64,000 nt of DNA from Lingula anatina (Eukaryota; Animalia; Brachiopoda), in contig CM120643.1 of NCBI GenBank assembly GCA_051362555.1, positions 23,440,848-23,504,847 on the forward strand, in the 5' to 3' direction. The stretch's first letter is position 1. Each line of letters begins with the position of its first letter. Below, piece by piece: positions 1 through 64,000 of this stretch. The notes beneath the pieces were generated by a model. The model had not been told where the DNA came from and did no database searches. It saw nothing but the letters and a program-made list of their open reading frames with translations. The position numbers were made by a program, and so were the translations under genes.

Positions 1-285
1 AAATATGCATATGTATAATACCTATCATTAAAAAAGGCATTTGAAACATATTCCTGTGCTGTAGACAGCTACCGACAAACTACCTGGGTAACTACGAGGA
101 TATTACGAACGACATTTAAGGTAGTTTATTCGGGATTTACCCGCCAAAATATATTTTGAGGGGTTTTATGATCCTTGAGGTCTCGATTGGGAAATATAAG
201 TAACTTTGAAGGATATGCAGACATACAAAAATATAACTTTGGGACATTCCCAAACGCGAACTACGTCTGATTGAAGCCATGGTAC

Positions 286-566
286 CTGAACTACGAAAAG
301 TCCTTTGTTTTTCATATGGTGTCCGCTCTCTGACCCAAAGTGCCACAAAAAAGAGAATAAGAGAGAGAACACCTGACAGAGGAGAAATGAGAAACTTGTA
401 GTGAAGTGGTAAGCTTGGAATTCCTTCCAATATGGCGCTCGATGTGTCTGCGATGATGGCACCAACATTGCGCCAAAGATAAAACCTGTTTTAGAAAAGA
501 AAACATTTTGCTTTTGTTTGAAGTATAGATGTATATTGATAAATAACTTTAACTTCATTCAAATAT

Positions 567-613
<47 letters not shown>

Positions 614-1197
614 GTAAATGCTCCCAAATTGAATATATAATTTTACCAATGAATAAATCGCCTTCGATGCTTCTCGTCTGGTAACTGTTCAGCGCCAACT
701 ACCGGTAACACAGCGCCAAGACAGCCCTGTCCCAAAGCAGCCGTTGACAGTCCAGCCACGGCAAGATGTTTTGCGGTGCTGATGGAGTGCTAAGATAGGT
801 TTTAATGCTAATATTATAACAGTGTTTAAAATTTTTCATCAATTTGGAAGAAAATAGCAATGAAAACACTCTTTTGTAACAAACTAATTACAAAATTAAT
901 CAATTTTGTGAAAAATTCGATGAACGATCGGCCATCTTCATATTCGTCTGTCTCAAAGTGACGCATGTGGCGTTGTGTCACTAGTCGAGAAAATAAAGTG
1001 TCTGGACAACCAGAGGAGTAAAGGAAGCCAGGTGGATCGGGCAAGCACCGAATAATCATAATAGAGACGAATACAAATACACTCTCCTGCACCTGATCTT
1101 TGAGTATTCAGTGCCGCAGTCGATTCACTTAGGAGGGGGGAGTGAGGGCAGCGCTTAATACCCAAATTTGTTTGTGACAAGAGTGTTTTTACTGCTT

Positions 1198-1248
<51 letters not shown>

Positions 1249-2958
1249 CTATCTCTGCTTAAAACCCTATCAAGACATTTTCTGTAAATATTGACAAAGA
1301 TCCAGTGGAATTCCTTTATTGCCATCCATCACCTCTTTCTTTCAGTAATAAGTCTACGTGTTGAGTGCACTACATCCTGCAGAGACCCGAAATATGGGCC
1401 TAACATCACCTCACCTGCTCGTTATTTAAGGACGGACTGGATTTGCTCACATCAATGAAAACGCACCATTGATCAATGATCCGTTGCTTATTGTTATCTT
1501 GGAGGTTAAACCGCGCGCTCCATAGATATCAAATACAACCCAAACACTTAGGCCTACTGATATCAGTAAGTGATGACACACTTACTGATATCACGGTTGG
1601 TTTTAAAAGTTGCGATCACAATTTTGTAGATTAAAATGATTTCTTTTAAATTTAAAGTACAGATATTATGACATAATGAGGCCAAAATGTCTTCAGCACA
1701 TGACACTTCCCAACAAACACAGTGCTATCGTAGAAGTATAACGTTACCACGACGATACCAGAACGTTTTTGGTAATATGACGTTATGGGAATATTAAATG
1801 GCGTTCTGTATTTGCTAGGCACAGGCTATGAGCCAGATAAAGACACAACAATGAACACCAAAATTCTTAAATACGTTTTTCTTCAATTTGAGCATTTACC
1901 TCAATATGTTCAGCAAATTCGAGGAAAATGAGACCTGAAAGAATAATAATAATATTAACAAGCACATCCTAATGCTAACTGTCTGTAAATGGGGTGACAT
2001 TTTCAATTTAATGGATATTTCTTTACCAATGTGAAAATGTTATAAATTTGAATATATGTCATAAAATATGGATATTGTCACAACTATTTAGTATTTTCTG
2101 AACCATTAATCATGTTATATATGGCATCTGGAATAAAAAGGACTATTTATGACAAGTTTTACACCTGTGAGGTCATCATGATCATAAATCATGATCATCA
2201 TCATCTGTAAATAAAAGAACATAGGGTAGGGGGCAACTTTTTTTAGCAATGTTGTACATGTACATTGTAGTTCCACGTGATTAAGAGAATGTTATATGCG
2301 GTAGCACTCCTACTTATGTTTTCTGATGTATAATATTTGTGTAGTGCAAATTGAACCCAAAAATAGGAGTCCTTACGTTTTGCCACACGGAATTAAAAGA
2401 CCGATCTTGAGTTTACGTTATTAAAACTTACCGAGACTAAAAAGAATATATCCAATCGTTAACGTTGGTATTGGGCGTAAGAACGTATCAGCCATCGTCC
2501 CACCAAATATCCCCAAGCATGCTGACGCCCCTGCGAATACAAATTATCCCTGGTTTATCGTGAAAATTACAAGGCCAATCAAAATAAAAATAAACAGCCG
2601 TGCCTTAAAAACATCCGAAACACCGAGTCACGTTTTTAAGAACCTGCATGACCTTTGACTCACCTACAAACGCCATGTGAACTACTACTGCTGACGCCGT
2701 TGTTGAATTGAAAGTCACCAGCCATAACTCGTTCATATAGTTAACGATTGTGAAGTACGCAGAGCGTTCGCAGGCATGCGCCAGCAGTATCAACACAGCC
2801 GCTTTTGAAAATGACGAATATATACGTCTTTCAGTACAGTCTGTTTCTTCGTCGATTGTTTTCACTTGTGATACCGTGTCCGTGTAATCTATGGACTGAA
2901 TGTAAGAAATGCCTTTCGAACTGGTGTCGGATTTTGCACTGAAATGTATCTCATCCAT
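286..2958 (-). CDS. SLC15/POT (PTR2) family oligopeptide transporter, 5' portion; 3' part unresolved or outside the window
   Basis: GT-AG exons read manually: 2958-2664 (MDEIH...LILLAHACERSAYF, ExxERFxYY-like), 2530-2432 (GIFGGTMADTFL, GGxxAD motif), 789-647 (GLSTAALGQGCLGAVLPVVGAEQL...RRFIHW) and 485-286 (WFYLWRNVGAI, FYxxxNxG motif). A candidate exon near 1451-1552 does not fully reconcile the phases, so the model is incomplete. Confidence 0.8.
567..612. repeat. (AAT)n microsatellite
   Basis: Pure trinucleotide run; a second one lies at about 1199-1248. Confidence 0.95.
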
Positions 2959-4913
2959 TTTGATACAAAACAACAACTCAGGAAATCAGCCCTTTTATTA
3001 TTGCACGTGTTTTACGCGTTCTTCTATAAGTGCCAAGGTCTGCTGTCACCGCTGCAGTCACAATTTATGATACGCTATCTAAGTGATGGAAATATTTTGA
3101 TTAAATTGTTGTAAATAAATTGTTTGGGAAATAGATTATCAGTTTCCGATTATCATACATGATCGAGTCATGGGAGGGTCCCTTTTGACACAGGGTCCCG
3201 CTGATTTGAACCGTACTTGTATGAAACTGATGGATAGCGGACTCTCTATTGCAGAGACCCTGGGTTTCTAGACCACCGGCAAGTGTTTGATGTTGTTCTT
3301 GACATTAACTTTTCACTTAGTTCAGATGCCATTTAAAGAATAAAGTAAAGGCGGTTACTTCAATGTGTTTAAACGTATTGACTGTTGAATTAATTTATAT
3401 AATTGAAGATCAACAATGTGATCATTATTATTTTATATTGTTTATTTACTTTTTCTTTTCGTTATTGTCATCCCATTATTATCATTATTCACATGTTTTT
3501 GTACATATTAGATTTCGCGTCAGTATTTTGTACATTTCAGGTGACACGGTGAAACGAAACCAGAAGTGAAAGCAACACACTGCTGCTTCGCTAACAATTT
3601 TAATTAATGGGCTTATTAACATGACACGTGAAAAACATATTCACAAATATGTCTCTAGATAAATAGACAGTCGTTCTGGTTCTCAGTCAGCAAAAAATGT
3701 CCACAATAGTAACTGCAGCCCTGGTAGAGGGTACAATTCTTGTCCGTTGAAAAATCCGCTGATTCTCGACTGAAAGGAAGACCGCCTAATCCTGTAATGG
3801 TCTCTCCGCCTCTCACACGCCTCCCCACGCAGATGAGCCGAAATGAATGGAGACGTAATATAGATTGCGTTTCGAATATCATCGAAGCGATATTTTTTTT
3901 TTCACTTTATCTATGTATATTGCATTGACAAGCAATGGCCAAACTATCACTTACAGAACTGTATTACCTCCGCCAAGGTACTATCGTACTATCTTGAGTG
4001 TCAATTTGAACAACGGAGTCGACAATGCATACTTTATGTTTCGGCCTCTGCATCGGGAAAACACGAACATATAATCATGTGATATCAATAGACAAAGCAC
4101 ATTTGGCGGTAAAGTATGAAAGGAGGGTGGACGGAAACGAACAAAACAAAGGTACCAGTACATCTAATATTAAACGAAAAATCCAACGAGAAAAGGTAAG
4201 GTGACGTTTTCTTTACAACGTTTTCATATCCCTCCCACCCTCCCATGCATTCATTTTATCGCCCACCTTTTACAATCAGATTTTTACTTATAAATTTTGA
4301 TTAATTATTATGTATTTTTTCTTTATCAAGGGTATTTATGAAATACAAAATGTACTGAGTGACTCCCAATCGCCATAACAATCAATGTATTATTCAAAAA
4401 ATTCTGATTGCTAAATGAACAAAAATTTTGTTCTATTTAATATGTACAAGAGAATAAAATCTTCACGGCCCACAATTTTTTTAGCTAATTTGTTTCATCA
4501 CAAAAAATCAAGCAAGAGTAGTTAATGTAGGCCTACATGTACATTTAAGTAATAGTCGATTTGATAGTCATGTGATAAGCCAATGTCATCCCATCGGTGA
4601 TTGTTATGTGATGAACATTGGACTTACTATCGTAGTATAGCGTGAGACGAGTTAACCAGATTATGCATTGGGTGAAAATAGGTGAGCTTGATTCTTGCAT
4701 ATGCAGATTTACAATTGCGTCCTATGATTAGACAATGCGTCCTGAGCACCGCCATGTTTTACCCTACGCGTTGTATCCTTGCATTACTAAGTGCGGGTGT
4801 TTGAAACTGAACACCGTTTTCTTGTACAGTTTTTGTGAAAAGAACTCTGCGGATTCCGGTGGCAAAATACTCCATTATATAAGTTCTGAATCGACCTTCT
4901 AGACGCGTGATGT

Positions 4914-6298
4914 CACCCTGAGCTTCAGAGATAACTTGACACTAACCTCTTCACTATTAGCCTAACTTCATCGTGTCAAGTTACCTCTGACCACATTCGA
5001 TTGCCTCCGCCGCCCGCCAATCAAATTTAAAGCCCGCACTCAATGACTCATTGAACGATCTAGCCAATGAACGCGAACGAGTCAAAGCGCGCTTTGTTCA
5101 AATCCGGACCAATCAAAGATAAGGCTGAATATCAGGGACTTGCCGTAACCTGTGGGCAGCACGCAAAATACATCATCCCTCAGTAGATAATTAACCTATC
5201 GCTGGCTGTCAATCATCGGCAGCGCCTAAACCAATCAGCGCGCTGTATTTCTCACGCTTCAGTGCCGCCATGTTTTCGGGACAAACAACGTTCACATGAC
5301 GCGTGTTTCAGCAGCGGGTAATACGAAACATACCTAGAGTTTTCTAATCCAAAAATGGTAAAAAGATGTCAGTGGGGCCGCTGCAATTCAGATTCAAGGT
5401 ATCCTCAACGTTTAGAGGGCGGTGTGAAATTCATACCTTTTCCGAGACCGAAAAAAAATGCAGAAGAATGTCGACGATGGATCAAAGCCTGCGGCCGCCC
5501 TTTCTCTCAGCTTAATTTAGAAAAAGTTCACAATAAGTACGATCTCTTTGTGTGCACAAAGGTGAGTTTTATGTAATGTAATTATAATCTCCCTGCGTTT
5601 TTGTTTTCCCATTAAAAAGTGCTAGATGTGTGGTCTTTTAGTCTAACTTATAAATAAAATTATTTTCAAGCAGATGTGATGTAAACAATCGAGTATAAAA
5701 AGGGAATGCTTTGCAAGCCGATGTCATCTCGACATTTAGCTTCATCGCGTGCAGTTTTGTTGCATAACATTTAATATTTGATTATTGCTCGCACAATTTT
5801 ATGCATAATTTTGAAAAAAAATGTTTACCAGCAGAGCTGTGTGGTGTAAACGTCACAGCATTTTCGATGGGGGCATTCTCTGGTGAAACGGTGCATGCAT
5901 GTATGAAAATTGTTCAATGTCTTGGTACCGTTTTTAGCACTTCAAAGAAGGGAGACCCACACATCCCTCAGTAAATAATTATGCAGGGCATCAAACTGCT
6001 CTGGTTTCAATTCCGATATACTCCATGCTTTCTTTGTGTACGGTTATGCACTCGGAACTACTCGGATGTCTCCGCACTCGACAATAACTATGTTGTTAGT
6101 ATGGAGCTTGCGGAATCAGCCGAGGATTGCCGATTGACGGTCAACCAAACAGCGTTTTCACCAAACTTTGGTGAAAAATTTTGAAACATGGATTCTATAT
6201 AAACTAGGTCAAACTATTTTTGTCAGAGGTAACTTGACACGATGAAGATAGGCTATAGTGAAGAGGTTAGTGGCAAGTTATCTCTGAAGCTCAGGGTG
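4914..6298 (+). mobile_element. Non-autonomous DNA transposon with about 78-bp TIRs, an 8-bp TSD and a THAP-domain remnant (P-like; hAT or MuDR not excluded)
   Basis: Left TIR CACCCTGAGCTTCAGAGATAACTTG...TTACCTCTGAC from 4914 and its reverse complement ending ...GCTCAGGGTG at 6298. Exact TSD CGTGATGT at 4906-4913 and 6299-6306. No DDE transposase visible. Confidence 0.92.
5355..5980 (+). pseudogene. THAP zinc-finger remnant inside the transposon
   Basis: Exon 5355-5561 MVKRCQWGRCNSD...FIPFPRP...RRWIKACGRP...VCTK ends at a gtgagt donor. After ttttag at 5938 the frame continues HFKEGRPT, completing the C2CH plus P/W/F THAP signature. Confidence 0.85.
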
Positions 6299-6445
6299 CG
6301 TGATGTGGGAGTTAAACAACATCTCTCAGGCTTCCGATTACGGCCTACGTCACCGGGCCTACGTGCCAGCAGTCTTTTAAGTCTTATCGCTTTGGCACAT
6401 TTTAGTTTCTGAATTCTTAATTTGGGTTATTATGTCCATTTAAAT

Positions 6446-9400
6446 ATGGCCAGAAAGAGTGAATATACTTCAAGTCCACATGGACGACCAGCTGTCTTCC
6501 GAGTTCATCCTGCCAGGAGATTTGAGGGAAAATTTCCTTTTGACGAACAGCCAAAGGAGATCGGTTGCTTCTCACTGGACGCAGACAGGTTTTTTTACGA
6601 CGATAAGAGTCAGTTGAAATGGCTTCATATGCCAGAGAATGTAAATAATGTAAACTTTAATCTCAGGGATGGTTACAAAGTATTTCGGAAAAGGGACGAT
6701 AGTGTCAAATATTACATTGACGAGTTGTTGAGATGGATCCTGGTGAACAGAAAGAAGTTTTTGTTGCCAGGTCAAGATGAAGTATCTGATGGTGCATTTC
6801 CTCCTAAGTAAGGATACTGAGCAAGCCAATGTTACGCAAAGCACATTGATTATATACCTCACGCAGTTGTAAAAAATGAGAAGTAATGCTCCAACTAAAA
6901 TTTGGACAAGTTTATAGTTTTCTTTTAGTTTGTATTTTTTAACCTGTTTAGATGACTCAGTTTGATTAAGCGATAATGTAACAATAATAATCCATATCTG
7001 AACATTTCGTATTTTTGCCCTTTGAGGAGCCTTAGGAAGGCGATCTTTTGACAGATTTTTATATTTTTTCATTGTTTTATTAATTCTGGTCATTTGAGCT
7101 ATTATGAGTCACTTGTTGGCTATTACATTAAATATATTTCTTTGCGTATGTTTTTGGGTCCTCAAACAAGCAACAAATCCTTGTCAATTACTGATCATAG
7201 CAGGGCTAGATGTATAAAAAAACATTTTTAAAGAACTGCTGTCTTATTCAGTGTTAATAAAAAGATTAAGCATTATTTGGTTTTGTAATTTTTTTTCCCT
7301 TTTTTGTTTTCAGCCTCCATACTGATTTTGTGTGCTGGAGGGGCTTGCTGACCAAGCTGCTTTGTACCCCATATGAGAACAAAGATGGTTGGCTGATAGC
7401 TGTGACAAAGTTTAATGGTACATATTACCTGTATGAATATGACACACCAGAGAGGATTGTCGAGAGGGAGAATATGTCAGAGAGGCAGGATGAAATGTGC
7501 TACTGGGGCCATAAGTTTGAGCAGTACATGGTAGCTGGTAGGTTTTGAGGGATCTAAGGGACCATTCCCAGGACCTATCATACTAACTATGGATCGATCT
7601 ATCTCCAAATTCACACTAAATTGCAATCAACTTAGATGTCTTTCATGACTTCAAAAGCTGCTAAGGGTCAATTAATTATCGTTAAGCAGCTTTAGTAGAA
7701 GTGTCAGACATCTTAGCCGCTTAAGCTAAAAGCAATTTAGCGAGAAACCCCTTGAAGTTAGATCGATCCTGTTAAATCGATCTATAGGTATGGGAACCCA
7801 GTCTAAAAGCCATCTTATCATTTACACCTATGCTTGTTGGCAATTTGTTACTGTGTGTGATAAGTTTTTATTGCTTGTAAGATTGTTGCTTATCATGAGG
7901 TAAAGTACAGTTTTGAGGACCTGTGTATACTTGTACGTATCTGCTCTGTTGAACCTCGATCCTTATTCTGTTTTGCAACAATGCTGTTTATAGCTTTATA
8001 GCTGCCATGAATTTTTTAAGTATAGGTTGTTTTTATATATTGTTTGTATCTGCAAAACAGATGATTAAAAGTTACACCAAGTACACTAGAGTACAGAGAC
8101 ATCAGTACAGTTAACACTAAGACTGCAGCACAGTATAACATAACATTACAAAGTTGTATGTGTTACAATTAAAAGCAATGGCACAATGGCACAATTAAGA
8201 TCCTAATTGATGCCTATAAATGATTATGTTTTGCATGGGGACATGCACTTTTGAAATTAATTGCTCTTTAGCAAAACCAGACGGCCAACCAGACACTTGT
8301 GTTCCTGTCAACAATTATGAAGCATTTTGTCTTGTTGTGAGAAGAAGACTAAAAGAACATTCTCTTGGTGAGTAATCTGCAAATACCTGGCATGATAAAC
8401 TTTAGGCAAGTACTATACGTATTTTAATTTTGCTTAGAAAAAGGGAAAATATTTTACTGAAACTGGCTCCATGTATTAATAATTAGAGTGACGTGTAATA
8501 TAATAGCACTGTTTTCCAGTGTTTGCTGGGAAGACTGACTGCTATGACGCCAAAGAAAAATGTTATGTAGAATTTAAGACATCAAGAGAGATATATCAGC
8601 CAAATCAGGATAGAAATCTCAAAAGGTACAATTTTGGTTGGTATACGGTATCAAATCTTTTCTCGTATTAATAGAGACAAAAATGCAGAAGTCAGTATTA
8701 CAACTTCATTGGTTATATATATGATAACAATGATGAAAAAAAGCTAATTTCTGCTTAAAAAATCAGACGAACTTTTTTGTCACTTAGATTCATCACAGTC
8801 AGTACCATATTCGTCTAGGTTTAAGTTGATCAAGTGGTGGGCCCAGTCATTCCTACCTGCTGTTCCTAAGGTTATCTGTGGTTTCCGTGACGATGATGGT
8901 GTGGTTAGACGGTTGAAGACTTACCGCACTCTGGACATGCCCAACATTGCCAAGGTATCAGTATAAAAAATTTTAACGAAGTATCAGCATTGTGAATTAC
9001 CTTGTAACTTGAATGTAATAGCCTTTAATAACATTTTGAAGGCACCAGTTTGTTTAATGTGTAGATTTTTACAGGTTTAAAGAAATTTTACTTCATAGAA
9101 GTTGCATATATTAAACACTATTATTATACCTTTCCTTGAAATAATCATAAGATTTCAATCTCTTTTTGTAAAATTGTTTGTTGAAAAATTTAAACTAGAA
9201 TAATCAATTCAAGATTAGTTAATTAGAAGTTTATGAATTTAGCATATTCCAAATCCTTGGGATCCTGCAGTTTGTATGAACTTCTGCGATCAGTTCCTGA
9301 CCTTTGTCAAGCAAGTTGTCCTGAAAGATGACCCTAAGTAAGTAACAATGATAAATATTCTACAGCTACTACTTGTAGCTGACTTATATTCAATGTGTGA

Positions 9401-12400
9401 GTCTCTGTTCTGTCCAGTTGATTTAATTATATTGTGTCACTTCAGTGGTTTGTCATTTTCAGCTGTTGTTTTATTATTTATATTTCTATAATATATAGAT
9501 TTCATCTCCAGACTAAAAAATCATTATTCAAACTAGTATATTTTTTATTTATTTAATTGTTTATTTGTGTGTGTAATAAATTGTAATGGATGGTCAGACC
9601 AGCAGAAAAGTCTTTCTCCATTAAAACATGGGTATATCCTTTTACAAAGTTCTATTTTGTGTAACATTTCCAAACATTTTTTTCAGTGATAAAAATATAA
9701 ATTTCATAATTTTTATGTACAGACACAGATGTGTCTGTACATATTGCCGTCACCTGCGTCTGTCGTAACCGTCATCGCCATCGCCGTCGTGCACTTTCAG
9801 CGTAAACATGATAAGTGAAGACAGTTTTACCTTTTGGGTTTATATTTACAGAGCTGATGGATATTCGTAAAACGCAGGTCAAGTTCGAAAATCAGCATGA
9901 TCGGGCCATTATTTTAGCAGTTTTGTTGTTTTTTCACTTTTCAGCAGATACTCAACACTATTAACACATTTCAAGGCAAACCAATACGCCTGTTGTCATG
10001 AAAATCACTGGTGTAATCAATCTTACTTAAACGCATTTCAAGTTGAAAATCAGCATGATCTGGCCATTATTTTAGAAGTTATGCTGTTTTCTCACTTTTC
10101 ATCATATATGCAACACTGTAAACACATTTCAAGGAAAACCAATATGCTTATTGAAGTGAAACTCACAGGAGTGCTTATTCTTACTAAAATACAGGTCGAG
10201 TTAGAAAATAAGCTTGATTGGTTCAGTTTTGATGCCGTTACAACCATTCCACGAAAAAGGGTACAATTCTGAATAATACCTGTCACAGCTTATTTTCGGT
10301 AGTAAAAGTATCTGCAATTTTGCTTTTCTTCGCCTTTTTTATAAAGACCCTATGTATTATACTTAAAGAACAACAATTAATGTAGTACCACTTGCTTTGA
10401 CAGGAACCCCGGGGGTCTATATGCCACAAAAAGCACGATTTCTACGTGTCGCTTAGGTATTATACATGTAGCTGATTTGCCACAAGAAAACGTTTATACT
10501 TTCCCGTCTTTTAGTGTTTTTAGTCCTCAACTAATTTGAATTCATGTTTCCTTATCATACATGGTGTTCTCTGTCGAATTTGTTGGTTAGTTACGACACC
10601 GTCATAGTTTAATCAATGTTGCTCAGTAACCCCTAACCTCCTTAACGCTTTTTTAAGTCAATGTAAGAATAAAAGAAAATGCTCTTAAATGGAAAACGTG
10701 CGACTTATTTCCAATGTGATTGCACCGCATTTTCTATAATTGAAGAGAAATTGGCAATAATATTTTGAATACAAGAAAATCTTAATAACTGAATCAAATA
10801 TGGAGCCTGTAACCTTTGGCATGATTGAAATATAACCTAATTTAGATGTTACCTAACCTCCGTAACGAAAAAATACTGTACCATGTTTACACGTGCATAT
10901 TTCTTTAAATACAGTAATGGTGTGGGTTAAAATTCTTCTACTACTCTCTGAATACCTCTTCATCAGAATAATATAAAAAGTTCCCCAGTTTTGCAAAGGT
11001 CATATCACTGCATTTCTTTTTTGAAATTGTACCCCTTTTTGTGGAATGGCCGTAATATGCCTTGTTTTGTTTATAAATGCTTTTACGTAAGATTCAATTC
11101 TTACCCATGTTTATAGTCTCATTATTGAACTACTCAGATACGTATAACTGTTCTTTTGACAAATTTTTCATCTTTACAGGAATATTGTTAGTTGATTACA
11201 TAAAAATGGTGTTAAACCTATTAATCTATTGTGTACTTAAGTGTCAAAAATGGCAAAAAAGTAAATCATTGCAGTTTGTCAGATTTAATAATTTACTATG
11301 TTCAGAATCTCAGAATGGAGCAAATTAAACATTTTACATTGTTCTATTGATATTTTCTACATCTCAACAATTTCCTTAGTTGATCATTAAAAAGTACAGT
11401 AAATTAATTGTTTTATGTAAAAAAGTGTTAAAATGGAAATACACCCATTTCAGTACAGTTCTGTATTGTTTACATTTTGGCAATTTCAAGGTTTGACTTT
11501 GAAGTTCCATAGTCCCGAAGACCTTTGCTAGTCACATTTTCTGAATATTCATGATATTTCTATTTTATTGTACCACCAGCGTTGGCACTGGCGGTACACA
11601 TGGTTTTAGTCCCGTCCGGATCGTTCCGCTGGCTCCGCCGCCAAGTCACCGTTACCGCTTCTCCTCCTAGACTACAAGGGCCTGCACACCCATCTCTTGG
11701 ATTTAGGTCACCGATAATCTCAACTCGCCCCACGTTAAATTTGGGCTTCATTGGTGCTGGGGTCTAGGTGCGGCGCTCTTTGCAATGCACCCTTGTCAAA
11801 AAATTGGCAAAATTAAATGCTAATTATCTACCATACCGAAGGAATTATGGGAAAAGTATCTATAAACGGCTGACCGAAAGTCATATGTGGAGATTTCAAA
11901 TATGCCCTTGGATTTGACCTTTGACCTTTATTTCAAGGTGGAACGGGCCAAACTTTTTTAAAAAATTAATTTTTTTACAGAAAAAAATATTTGCGCTGTT
12001 ATTCAGAAACTACACCGACCTAACCTATAATATTATTGGCAGATGTTACCCTTTAGGTCATCTTTCATCTCCTTGAGTTTGGGTCAATCGGTGCATTTTC
12101 ACTGGAGTGGAGATACCGAAACTGAAAACTTTCTCTAATTCAGGAACCGTAAATGCTATAGACCTCTTCTTTTTCGCATTTTGTAGAGCATGTCAAGCCC
12201 AACACTGAAGGTGGTCTCCATTTTTTCTTATTTCCATACGGTTTACGAGTTATGCTGTATTAAAAAGTACATTGTGGTGGTGAAAGCAAAATGTGAAATA
12301 TGCCCAGCAGGCATAGTTGCGTTGGATCAACGTTGAAAACAGGTTGATACATTGAATTGCTGTTGATCTACCTAATTTCAACGTAAAATTAACGTTGATC

Positions 12401-12793
12401 CAGCCACGTCGAAACACCGTCATAATGTGACGTTGACTCAACGTTGTATTTTGGTCATTGACACAACCTTCCAGACATGGATTATATTTTAAAATATTAA
12501 TTGTTGAAAACGTGATACTTTGTTTATCAATACTGTAACTAACTTTATCAAAATAATCAAAAAAGTGGTAAAAGTAAAAGTGACAGTTGTTTTGTGTCTT
12601 TAGTGAACTAGTGAATTTTCTTAACTTGTTATTCAGAAATACATTCCAATAAACTGAATTCCGTGCAAGGTCAGCTAACACTAAGATGAATAAGTTGCTG
12701 TAAAGGTGATGGAGTGAAATAATAAAGTTAACAGTTCTTGGTAACCTGTTATACATAGACGGGTTGAGGTGACTGTGACTTTGTTACATACAC

Positions 12794-12855
<62 letters not shown>

Positions 12856-14100
12856 TCTAAACCTTGGAAATTTTAACTTAAAGGCCATACTTTTATACCC
12901 CACCCTCAGTTCATTTCAATGTCTTTTCATGCAAGAATGTTGTCTAACAACTGGGGTTGATACAATGTTGTTATCTGACTTTGATACAACGTTGTTATCT
13001 GAGGTTGAGTCAACTTTCAAATCCAATGTTTATCAAATGTCTTATCAACGGTATAGGTCCAACGTTGTTTCAACGTTAAAACAACATATTTTGCCCGCTG
13101 GGTGGTTATGTGTAATACTAACGACTTTTCTTTATTTCAATTAATTTTTTGAAGGAAATTTATGGCATATTATTGTAACTCCAAAATTGTAACATTCAGT
13201 CCCTTACATCTCCAAAACTGGCAGAGATAGGTCCATAGTTACTATTAAAGTTATACTGGCAATTTAACTGTGGCCTTAAAATTGACCTTTGACCTACTTT
13301 CACCACGAACTGAACTTTGCAACATTTAAGTCCCTTATATCTCCAAAACTGGCAAAGAAACACCCATAGTTACTATTGAACTTGAATAGGAAGTCATATA
13401 CTGGCAATCTAACTATGACCTTAAAATTGACCTTTGACCTACAGTACTTATCACCATATACTAAACTTTGCAACTTTTTTCAAGCTTATACTTTCAAAAC
13501 GGGCAAAGTTACGCCCATAGCTACTATTGAAGTTGAGTAGGAAGTCATATACTGGCAATTTAACTGTGACCTTATAATAGAAATATGACCTACTTTTCAC
13601 CATGAACCGCTCTTTCCAATGTTTCCTTTATATCTCTAAAACTGGCAGAGATATACACCTATAGTTAGTATTAAATCTGTATAGGAAGTCATATACTGGA
13701 AATCTAACTGTGACCCTGAAATTAACCTTTGACCTAATTTTCACCATGAACTGATCTATGCAAATTTTCTATCCCTTATATCTCAAAAACCATCAGAGAT
13801 ACACCCAAAGTTGCTGTTGAACTTGAATAGGAAGTCATACACTGGCTATCTAACTGTGCCCTTGAAATTGACCTTTGACCGACTTTTTATGATGAACTGT
13901 TTTTTGTATGTTTTCTAGCCTTTAAATTTCCAAAATTTGCAAAGAAATGCCCATGGTTACTATTGAACTTGAATAGGAAGTCATATACTGTGACATTGAA
14001 ATTGACCTTTGACCTACTTTTTCACCATGAACTGAGCTTTGCGTATTTACTTGCCCCTCATATCTTCAAAACTAGCAGAGATATGCCCAGTGTTGCCGCT

Positions 14101-14156
<56 letters not shown>

Positions 14157-17100
14157 TCAGCATATATGCAACACTGACAACACATTCAAGGAAAACAAGT
14201 GGGTCTAGAGAATCACAGGAGTGATCATTGTTAGGAAAATACAGGTCAATTCGAAAATCTGCCTGATTGTACCATTTTTAGTTATATTTTTTTGCATATT
14301 TTGAGAACTCTGTTGATTGCATTTTATAGAGCTTGTCAAGCACAAGACTGGTGGTAGTGTCCCTATTTTTTTTTTTTTGGGGGGGGGGTCCATTCGAATG
14401 CGCTTACTCCAGCTGGTGGTACAATATCCAGAGGCGGTATGGCCTCTCTGATCCTCTAGTCATTAAAAATTAATAGTCATTATGCTGTTAAGCATTATGC
14501 AATATTGCATCAAAATTGAAGAGAACTCTATTCTAGGCACTGCCGCTATAGTGCCCATGAAAGGAAAACCATGTCACTCACTCTTTTCAAATTTACAGGA
14601 AAGAAACATGGGCCTTATATGCAGCTTCCTTTGAAAAAGAAAAAAAAACATTATTATTTAATGCTCAAGTTGTATTGACATATTCTTAGAAACACAAAAA
14701 TATAGTTTCTTTGGTACACTCAAGAAATGACTTAGCAGCATTTTTGGTGGTGTGTGCAGCAGCTGTTGCATTTTTATTACACCGTGGGCAGAGAGGTTAA
14801 CAGAAAAGCCAGAACTAGCTTAGGAAGATTCTAAGCTCTCATCAAGAGGTTTCCCACAATCCCCAGGTCATGTGCAACTAGTTATTTTCTAATAGACTTG
14901 TGAAGATTCTTTTGTCTATAGCTATTTATATTAGTTTGATCTTACCATCCAATATTTCATCTGCTTGCAGTCAGATTTCATCAGGGAATGAGGTTGTGAC
15001 AGGTATGACAACCTGTCACCCCCTCTGGTGTGCTATTTGGTCAGATCCCCCCCCCTTGCCTGCCCCTCCCTTAGGAGTGGTAGGTAGAGGTTGGGTAGCT
15101 CAGTCCCATCATTCCGATTCAACTTGGCCCCATGTAAGCGGATGTTAATTGCTTCAAGAACTTTCCGGTGTAGATCTCGTGGCTCTCTTTCCAAGATTAT
15201 TATGTCTTCTATGGTTGTTGATGTTATACAATGCCCTGTCTGTTCCTGGTGTTGGCTGAGGGCAGATTTTTTATCATGTTTTTTGATCGATTTTTGATGT
15301 TCAGCGATTCTTTCAGTTAAGGAACGTCCTGTCTCTCCGATGTATTTCTCTCCACACACCTGACACTCACACTGGTATACAACTCCACACTGTTCTCCTG
15401 GGTCTAATTTGTCCTTTGGGGATACTAGGATGCCTCTTAGTGTCTGTCCTGCCTTATGGTGTAATACTACATTCCTTTTTCTGAATGCTCTTTTTAGCTT
15501 TTCACTAACCCCTTTCATGTAAGGTAGTACTGCATATCCTTTGGGTTTTTCTTTTTCAGTCATGTTCTCGGGCCTTTGTTGTTTTTCTCTTCCTTTCTTT
15601 TCCCCTTCTTTTATAGCCCATTCTGGGTAACCACAATTTCTAAAAGCCACTCTGATTTTTTCCTTCTCTATCTCTACCTTGGGTTTCTCTTTTATCAGTG
15701 TGTCTGCCCTATGCATCAGCGTCTTGATGATTCCTATCTTCTGTTGGACAGGGTGGTGGGATGTCCACTGAAGGTAGTGGTCTGTATGCGTAGGTTTTCT
15801 ATAAATGTCTGTTGTGATGTTATCATTCTTCCTAATAAGCTGTAAGTCCAGCATGGGTAATGTCTGGTTGTCATCTTCCCTTTCTATTGTGAACTTAATG
15901 CTGTCATGTTGTGCATTGATATGTCGGAAAAGCTCCTCCTCGTGTTGTTTCTGTATTATAACCCCTGTATCATCGACGTATCTGGCCCAAAATTTTGGTG
16001 GGTGGGTGGCTGTTCTTAGTGCCTGCTCTTCAAACTCTTCCATGAATAGGTTGGCCAGGACAGGAGAGAGTGGAGAGCCCATTGCCATTCCATATACCTG
16101 TACGTAAATACGCCCTTGGTACCGGAAGTAGGTTGTCTCAATTGTTAGCTTTAGTAAGTCCCCAAAGTCCTCTGGAGGAAGCAGTGTTCTGTTTTTCCAG
16201 GTTTTATCCTTCTTGGCCCTTTCTACTGCCATATTTGTCACTTCGTTGCCTGGTACGCTGGTGAATAGGGCTGTTACGTCGAATGAGGTTAACACCTCCC
16301 CCTCTTCCAGAGTGATCTCTTCCACTTTTTTCCACTTTTTGTATAACATCAACAACCATAGAAGACATAATAATCTTGGAAAGAGAGCCACGAGATCTAC
16401 ACCGGAAAGTTCTTGAAGCAATTAACATCCGCTTACATGGGGCCAAGTTGAATCGGAATGATGGGACTGAGCTACCCAACCTCTACCTACCACTCCTAAG
16501 GGAGGGGCAGGCAAGGGGGGGGGGATCTGACCAAATAGCACACCAGAGGGGGTGACAGGTTGTCATACCTGTCACAACCTCATTCCCTGATGAAATCTGA
16601 CTGCAAGCAGATGAAATATTGGATGGTAAGATCAAACTAATATAAATAGCTATAGACAAAAGAATCTTCACAAGTCTATTATAATAACATAGCTAATGAA
16701 ACTGTTCTACACTAGTTATTTTCTGCTTTTTGTCTGTACAATGCATTTGACAGCTTTGCTGCCTTGTTTTTCAGTGAAATTCATATCAGTATAACTTTGA
16801 AGGTCTCATCGGCCCAAAACATGCCATAAAGTTTAAAGAGATAATAACTCTTCGTTTTGGCCAAAAAATGAATTTTCCTGGAGTAAACAACAATTTTCCC
16901 ATACTTACCAAAGGTCCATGAATCCATTTTTACTTTCAAAGTTAGTCCCTGGTTTTTTTCTAAAAAATTTGGTTTTTTGTTAAAATCTTATAAGAGATTA
17001 TAAGAGAGTATAGCCATCAGTGGAGGTCACGTGGTCTAAAGACAAGCTCAGATATCAGAATAATAGCTATAACTTCCGTTTTTGTGGTAAAACAGAATAT

Positions 17101-17429
17101 ATTATATTTCTATGAGTTGTTCACAATGTTTTGATTATGAAATACAGATTTCATACGAAGAGTTATTATCCCTTTAAATAAATAAAAGGTGGGTTGGAAA
17201 CTATACCTCTCATCAGTGTCCCAATAACCAACTTATTTCCCAGCCACATTTTTTTTTTTTTTTTGCTTTTTACAGGATTGTGTACATGTTCAAATGGTAT
17301 CCAAGACAAGACATCACTTGGACTGAGCACCCACAAGACTCCAAGTTTACCTTTTTACCAAGCTGGTTTACTAACCCAGACCAACAGGGAAACAGCGGCA
17401 TTAAGCTGGAAACAACCCAGCAGGCATAG
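6446..17429 (+). CDS. DXO: Decapping and exoribonuclease protein (DXO/Dom3Z/Rai1 family), 7 coding exons
   Basis: Phase-consistent GT-AG exons 6446-6807, 7314-7537, 8272-8367, 8520-8625, 8819-8954, 9243-9337 and 17276-17429. Family motifs: [36 protein letters not shown](K)[26 protein letters not shown] and C-terminal FLPSWF. Confidence 0.93.
7558..7803. mobile_element. Short MITE in DXO intron 2 (related copy at about 52416-52632)
   Basis: Imperfect inverted ends (...TTCCCA / TGGGAA...) with internal GATCGATCT palindromes, flanked by TAA. The same organisation recurs at 52.4 kb. Confidence 0.6.
9712..10240. mobile_element. Helentron/HINE-like non-autonomous element fragment with about 155-bp internal repeats
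   Basis: Starts TTTTATGTACAGACAC-AGAT-GTGTCTGTACAT (palindrome), then a CGTC-rich tract and about three copies of a unit containing CAGGTCAAGTTCGAAAATCAGCATGATC. Interrupted at 10241 by a TIR element; related sequence at about 14160-14300. Confidence 0.55.
10241..11052. mobile_element. Non-autonomous Tc1/mariner-type element
   Basis: Left TIR CAACCATTCCACGAAAAAGGGTACAATT versus right end AATTGTACCCCTTTTTGTGGAATGGCCG; TA on both flanks (10239-10240 and 11053-11054). Confidence 0.75.
12303..13102. mobile_element. MITE with CCCAGC...GCTGGG termini (EnSpm/CMC-like), copy 1, nested in the Helentron-like element
   Basis: TIRs CCCAGCAGGCA / TGCCCGCTGGG, 2-bp TG flanks, many subterminal CAACGTTG palindromes and an internal (TA)n tract. 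Closely similar to 17416-18189. Confidence 0.8.
13190..14100. repeat. Tandem array of about 6-7 units of about 145 bp
   Basis: Recurring CTCCAAAACTGGCA, ATAGGAAGTCATATACTGG and AATTGACCTTTGACCTA, with unit starts near 13210, 13341, 13493, 13634, 13782, 13929 and 14064. Confidence 0.9.
14946..14990 (-). ncRNA. Minimal type I hammerhead ribozyme in Penelope pLTR
   Basis: Reverse complement of the motif at 16581-16625. Confidence 0.7.
15033..16338 (-). CDS. Penelope reverse transcriptase plus GIY-YIG endonuclease (N-terminally truncated, no internal stops)
   Basis: RT motifs [35 protein letters not shown] and YRKPTHT; GIY-YIG motif [20 protein letters not shown]...EH...LEA. The first 27 or so residues of the listed ORF come from the inverted pLTR. 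Confidence 0.93.
16581..16625 (+). ncRNA. Minimal type I hammerhead ribozyme in Penelope pLTR
   Basis: CAUUCC-CUGAUGA-A-AUCUG(acugcaag)CAGAU-GAAA-UAUU-GGAUG: both core boxes, a 5-bp stem II, a palindromic AAUAUU stem III and a short stem I. Minimal hammerheads are an established feature of PLE pLTRs. Confidence 0.72.
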
Positions 17430-17859
17430 TTGCGTTGGATCAACGTTGAAAACAAGTTGATACGTTGAATTGCCGTTGATCTACCTAAATTCAAAGTTAA
17501 ATCAACGTTGATCCAGCCACGTCGACTCAACGTTGTATTTTGGTCAATGACACAACCTTGCAGTTATGGATTGTAATTTAAAGTATTAATTATTGAAAAC
17601 GTGATACTTTGTTTATCAATACTGTCAATAAATTTATCAAAATAATAACAAAATGGTTTAAGGTAAAAGTGACAGTTGTTTTGTGTCTTTAGTTAACTAG
17701 TGAATTTTCTTAACTTGTTATTCAGAAATACATTCCAATAAACTGAATTGCTTGCAAGGTCAGCTAACACTAGGATGCATAAGTTGCTGTAAATGTGATG
17801 GAGTTAACAGTTCTTGGTAACCTGTTATAAATAGACAGGTTGAGGTGACTGTGACCTTG

Positions 17860-17912
<53 letters not shown>

Positions 17913-18189
17913 TCTAAACCTTGGAAATTTTAACTTAACTTATTTAACTTAATTAATGGCCATACATTTATACCCTACATATATTTAGCCATCAAACATG
18001 TCCTACTGTTAAACACATCCAGGCAAATTTCCCGCTGGGTGGGGTTGATATAACATTGTTTTCTGACGTTGATACAACGTTGTTATCTGAGGTTGACACA
18101 ACTTTCAAATCCAACGTTTATTCAATGTCTTTTCAACGTTATGGTTCAACGTTGTTTCAACGTTAAAACAACATAATTTGCCCGCTGGG
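17416..18189. mobile_element. MITE with CCCAGC...GCTGGG termini, copy 2, inserted into the last DXO coding exon
   Basis: Same TIRs, CAACGTTG palindromes and (TA)n tract as 12303-13102. Flanks AA/CA give an imperfect 2-bp TSD. Confidence 0.8.
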
Positions 18190-19174
18190 CAGTGCATCAT
18201 TTTGATAGTTCAGTCTTACCTGAGTTTTCAGTATAATCAGATTTTGAACTGTGACAAAATTCTTTTTATTAAGGATTGTATTTAATGGTACTTTTTGCTG
18301 AAACTATTTAGTTGTATGTCCCAGAAGACAGGGCAACAGATTTAAGTGTGAAGGTAATTTTGCACATATACTGACAGTCGATAAAAACGCATCAGAAAAC
18401 TTTCTTTTACATTTTTACCGAGAATCGATTCCAACCATATAAACAACAAATGCACTGGACTGACCACTCGGATTTTAAAATTTCTGCTTCAGCGATTTTG
18501 TGATCAGCTGTTACAAAATCATGTGTTTTTCTGTCTCGTGATTGGTGTGAATTAATCAGGTTCAATATATGGTGATTAATTAAGCCTATTTAAGGTAGTC
18601 ACCAAATCCAGTATGACACATGACCAAAAAGTTCAGTGATGCCACGTCTGACACTGAAAGAGTGACTGTGGGCCCTGGGGATGCTGGAGGCTGGGCGGAA
18701 CCAAAGACATTTGATCACGTGACCTTCCAATCTAATGATCTTTTCTGACCTTTATTTCACCTTGTGTGACTGAATAATGGGTCATATTTCACACGAAAAC
18801 TGTTATTTTCTCAATGTGCCAAAGGAACATAAATATTATATGATTAATAAATAATGCGTTTTCATTGACTGTCAGTATAGTTAAACAAATACTGCTTACT
18901 TCATTTTTAGGATCTTTCTCCTTTACAACATCCATGTTATAGCTTCTGATATTTGTTATGTCCGTTTTATAGTATGAAAATATCAACTTAAAACACATCT
19001 GTTCAGACTGCCAATTCTTTGTGGTTGTTCTTAGGCTAATGAAGTTATATAGGATACTATTTGTGAAGCATTAATTTTGATAATTGTACCTGTCCATACA
19101 GTCTAACAGTAATCTTTCTGAAAAGTCCTGAAATGTTTTATATTCCCTAAACATAAAATGTGGCATATTTATTG

Positions 19175-19620
19175 TCAAGCTTCCATTTCCTCTCTGCTAG
19201 TTTTTGTGCTGCTGTTCCTGAGCTGCTTTTCTTGCTTTCTTTGCAGATTCTTTCTTCCTACTTCTTCCAAACGCCTTTTGTAGTTCTGAAAAGCTAATCT
19301 GGCTGATTCACCAAAGGCTTGGTGATGGGAACACCGTGGCTTGCCTTCATGTTTTGTAACTACATCATTGGTTGACCTCAGACCATTGACTGATTGGGAA
19401 GTGAGTAGGGTTCTGTACTGAGTGATTGTCCTCTTCTTGGCAGATAGACTTTTCTCAACATCTGCATTACCATGGATTAAGCAAAGACATGCTTTTACAA
19501 GTTTGGAAAGCACCTTAAATTTCAGTCTGCCTGTTCCAAATTTTATTTTGAGGACGTTCCACCAGTAATGATCAGTGCGGACATTTGATACCTCATTGTT
19601 GATGTACCAGTGTAAAGTCT
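19175..19620 (-). pseudogene. Degenerate transposase C-terminal region (hAT dimerisation-like)
   Basis: LSKLVKACLCLIHGNADVEKSLS...TLLTSQSVNGLR resembles the LxLPHSNAxxERxFS...LxxxxxNG segment of hAT-related transposases. The frame appears disrupted and no termini were identified. Confidence 0.5.
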
Positions 19621-21781
19621 GTCTCTTTCTGTTTTACACAAGAACAAAATGAAGTCCAGTTTGCTTTTCATAATCTATTAATAAACAATCATTAATATTT
19701 CAGACTTTGATCAGGAGAGAATCCTACAGTGTCCAACTATGATCCAAGAGAGAAAGTTAGAAAATTAATCAGCTATGAAGTCTAGCCTTACAAAATGATG
19801 TAAATTCCAGCTTGCAGTGTCATCTAAAACTGCTTATCTTTCTTAGTGAATGGAGATGTTCACAAACATATTATGATTCTCAGATTACAACAATGAAGAG
19901 TTTCTGACTTTGCTTTGAAATTATCAGTTTGATAAACATACAAAAACTTGAGAAAATGTTATTTACGACCGGCGTAGTTAGGTTTTTCAAGCACAGCTTA
20001 CCAACAACGCCAAATGCAACAGTCGGTATCTTAGACTTAAAATTACAAACAAGGACCTCTGGATAACATTTAAGACACATTTGCAAATTCAGATAACACA
20101 CTTAAGGATTAGCACAAAGGAAGGATTAAGATAATATTGAAATCACCCCCTTTAACTTTTATTTATCAATTATAAAAACACTTTCAGAATTAATATATTA
20201 TTGGAATAACTTCATTAGACTTAGATTAATCAATCATAATGTTTTCGTAACCTTTATAAACCCTGTGCATATATTACATATGGATAGCCTGACCTCTTTC
20301 CAATTCTTTAACTGATTTAAGCTCTGCATTCATAGTATTGGGAAGTCCTTTTCTGCTGGTCCTCACTGTACCTCAAGCAAGTGTGGACCTTCGTAGCCTG
20401 GAAATATCAATGATTTTCATCAGCAGATCAGATAAAGCTTCTTGGTGTCGGAGTTGTCCACGCAACCTGCTGTGTTGGAGAAGGCTGACATTTTATCGGC
20501 TTCTTCTTCACTTGTGGCTTGTCACCAGGACTCTTCTCAAACGTAAACAAATCATATAGGATTTTTGCCCATCTGGCTTTTAAAGATGTAGGCCTAGACT
20601 CAAAGTCTGCATCAAAGTAAGACTGGACTCTAGCCGCTTCAAAATGGTGAGAGAGGGCTAAAGTGCTTCTGGGCATTATAATCCTTATATAAGTGCCTAT
20701 CCTACCTAACATCCCTTCAGCATCGGCATCCTTTGACTTGACTATATCAGGTTGAGCACCCCTCTGTCAGAACTGGCACCCTCAATTCCCCGGCTATACT
20801 CTCGTTAATTCCAGCGGCTATGCGGCTATCCCACCCTCTATGTCACCGCTAAGGATGTGTAGAGACGCATATCCTCCCTCCCCCCCCCCCCCCCCCCCCA
20901 GTTCTGACAACATATCCTCCTACCAAGATCTTGTTAGTAGAGCAAATTCCATCTCCGGAGATCAGCTCAACCTTGCACCCACATGGCTGCGCCAAGTGAC
21001 CGGAGATGATATCTCTGGACGAGAGCTGCGTCTCTTGACTGTAGATGGTGCCTGTCGGACAGACAAGTGGTTTCCAATCACAGGTAACCACAGGGGTTAA
21101 CACATTCCCGTACTTTCTACAATGCCGATGTCGGTCGGCCTGCCCTTATTCCTACACTGATTCTAAGGCTTGTCAACCCTCACAGTTTGAGGGAGGCATA
21201 ATCTTTTCAAACCCTTTTTTTTTTTTTTTGCTTCTTTGTCAATCAGCTCATAAAAGCTGCAGTGCAATCTGTTGAGTTTGAGTTATATTGGGTCCTTCAG
21301 TTTTTAACTTTAGCAGCTTCAGTAATTTTCCTTTCGAAATTCTGCTTCTTATTACCTCATGTGATTATTCTTACATTGGGCTGTGTCACACTCTTCATGA
21401 GTCCTTTCTCCATAAGGAGCTGGTGTTTTCTACTTCCCTCTTGCTTATCACTTTCACTTGTATGGACAATCATTTTTGATTCACTGTTATGATATGTAGG
21501 CAGTGCTACTTATAATTTTTCTATGGTCAAATAAGGCTGTTTTTTTAAACCTAAAATTGATTATTTTTTCTTAACAAACATATTTTAGTTATGTAATGTA
21601 AGTGCTTTTATGTGAAAATACATGTTTTATCTAGAATACTCTTAATTTTTTGTCATTAAGCTCTGTGATTTTTAATGTATTTATTCCTAATAATTGATTC
21701 GTAAATTGATTCGTAATTGTTTTATGTATATGTAAACGAAGTCTTCTGAACATGTTAGCATGGATTTTAGACTCAAAATAA

Positions 21782-21784
<3 letters not shown>

Positions 21785-21821
<37 letters not shown>

Positions 21822-21868
21822 GTTGTTGTTGTTGTTGTTGTTACCAGTATTATTATTATTGTTATTAT
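21785..21868. repeat. Compound (ATT)n(GTT)n microsatellite
   Basis: Seen directly in the sequence. Confidence 0.9.
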
Positions 21869-23403
21869 ATGTTCAGTGTTTAACCGAAAACCCAGGACTG
21901 CCCATCCTACCATCACCTTAAAAATATTCATAAACACAAAATTGTCCAACAAACTGTGAAACAAGCCTGAGTAAAATCTCTAAATACAGTTGCCAAATAT
22001 TTTACATAATGCTAAATTGGTCTTGTTTGGAATGATAATGTGTCATAAAAACTCGAATGAATTAAAAGTGAAAATATAAGTGTTAACCAAATTATTTACC
22101 AGAAATTGCCAGCTAATTGCCTCTGACACTGTTCAGGATGTCACGTTGCATTTTGTTTGAAAGATTAAACGAGACTTATCTGTAAGTTTGATATTAATTA
22201 ATGTATTGACGTATTTTTTGCTGGTGTAGACGTAACTTCTACAGGTGTTCAAACAAGACATACATGTACGTTCACGTCTACACTTCTACCATCTACTATC
22301 ATTTACTATCATTTATTCCATTCCGCAATGTACGCAGGTAACTTCATCAATGTAAATAACTTCTAAAGAGGCGTAATTACATGTAACACCGATTTTTGCC
22401 ATACCTTTGGGTATGTTTGTCAACCATACAGTAATGGTTTCTATCAAGTATGCAATGTACAAAACGGTTATCAGGCAGAATCATTCATGCAAATGCCCAC
22501 ATAAACCATACACAGTATAAAATAAAACAAAATCAGAAGGGTTTACTTGTAAAACTCTTAACATTATTTCATCAACTTTTGCAGAATTCCTAATTGACGG
22601 GGGTGGTGTGTGTGTATGTGTTTCTGGGATTAATCGCTCTGAAAAGAAAATATAAGCTTAGGTTCCTGTCAGAAGCCTTCGTAATCAACACTAAATGAAT
22701 GTAACATAAAAATAACAAAACATCAAGTGAAATCATAAATTTCTATCAGATAATGCATTAGTAATGTAAATTACCCGAGCATTGCGTAAAAAACGGGCTA
22801 GTAGAATAATAAATTGCTGAAGGGATTAATATGTGTACTGTCGTTTTAAAAAAGTGCATTTCATGTACTTAGTAGTATACCAACCATTTTGGGCAATAGT
22901 GTACCTACGGTATGTAATGGATCTATCGGTATTTGGATCTAAAAATACGTGGATCTATAGGTATGCGGATTTATAAGTACGTGGGTTTATGTGGACGTTT
23001 TATCTATAGGAACACAAATATATAGGTCGGTGGTAAAAAACCGGATCTATCGGAATTTAAATCTAAAAAGACGTTTTTCTGTGTTTCCTTTATGTATCTA
23101 TCGGTAACGGGAGTACAGCAACGTGTAATAGTTTGGGACTATCGGTACGTCCCCGTAGCAATACCTCACCCACCCTGCAAATGAAATTTAATTTATGACC
23201 CTGACCATAGACTAGTTTTCACTTCATACCCTGTTACTGTACAAGATGACGCGGTGTTTTGCTACCGCAACCCTGTTTCGTGAAAAATACAGACGCTGCA
23301 AACTTTCATGATCACCAAACAAGGCTAAAAAGAAGATAACGACAATAGATACACTCTAGATAAACTTTCATTTATGGGGTTTTATTGTTTTTATGGTCTA
23401 TAT

Positions 23404-23571
23404 CAGGGGCGGATTCAGAGTTATTTCCTGACAGTCTTCCAAATTATCTTCGTTGATCCGTTCTTCATTTTTGACCGTCTTCCGACAGAAAAAAATAGAT
23501 ACTCGCCAATGTAAACTTGAAAATCTGACCGTCTTCTGGAAGACCCAGAAGACGCCCTAAATCCGCCCCTG
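23404..23571. mobile_element. Small hAT-like MITE
   Basis: TIRs CAGGGGCGGATT / AATCCGCCCCTG, with TATAT on both flanks. Confidence 0.65.
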
Positions 23572-23972
23572 TATATTATCAAATATAAGAAGCTTTTCAC
23601 GGCAAGTATATGGAAGTGGGGAATTTTTCTAACCCGCAAAGAGAGCCCTTAAAGATGCATACGAAGTCAATTTTTTGTCACAAAAGCCAAGCAAATGCCG
23701 GCATACAGTTTCAAGTAGTATAACTAAGATAATTTCCAAAAGGCATTGTTTAATTTTACCCCAAAAAAAATTGAACGGATTTTTCTGCTAACATCCTATG
23801 CTGTGTACCAATGGGGCAGAAAAGTAGGTCACTAAAGTAGGTAAAATTTCTGACCAAAAATTTTAATAAAGGAGCAGTCTAAAGCTCCTTTATGGCTGAT
23901 CGAGTGATTTATTCAGTTTATCCCTCGGCATGTCGAATTTATTTTAGTCGTATAAGAAACTAGTAGAAGTGG

Positions 23973-24021
<49 letters not shown>

Positions 24022-26021
24022 CTGTCATTCTTTGCTAGTGGTTACAAAATGTTGAATTTGACCAAAAATTTCAAACTTTCTCTGGGAAGCTGTAATTTTG
24101 CGATGTGATAGCTACACCATCACAGTTTATCATTTCATAAAAAGGGAAACAGCAGCTGCCCTTTTTAGGGCACACAGGAGAGTTGAACAGCTATACCCAC
24201 CAAATCCAAGACGCGTTACCCTGGGTAATATATTTTGCACAAACTAATGAAAGTCTAATGGAATGTTTTCAGTTTTAGTTTAAATCATAAGGGGGTGTTG
24301 TCTCAATGCTTCAAAACTGGTTTTGAAGAATTTAATCCACATTTCATAATTAATAAAAATGGTGAATATGTGGGTCACGGTAACGTTATTGACGCGGGTA
24401 CAAAAACTTTTTATAATCATGTAAATAATAACAATATTTTTGCTATTATCCATACACACTTCATTCATGAGGGGCACACCACTTTCACATGCTTTTAAAA
24501 TGGAATTGACAAACACAGAGGAATAATGCACATATTTTATTTACTGTAACTCTGTCATATGGGACACACACTGAACAAAGTTGATCTAAAGAATGTTCCA
24601 GATTGTAGTTTTTTATCAGAACTATTATTTTTTTATTATTATTTTAACACAATAAAGTTCAGTTAAATACAAAATTTAACAAAATGAAGTTCAGTGTAAC
24701 ACAAAGTTCATAATTATAACATTCTTCCTGACATATGTAGACCAATGGTGATATCTGTTCTGTGCTCACTAAGGCATCCACTCTTGGGATTCTGAAAAAA
24801 AAATCACACAAAGAATCTGTTAACTCTGATAACGAACAATGGATAACCTAAGATCACAAATAGTTTATTGCTTATTCAAACAAAGTACAGTGCATTACGA
24901 GTGGCAAACACGCATTACTGAGACACATTTTCTTCACCCATTTTCGGTGCTTCATTGCGTAACGTAAGTGTTGCTAGTAATCCATTATTGCTGTTTTTAC
25001 AGACGGTTAAATTTTAAACGCACGGAATACAGTGTAGCAGCTTAATTTAAGACAAAACTAAAAAAAAGTAATTCAATTTCGATGATTGAGTTTTCGAGAA
25101 CAAGAGAACATGAATACGGTATCACCGCGTCATCATGTTCAATATGACCTTTAGTCCCCCATGTGAAACAGACGCAAAACGAAAGTTCAGACGAAGTCAC
25201 CCTACTTATAGAATGGTAAAAATCAATCGGTACACAAATATGTTGAAACAATTGAAGAAAAATGAAACGAAACTCATTATTTCTCACCTTCATACAAAGA
25301 AGATCCCAATAAACAATCCTGTGACGGTTAAATCGAGGGAATTACACCTGTGCCCTGCATCCTATCTCGACAGCGTCATTGCTTGACATGTTATCAGAAT
25401 GGGCCACCCGCCAGTTTGAGCTGGTTTTTTTAGTGTGCAAAAGAAGCCATTCGTGTGTAAGACGTCATCAGTTAGTGAGTATGGAAGAAGATCGCTATCG
25501 ATGTATAATTTTCACACGGCATTTTAAAGTCGTCTGATAAAAATCGATCTCTGAAGTTTCAGCGTTGCGAACGTTATATTGGGACGCGGTGAAGAAAAAT
25601 CGACCTTGCTGAGCAATAAATGTGAAATTCTTAAGAAAACTGATATTATCATGGACTTCGTGACACAAACTAACCGACATACTACTTTGGACGATTGAAC
25701 AGTTTTAAAACGGAAAGATAGGATTAGATGAAATTTTCATCGTGGTGGGACACCGCATGTATCGTAAGTTAAGCTAATTTTGTGATCATTTTTCAGTGAC
25801 TTCAAATAAATTTTTATTTAAATAACAATTTGCACATTCTGTTTATTATATCTTCTTGCAGTAGATGTATTTCCTGCTTCAATAATCCATTCAAACCCTA
25901 AACAAACTGTTCTTAAATAATGTCTTTTTAAGGAAATGTGTTTTTCGTCCTACTGGTAAATAAATAAATAAGAGACCCAACTACGACATTTCAAAAAAAG
26001 CATGTCCCACTTTTTTCACAG

Positions 26022-26795
26022 GGAATGAAAGGATTTACACCATCACAAAGCAGAGGCGGTACGAGCTACGTGTGGATATGGAAGACGCCGATGGTAATCG
26101 CCGGTACGCCATTTACGACAACTTTGCGATCGCGTCAGAGGCACAGAAGTACAAGTTGGTTCTCGGAAATTACTCTGGAAACGCAGGTATGCACTTGGCA
26201 TCTGCACTGAAGCGGTGACTGAAGGGGGGGGGGTACATGCTTGTAAGTTCTTAACAGGTGCCCACAGGTGTTTACCGTCTACACTTGCATGCACAAGTTT
26301 TCTCGGTGTGTCACAGAAATTAAACTTACTTTTAACATATCCACTGGGTTATTATAATCTAGTGTACACTGTGCGAATGTTTCATATTTTTTGGTATGAG
26401 AAGATCATTAGCAATACAGCACTTTGCCCTGAACTTATTGATATGATTCTGTAATTTATCTCTTATTTCATGTTATAGGGGATTCCTTGGGTGTTCACAG
26501 GGGCTATGCCTTCACCACAAAAGACAGAGATAACGATTCTCATGGCTATGCCTTCACCACAAAAGACAGAGATAACGATTCTCATGGTGGGAATGCTAAC
26601 TGCGCAAAACTATACAAAGGTGCTTGGTGGTATTATAACTGCCACCTTTCCAATCTGAACGGCCTGTACCACCTCACCAATTACGGTAATGGCGTGATAT
26701 GGTATACATTTACAGGTCACCAACGCTCCCTGAAGACAACAGAGATGAAAATGCGTCCTGTCGGATTCAAATGTGCATCGCTTTGTTGTGGCTAA
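26022..26795 (+). pseudogene. Fibrinogen-related domain (FReD) gene, last two exons only
   Basis: Exons 26022-26186 (GNERIYTIT...YELRVDMED...YDNFAIASEAQKYKL...YSGNAG) and 26479-26795 (DSL...FTTKDRDND...NCA...[17 protein letters not shown]...EMKMRP). Paralogous to 36437-37390; no upstream FBG exons were found between 18 and 26 kb. Confidence 0.8.
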
Positions 26796-29700
26796 GCAGT
26801 GCTCAATAGAATTAATCTGCAATTTTGTCAAAGAAAAGCTGAAGGAGAGACAAGTAAATGATGTTAGATCATGCATGTTTTTGTCATTTTGTATCCGAAA
26901 GAATTTTTCAGATATTCTAATCATATTCACTTTCCCATAACTTAAACTCACGTAATGGTGTAAACTATTTTGCCAGAGAAGGTACCGCAGCCGCGGCGTC
27001 AATGCTCAAAGATCTTAATAAAAACGCCATTTTTTTCATCGAGAAAGCCACAGAGAATATATGTGTCCAATTGCATCGATAGCCTGTTTATTGTTCAACA
27101 GTGTGGCTCTTTTTATTTTGATAATAATATGATGAATGTTTGTTTTTTTTTTTTTTACTTTGCTCGGCATTTTGTACACTCCCATGGCGTCTGTGTCTGC
27201 AAACAAGAATTAGCCGTTGAAAACAACATGTTAATATGCATTCAGTACTATAGTAAAGAAAATCAAAAATTGACAAAGAAAATATCGTTCTTTTCAGTAT
27301 ATCACATTATGAATTTTTTTTTATATTTAGATTCAGAACTTTTATATTCCCGAATTCTGCTTTCGCATGCGAATCATACTTGACCAATTGGCGTCTGTTT
27401 AAATAAATGGCGTTCGTTAAACATACATTTACTGTATCAAAGACGTTTAACAAAATGCTCGTTTCTTCAAAAAAAGAGGTCTACAAAGATGACTTAGTGT
27501 GAGGACCACAGAAAATTGATATCAAGACCTTTAAGGAACTTCATCATGACGATTTTGTCGGTAAATGTGTCATCACAGTAATCCAGAAAGCCGTCTCGAA
27601 GACGTTATTTAAGTTGTCATGACGTCGTTATGGTGATGTTGTAAAAACCACGCAAGACTTATAGCAATATATTCCCCGGACGTTTTGATATATGTCATTA
27701 AAACGCCTGAAAGACGTTTTGGTTTGTTTTTAAATGCACCAAAACAGTGCTCTAAAAAGTCATATCTCAAATCTTCCCACGTCTTTTCTGTACTGTCGAT
27801 TTAACCATTTGCATCACCTAAAATTTTAATTTCACCGCTCTATTGTAAACGTATACGTTCAAAACATTTATCTCCTCTTTCTATCAGCGAGCTGTGATGG
27901 GTAACTTCACACCGCCAACTAGTGCGTGATGTTGATAACGATTTCATCTAAGTAAAGGTTCCGAGAGACAGTAATGCAAACAGTTAAAGTTGATGGACTC
28001 GGGGTGGGGGGACACCTTCTTACCTTAAAAGTAAAACGGGATTTGTGGCTAGATTTTTAAAATGCATGGTGTTTTAAACATTCAGATAAAACAATTGAAT
28101 GTTGAGGTTTATATTTCGCATAAATAAGCGGAGTTTAAGACTGCTTATTGCAAAACATGGATTTAATGCGACGTGTTTAAAACATTCAGTTAAAGCATCT
28201 GAATTTTGAGGGGGTTTTTTTACGCATCAAAAGTAAAGCGGAAGACTGAATAGTTTTATACGGAATAGATGTTAGCTGTTTAAAACATTCTGTTAAAATG
28301 ACTGAAAATCCCGTCTCCGTGACAGTCAGAAGACGATGTCCTCCAGTCGTTCGGTTTTGAAAATAATCACAAATTCTTTCACAAATTCTTTTGCATTGAG
28401 AGTTTGGAATAATTCACTGTATAGGCATAGTGGGACCTTATGTTTTGTGACACAAGGAAACTTCACGCAAACTTTAGAGGTGCCCCGTCCTCAGAGCAGT
28501 ATAGCAAATAAATTTAAGCTAATAGCCCATCTCTCTATCACCCTTCAAGAATATAAAGTTCAATGCATATGAAACTAAGAAATAAACTAAATTTGCCTTT
28601 GTCCAGCGCTTTACATGTCCCCAATGAAGCTAATATTTATATTAACAATTGAATCGATTGAAGTCAAAACCTTATGGTCTTTGTCTTGATGCATAATTTC
28701 TAAAATTCACAGCATGTGTAAGTAAATTTAGATAATATTTTACACCTTAGAAGTTCAAATGTTACTATCCTTGTCTCAATTCTGATAATCTTTTAGACGT
28801 AGATTACACGGAGCCTTTGTGTTTGTCCACTTTTTGTGGCGAATTTGGGTAATAAATCACCAATCAGTGTATAATTTATCTGATTGATGTTTTAATTGAT
28901 AACAATGTCCATAAAATGAGACACATATCAGAACTAAGGAGGAGGTCCTGGTTGAAGCTTGGGTTTAACCATGCTTGTACCATGTAACTTTTTGTGGAGT
29001 AAAATATTATTGTGGAGTATGGAGTAGTTTCATTCTTTTCCATGTGCAGTGCTTAAGATATAGAGCTTGGGAATCTCCGAATCAGTTTAAGGATTACGTT
29101 ATCCAAAGATGAGAGATGAGAGCCTGTAGTGTCCAGCTTTTGTAGGGTTTATTTTAAGGGTTATTTTTTTACGTATTTTAAGATCTGGGGAAATATAAAA
29201 ACCGATCCTCAAAAGGCGTTGCTAGTTCTACTTCGGTTACATAGATATAAAATTACCTGCTTTAATAATAATGACGTGAAGCTATCAGCTCACTGATCTG
29301 CGTCTATTCTATACTGAATTCTATACTGAGAGGCGTTTAATTTGAATACCACTCCCACCTCTGCATCACAGCTGATTTCTCGCACACTGGCGCATGCGTA
29401 TTTGTTATTTTGTTTGATACACGTGTTCTTAAATTAAGTCACATCAAAATTAGGCATATGCCGCCTGTTTTGATAGCCTTCAATATTTTAGCACTGATAT
29501 GAATTGCGTTTGTCTGTTACATTTTACGCAGAGAAAAACAATGGACTTGGGCTTGGCTGCTATCTTACTTTGTCTTATTGCTGCTGCGCAAGGCATTCAT
29601 GAGTAAGTAGATTGTATCAATCGATTGTATCCTTAACAGTTGGGTTACTTACATTTCATCATTTATGCAAAATGACAAACATATTGTTGACATTTAATAA

Positions 29701-30049
29701 TCAAATAATTTTCCTGAAACAACATGCTGTTATTCTGGTTATTATTTACCAACAATTTTGCACAAATTTCATTTGTGGGGTTGCAAAGAGGCCATAACCT
29801 TGACTGGTGCAAATGCACTGGGCAAGGAAAACCCCACAAAGGAAAGAATGAAGCAATCCAATGCAGTTTGGAGAACAATGAACTTGCACAAAAATAATGG
29901 CAATTAGTAAAAGGAAAATGAGTAAGTAAATGAATTATGAAAGCGTGCATGCACATACACAAACTTTTGATAGTGGGGAAAAAGATAAATAACCCTGTAA
30001 AGAAGGCATGCCTATTGACCCGTCACAGTAGGGAAGAAAGTATAAATAA

Positions 30050-30107
30050 GTAAACAAATATGTCATAAAAGCATGCCACTCAACCCGACGTAGCGGGGAG
30101 GATAATA

Positions 30108-30142
<35 letters not shown>

Positions 30143-30910
30143 ATATGTCATAAAAGCATGCCACTGAACCCGACGTAGCGAGGAGGATAATATAATTAAA
30201 TAAATAAATAAATATGTCATAAAAGCATGCCACTCAACCCGACGTAGCGGGGAGGATAGTAAATAAATGTCATAAAAGCATGCCACTCAACCCGACGTAG
30301 CGGGGAGGATAATATAAATAAATAAATGTCATAAAAGCCTGACGCTCAACCCGACGTAGCGGGGAGGATAATATAATTAAATAAATAAATAAATAAATAA
30401 ATATGTCATAAAAGCATGCCACTCAACCCGACGTAGCGGGGAGGATAGTAAATAAATGTCATAAAAGCATGCCGCTCAACCCGACGTAGCGGGGAGAATA
30501 TAAATAAATACATAAATATGTCATAAAAGCATGCCACTCAACCCGACGTAGCGGGGAGGATAGTAAATAAATGTCATAAAAGCATGCCGCTCAACCCGAC
30601 GTAGCGGGGAGAATATAAATAAATACATAAATATGTCATAAAAGCATGCCACTCAACCCGACGTAGCAGGGAGGATAATATAAATAAATAAATAAACATC
30701 TCATAAAAGCATGCCACTCAACCCGACGTAGCGGGTGAGGAAAATATAAATAAATAAACAAGTATGTCCTAAAAGCATGCCACTCTACCCAACATACTGA
30801 TGAGGAAAGCATAAGTAAATAAAGAACTATGTTGGAAAAGCATGCCGTTAGTCCCGATGCAGTGGGAAATAAAATATAAATAAATAAACTGACTGTGGCA
30901 TAGAAAGATG
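30050..30910. repeat. Minisatellite: conserved core of about 45 bp with variable (TAAA)n linkers, about 12-14 units, in FReD intron 1
   Basis: Core ATGTCATAAAAGCATGCCACTCAACCCGACGTAGCGGGGAGGATA; the outer units are degenerate. Confidence 0.95.
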
Positions 30911-30999
30911 CCAGAAAAATTAAGTTGAAATGACATTAATGCTGTATGAGAAAATTAAATAAATAAATAAATAAATGAAATGGAGAGGTCTGAAACTGT

Positions 31000-32410
31000 G
31001 CAGCATGCATGGTGTATAAGGGGGCCTTAATCTTGGTAGGAAACAAATTGGATCTAAAAGGGCAGAATCTGTTTGAGAAACTGGTAAAGAAATGTAGCTT
31101 GACCTTGAGAAGGACAATTTGGTGATGAAATGAATGTATGTAAGGTCCTGTAAAGGCCGAAATCTACTTAAGAAGCTGGTTTAGAAACGAATGTGCAAGA
31201 TGCCCTGAAAATTAGGAAACTGGTTAAAAAGGTGAACCTTGGCCCTGAAAAGGACAGAATCTGGTTAAGAAACGAATGTGCCCTGAAAAGGACAGAATCT
31301 GGTTAAGAAAAGAAAGTGCCCTGAAAAGGGCAGAATTTGGTTAAGAAGGAAGTGTACCATAGCCTTGAAAAGGTCAGAAACTGGTAAAGAACACAACGTA
31401 CATTGACCCTGAAAAGGTTAGAAACTAGTAACAAATGTGAACCTTGGTCCTGAAAAGGACAGAATCTGGTTAATAACGAATGTGCCCTGAAAAGGACAGA
31501 ATCTGGTTAAGAAGCGAATGTGCCCTGAAAAGGACAGGATCTGATAAAGAAGTAAGTGTACCATAGCCTTGAAAAGGTCAGAAACTGGAAAAGAAGACAA
31601 CATACACAGACCCTGAAAAGGTCAGAAACCAGTAACAAATGTGAACCTTGGTCCTGAAAAGGACAGAATCTGGTTAAGAAACGATTGTGTCCTGAAAAGG
31701 ACAGAATCTGGTTAAGAAGAGAATGTGCCCTGAAAAGGACAGGATCTGATAAAGAAGTAAGTGTACCATAACATTGAAAAGGTCAGAAACTGGTAAAGAA
31801 CACAACATACATAGACACCGAAAAGATCAGAAACTGGTAAAGAAAGGTTAACCTTGGTCCTGAAAAGGTTAAAAAATGAATGTGCCCTGAAAAGGACAAG
31901 ATCTGATTAAGAAGGAAATGTACCATAACCATGAAAAGGCGAGAAATTGGTTAAGGACACAACAAACATAGACCCTGAAAAGGTCAGTAACTGGTAGAGA
32001 ACACAACATACATAAACCCTGAAAAGGTCAGAAACTGGTAAAGAAAGGCGAACCTTGGTCCTGAAAAGGACAGAATCTGATTAAAAAACGAATGTGCACA
32101 AGGCCCTGAAAAGAAGTACGTGTACCTTGGTCTTGAAAAGGTCGGGATCTGGATAAGAGAGCAAATGTGTATGAAGCCCTGAAAAGGACAGAATTTGTTT
32201 AACAAACTAAAGTGCACAAGGCCCTGATTATGAAGGAAGTTTACCTTGGTCCTGAAAAGGTCAGAAACTGGTTAAGAAAGTTACGTGGATGAGGCCCTAA
32301 AAAGGTCAGAAACTGACCTAGAAAGGAAGTGTACCTTGGCCCTGAAAAGGTCGTGATACAGTTAAGTGACCAATTTACATGAGGCCCTGAAAAGGTCAGA
32401 GTCTGATTAA
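31000..32410. repeat. Satellite of about 38-46-bp monomers with an approximately 204-bp five-monomer higher-order period
   Basis: Monomer core CCTGAAAAGG(A/T)CAGAA(T/A)CTGG; the variant monomer GTGTACCATAGCCTTGAAAAGG recurs near 31352, 31556 and 31761. Confidence 0.9.
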
Positions 32411-35400
32411 GAAAAGTGAAAGGGGGGGGGGGGGGGGGTTAGTTCAACTTACTGAGAGAAATTCTTTCTGATGGGTCCATGCTTATTAGGCTTAAGTTTG
32501 TATTGCCCCATGTCCGAAAGGTGTGCTCCAACCCGAGTGGCATTCAGCAAACAAAGTGAAAAATGATATTGTTACTACTGTTATCATTATTATTATTATT
32601 GTCACTATTATAAGAACTAAACCCTCGATGATTGAGGGAACTAGTGAATGAAATGCCCTCTTAAGATGCTCGCCCAGTTGCCAGGGTGTACATCTGGAAT
32701 TATGTCAGACTCCTGTCTTTGTATGTCTTGTATGTTATCATGGGGTACACTTTACATGAAGGTTTGAATCATGGTCTTATTTACTACCGAGGAGACTGAA
32801 TTTCCCAGATGAAGCCGTTTATTTTGTCTTTGGAGGATTTCTTTATTTACACTCAAATATACGGCAAGTTGTCATGTTAGCCTCTAAAATAACCGATGCC
32901 CAAGATGATTATTAAATTGAGGTATATTATAAAATGCGTTCTTCTATTTCAACCACTGGTCCTAAAAACGTTAGGATTTCAAAAGCATGTTTAAGCTAGT
33001 GTGCATTTTTGAAACTCAGATATATGTATATAATATATAATATATAATATATACATTTTATGTTTTATCTTGTTGTGAGTTCAGATGTATAACTTAATAG
33101 TCGCCACTGAATTGTTGAATGATTAAAGGAATTCAGTCTATTTCGCCAGTAACTCGTAATTCCAGTGTATTTGTTCATCTTTATAGCTCGTATTTATCTT
33201 TAGAGAACTACTACTAGGCAGCTGTCAGCCTTTATCACTATCATAACAGGTGGCCAGGATGTATTTGCTATGGTGAGGGCATAATTACCCTCAGCAGTAG
33301 GGTCAGGCATTGTAAGCCTCTATCAACTGCTTAATTAAGGGACCAGCCTCAGAATAGGCCATAGAAGGGTCGTAAAGCTGGGTTGTAATTTTAATTTAAA
33401 TCAGAGAACAGGAGACTTTTCATGGAGCCTTGTGACTTGAAAATGGGTCAGGAATACTAGACATGTTTATACGATTAACTAGGGTGGGAAAGTTTTGCAA
33501 TATCCTACTGAAAGCTGAAAGAGAGAAGTCCTAAGAAAATGGACAGAGGTTATTGAATATGATAAAAATGAAGGCACTGTGCTTCAATAAGTATTTAAAT
33601 CTTCGATATCTGGGGGACTTGTAATACCCATGCAAAATTATCTTGCTTACTGAAAAGTGAAAAGCTAATAACTATTTACTTCTCTGACTTAATTAAGATG
33701 CTCTATCAGTTGTAATGCCCTAAGTAAGGGAACCCAAGTAGTAGATATGTGTGGAGGGTGGGAGTTGATATAAGACCACAAATTTTCTTCAGAAGACTTA
33801 AAGACAGAGCTATAAATGTGAAACTCAATGATAAGTAAACAGTAGGTGTAAATGGTAACTTCAGTGCTAACAAAAACGAATAGTTGATGAGGAAAGGAGG
33901 GTTGATTTTTGGATTGAGCTGGTTTATAATGATGTGCAGGTCAGACTGAGCAAGATACTCTACTTTGCTAAGGTATCTACCCTGAACAGTGAAACACCTG
34001 ACGAGGAATATGATAGAAGTGGGAAACTAAAAGTAGGTAACTGAATCGGCAAAGCATGTGCCCATGTGATATCCAATAAATTTCGGGACGTTGCGTCCGC
34101 CTATGTCTTCAGGTGACTGGAGATTCTACACGCAAGGACCCTTAATTTCTTTGTGCAGTCGCAGTGACCGCTATCCGAGTAAACAAGCAACACCTGGATA
34201 AAGAACGTTTTGTCAACTGCAACTGCTAAATAGCTAGAGAAACTAAAACTTACCGCATTCATGTAACAGTCAGCAATTGTACTGTTGATCCTTGCTTGAA
34301 GTTGTGCAGAATCTGTCACTGTACGCTTCAACAGATCGAGTGAACTGCTGGAAAGTTCTCATAGAGGTAAAATGAAATTTTTTGAACTGAAGATTTCAGT
34401 TGAAGATTTGAGATAACTTGTAGCTTGATTGTATCATACTCGTGAACAGAATGAATCAAGCAAAATGAGGCCAGGCAGTGATGCCCCATGGTATAAGTAG
34501 CAACATGTGCCTCAAAGGAAATTACCCCTCTAGGGCACAATTGAGCATGTGCAGAATGCCCATGTGCATAAATAAGCTCTGGAGATTGTTGTCGCCATAA
34601 AATGTCGTTTGACTACGCCAAACTTTCCTTTATGTAACAGAAACATTCAGCTAGATAACCAAACTGTCAATTTGCCACGCAATGTAAATCAGTTAACACA
34701 ATGGACATGTATTAATGCTACGACCGATGAGAGGCTACATAAACGAAAATTCCTAAAAATGTCTTGTACTTTCAGTTTTACGTGCTCCATGCTGTCACAA
34801 AAATAATTTTCTAGTTCAAATTTTACATACTTTTACATAACTCAGAATATTAATAATCGAGACCCGACATGCCAATCAATGTGACAGTTACTTCTTGAAT
34901 ATTGTTATATATTAAATATTTTCAAAAAGCAATCGGCACGAAACGAACATTTATTTTAAAAATAAAGGCATATATAAAGAAGAAACACTCATTGTTGTGG
35001 CATTGTACAAAATATAGGCTGCCATTCAAAATAATTTCTTTCGTTGCAGTATCCAACATAGAGATGCACAAACTACATCTCAGTCCCAATGTTCTTTAAC
35101 GCTGCTGGACATCCTGAAAAACGATCTGAAAGATCTAAAACAGAACAATAAGCAGCAAATAAGAAAACAAGATGATCAACTGAAACTCCTGGAAGACAAG
35201 TACGATGATCTGGTGGATAAATATGCTAAGTTATTACAGAAGACGGAAACTTTGCAAGTCAAATTTGAAAACTTCACCACAGACGATCAAGGTGGTAAGT
35301 TGCATTTTGTACAGCATTGAAATAATCAGGGTTTAGTCGGTATATTTTGTGGGCATCTATTAGTACAAAAGCATCAATGACCACGTTTACTTTTCAATTA

Positions 35401-38102
35401 TCTAAGTTCACAGCGATGGCTAACATTTACTGCATAAACCCAGCATAGATAGAAGCAGAAGGTGTAGGTATAGTACGCACGTTATGGCGGTAGTACGACT
35501 ATAACGGAATATATAACTTGTTATGACAGCAAGTGACCGGGATTGTGCCGATTTGTACAAGAAAGGATTGAAGAGGACGGCGTTTTTGCCATAACACCTG
35601 ATAATAGTCCGAGCGCCTTTAAAGTCTACTGTGATATGACCACTGATGGAGGAGGATTGACAGTAATGTTTTTTCATGTTTATGTCATTCCATTATAATT
35701 TAATTGATATTCGAAAGGATTTTCTATGTTTTGGTTGGTTTCATGAGGTTTCAAATTTCTTTTTGTGTTCAAGGAACACTTAAGTGATTATATTAGCCTC
35801 TGAAGCCTTCTGTCAAATAATTTTAAAGATATTGATGGGTATTTCATATTCTGTTTCATGGCATTAGACCTTGTTTATGTCTATCTTAATTTGGAGCATA
35901 GTTACTAATTAGTGTATTTTGTATTTCTTAGTTGTTCCAGAAGCACGTGGACGGCTCTGTGGATTTCTACCGGGACTGGCAATCTTACAAGGATGGATTT
36001 GGAAATCCCTTTGGGGAACATTGGTTAGGTAATAGAGCATAAATTCCATGCTCATGATGTTCATCCAGCAATGTAATGAAAACTGAAAACAAACGCACAT
36101 TGAATGGCAAAAATTACTATCATCCTATCATGATTTTCTTTTTTCCCACTTGTATTCTATCTCACATGCTCTAAGTATACATATAATTGCTCAGGGTATA
36201 AAAATGCAATTATTTGCAACTGACTGGTACAGATTTCTTTAAACAGTCGTAACATAATGTGAATACTGTGTGAAACAATTTTTTTGTAGTTTTGTCATTG
36301 TGGACTTAAATATGACCAAATGTGTAGTAGGGCCTACTTATACTGGGATATCAGAATTTTTTTCTTTCCTGTTTGGTAAATGGATAAAAATCTAAATTAG
36401 GAGATTAAAACAATAAGAACGTTTCATCTTTCTCAGGGAATAAATTGATTAACACAATCACTAACCAAAGGTGGTACGAGTTACGTGTGGACATGGAAGA
36501 CGCCAACGGTAATCGCCGGTATGCCCTTTATGACAACTTTGGTATCGCGTCAGAAGCACAGAAATACAAGTTGGCTCTTGGAAGTTATTCTGGAAACGCA
36601 GGTAGGTTTGTTTAAAATATTTATTGAAGGCACATACACTAATGAAACGTTGATTTCATGTAAGATGTTCCCTTCTACACTTTAATGCACTTGGACTTTC
36701 ATTCCAGGTTGTTATATAAAGTACTAATGATGCTTTTCTATCCAAGCAGATTTTCAAATCTTACATGGTGATGACGTGTGCTTAATTTTTTAAGGAAACA
36801 GGGTCAAACGCATTTATGTAGAACGCGTTTCTCACATATCCTCGTCCACGTGTGCCTACCCACCCACACGCACAGCAATCAAAGGAAAAATCACAGTCAC
36901 GTACCATACTGCCTGACAAATGTGACACCTTTCGATTGTAATTGTGGGTTTCAATGTAGCGTTCTTGCTAAAAACGTGCCTATTTTTGACATACACGCGG
37001 GTGATTATAATCACATATATGGATGTTTACTGTATTGCTTTGGTTTAAGAATGATTATCAGCAATGCAGCAAATTTATCATCTACTTATTCATATGATTC
37101 ATTATATATACATTTTGTTTCATATTTTAGGGGATTCCCTTAGTTATCACAAGGGTTTAGCTTTTAGCACAAAAGACAAAGATAACGATTTACATGGAAC
37201 GAATTGTGCGGAAGTTTACAAAGGAGCTTGGTGGCACAAACGCTGCTTCTATTCCAATCTGAACGGCCTGTACCACCTGGGCGGTGATGGCGTCAGCTGG
37301 TATGCATTTAAAGGCTACCAGTCCCTGAAGAAAACGGAGATGAAAATTCGTCCTTTCGACTTCAAATCTGCCTTCTGTATTAGACGCTAAGCTAAATTGT
37401 ATTATTTTGCAATTTTGTCAATATATTCCATCCTTTCAAAATACATTCAATTTGGCAATTGGAGAATAATGTCTTTGTTACTGTTTTGATGTTTTGAAGT
37501 TATAAAGGAGTATCACGAAAAAATGTTACACGATTTTATTTTTATTCTGTATCTACAAATTTCAAAAAACGTGCACAGCGACTGAATACCCCCAAATTAA
37601 TTGTCTTGTCTATCCACGGTGACCACGGTAGAGGGCAGAAAACACGGGGCCCCCTTTGTCACCCTCTTTATGATTAAATTACTTTCGACTAAAGGAAAAG
37701 AATTTTTCATGAAGCAGGCTTTTAGATGATCAAGCAACAAAACGTTGCATAATTGAATTACATCCTATTTGTGCGCAAAAGTTAATTTACCCGGACCCAC
37801 GAGAGCACGCGACTTCCCGATGACATGAGAAACACCCATCGTCCGTTACCGGTTACATGTATAATAGTGGTCCAATGGAATTTTCAGAAACAGTATAAAC
37901 AAGTTCAAAGTCATCTTTACTTTCCAATAATTTGAACCCAAGTATCAGGGTATGCCAGTGGACATGTTAATAGAGGCACCACAGCCGCGTCGATAATTAG
38001 CAAAGACCTAAATGAAAAACACCTGTTCTTCCTCATGGAGAAAGCCACCGAGTATATTTATCTCCAATTAGAACGGTAGTCTGTTTATTGTGTAATAGTG
38101 TG

Positions 38103-38197
38103 GCTCTCAAGACAGAAGCCCTTTTAGCTGTTGCAAAATGTGGACACGAGTCAACTGTGCAATTTTGCAACAGCTAGATTGGCCCCTGGCTGAGAGT
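38103..38197. mobile_element. About 95-bp hairpin MITE
   Basis: CTCTCA...TAGCTGTTGCAAAAT / ATTTTGCAACAGCTA...TGAGAG; absent from the paralogous FReD downstream sequence near 27100. Confidence 0.55.
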
Positions 38198-41100
38198 ACA
38201 GTTATTTCGATTACAATATCAGTGGGTGAAACGATTATTAGTCTAGCTACCTGTTGCTCGTAACCGTGTTTGATTTAACCATCACAAATAGATTGAAAGT
38301 ATGCCTCTAACCGCTGCCTCATGTCCAAAAAATTAGACAAAAAGAACACATAATTCTGTAATGTCAGTTCTCTATAGACAATCATCTCTTACATATATAT
38401 TCTACTGACCTTGCCCTATAGAAAGGGCACAGAGGAAATGCATTCACTAAATTTACTGCATTGGCTCCTTCATTGCTTGCGACGTGCGTCTTGGACCACG
38501 CACGTCTCACTTGCGAACTCCTTGCGAGTGGAGCAAGTTACGTTTGTCGCCACTCTGTTCGCAGATTATTAATAGAATCTTTTGGACATGCCCAACAGCC
38601 TCCGTAAATGCATACAGGCTGTCTGCGAACTCCAAATTTCGCAAGAGGGACTTGTGTTGCACGGGAGATTCTGCGCAAAATTTGGACGCAAACAGGCCGT
38701 AAGAGAGACAAAGCAAAATGATCGACTATCACGGCGTCCCAAATGACATGTGAAAACATCAAAATGAAAATATAGACATCAGCTTTCACGAGATGTTGAA
38801 CTATCTACAAATTTAGTTAAAATGGACATTAGTATTATATCCAGGGTAGCATGCTGAGAATACACACTTATAAGCGCACCTCCTTCTAATTTCTAATCGA
38901 AAAATTTCTCTTTTATTATCCGCCCGTTCCGAAAAGAACAAAAAGTAAGGGAAATGATGTAACGAAATTCTGTGCTATTTTTGTGCTATTTGGCAATACT
39001 TTGCGATAGGTACTGGCTTAATCTTTCAATAAGATATTTGCAATACATGGTGTTATATGTTCTTGCTTCCATGTTTATAGTGATTCTGTGACTCTGTCAA
39101 CCCAGACAAACCGCATTTCTTATCTGAAAACTCAGATCAACATCAGGCAATGGGTTTTGGGAAAGGGGGCTATTGTATGACTTCAATACATGCAAACACA
39201 ATATTTGTATAGCCTAATATCCTCGGTGACTGAAAGAAAAGTATAGTCATGTAGTTGACTGGGATTAAGGAATTGGGTAAAGGTATGAAGATACCCCAAA
39301 AATTATTTTTCAAATATCTCTAAGGGGGGAAAACCCTTACCTCCCTCCCCCCCTCCGGCAGCCTGCGATCCTGACTGCAATCAATGCCTTATCAAGGCAT
39401 TTTCAGGCAACACTGTTGTCCCACCTTTAAGATACAGGTATAGGTGAATTTCACGTGATTTATGGAGCTCGTGTCTGTCTAATAATCCTAGTCATTTTTA
39501 CCACCTGAGGCTTTAGCTATGGACTAAGTATATTCTACAATTTTCGTTTCCTCGTGCCCATTATTGCGATGAATTCTTATAAGTCAAAATGAGCGATCTG
39601 TAGGTGCAATCTTGTCCACACGCAACATGTGGCTGTCATGTCCATAACATTAAGTGATTAAAGCTGTAATCGGGCAAGAGAAGCTTAGAACAGTATGTCA
39701 CATTCTCTATTCATACATTCATTTTGATCACGATCAACATGCACTGTATTGGTGTTAATTCATGCCTAAACTGTTGGACGAGGGCTCCCATAGGTGTACC
39801 GGGTAGATAGCTTTCGAGTTATATGAAAAAATGTCAATGGCTCCATAGGGCCATTTTTATTGAGCTCAAAATGTAACATTACAGTCGAAGCGAAAATTTT
39901 GGACCCTAGAAATTTTTGTTCCTATGAAGTTTTTTTCTTGATTCGGGTTTCCATGAGGTGCTAAACAAATTAAGATTGGTTAGCACTTTGGCAACCTTCG
40001 TCAACTATAAATATCCAAGATGACCAATAGCAATAAACACCCTTGCATATGAAAGGCCCTCGATCTTGGCTGATAACCCTATTTCAGCCCAACCATCCAC
40101 TAGAAATGTGTCAATGGACGTCGCTTTAGTGTTTAGTGTTTTTGAACATTTTTGACAAAATGCCATTTGTTTCTCAAAGCAACCAAACAAAATTTTAAGA
40201 AACTAATTATAGCGAAAAATGTCAAAGTCACTTAAAGTTTTATTTGATTGGATAATTTCTCAATCAAAATGTTATTTTCTATCCCGTGTATACATGTGAC
40301 AACTGCAGACAGGATTTTGGGAACTATCCAATTATGACTTGTAATGGATATCATATTCTAGATACAGTGTTTAACCTAAAACAAGGCTCACAGATATTGG
40401 CTATAAGAATATATTCATTGTGTTGTTGACAAATTATAAATCAGAATTCATATGATCACGCAAAAGAGGATGAGACGAAAAACAGGTGAATGCGTGTGAT
40501 CCGTATGGAGATATAAGGTTTAATGCTCTTTTGTATAAAAAGTAAGTTAATCAATACACGTTTGGAAGCTTCAACTTGGCGTCGTACGTCGACGCTATAA
40601 CACTAGGTGAGAAATCTAACGTTAATAAGTGTAATTCACTTGTTTTAATCCTTTAACTAGTTATATGAAGAGTGATTCTAAACAACTACACCAAATGTCT
40701 GTTTTTATCCAACACTGTTTCAAGTTTGGTTTCGACTATTTAACCAAACTTTAATTTTTTTAGTGCGTATTGAAGCATCACTTCCAGGTTAAAGTTAATC
40801 TTTGCCTTAAAGTTATTAAATCCTGATATAGTTACGTTGAAGAATTGTAATTCAGAATGGCTGTAAAAACAAACCACGGCTATGCGACAGAGACAATTGC
40901 CAGTGTAAACTTTCCAAAGCAAAGTTTTCATGGCTTGTCATAATAACATATTTAGTTCCTGAAAAGTGCAAACCAATGAAGTGATTAAACCCTAGCAGAG
41001 CTTAACGTATTACAAAATATCATTCTCAATTTATAATGAGAACATATCCTTATAAATATACTTTAATTTTAATTTAATTTTCATTGTGATTTTCAAACAG

Positions 41101-42472
41101 TAAATCTTTTGAAACAGAGACATTATTGTTATCTTCATGACATGTGTAACGTAGCTTAAAGAGCCAGCAAATGTACCAATTGTGTAATTTCGTTTTCAGT
41201 AAACATCATCATTATAAAAGCAGTAGCCTATACCCCATGTGCAAATGAAATAGAACGTATGATGAGATCAGATATTACCATTCTATTAAGTGCATGGCTT
41301 GACATTTGCAATTTCATCAGTTTAGAACATGTACCGGTAATTCTCGTCTCAGGGGGGCGGAGAGTCTTAAGTATAAATGTTATACCAATATCTGTGGGTT
41401 GCTGGGCTTACATGTTATTGATATTGTAAGGAACGGTGCCCCTAAGCATGTCCCACGCACCCTAAGATGTCGCCCCCCTCTCGTGACACTTGTCTCGAGA
41501 GACTAGTTAATATCTTAACTTTATAGGTAATATTATTTCAATAAGACATGTTAAGTAGATCTGGATATATAGAACAGGTGGTGTGTAAATTATACACTCT
41601 TTCGACTTATGACTTAGGGCTTAAGAACTAAGACAGTGGAAATAAAGCTGTTTGGAAATCCACAACTCATGTTGTTTACTTCTTCTCGATCTGTGAATTT
41701 AAACCTTACAATATAATGATATTAAGAAGAATTAGAAACATTTGTTATAGTTCGAATTGACTACCAAATGCTTATTCTTTATCATAAGCAGCGTGACAGC
41801 TGAGTGGTTTTCCTTTCATTACAGACCGCTACTCCGTTTCCAATGAACGGTAAGCTATCGACCTTGTCTCTTTCAAACGAGGGCATGTTGGTAGATACAG
41901 GTTTACATTGCTGATATTCTATTAAATAAGACACGTATCTTCGATTTGAAAAATAATAACGTTGATCAATCTACATAAAAATTCCCCTTGACTCTTTTGG
42001 CAAGTTCTACCTCCCAATTTACACACACTCATAAATTGTGACTGCTGTGCAAGCTCACCTCCTGCAATTCACAAATTTTACCAAATATAAAATGAGTGAC
42101 AATTGTATGATACTCACAATGTGTGTGCGTAGAGGGGGTGTGCAAAAATTAGTTTTCTCTGCACGAAATGACCAAGTTATAATTAGTTAGAAATAAACTG
42201 CCTTTTAAAACAGTAATTAATGAACACTGTCTCAGAGCGACAGACTTGAACAGGAATCAAGGGGAGATTTAAAAATAGAACAGATAGTACGAGCTATCTG
42301 CAAATAATATGTTTATGTTTCCGGGCTTATATGTATGAGTCACTGATTGGGATATCTCTATTCACAGAAATTTAATACAAAGTCTCTATCTGTTGTTTTC
42401 AATGTCTCTATTCAATATTTTCTACGATTATTGTTACAAGAAAAGAAGCACCTAACGGAGTCTACAAACTCG

Positions 42473-42692
42473 CACACACTGGACAATAGAAGTGTCACCC
42501 CCTGAATCAGAGTAATCAAAATTATAATGTGACTAATGACTATAAAACGGTTGTATCATGGAATTGTATTGTGGGTCTATTTGTGAAATTTGATGTTAAT
42601 AAAATGATACCAGGAGCATATCATTCCACAGTCATTTATCTCCCCCAAAATATTGGTTCAGTAGGGGTGACACTTCTATTGTCCAGTGTGTG
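42473..42692. mobile_element. MITE with about 34-bp TIRs (CACACACTGGACAATAGAAGTGTCACC), copy 1
   Basis: Clear TIRs; same family as 48224-49819. The right end plus flank is tandemly duplicated (about 42655-42812). Confidence 0.8.
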
Positions 42693-44445
42693 TTGGTTTC
42701 GTCTCTCCGCCCCTCTTTCTGTGCTGTTTCGCTTCAGTTCAGTAGCGGTGACACTTTTATTGTCCAGTGTGCGTTGGGTTCGTCTCTCCGCCCCTCTTTC
42801 TGTGCTGTTTCGCTGGCTCGTTTACTCTAATTTTCCTCCGTTTTTCTTCGATGAGAAATTGAACACTATATACTGCTCTACGTTAAGACAAAGGCTAGGT
42901 AAGCGGATGGGACTAGAAACAAGGGAATTTCAGTGACCAATAAAACGTTGCTTTTGCTCATCAAGGGCATCTGGCCACCCTTGACGTCAGTAAACGGACC
43001 CAGCCCCGTCCAGCAAAAAAGGAGACATCGGTCGCTACCTTGACCTCTATTGCGCTGACATACACATCTATCACAATATTTACATTTATTCCTTCACATA
43101 AATTATACAATAAATAAGTGGTATATCATTTACATTTTGAAAAACGCGTGTTCACTCATGTGGGTTACATTTTACATAAAGAAGCAATAAAAGAGAAAAC
43201 CTTAAGCTTAATGGTTTTAATGATTAGACCAAATTTAAGTTTATTTGACCTATAAGAAAAAAAAAAGAGTTAAATCAATGTAGTTTTATAACAAGAAAAA
43301 TGCTTCTAATATTCAGAACAATATTGATTTAAGTGGATCTCTATTATTTTACCATTTAACTGACATTTTCGAGGAAGACCTCTTATTCTTCCCCTCCCCC
43401 CCCCCCCAGTCCCACCCGGGCAACCTACGATAATGACTGAAATTAATGCCTTATCAAGTAACTATGGGGTAAAAAAATTGATCACGTCATTTTGTAAAGT
43501 GACCTTATCCATAATGCCAAGAAAACATCGGTCGTAAAGAGTTTTATGTAGGCGGTGAGTCCAAATGAAAGAATTCTGCATCTTAAAGTAACTTTATTAA
43601 AGAGATTTTAAACTCTGTTTTCATAGGCTTCTGATCAAAAATAGTTTATATGTATGTATAGGTCATCAAACTAAAGCTCATTGTTTCAAGTTTCACAGAA
43701 ACGTATCATCGTAGTTCATTCTAGCACCAAAATGGCTGCAATAAAAAATGTGCACCTTGGGCTAGTTGGCCCCCTTGACTTAGAGCAGGTTGGACCCTCA
43801 TATAGATCACAATTCTTTGCGCCCAACAGAGCTATAGACCATTGTTCAAGCAAAGTCAATGGTTTGTTTTAATAATTACCAGTTTAAGACTGAATGTGTT
43901 AGTTTCTTTTAAAACGAAAATTCATTTTTCGTTTTCATTCATTAAAAACCTACTTCATACCATTATTAGCTTATTCTAAATTAAAACAAAACAAATTTAA
44001 TAAACAGATATTTTGGTTCTTACGACACATACAACGAAACGTATAGAAAACTCAATATATCTGCCTCATTGAACTACTTATTCAGCAATGACTCTCAAAA
44101 ATCAATTTTGTAACATGTGTATGTATGATGTATGATTGTGGTTGTGATAGTGTAGAGAAGTGTGTTCGTGCCTTTTCGTTTGTGTCTTCGTTTCTATATA
44201 AAATACGCCCCTCTTTGTTACGCGGCACATTCGTTTCTTGTTTCTGCCATGTTCACACACAGGTATGATAGACTTGATTGGTTTGCTTTTCATTTTCTTT
44301 GTGTTAAGATTTTGTATTTCTTTAAGTTATTTTGTTTGATAATTTCAGTGCTTATCATTTATTTTCATTCTTATTTAGTTTGGAAATTTAGTAAGTATTT
44401 TTAGTTCATTAATTTTGTTCATTAAAATTTTTCTATTTTAGTTCA

Positions 44446-44829
44446 TGTCGGGTCTGACATAAAGATCATATGAAGTCGTATGACGTAATGTCTTGTAGTC
44501 TAATAGCTCTTGAGTAATGCGGCGGTCTCTGTGTATGACGCCGAAGTAAAGAAATCAAATATGCAATTAAAGGTAGATAAAGTTTGCGTCATAGACCATA
44601 CATGTAGATAAGGAATAAGGATATAAGCAATACCTGGAGAGATAGACGGGAGTCATGTAGAAGGAAGCAGGGGAGGAGGAGATTGGAAGCGACGGAGTAC
44701 GGAGCTGACGAGTTAAGAGTTGGAGGCTTCACTTAGAATATGTAGTTACCTAGCGTCAACGAATAAATCATTCAACTAGTCATTATGTGGACTTGGGTTT
44801 TCTTTGCGCGACCTTACGTAAATCTGACA
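44446..44829 (+). mobile_element. Possible solo LTR
   Basis: TGTCGGGT...ATCTGACA inverted ends, TATA-like GATATAAG, a purine-rich tract and AATAAA near 44762. No matching TSD. Confidence 0.35.
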
Positions 44830-45250
44830 CGAACTGTGGGATCTTTGGATTGCGTTATCCACTAAGTTAGTCTAAAATGTAATGTCCTATTTCGAGCCCA
44901 CGCTTGAATTAAGCGTTCAAAATTATATAAGTTTAGGACATTCATCATAGGCATATGTAAAAGGTTCATTACATTTAGTTCAAGATTAAGTTAATTTTAT
45001 ATATTTGTAATTTATTAAAAGACATTCGTTTCTTGTTTCTGCCATGGTCACACACAGAGTAAACTCGGGTTCGTAAATAAAGTACAGTGAGAGCTGTTAC
45101 AATTTAATAAAGTAAAAATGTGTAAAAATGTATTTTATGACGTTTACATGGTATACTTACTGCATTTAAATATAGGGTGCCAATTTGCCCCTTTCCGGGG
45201 GCCAACTTGCCAAATCGCAGGGCAATTTGGGTCCCCCTGACGTCAATAGC

Positions 45251-45285
<35 letters not shown>

Positions 45286-46197
45286 TCAAATTGTGAGTCA
45301 TCTGGCATTATTTGAAAAATAATGCCGTTGTATACGTAGCTCAGTTCATGACGCTTATTTTAAAACCACTTTAGTTACTCTAACTCATTCCCAGTTGGCT
45401 CTACAAGGCTATACTGTATTTATAATAATATTTGAACAAGAATTGCCGTCTCTACATTCAATATAAAAAACAACCTCCTACAGTAAATACAGAAGTTCTA
45501 GTAGTATAAAAATATTCAAATTACAGCAATTTATATCACGATTAAGTATTTATTGCATATTACATATGAAATAAATTTGCAAAGAAAATAACGTGATCCG
45601 AGCTATTATTCGTGATTACGCGTAAGCTCCTCACAGAAATCACCAGAGATACCCTAAAACGAGACTGTGTAACGTCATACAAGACAAGAAACCGTTCGGC
45701 CAGAAAGGGGATCTGACATCTTTTGACCCGGCTTTCCCGACCCTTGTACTGCAAATACTTCGAAATCTCAGTTGAATTTTAGCTATGTATTGGGATTTTG
45801 GGCTACACTGTATCTTGTACGATTTGCGCTCATTCGTATTATTTGGTATATTCCATGCATAGATGAAACCCTTCATTGTGGATAGCATGCACTGATAAGC
45901 TAAACTTCGTGAATGAGCTCATATTGTCGCATTCCATAACTGTGACTCATTTTGCCTAATTTACTTGCGATACTTAGAAAAAGATGACAACGTGAACTTG
46001 AAAATTATTTCAATCCATTGATGAAAGCATTCGGTAAAATATTCGAAATCAAAACTTTGGATCAAAAAGCAAGTTTTGTTGAATAGTGTATGTTCCCACT
46101 TAATATCATGTCAAAGCAAATAAATTATCTCTATGTGGTCAGACTACCAATTAACCGAGGCAGAGCATTGCAAAATAAAATGTCGTGTGGACTGTCC

Positions 46198-49100
46198 CTA
46201 AGTTCGTGTAATGGCTGTGTTTCTTGTAAACATCTCCCTTAACTGTGTTCTAAATTGAGAGCCACTGATTAGAAAAATCAGTAAATTGAGCGCATGATAT
46301 AACAACTCGCCAACTCTACCAACATAAAAAAGATACCCTACAAACACAGGTATTCCTTCACCAGGCACATATGTTATGAAAACCATACTTATAACAGATG
46401 CCGTACAAAGAATAAGAAAAAAGAGAGACGAAACCAATAGAGACACGGTGCTAATGATTTCCTTATTCTTTTTCTTATATCTCCCGCCAGATGTGAGTTC
46501 TTTTCGGGATTTTCTTTGAGCCCAGATAAAATGTATTATCTTGATATTCATCCCGATAATGGCGAGTAACATCATGATTCTTCCGATGATGCGTATTGCT
46601 GCTACAATTCCTAAGCGTCTCTGCCATACACGGTATTCCTCAACAGCTAACGCACAAGGGGCATCAGAGTACATTAAGCTTGTAAAGGCCACGGCTCCAG
46701 ATGCTGCTGCCCCGGCATAAACCATCTGCGAAAATGAAAGAAGTGACAGTTTCAGAGACTGGTTCGTGGCATAAGATTACGGTAGCTGATCAACGTCAGA
46801 TGGTGTAAGTTACCGCATTGTTACAACCCACTTTGAAAAAATTACGCAATTTGAAAAAAAATTCAAATCGCGTCAAAAATGGGACAAAGTCAACGCGATT
46901 TGAAAAGAAATTTCCGTTAAGAACATACATTCATAAATTATTTCATTTTGCTTGAGGTTATGAATTCAGTCGACATGCTTTTTATCAACTTATTTTCTTG
47001 AATGAATCTGTCGATTGCAAAAGGCAAGAAGAAATTTCGGAAAATGCAAAGGGAAAATGAAACTTGATAGGCCAAAATGAAGTGAAATTATTATAAATTG
47101 TTCCTTATTTTCAAGAATATTATGGGGAAGACCCCCAGACTGCTTGTTTCTATGAGGAGTTCTATTGTTGTTGATTTTTTGACAATCACTTTCATTTTAT
47201 TCCTGATGTCCCTGGTGTCTGACAGGCAAAAAGCTGTCTTGAGGAGGTCAAATTGACTTTGCCCCGCCATCCAAATCAATTGCTGGGCCTAACTAGACAG
47301 ATGATTGTCCAAAGTATCCATATCAATATATTAAATGACTCAAATTGGACACAGCCAGTGTGACCTCCATCTGTTTATGGCTGCTAATAATGCTCTTTAG
47401 GCCTTGTTGTTGATTCTAAAGGCCTACTAAAAGATGGCCTAGGCCTGGGCCCGGTTTATCAAAAAATCTAAGCAAAAAGTTTTTGCTTAGCTAAAAACTT
47501 TACTTGCTAATAAAAAGATAAGTAACTAATATTTACAGTATTTATAGGCCTACAACTTCCCAGCAACCACATTTCTACCAAATAGGCCATTGTATATATA
47601 TGCCTATAGAAAGTCAGGTGATTAGGCATAGGCAGATACTCATCTTAACATTTTTCTCAAATTTTTTCAAAGTGTGTTAAAATGTGCCTGTTTGACGCAA
47701 TTTGAAATATTACATTTTTCTTTTAAATTGCGTTGAGTCTGTCCACGATTTTAACGCAATTTGAATTTTTTTTCAAATCGCGTTGACTTTGTCCCATTTT
47801 TGACGCGATTTGAAAATTTTTTTCAAATTGCGTAATTTTTTCAAAGTGGGTTGCAACACTGCATATCATTGGCGGGCCTACGTGCATGGTGGGGCACGTA
47901 TCATTAGCGTCGGCCCCTCCCCCATCCACCACCCCAAACGAGACAAAACAAAATTATTTTCCATCATAAAAAGGTAAAATGTTTTCTTCCTTTGACCCTA
48001 AAAATCCTGATCTACACCTGTTTGTACATGTACCACAGGGAAAAAATAAGGGAGTATGGGAAAAGCTGACGCAGCTTTTAACAATGCAGATAATTGTAGT
48101 TCAACAGTGCTTTTTAAAAAAATATGTTATGACTGTCAAGTGAGATTTTTCTTGTTAATGAAAGATCAAATCAAAAGCAAAATCTTCAATAGTATACGTC
48201 CTGTGCTTCGGGGTACATGTATACACACACTACTGGACAATAGAAGTGTCACCCCCTGAATAAGAGTAATCAAAGTTATAATGCCTGCATGGTCTACTTA
48301 TAATGTGACTAATGAGTATAAAACCGCTGTACCATGTAATTGTATTGTTGATCTTTTTGTGAAATTTGATGTTAATAGTTCAGGGAATACCCTTGATCTA
48401 GTTTTGTCAAAAAGACCTCAGCAAATCTGTGATTTAGCCGTCTGGCCTGACGGTTTTTGCTCGGACCATTATCCAGTAGTGTTCATGTTTGAAATGAATG
48501 TGAGTAGGGTGAATCAGAGGTGCGGTCAAGGTCAATTTTAGATTGGAAGCATGCAGATCTTCAAGGGCTGAGGAATGTCCTTCGTGAGAGGCTTGGTCAT
48601 GGTTCTAATTTTAGGGCACATAATGCAAACAATGATGTTGAACATGTGTGGAATGAATGGCTGTTTGTGGTAAATGAGGGAATAGAATGCTTCAAGTAGG
48701 CCTTGGTGGATTACGGGAGAGCTAAAGCATTTGTCAAATAGGGTGAAGTCAGCGTTGCGTTATAAAGCTAGAAGGGAAAGTAACAACTTGGAATAAGTAT
48801 AGATTTTTGAGAAATATGTTGAGGGATAAGTCCTGTGCTAGTTACGAAACATATATCGAAGCACTAGTTAGGGAGTCAAGGTCCAATCCGAATCGCTTTT
48901 GGTCGTTTTATCACAACAAAGTAAATGCTGATAGGATACCGAAATCTATCAGTTACAATGGTGTGAAGGGAGTTGATTGCGGTGATAAAGCCAAATTGTT
49001 CAATGATTACTTTACTGTCGTCTTTCCTAATGATAATATAGTATTGCCAGATATTGACATTGTGGTCGAACCTTCGTTAGAATGTTTTAAATTTACGACC

Positions 49101-51307
49101 GAAGAGGTGTTAAATTGTTTTTCAGGTCCTGATGGAATTCTGCCAAAACTATTGAAGGAATGTGGCGCATAATTAAGTGACTCTTGTGCGTTCTTATTTA
49201 ATTGTAGTATGTTGACTCGTGAGCTGTTTAATATTTGGAATATCACGCCTGTGAACGAAGAGGGTAACAAGGGTAAGGTAGAAAACTACAGGCCAGTATC
49301 TTTGTTATGTACTATTTCCAAGGTTATAGAGAGGTTGATCGCACTAAGCTGACCGAACTAATCCTACCTAAACTTAATGATGGTCATCATGGTTTTCGTG
49401 CACAGCGTTCAACTAGCACCCAACTAGTACAAGCATTACATTCAATAGGGGACAATTTGGATAGAGGTGAGCAGATTGATGTCATTTATCTAGATTTTTA
49501 GTAAGGCGTTCGACGTCGTGTCTCATAAACTTTTGGTACATAAACTGCGTAGTTTTGGTATAAATGGTAGATTATTAAACTGGTTTAGCGGATATCTATT
49601 ATTTTTGCATTATTTTAAAGTGATATCATACTATTATTTGTAAGTTGTTTTATTACGCTCTTTTAAAAGTCTTGTATATAATCTTGTACTCAATAAATCA
49701 TTCAAATAAATAAAATAATAAAGTAATAAAATGATACCAGGAGCATATCATTCCACAGTCATTTATCTCCCCCAAAGTATTGGTTCAGTAGCGGTGACAC
49801 TTCTATTGTCCAGTGTGTGTACAACTGAATCGCAAAGAACTGTTCTTTTCTTTACTCTAAAAAAATTGATGTCGTAAATACTTACCGATCTGAAGAGAGT
49901 TTTTCTGGTGCATATGAAACTGGATTTGAACGGGAAACAGACAAAAAGAAATCTGTCAAGTGTTATGATGAAGATAAGAGTTGCAGCCCAGTCTGAGGTG
50001 AAAATGTCTGCAACGGATAATGTGTTGCAAAGGGCACGTGTGATCTTAGTGAAATCTACTATCTTATTTGAATCGGCCACAATTCCTACCAATAATTCAC
50101 TCAATGCTCTAAGAAAATGCGCTATTCCAAGGGTGCAACACAAGAAGGTCTTGGTTTCTGATCTTCCTTTTAGTTTTCTTTCACCGCGCACAACAACAAC
50201 CACGAGGATAATGTTGCACAAAAAAGACAACGGACAGAGAATATACACAATGTATATATATACTTTAATCACCGCCAAAAGGGCATTTATCGTCAGAGTG
50301 GAACCGCCGGACAACCAGATGAGACATTCAATTGGATCACTTTTTACCACCATTTCAAGGATACGCGGTTTGGTTTTATCCACGTCCATTGCACACGCGC
50401 GCTTTGCCAGTTTCCGCGTGTTATTTAGAACTTCCACAGGAAGTACACTGGGTCGAAATGGACATGATAGACCTAAATCGCTAATTTTCCCGAGCTGCTC
50501 TGATATGTCTTGTCGAAGGCAAAGGTACAACTTCTTACTGTTTTCATTATTTTTCATTGTGCTTTCGGCCAGGCACTCTTCTTTGTTCATCTCGTACAGC
50601 ACCGTGGCTGTGAAAACCTCCTCTGACAACTCGACGATCCCACAATACTTAGAATATGTGCTGTTAGAGAACCAAGAGCCAGTCATTCGAAAATTTTCCG
50701 TCAGTCCTCTTGTAACCTTCGGTGAGCAATAGAAATATCTTTCTTTGAAAACAGTTTCCAAATCTGATGAAGAAGGATCATGATTAACATCAACGTCCTG
50801 GTTTTGTGGCGATGCTTTGATGCATACATGCGTGCTTGAAGTAGCGTTGGCTGTGAAGTTTTTACCTTGTGTAAAGTTACGGTTTCCCCATGCATTATCG
50901 GTTTCGTAGACGATTTGAGACATGTGCTCCAGGCCGTCTTCTATCAGACCGTCGACCATTTTCCTAAAGTCAACAAATGTACTTCTTTTTGCGCTGTTTG
51001 TCAGCTGACTGCAATTTTCTTGTTCAACGCCCATTAAAACAAATCTCCCTCTCCTCATGTCCAACATACTGGTGTAATTAAAGACACACGATGAGTCCAT
51101 CGTCTTCAAGGCGACTTCCACTGAGTTGATTGGCATTCCAAATGTTGAAGTTATCTGGTCATATAATTGCCTTGTAAAGTTTAATTGACATCCGGACAAC
51201 ACTTGAACTATACCCACTCGGCGGGAGATAGGATTTTCACTAAATAAATTATTTATCTGAAAAAATGAGAGTTGCAAGATGCAAACAGGAAAAATGTAAA
51301 ACAACAT
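46198..51307 (-). CDS. Atypical class A (rhodopsin-like, peptide-receptor-like) GPCR with a long Cys-rich N-terminus; 2 exons, about 649 aa
   Basis: Exon 51307-49886 (hydrophobic N-terminus, about 330-aa ectodomain, TM1 ...LSFLCNIILVVVV, TM2, TM3 C...ITLDRFLFVCFPF) joins in phase 0 (gtaagt / cgcag) to exon 46725-46198 (TM4-TM7, ...HALNLLIFLISGSQFR helix 8). Confidence 0.85.
46816..47861. mobile_element. Non-autonomous hAT-like element with about 100-bp TIRs in the GPCR intron
   Basis: CATTGTTACAACCCACTTTGAAAAAATTACGC... and its reverse complement ending ...GTGGGTTGCAACACTG. No intact TSD. Confidence 0.7.
48224..49819. mobile_element. MITE copy 2 (TA flanks, Tc1/mariner-like) split by a CR1 fragment
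   Basis: The two halves match 42473-42692; TA at 48222-48223 and 49820-49821. Confidence 0.8.
48378..49730 (+). mobile_element. Degenerate CR1/L2-type LINE ORF2 fragment
   Basis: GNTLDLVLS...SDH (APE end), NPNRFWSFY, GPDGI, NYRPVSLL, HGFR..RST, DVIYLDF/KAFD, with stops and frameshifts; jumps to an AATAAA-rich tail. Confidence 0.85.
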
Positions 51308-52415
51308 AGCTTTGGCTGGGAATTATACGCCGAAGAAGTTACCAATGTACTGACAAAACGATGACAAATAGACAAACTGAACGAGCTTTGCCTTTATATG
51401 AGGTATCATTAATTCCGTGATGGACAGAAATGACAAATGATGTAAGCTGTTTTCGATTCCATGTTTAATGTTCCATGCATAACTGTGTGTGGAATAACAG
51501 GATGTCTCGATAATTCCACACGAATACATTTATGTAGGAAGAAAAACAATGTCTTCAACAATTATCAATTTTTTTTCTATTTTCTTCGTCAGGCATTACT
51601 TTATGTCAGCTGTAATTGTTATGCACAAGAGAGACAAAGCAAAAATATCACGGCTTCCCAAATGACATGTCAAAACATCAAAATGAAACAATATATATAG
51701 ACAGCGGCTTTCAAGAGATGTGAACTATATACAAATTCAGTTAAAATGGACATTATTTCCAGGGTAGCATGCTGAGAATACACACTTAAAAGCGCATTTT
51801 CTGATCGTAATTTCTCATCGTAAATGTTCTTTTTTGTTATCCGCCCATTCCATACAGAACAAAAAGTAAGGGAAATAATGTAATGAAATTCTGTGCTATA
51901 TTTCTGTGCTATTTGGCAATACTTTGAGATAAGTACTGGCTTAATCTTTAAAACATGGTGACTTATATGTTCTTGCTTTTTGAGCAAAGTGTATCTGCGA
52001 CTCTGTCAACCAGAGCAAACCGCATTTCTTATTCTGAAAACATCAGGCAATGTTTTTGGGGAAGGGGGCTATTAAAGGACTGCAATGCATGTACATGTAA
52101 ACAAGATATATGTATTGCCAGTGATACTTATCTTCTCTCTGACTAAAAGAAAAGAAAGAGACTTGTGATGGGCTGGGATTAAGGAATTGGAAAAGGGTTC
52201 CAAAATACCGAAAAAATTATTTTTCAAAAATCTCTAAGGGGGAAACCCCTAAGCCCCCCCCCCCCCCCCCCCCCCAAGAAGCCTAAGATCCTGACTGCAA
52301 TCAACGGATTTTCAAGACACTTACAGCAAATACTGTTGTCACACCTTAAAGATGCACATAGAGGAGAATTTACCATGATCTGTGGAGCTCGGATCTGTTT
52401 TATAATCTCAGCCTA

Positions 52416-52632
52416 AGGCTGTATTCCCAGAGCTTTTAGATCGATCTATCCCCGCGGGGAGTCTCACTACATTACTGTCAGATAATCCGGCTTAAATGTC
52501 CGTCCCGCCTACTACAAGCTGTAAGGGGGTAATTAACTTTCGTGTCCGCTCGGCTGACAGCTATTTAGCGTGAATCCCCAGGGAGTTAGGTCGATCTAAA
52601 GTAGATCGATCTAATCTCTGGAAATGGGGTCT
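52416..52632. mobile_element. Short MITE inserted after the segmental duplication
   Basis: Inverted ends and GATCGATCT palindromes; the empty site CCTAGTCATTTTTACCAC is present in copy A near 39487. Confidence 0.65.
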
Positions 52633-54155
52633 TAGTCATTTTTACCACGTAAGGCTTTAGCTATGGACTCGGTATATTTCGCTATTTTCGTTTCCTCTTT
52701 CCCATTTTTGCGGTGAATTCTTATAAGTCAAAAAGAGCGTTCTTTTGGCACAATTTCGCCCCCACCTAACGTGGCTGTTATGTTTGTAACATTCATTGAT
52801 TTATGCTGTAATCGGGCGAAAAAAATTATCAAGACAATCTCACACATTTCCTAATCATCCATTAATTTTGATCACGATCAACATGCCCTATCTTGGTATT
52901 TATTAACATTTAATTCAGAGTTTTGAAACGAGATATACCATAGGTATAAAAAGCTTTCGAGTTACGTGAAACAATGTGGCTTCATCAGAACATTTATTAA
53001 CTCAAAGGTAATAGGCGAGTAGTGACTTCAATTTTAGCTTAGATTTCACTTAAACAACTTTGGGCAACTGTAAATATGAAGATGACCTTCAAATCCAATG
53101 CATATGCAAAACCCTTGGTCTTTGTTGATACCACTATTTCAGCCCAACCATGCTCTAGAAATGAGAAAATGGAAATCCCTTTTAATCAAAATATAATTTC
53201 TTAATCACAATGTAATTTTCTATCACGTGTATACATGTAACAACTGCGGAGAGGACTATGGAAACCACCAGATTAAGATATGTAATGGATATAATATTCT
53301 AGATATTTTTCTGAAAACAGGGCTCACAGATATTGGCTATTAGGATATATTCAATGTGGTATTGACAAATTGAAAAGGAAAATTCATATAATCACGCAAA
53401 AGAGGATGTAACGAAAAACGTGAATGTGTGATCTGTATGGAGATCCATTGTTTATTACTCTGGTATTTTATATAAAAATTAAGTCGATAAATAAACGTTT
53501 AAAAGCTCCAACTTGGCGTCGTCGTCACAATAACACTTGGTTAGAAATCTGACTTTAATAAATATAATTCCCTTACAGTTGTAAGTTTTAATGATTTACA
53601 TAGTTATGTGAAGGGGAAGTCTAAACAAGTAAACAAAATATCTATTTCTTTCAACATAGTAATAAGTTTGGTTTCGACTATTTTACTGAACTTCAAGTTT
53701 TAATGAGCGTATTGAGGAATCATTTTTAAGTTAAAGTTAATCTTTGCTTTAAAGTTACTAAATCCTGCTGTGGCCACAATGAAGAATTGTAATTCAGAAT
53801 TGCTTTAAAAACAAATCACAGCTATGCGACTGAGACAATTACCAGCGTACGCTCTCCACAGCAAAGTTTTGATGGCGTGTCATAATAACATATTTAATTC
53901 TGGAAAAGTGCAAATCAATAAGATATTTAACCTCAGCAGAGCTTAACGTGTTACAAAATATTATTCTCTATTTATAATGAGAACATATCCTGTATATTTG
54001 CATTTCTTATTTATAAATATACTTTATTTTAATTTAATTTCCATGTGATTTTCTTACAGTAAATTTCTGTAATAGAGATATTATCATGATTTCCATGACA
54101 CGTCTAACGTAGCTTAAAGAGCCAGCAAATGTACCAATTGTGTAATTCATGTTAT

Positions 54156-54165
54156 AAGATGGCGG
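54156..54165 (+). promoter_or_regulatory. YY1-like motif at the LINE 5' end (putative internal promoter)
   Basis: AAGATGGCGG about 9 nt from the element start; matches the YY1 consensus. Confidence 0.45.
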
Positions 54166-54386
54166 ACAGTGTAAACAGCTTACACATGGCTCTCTAAAAT
54201 TTCTACTATTATGCCTGAACCAAGTTTCTCAAACCAGCCAAACAAGTGAAAATAGGAATTTAAACACACAAGGATCTGAAAAGTGAAGAAAAAAAGGGTT
54301 GGAATTACACTATTCAACTACAGTAAGTGATATAAAACAGGACTGAGCTGGACTGGACTGTAAACAAAGACCTGAGGCAAAACAAG

Positions 54387-56534
54387 ATGGTGGATCACTA
54401 CAGTACACTAGGAGTGGTGCCTGAGGCCACTCCAGAAGAGATAAAAGCTGCCTTTACAACAAAAGCAGGTGAGCTACAAGATTTATGTGAGAACAATCAG
54501 AAACTATTAGAGTCATACAGTATTGCATTTTCTACTTTGATGAATGGAAAAACCAGGATAGTATATGATAGAGAAAATGGTATATCCTCCAACTATGATT
54601 ATGCTGATGAGTACCAAGGGCCAGCTATTGACTCAACTACTCATAATGCCCACTGTGTCGTGGTGAAAATGTCCACGGTAAGCCAAGTTAAACGATGGCT
54701 TGAGATATGCAGAACATACCATAAACCAGAATCTGAAAATGAAATCAATAGTGGAACAGGGACCCAACTCAAGTTTCCATATACTAACTCATCAGGTGCT
54801 ACACTAGGCACAGTTTCACTTTCATTCTATCACACATCAAAGTCCAAAAAGTTACACATTCAAGGAGCAGCCTATATGCTATGGTTGGCAAATGATTACC
54901 CCAAGATTTCACTCCTGGTATCATCACCAAAGAAAATTCAACCACTAAACCCAGAGATTAGCACTCAGCAGTCTAGATCCACGCCACCTGTTAGTGATAC
55001 AAGTATCATAGATGAAAACACCCAAACACTCCGCAAGGGATTCAAAACAAAGGTGCGACCAAGTCAAAAAGAAGTGAAAAATGAGAGAGAGATATCCAAA
55101 ATACATGAAACTTTACAAGCAGTAGAAAACCAGTATTCAGAAATAATTTTCAACACAGCAGATGCCAAAAGAGAAGAGGCCAAGTCCAAAAGCATACTTA
55201 GTGACCAAATAGAGACAATAAAAACAACAATATCCCATATCTCAGCTTTATCAGACTCTAGATACCTGGAAACCACAGCTCTACTATCCAAAATCACAAA
55301 GCAGCTTTACTACCTCACTGAGAAAATTGATGGCAAGCCACAATGTAGAACAACAACTGTCACCACAGGGACACAGTGTGAGACATCAACCACCATCTCA
55401 AAACAAAAGACAACAATCAACAAAGGGACACAAAGTGAACCATTATCACCCCCCAAACAAAAGGCGACAATCAGCAGTGGAACACAGTGTGAAGAAGCTG
55501 ACTACTTAAATATACAGAGGGCCTCCTCTCCACCTGTACAAGCAAATAAGGGACAAGATAAAGATGTTAACAACACTGATAACAAAGCTGATAGCTCCCT
55601 ACCACCGGTATCCGTCAAATTGTCACCTGTCAACAAAGCTGCAAAACAACCTGCAATATCACATGTACCAGAACTAACAGCAGTAATACCACCTCCAGTG
55701 TCACCTGCATCTGTCCCAGCATGTGAACCAACCACATCTTCTAGCACAGAAGTACCAGTTATAACTTCCAGTATAGACAATAGTCACCCACAAACATCAG
55801 CCAACCCAAGCACCAGAAATGAAGGCACAGTGAATATATCAATCTCGGAAATAAATACCTCTTCCCCAGAGGTCGACAATGTTGTAATATCCGACTCCAT
55901 TGGGAAAGGAATTCAAGCTAAAAAACTCTTCCCAAAAACAAATAGCAGTTGCTATGTTTTAAATGGAAAGAAAATTGCGGACGCAAAAAATCTCATGACT
56001 GAAAAACACTTTGGACACCCCAAATCAATTACTATCATCATCGGATCCAACAACATCAGCTCTAACCAACCACCTAATCAAGTTGCAAATGAAATGAAAG
56101 AACTGATACACTGTGCGAAGCAGCAATATCCAACCACAACAGTCATTGTCTGCAACATCCTCCCACGCTGGGGAAATAAAAGATTCAACGATAACGCACA
56201 GGAAGCGAATGCCCTTACACATGAATTTTGCAAGACACAACCCAGTGTAAAATATATGCACAATACAAACATTGTGTGCAGAAGGGATTTCTTCGCTTGG
56301 GATGGGATCCACCTATCCCAATCTGGAACAATTGCCCTTGCCCGAAATATCAAGCTAGCAACAGGATCCAACCCTTCTACCAATGGAAGATACCCACACC
56401 CTCCACAACCCCAACACCCATGGAGTAATAGAAAGACCTACCATCATCGTACTAACCAGCAACACCATCTCCGCTTTGGTCATGAACTAAAACTGTTGCG
56501 TGAATGCTTAAGCAAACTTGAAAGCATACTTTAA
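54387..56534 (+). CDS. LINE ORF1p: J-like domain, alpha/beta domain, coiled coil, P/S/T-rich linker and SGNH esterase
   Basis: 715-aa intact ORF. DHYSTLGV...EEIKAAF...AFSTL...RIVYD at the N-terminus; VISDSIG, IIGSNNI and DGIHLS at the C-terminus. Confidence 0.88.
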   Translation: MVDHYSTLGVVPEATPEEIKAAFTTKAGELQDLCENNQKLLESYSIAFSTLMNGKTRIVYDRENGISSNYDYADEYQGPAIDSTTHNAHCVVVKMSTVSQVKRWLEICRTYHKPESENEINSGTGTQLKFPYTNSSGATLGTVSLSFYHTSKSKKLHIQGAAYMLWLANDYPKISLLVSSPKKIQPLNPEISTQQSRSTPPVSDTSIIDENTQTLRKGFKTKVRPSQKEVKNEREISKIHETLQAVENQYSEIIFNTADAKREEAKSKSILSDQIETIKTTISHISALSDSRYLETTALLSKITKQLYYLTEKIDGKPQCRTTTVTTGTQCETSTTISKQKTTINKGTQSEPLSPPKQKATISSGTQCEEADYLNIQRASSPPVQANKGQDKDVNNTDNKADSSLPPVSVKLSPVNKAAKQPAISHVPELTAVIPPPVSPASVPACEPTTSSSTEVPVITSSIDNSHPQTSANPSTRNEGTVNISISEINTSSPEVDNVVISDSIGKGIQAKKLFPKTNSSCYVLNGKKIADAKNLMTEKHFGHPKSITIIIGSNNISSNQPPNQVANEMKELIHCAKQQYPTTTVIVCNILPRWGNKRFNDNAQEANALTHEFCKTQPSVKYMHNTNIVCRRDFFAWDGIHLSQSGTIALARNIKLATGSNPSTNGRYPHPPQPQHPWSNRKTYHHRTNQQHHLRFGHELKLLRECLSKLESIL

Positions 56535-56996
56535 TATGGTATCTTAACGGATTATTTGAAACCTGAGACATTTAAAGTATTCTAAAGTGACACTGACCTA
56601 TTTTGTATTAACAAAGTAAATATGTAAGTATTTACACTTATCTTCTTATCCTCCACCCCTTATGTGACAGTGAACGAGGAAAAACATGTAAGTACTCTAT
56701 TATCAACATCTAAAAAATCAGGTTAGTGATACTTAGCTGAACGTCATACTCAATAGTAAACAATGGCTCAATGTTACAATCATTTTATTTATTTATTTAT
56801 TTATTTTAATACTTATTTTAATATTCAATATCAAAGTGATAAGCAGATAAGCATTGGTCAAATAATCACATAGGGCAACATTATCATTGAAGCATTTTTA
56901 TATTAGAGAAACTTGTCTAGGTGAAATAGAAAATAAGGTTCAAGGCATTTAGTGTTATTTAAGAGCTATTACCCATCTTAATACTCACGTTTGATA

Positions 56997-59900
56997 ATGT
57001 TGCGTATCGGCATGCGCAATGTAAGGGGGTTAGCAAAAAAATTAAGTGATGATAACTTCATCTCCACAGTACAAAGTTTTGACATCTTCGTATGCATAGA
57101 AACTTTTAGCACTGTAAGATCAAAGATAGCACTACCTGGTGGCACCCATGGACACACTGAACAACTCAGAACAAAAACTAAAATGAAAGGCAGACCATCA
57201 GGTGGAATAGTGATATATTACAAAAAAGAACTTATGAAAAGCATCCATGTACTTAGTAGTAAGAGTGAAAATCTACTGTGGGTTAAACTTGCCAGTGAAC
57301 ATGTTGGTCTAGAGAAAGATGTGTTTTTATGTGCAGTATATGTTAAGCCCTGCAATGGCCCTTCAGATGAAAGAACTATAGAAATATTAGAAGAGGAAAT
57401 TGCTAATTATCAACCACATGGGTCAATATGCCTAATTGGAGATTTTAATGCAAGAACCGGGACATTACCCGACTTTATTAAAGATGATAATATGTTTGGT
57501 ATACCTATGACTGCTAGTTACCCAACAAATAGATTGTCAGAGAAGAGAAATAATATTGATACTATAGTCAACACACAAGGAAAAACTTTGCTGGAATTGT
57601 GTAGGAGTAGCAATTTAAGAATCCTCAATGGTAGAACTAAAGGTAATTTAGTTGGCTATCCTACCTGCTTTAACAAGCATGGATGCAGTGCAGTAGACTA
57701 TGCCATTACAAGTGAAGGACTGATGAGCAAAGTAATGTATCTTACAGTGTCACCCATAGATTACCTATCTGATCATTGTCTGTTGGACCTTGCAATCAGC
57801 ACCACAGGTACAAAAGCCATGTCAAATGCCCACTCAATCCATAAATTTAAAGACCGCTACATCTGGGATACAGAGTCAGCTGAAAATTTTTTAAAAGCTC
57901 TTGAAACTGAGGAAAGTCTAAAATCAATCAGTCAAGCACAGACTACACACTTCCCAGTCTCTAAAGATGGAATCAAAAATGCCTGCGATAAACTCACAGA
58001 TATCATTGAAAAAGCTGCAGACATGTCTCTTCGTAAAAGAAAAGCTGCTACAAACACAAAAACAAAACAGAAACCAAAAAGAATGAAAAAACAACCATGG
58101 TTCGACAACACTTGTTCTGAAATTAGGAGGAATATCAAACATCTTGGAAAACTACTACAAAATAATCCGCATAACAACTATATCTCACAAACTTTCCACA
58201 TAACTACAAAGAAATATAAACAACTGCTAAGGCAAAAAAAGAGGGAATACAAAGATGCACTGTTAACAAAACTGCTGAATTCTGAAAAAAACAACCCAAA
58301 AGAATTTTGGCAAACACTAAAAACCCTGAAGGAAAGAGAGGACAAAAGTAACATAATCAGTCCAGATACCTGGCAACAACATTTTCACCAACTCTGTGGA
58401 ATCCCCCCTAGAGATAATCAACAAATAAATGATGAAATAAAAAGATACGAGGAAATGGAAGGAGACCTTGTCCTAAATAGTCCCATAACAATTGGAGAAG
58501 TAAAGAACGCTATCAAAAAACTAAAAAATGGCAAGGCAGCTGGTGAAGACTCTATTAGAAATGAAATGTTAAAAACAGGAGTAAATTACCTAGTAGGACT
58601 AATAACAAAAATCTTTAACTTAGCACTAAATACATGCGAAACCCCGGATGCCTGGAACTTAGGCCTAATACTGCCCTTATATAAATCTGGAGATCGAACT
58701 GACCCATCAAATTATAGAGGCCTATGCATAACAAGCTGTTTAGGGAAACTGTTCAATTCTATACTGACAAATAGAATCACTCAATTCATAGAAACAAATC
58801 AAAAGCTAAGTGAAGAACAAGCTGGGTTCAGACCTGGGTATCGCACAACAGATCATATATTTACCCTAAAATCTGTCATAAACAAATATCTAAACAAAAA
58901 TAAACGTCTCTATACCTGCTTTGTCGATCTTCGTAAAGCCTTTGATACAGTCTGGCATAAAGGTCTGTTTATAAAACTCCTGAGACAAGGTATCAGAGGC
59001 AAAATATACAAACTCATAAAGTACATGTACAATAATACAAGACTAGGCGTATCGGTTCACACTGGTTTCACTGAACCCTTTTTGTCCAAAATTGGCATAC
59101 GGCAAGGTGATAACCTTAGTCCAGTACTTTTCAACATTTTCATAGATGACATAAAAAGTGAACTTCACATAAATGATACCTCAACAAGAGTTGATGGTCT
59201 AAGTCACATACTATACGCTGACGACCTAGTCTTACTCTCACAAACAAAAGAAGGACTACAGACCCTACTTAACAAACTTGAAAACTACTGTCTGAAGTGG
59301 AAATTGAAGGTAAATGAAAATAAATCTAAAGTTATGGTATTCAATAAGCTTGGGAAAATTGACCCACATACGTTTACCATAAATAACAGACCTATAGAAA
59401 CAGTTAAGCAATTCTCATACTTGGGAATAATTTTTACGAACACAGGATCCTTAAAACAGACGATGGAAAACCTCAAACAAAAGGCCCTCAAAGCTATGTT
59501 TTTCATTAAAAGGGATGCTAAATTCTCAAGAAATTTCTTCACCCCTACTAACCATGAAACTTTTTGACCAAATGATTAAACCAATCCTGCTATATGGCTG
59601 TGAGGTTTGGGCACAAGAGATATTTATAGACAAAAAAATGACACTACACAAATTGAATAAGATGCCATTCGAACAGATACATTTAAAAATGTGTAAATGG
59701 ACACTAGGTTTAAGAAAAACTTCCAGCAGTAATGCTTGCAGGGCAGAACTTGGACGCCTTCCACTGTATTTGGACATTGTAAGTTTGGTGTCCAAATACA
59801 GTGCAAGACTGGACAACCTTCCAACTCACAGACTAGTCAAACAAGCTTACGACATGGAGCAAACAGAAAAGGGAAAAAACTGGTTTTGGGCTACTACAAA

Positions 59901-60441
59901 TCTTTCGGCATGCTGGGAAGTTTACCACCCAAATAACAACACACATACTAAAATCCACAACCACCAATACCTAAAGGAAGAAATAATAAAAAAAATAAAG
60001 TCAAATTTTTGGGAAGAATTGCAAAAAGGAGAAAACAATAAACTCAGAACATATGGAAAAATTAAACACACTTATGAGGCTGAACCTTATGTAAAACTCA
60101 ACGTTCCTTTAGCTCAAAAAAGGGTATTAGCAAAAATGAGAATCAGTGATCATGAATTAGAAATTGAAAGAGGGCGATATACAAAACCAAAGAAGCCAAT
60201 TGACAAAAGGAAATGCCCCCACTGCGACTCAGTAGAAGATGAAGCACACTTTTTTCTAGAATGCAGTGAACACAGAGTCGAACGGGAAATACTGTTCGCT
60301 TCCATACCAGAGGTGAATTTGCAGGGTCCAACAGACAATAAACTATCTATTTTACTCAATCCACTCTCTGCGCAGAGTGTGATTGCCATATGTAAATTTG
60401 TTAACAGTGCAATTAAAAAGCGTGTATCCCTGCGTGGATGA
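56997..60441 (+). CDS. LINE ORF2p: APE endonuclease, reverse transcriptase and C-terminal CCHC; one frameshift near 59510
   Basis: NVRGL, IGDFNAR, VDY, SDH (APE); NYRGL, QAGFR, FVDLRKAFD, GIRQGDNLSP, YADD (RT); ELGRLPL, RISDHELEIERGR, CPHC...EDEAHFFLEC in the +1 frame from 59515. Confidence 0.92.
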
Positions 60442-61240
60442 GCATAGTTTATTACTTAAATTATTCTTTTTAATATTTGTATTAGTTAGAGAGCCTGTAA
60501 ATGTAAACCATTTCTTTGTGCTCAATAAATTATTATTATTAAATTATTATTATAATTTCGTTCTCAGTAAACATCATCATTATAAAAGCAGTATACCCCA
60601 TGTGCAAATGAAATAGAACGTATGATTTGATCAGATATTACCATACTGTTAAGTGCTTGGGATTTGGAATTTCATCAGTTAAAACATGTACCGGTGTACC
60701 ATGAAACTCTGACTCCCTAAAAAGGTGACTCATTATAAAAACTGACTCCCCAGTCAAATATTCATAATGATTCCCCTTATGAAATTTTGACCCCCCCCCC
60801 CCCTTTCATAAATATGATTTTATTTGAGTATATGACTTTTGCATAATGAAGGATACATTGGCTCTTTTTGTTAGTTTGCAGGTGAAAACTTTCATGAGAA
60901 AATAAGAAAAATAAAAAAGTGTATTTTACCACACAAGGGCTCCCGTATGAAAAAAGCTAATTATTTGACATTTGGTCAACATTTCAACGTTTTCTTTTGG
61001 TATACCTTATGAAGAAGATGTTGGAAATATTTGAAAGTTCGATAGTATAGTATTGGGTGATAAAAAATTTAAAAAATTACGAAAAATCTACATTTTCATA
61101 CCCATGGGATTTTGACTCCCATGAAGATTTTGTCCTACTTAGTCACCATGCCATTGTAGAACAGTTTCATTAGCTATGTTATTATAATAGACTTGTGAAG
61201 ATTCTTTTGTCTATAGCTATTTTTTTTAGTTTGATCTTAC

Positions 61241-61285
61241 CATCCAATATTTCATCTGCTTGCAGTCAGATTTCATCAGGGAATG
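61241..61285 (-). ncRNA. Minimal hammerhead ribozyme (PLE pLTR)
   Basis: Reverse complement of the motif at 16581-16625. Confidence 0.7.
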
Positions 61286-61536
61286 AGGTTGTGACAGGTA
61301 TGACAACCTGTCACCCCCTCTGGTGTGCTATTTGGAAAGAGAGCCACGAGATCTACACCAGAAAGTTCTTAAAGCAATTAACATCCGCTTACATGGGGCC
61401 AAGTTGAATCGGAATGATGGGACTGAGCTACCCAACCTCTACCTACCACTCCTTAGGGAGGGGCAGGCAAGGGGGGGGGGATCTGACCAAATAGCACACC
61501 AGAGGGGGTGACAGGTTGTCATACCTGTCACAACCT

Positions 61537-61581
61537 CATTCCCTGATGAAATCTGACTGCAAGCAGATGAAATATTGGATG
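61537..61581 (+). ncRNA. Minimal hammerhead ribozyme (PLE pLTR)
   Basis: Same motif as 16581-16625. Confidence 0.7.
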
Positions 61582-64000
61582 GTAAGATCAAACTAAAAAA
61601 AATAGCTATAGACAAAAGAATCTTCACAAGTCCACCATGCCATTATTTTCCACATACTTACTACTACCTGCAGGATTTGGATTCCCATGTCAAAATGCTA
61701 CTTATTTCATTTTTAGCGTAGGAAATCAGCCTCTGTTGTCTATATAGCTTTCCACGGGGCAGTCATTGAAGTTGATCAATGTACATAAAAATTTCCTTTG
61801 ACCCTTTTGGCAGCGTCTCTCTCCCAGTTAAAGAACCATTTTACATGATAAATGGTTCGTGATTTGAGGCCTGTGATCCCTATTGGTCAGGAGAATGCTC
61901 TTTTCGGCACTTGGTGACTCCAGTGTTTCTTAGTTAGGCTATCGTCAACATGGGTTTCATAGTTGACCCGATTGTTTCTACATCAAGTCAAATTTCTGTT
62001 GCACCATTTGAAAAAAATCTTAACGCGGTAGAAGTGCATTGTCATAGAAGACTTCATTTTGCTTACGTGTATCTTTCTCACGATAAACAAAAATATGTTC
62101 AATAATACATATATGGGAGGGCAGAGCATCCGAGCCTTTACAAACGGGTGAGGGATAAATGTTGCAACTGTCTAGGACATGGGGCACAGTTGCTCACACG
62201 CACTCACACAGACAATGTTAAAACGAAAGAAAACACCTATGCAGCCTGAGAAAACACACACCCATGAATTGTGACTGTTGTGTAAGCTCGCCTACTGCAA
62301 TTCACAAATATTACAAATAAAAGTAAGTGACAATATGATTATACTCACAATGTGTGTGCGTGGACGGGGTGTGCAAAAAGGTCTTTTTTTTTTTTACGAA
62401 ATGGCCAAGTTATAATTAGGTAGAAGAAACCACCTTTCAAAACAGTATTTACTTAACAAGAGAGATGAACCTAAACAAAAAATGAGGGGGAAAATTTTAA
62501 GACACAAATATTGCGATATATCAGTGAACAATATGTTTATTCCCTCACATAAAACATACAATGAATACGTGGTACATCGTCATTTACATTTTGATAGAGG
62601 TGTGTGCACTCATGTGGGTTCTGCTTTGCATAAATGAAACAATTAAAAGAAAAAAAACCTTAAACCTTAAAATTGTTTTAATGTTTAAACCAAATTAAGG
62701 TTTAATTTGACCTTACCTAAGAAGAAACAAAATTAAATCAATGAAGTTTTATAACAAGAAAAACATTGCTAATAGTCAGATATCGATTTAAGTGGATTTC
62801 TGTAAATTTTCTGTTTAACTGAAACTTTCAGGGAAGACCTTTTATTATTTCCCAACCCCTTAAATAGATGCGCAAAGAAAATAACGTGATCTGAGTTAAT
62901 GTTCATGATTACATGTAATGGTGATTTAAACTCTTTATGAAAATTACCAGAGATCCCTTAATAGAAGACAAGAAAAATATTTGGTCGGAAAGCTTGAGGT
63001 AGGATTTACTTTTATATCAATATGCACTGCCCTTCTGGACCTAGATTCCCAGGTGTATTTATACGGAGCCAGGACATATATTTCTGTCGGACATAATTTT
63101 CTTTCACACTGAACAAGTGTCCTACACAACAAACGTCCGTGCACGTAATATTAAATATTACATGTCTATACAAGTATTATAAACACGAAGGGATAAGTAT
63201 CGGTAATTTTCAGACGGTCTCCAGCAGCATCCACACAGGCTGATGGGTAAGGCGTCTGGATGAAAAAGCGATTACTTTATATATGAAAAGTGTGTGCTTC
63301 CCACTTGAACATGACAATAAAAAGGAAAGGCGCAAATTTGAAAGTATACGTACAGTGATATGATTTTGATTTTTTAAAATTAAAAATACATAAGTAACTG
63401 AAATTTGAATAACATTTAGTATTTTTGGTTCTTCTTTTCTTTCTCTATCATTTATTTTATTAAGGTGGGTTCGGAGTTTTATTTGAAATAAATTATTTTT
63501 TCTGAATAAAATACATGTTTAATTATAAATAACATAATCTCAACTAAACCTAAAAAATTACATATTCTTCAACAAAAATGAACACACAAAGCTACGTCTG
63601 GAATCGTCAATTGCTATTTCAGTTGGGAAAATATGTCCGACTAGGACATCGATTCGGGTCTGCAAGACTTAGAATACTTAGTAACAGTTGTCTTACGGAC
63701 ATGCATTACGGCAGATATCATTCATCCCTTCACGACCATAGTTCTGGAAATACTGAGAGATCTCAGTTGAATTTTAGCTATGTGTTGAGATTTTGAGATA
63801 CCCCCAACGATTTCCACTCAGTCGCAGTAATTGGCCTTTTACATGCATGATTTATGTAACCCTCATTGTGGATAGCATGCACTGATAGGCGGCATTAAGT
63901 AAATAGGATTAACTTGTCTCATTCCATAACTGCGACTGATTTTGCCTAATTTACTTACTAGTAGCCAGTTTTGTTGAAAAGTGTATGTTCCCAGTTAATA

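Follow-up and report, generated by a model that had tools for sequence, protein, structure and literature searches.

An HPD-less J-like domain and a predicted TBP-like lobe form an N-terminal module in a LINE ORF1 protein

The window analysed here, a stretch of 64,000 nucleotides from Lingula anatina, holds a full-length LINE whose ORF1 protein (ORF1p) begins with a J-like domain lacking the HPD motif, followed by a second domain with a predicted TBP-like fold. The element is of a known kind, but its ORF1p module is new in the literature searched. Since most of its relatives keep HPD, the module is better read, from the sequences, as a genuine co-chaperone that has eroded repeatedly. The reading that we favour, at a probability of about 0.5, is that the module recruits Hsp70 to the ribonucleoprotein (RNP) of the element in the intact relatives and that the window lineage keeps the J domain as a scaffold.

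Results

A full-length LINE with an esterase-type ORF1p

Self-comparison of the window placed the insertion at 54148-60552, a paralogous repeat at 40252-41338 matching both flanks without the insert. The target-site duplication (TSD) is the 5-bp TAATT, found at 54143-54147 on the left and at 60553-60557 on the right; at the paralogous site matched by both flanks (41144-41225), which is uninterrupted, TAATT occurs once, at 41185-41189. The element, with all its parts on the forward strand, is 6405 bp long with 39% A on the sense strand, and we take it to be RTEX-like from features of ORF2 that include a C-terminal CCHC pattern. It starts with a 5' UTR of 239 bp (54148-54386), which carries near its 5' end AAGATGGCGG, presumably a YY1-like site. 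ORF1 (54387-56534) is intact, with 715 aa in one open frame, and encodes the J-like domain (aa 3-63, 54393-54575), the unnamed, predicted TBP-like or helix-grip domain (aa 84-180, 54636-54926), a probable coiled coil (aa ~213-313, 55023-55325) with weak helical-family matches only (E 0.12-0.69), and an SGNH/GDSL esterase (55809-56348; PF00657, 33 bits, above the cut-off) in which S504, N555/556, D639 and H642 are present. An AT-rich spacer of 462 bp with (TTTA)n (56535-56996) leads to ORF2 (56997-60441), which includes the endonuclease and the reverse transcriptase (EN+RT, 56997-59567), a frame break near 59.5 kb and, in another frame than the EN+RT part, a C-terminal CCHC finger at about 60214-60264. 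AATAAA and a (TTA)n tail (60524-60552) close the element. The APE endonuclease and reverse transcriptase of ORF2, the ORF1 upstream, the short TSD and the simple-repeat tail are those of a LINE, and the SGNH esterase with its Ser/Asn/Asp/His residues makes the ORF1p one of the esterase type (type IV).

The frame break of ORF2 is absent from the run X2 contig and from 6/6 run X18 reads, and is therefore either private to the window copy or an assembly error. Run X2 contigs 99-100% identical to ORF1 reach a depth of 135-174, and more than half of the sampled LINE words are present in 9/10 DNA datasets from 4 studies; the near-identical deep contigs and this wide presence suggest that the LINE family is young. 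RNA reads on the element are few (10 in X12, 34 in X15 and 287 in X18). The X15 RNA pairs on it are all in one orientation, and the J region is covered in two of the five RNA runs mapped (X18 and X20).

The host site of the LINE is an older repeat (53193-54147 and 60553-60695), whose paralogous copy at 40252-41338 represents the empty site. In one run X2 contig the sequence passes from the element, at 54147, to the right flank, which implies an empty allele or a further paralog. Elsewhere in the window, a frame on the reverse strand (15033-16349) with a reverse transcriptase, which we take to be Penelope-like with a GIY-YIG-type part, is flanked by a 346-bp inverted repeat of 99% identity (14887-15231 and 16339-16684). 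An inverted piece, 98% identical, lies at 61155-61632, about 600 bp downstream of the LINE. Two intronless frames, also on the reverse strand (49763-51307 and 46198-46725), have by eye the look of rhodopsin-type GPCRs, one of them with a long extracellular N-terminus.

The N-terminus of ORF1p resembles a J domain without HPD

Pfam PF00226 matches residues 3-61 of ORF1p over the whole profile (1-63/63), with 23.5 bits and an E value of 6.1e-5 for the first 78 aa alone and 18.7 bits for the whole protein; this falls below the curated cut-off of 27.8 bits, which the HPD-bearing relatives pass (47-84 bits). The best PDB sequence matches were the J domains of human DNAJA1 (E 7e-4 to 1.5e-3), whose H stands opposite Q31, P opposite a gap and D opposite D32 (54477-54482). 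HPD, located between helices II and III, is thus absent, and the domain is classed as J-like. A profile of the relatives' J domains, from which the window had been left out, gave the window domain 40.1 bits, compared to -1.7 for the reversed window sequence and 12.0 for the best of 2000 shuffles.

The AlphaFold2 model of aa 1-180 exhibited helices at 4-8, 16-31, 35-52 and 54-63, with a pLDDT of 89.5 and a pTM of 0.81, on a 39-row alignment whose HPD-bearing rows push the model toward the J fold. The 13 structures that match this model best (Z 8.0-10.2) are of J-domain proteins or align over its J part, and Foldseek aligned it to C. elegans dnj-12 with an rmsd of 1.2 A over 63 columns. The hydrophobic core and the four helices are kept in the J part, with pLDDT above 90 outside the loop. 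In PDB and BFVD, Foldseek found no match at E <= 0.001 for this model or for that of the second domain. Profile and model together indicate that the four-helix J fold is present at the N-terminus of the window ORF1p.

The original prediction, read from the letters of the window, had proposed a J domain at this N-terminus, inside the TSD-bounded element and in frame with the intact ORF1, with a QD-containing loop in place of HPD. The Pfam E value, the four helices and the structural Z of up to 10.2 bear out the first point, the TAATT duplication and the single open frame the second and the Q31-gap-D32 alignment the third. Of the checks proposed with it, the Pfam search gave a match over the whole profile, under the curated cut-off, and the model has a J fold close to dnj-12, with no Foldseek match at E <= 0.001.

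The second domain is predicted to be a TBP-like lobe

The second domain, or lobe, reached a pLDDT of 92.6 when folded alone and matches no named family in Pfam or PHROGs. In structure it is matched, at Z 6-7.7, by domains of the helix-grip/TBP-like kind (Roco COR, the RNase H3 N-domain, METTL16 KA1, Med18/20 and RnlA), and on this model a TBP-like helix-grip fold is predicted. Among the top rows the RNase H3 N-domain has the lowest rmsd and the highest identity (Z 7.6, rmsd 2.3 A, 69 residues, 16% identity); the best Z is below 8, the telling level of the tool, and RNase H3 is tied with Roco COR, KA1, METTL16 and Med18/20. Residues G125, G141, Q159 and W166 are invariant across the relatives, and N87, Y148, G160 and L165 nearly so. 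Judged by pattern, not by alignment, the spacing of Tyr148 and the Gln159-Gly160 hairpin is that of RNase H3 Tyr43/Gly52 or one more; Tyr43 and Gly52 contact the hybrid, as described in the available part of PMC4132731.

The Atlas placed an RnlA cluster third at 0.87 for the lobe, which is a lead only, behind two unnamed clusters. One RnlA-like protein matches the lobe hairpin with 7.5 bits, and the match of the E. coli RnlA profile is at chance (hhalign probability 1.4%; 22/1000 shuffles equal it). The two unnamed clusters that resemble the lobe are from a cnidarian and a mollusc (125 and 95 aa; 0.89 and 0.87). To judge from such sequences, a lobe-like domain may be much commoner in ORF1p, also without J.

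The J + lobe module is shared by relatives that mostly keep HPD

A search with aa 1-180 against 1.84 billion representatives gave 41 matches, 38 of which were kept; P0004, with tandem J repeats only, and the unrelated P0007 and P0040 were dropped. The 38 relatives are 20-30% identical to the window, each representing a separate 50% cluster, and they share the second domain, which starts 9-31 residues behind J. This domain scored at least 25 bits in 36/37 element-type proteins, most of which were in the profile, and in 0/68 ordinary J proteins. Among the 34 relatives in which the loop is covered, HPD is present in 24, changed by one residue in four (HPE, HPL, HPV, HLD) and wholly absent in six, all of them named Branchiostoma proteins. 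Related proteins of ORF1 type with an intact HPD, which the original prediction had proposed to look for among ORF1s, were found. Its idea of a chaperone module in a retrotransposon is right as to the J domain, but it had missed the pairing with a TBP-like lobe and the mostly intact HPD.

Behind the module the relatives carry PHD/C1 fingers, helical segments, an SGNH esterase, once a CCHC knuckle and once NADAR; 14 of the 17 long relatives tested match the window esterase, seven of these being HPD-bearing. The single chain of P0028 combines J (HPD), lobe, C1/PHD, NADAR (E 3e-7) and esterase, and is of ORF1 type. P0005 and P0013 carry 'DnaJ' or 'CbpA' type names. Some related proteins, such as P0016 and P0039, which may be fragments, start at the lobe or inside J.

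P0002, the one relative with DNA context, is the ORF1 directly before an EN+RT ORF2 in locus L001. This ORF2, presumably CR1/L2-like, is 25% identical to the window ORF2 over 510 aa, and the J + lobe module occurs in two unlike LINEs, with Q-D at the HPD site in the window and HPE in L001. The occurrence agrees with the swapping of ORF1 among LINEs described in PMC4120745, of which a part was available. The HPD-bearing relatives could instead be host genes or belong to other elements, only the eroded J being on LINEs. This is very improbable: it would suit the HPE of the single relative with DNA context, but in the HPD-bearing members PHD, coiled coil and esterase follow in the same order, and many members sit on contigs of 5-9 kb, as long as collapsed LINEs would be. 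Moreover, the multi-member clusters, such as the 90% clusters of the HPD-bearing P0032, P0042 and P0037 (9, 3 and 3 members), lie on different megabase contigs. From the architecture and these clusters we infer a LINE context for the HPD-bearing members as well.

The PHD/C1 finger behind the module in many relatives also bears on a possible action against silencing at chromatin, in which J and PHD would bring Hsp70 to the loci of the element and the lobe would bind promoter DNA. Plant J proteins recruited to methylated DNA offer a model, SILENZIO is a J protein acting with Hsp70 on TE chromatin (PMC8616336) and TBP lobes bind duplex nucleic acid (PMC7221094), as reported in the available parts of these papers. 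We consider this action improbable, however, as the window ORF1p keeps the module without PHD and without HPD. In addition, the single TBP-type lobe of RNase H3 bound hybrid only and not dsDNA in the part of PMC4132731 available, and a PHD finger is frequent among ORF1ps that have no J (PMC4120745, Table 1).

Other searches added little. The word-based homolog search with aa 1-180 gave no match, nor did the one among longer proteins (1568-4475 aa only); the word-based 'near' search added P0074 as a member, the rest being ordinary J proteins. With alignment A2, locus scans of metagenomes and of viral sequences found none, and L003, the sole locus matched in genomes, was rejected as false, being a diguanylate-type protein. 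Viral scans with the RT, P0144 and P0032 were empty or matched J alone, and the second domain is absent from all of the loci L007-L026. Plasmid tblastn returned ordinary J proteins only, the PDB profile search with alignment A4 matched the PHD part only, and the Atlas search with P0013 gave generic DnaJ clusters only, all under 0.8.

HPD has eroded repeatedly and the eroded J domain appears to be under selection

In the second-domain tree (42 rows, 94 columns), HPD changes fall in three places: the amphioxus clade (98/93), the clade of P0002, P0003 and P0009 (94/80), and P0019, which a supported group unites with three HPD-bearing rows. If HPD is ancestral, at least three erosions have therefore taken place. 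The window, on a long branch, and P0030 are unplaced in this tree. The J tree (105 domains, 68 columns) allows neither the donor nor a single origin to be discerned; in it the window falls with the HPL and HPV members at a weak support of 85, HPE being adjacent. This position possibly marks a stepwise path of loss, or else long-branch attraction. In the amphioxus J-like domains (P0011, P0018, P0033, P0035, P0036 and P0067) a longer lysine-rich segment replaces the HPD loop, unlike the loop of the window, which is shortened.

The basic face of helix II contacts Hsp70. Over 12 positions, the mean net charge of this helix is +3.2 in the domains with HPD (n=24), +2.8 in those with one-residue variants (n=4) and +0.1 in those without HPD (n=7 including the window, which has +1). 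The HPD motif itself is stated to be critical for stimulation in the available part of PMC3237618.

We considered decay of the window copy as the cause of the HPD loss and rejected it, since run X2 (possibly the source sample) has an identical contig over 54156-54529 at a depth of 152 and run X6, of another study, an identical piece over 54345-54550. A sister subfamily of about 82% DNA identity (82 differences in 450 bases) was found in contigs of two further studies. The variant codon count covers 40 of 119 rows, with codon 13 and codons 48-62 of J and none in 14-47. Among the rows listed, aa 1-180 show 39 coding changes, of which 29 are at third, 9 at first and 1 at second positions (p 2e-7). 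For J alone, 9/11 of the changes listed against the other copies and the sister subfamily are at third positions (p 0.0014), and two alter the amino acid. This bias, at codon 13 and codons 48-62, with helix II and the loop outside the rows, suggests that the eroded J is under selection. The case that the original prediction had named against itself, a domain private to this copy and evolving neutrally, is contradicted on the first count by the identical X2 and X6 pieces and on the second by the third-position bias.

These data bear on two other views of the window J. In the first, it would be a functionless remnant, kept only through its fusion before a lobe that is needed. The loss of both Hsp70-contact features, the long branch of the window and the related proteins that begin at the lobe or inside J would fit such a remnant, but the third-position bias in codons 48-62, the retained core and helices with their high pLDDT and the amphioxus lineages that likewise keep an HPD-less fold make it quite improbable. 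In the second, the HPD-less J would act as a dominant-negative decoy that binds host J proteins, as in Pam16-Pam18, or Hsp70, with the joint effect of dampening chaperone-dependent Argonaute/PIWI loading or RNP clearance. Both the decoy and this effect of it appear to us rather unlikely. The helix II basic face is lost together with HPD (+0.1 against +3.2), so that binding of Hsp70 in the usual mode is not expected, which weakens the Hsp70 decoy suggested in the original prediction. Moreover, most relatives have intact J domains, which argues against an origin of the module as a decoy, and the wide differences among HPD-less loops, short in the window and long in amphioxus, fit relaxation better than one new partner. 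In favour of a decoy are the erosion of HPD in at least three lineages with retention of the fold, the selection on the eroded J and the presence of Tim16 among the fold matches of the window model (Z 6.3). Pam16, an HPD-less J-like protein, heterodimerises with a J domain without Hsp70 stimulation (PMC3237618), and chaperones act in small-RNA silencing (10.1101/423210, PMC5985592, PMC11194074), according to the parts of these sources available.

Discussion

We thus favour Hsp70 recruitment by the intact relatives, with the J domain of the window lineage retained as a scaffold. The scheme starts from what the analyses above gave directly, namely the J fold, the HPD loss, the second domain with its fixed place, the HPD kept by 24 of the 34 relatives, the LINE context of two unlike elements and the selection on the eroded J. 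An intact J would stimulate the Hsp70 ATPase at the RNP of the element, and Hsp70 would then assemble or strip the aggregation-prone ORF1p coat. By analogy with the RNase H3 N-domain, the lobe may bind the RNA of the element or the RNA/DNA hybrid of reverse transcription. The co-chaperone activity would be optional and would have been lost at least three times; the repeated loss of HPD indicates that Hsp70 activation is not essential. After this loss, J would stay as a J-like scaffold and structural partner of the lobe.

A bolder form of the proposal, which we hold to be unlikely, makes the module the mark of a widespread and old ORF1p class, in at least two unrelated marine-animal LINE clades, that joins an Hsp70 co-chaperone to an RNase H3-type lobe. 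The lobe would sense the target-primed hybrid and J would fire Hsp70 to strip the ORF1p coat; in an arms race over the chaperones of the host, several lineages would later have made of J an inhibitor or a scaffold that lacks HPD.

It is an open question how the ORF1p coats of LINEs form and how they are taken off when reverse transcription starts, and esterase-type ORF1ps are without a known folded RNA-binding domain (PMC3905857, in the part available). The module supplies two candidate answers, an Hsp70 adaptor encoded by the element and a lobe, in an unannotated N-terminus, that may bind nucleic acid; as HPD is present in some natural members and missing in others, the value of chaperone recruitment to a retrotransposon can be tested directly. 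It also carries a warning, as many proteins annotated as 'DnaJ' or 'CbpA' in invertebrate genomes and marine metagenomes are probably LINE ORF1s (e.g. P0005 and P0013). In automatic Pfam tables such proteins will already have a DnaJ entry, as anonymous genes.

No J or TBP-like domain in an ORF1p and no element-encoded J is described in the titles and abstract starts searched. DnaJ has no relevant mention in the available main texts of PMC4120745, PMC13343379, PMC3905857, PMC5203782, PMC11203168 and PMC10294476 and no annotation in the available part of the supplements of PMC5203782, PMC3905857 and PMC10294476; its mentions in the parts available of PMC3753637, PMC8616336 and PMC9940879 concern host proteins. 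The view that no J-domain ORF1p had been described thus agrees with the literature searched, although Repbase/Dfam, unseen supplements or subscription papers could hold one.

Comparison with known systems

The window domain shares the four-helix J fold with the J-domain co-chaperones (PF00226), and differs from them in being retrotransposon-encoded and fused to a TBP-like lobe, in a protein without G/F region, zinc finger or DnaJ C-terminal domain. The polyomavirus T antigen likewise carries an N-terminal J on a multidomain protein of a parasite, where it recruits Hsc70 in cis; it is the helicase and oncoprotein of a DNA virus, whereas the window ORF1p is an RNP coat protein without HPD. Pam16/Tim16 is HPD-less like the window J (PMC3237618, in the part available).

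Like the lobe predicted for ORF1p, those of RNase H3 (Z 7.6) and RnlA (Z 6.2-6.4) are single helix-grip lobes whose hairpin has the pattern Tyr...Gln-Gly. Both proteins are bacterial nucleases, whose likeness to the ORF1p lobe is one of predicted fold, and the parts examined of the papers on these lobes (PMC4132731, PMC7221094, PMC3710099 and PMC3597702) contain no mention of retrotransposons. The MBD of arthropod Copia is likewise a host module kept under selection by an element, there a chromatin reader in an LTR element and here a chaperone adaptor in a LINE (PMC6673714, in the part available).

The window ORF1p also resembles the esterase-type ORF1ps of CR1, L2 and RTEX (ZfL2-1, RTEX_BF), in which an SGNH esterase with catalytic residues stands behind a coiled coil, as it does behind the probable coiled coil of the window ORF1p, and in which no RRM was found (PMC3905857; PMC4120745). 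In the amphioxus RTEX ORF1s, the coiled coil starts at 266-356 and the esterase lies at about 470-720 (PMC3905857 Table S1), which is the layout of the window ORF1, and RTEX_BF in the same table fits it. The ORF1 domains in the available parts of these two papers comprise PHD, RRM, CCHC, Tnp22, esterase and zf/lz, with no domain named in the N-terminal ~270-350 residues, where the window ORF1p holds its J-like domain and predicted TBP-like lobe.
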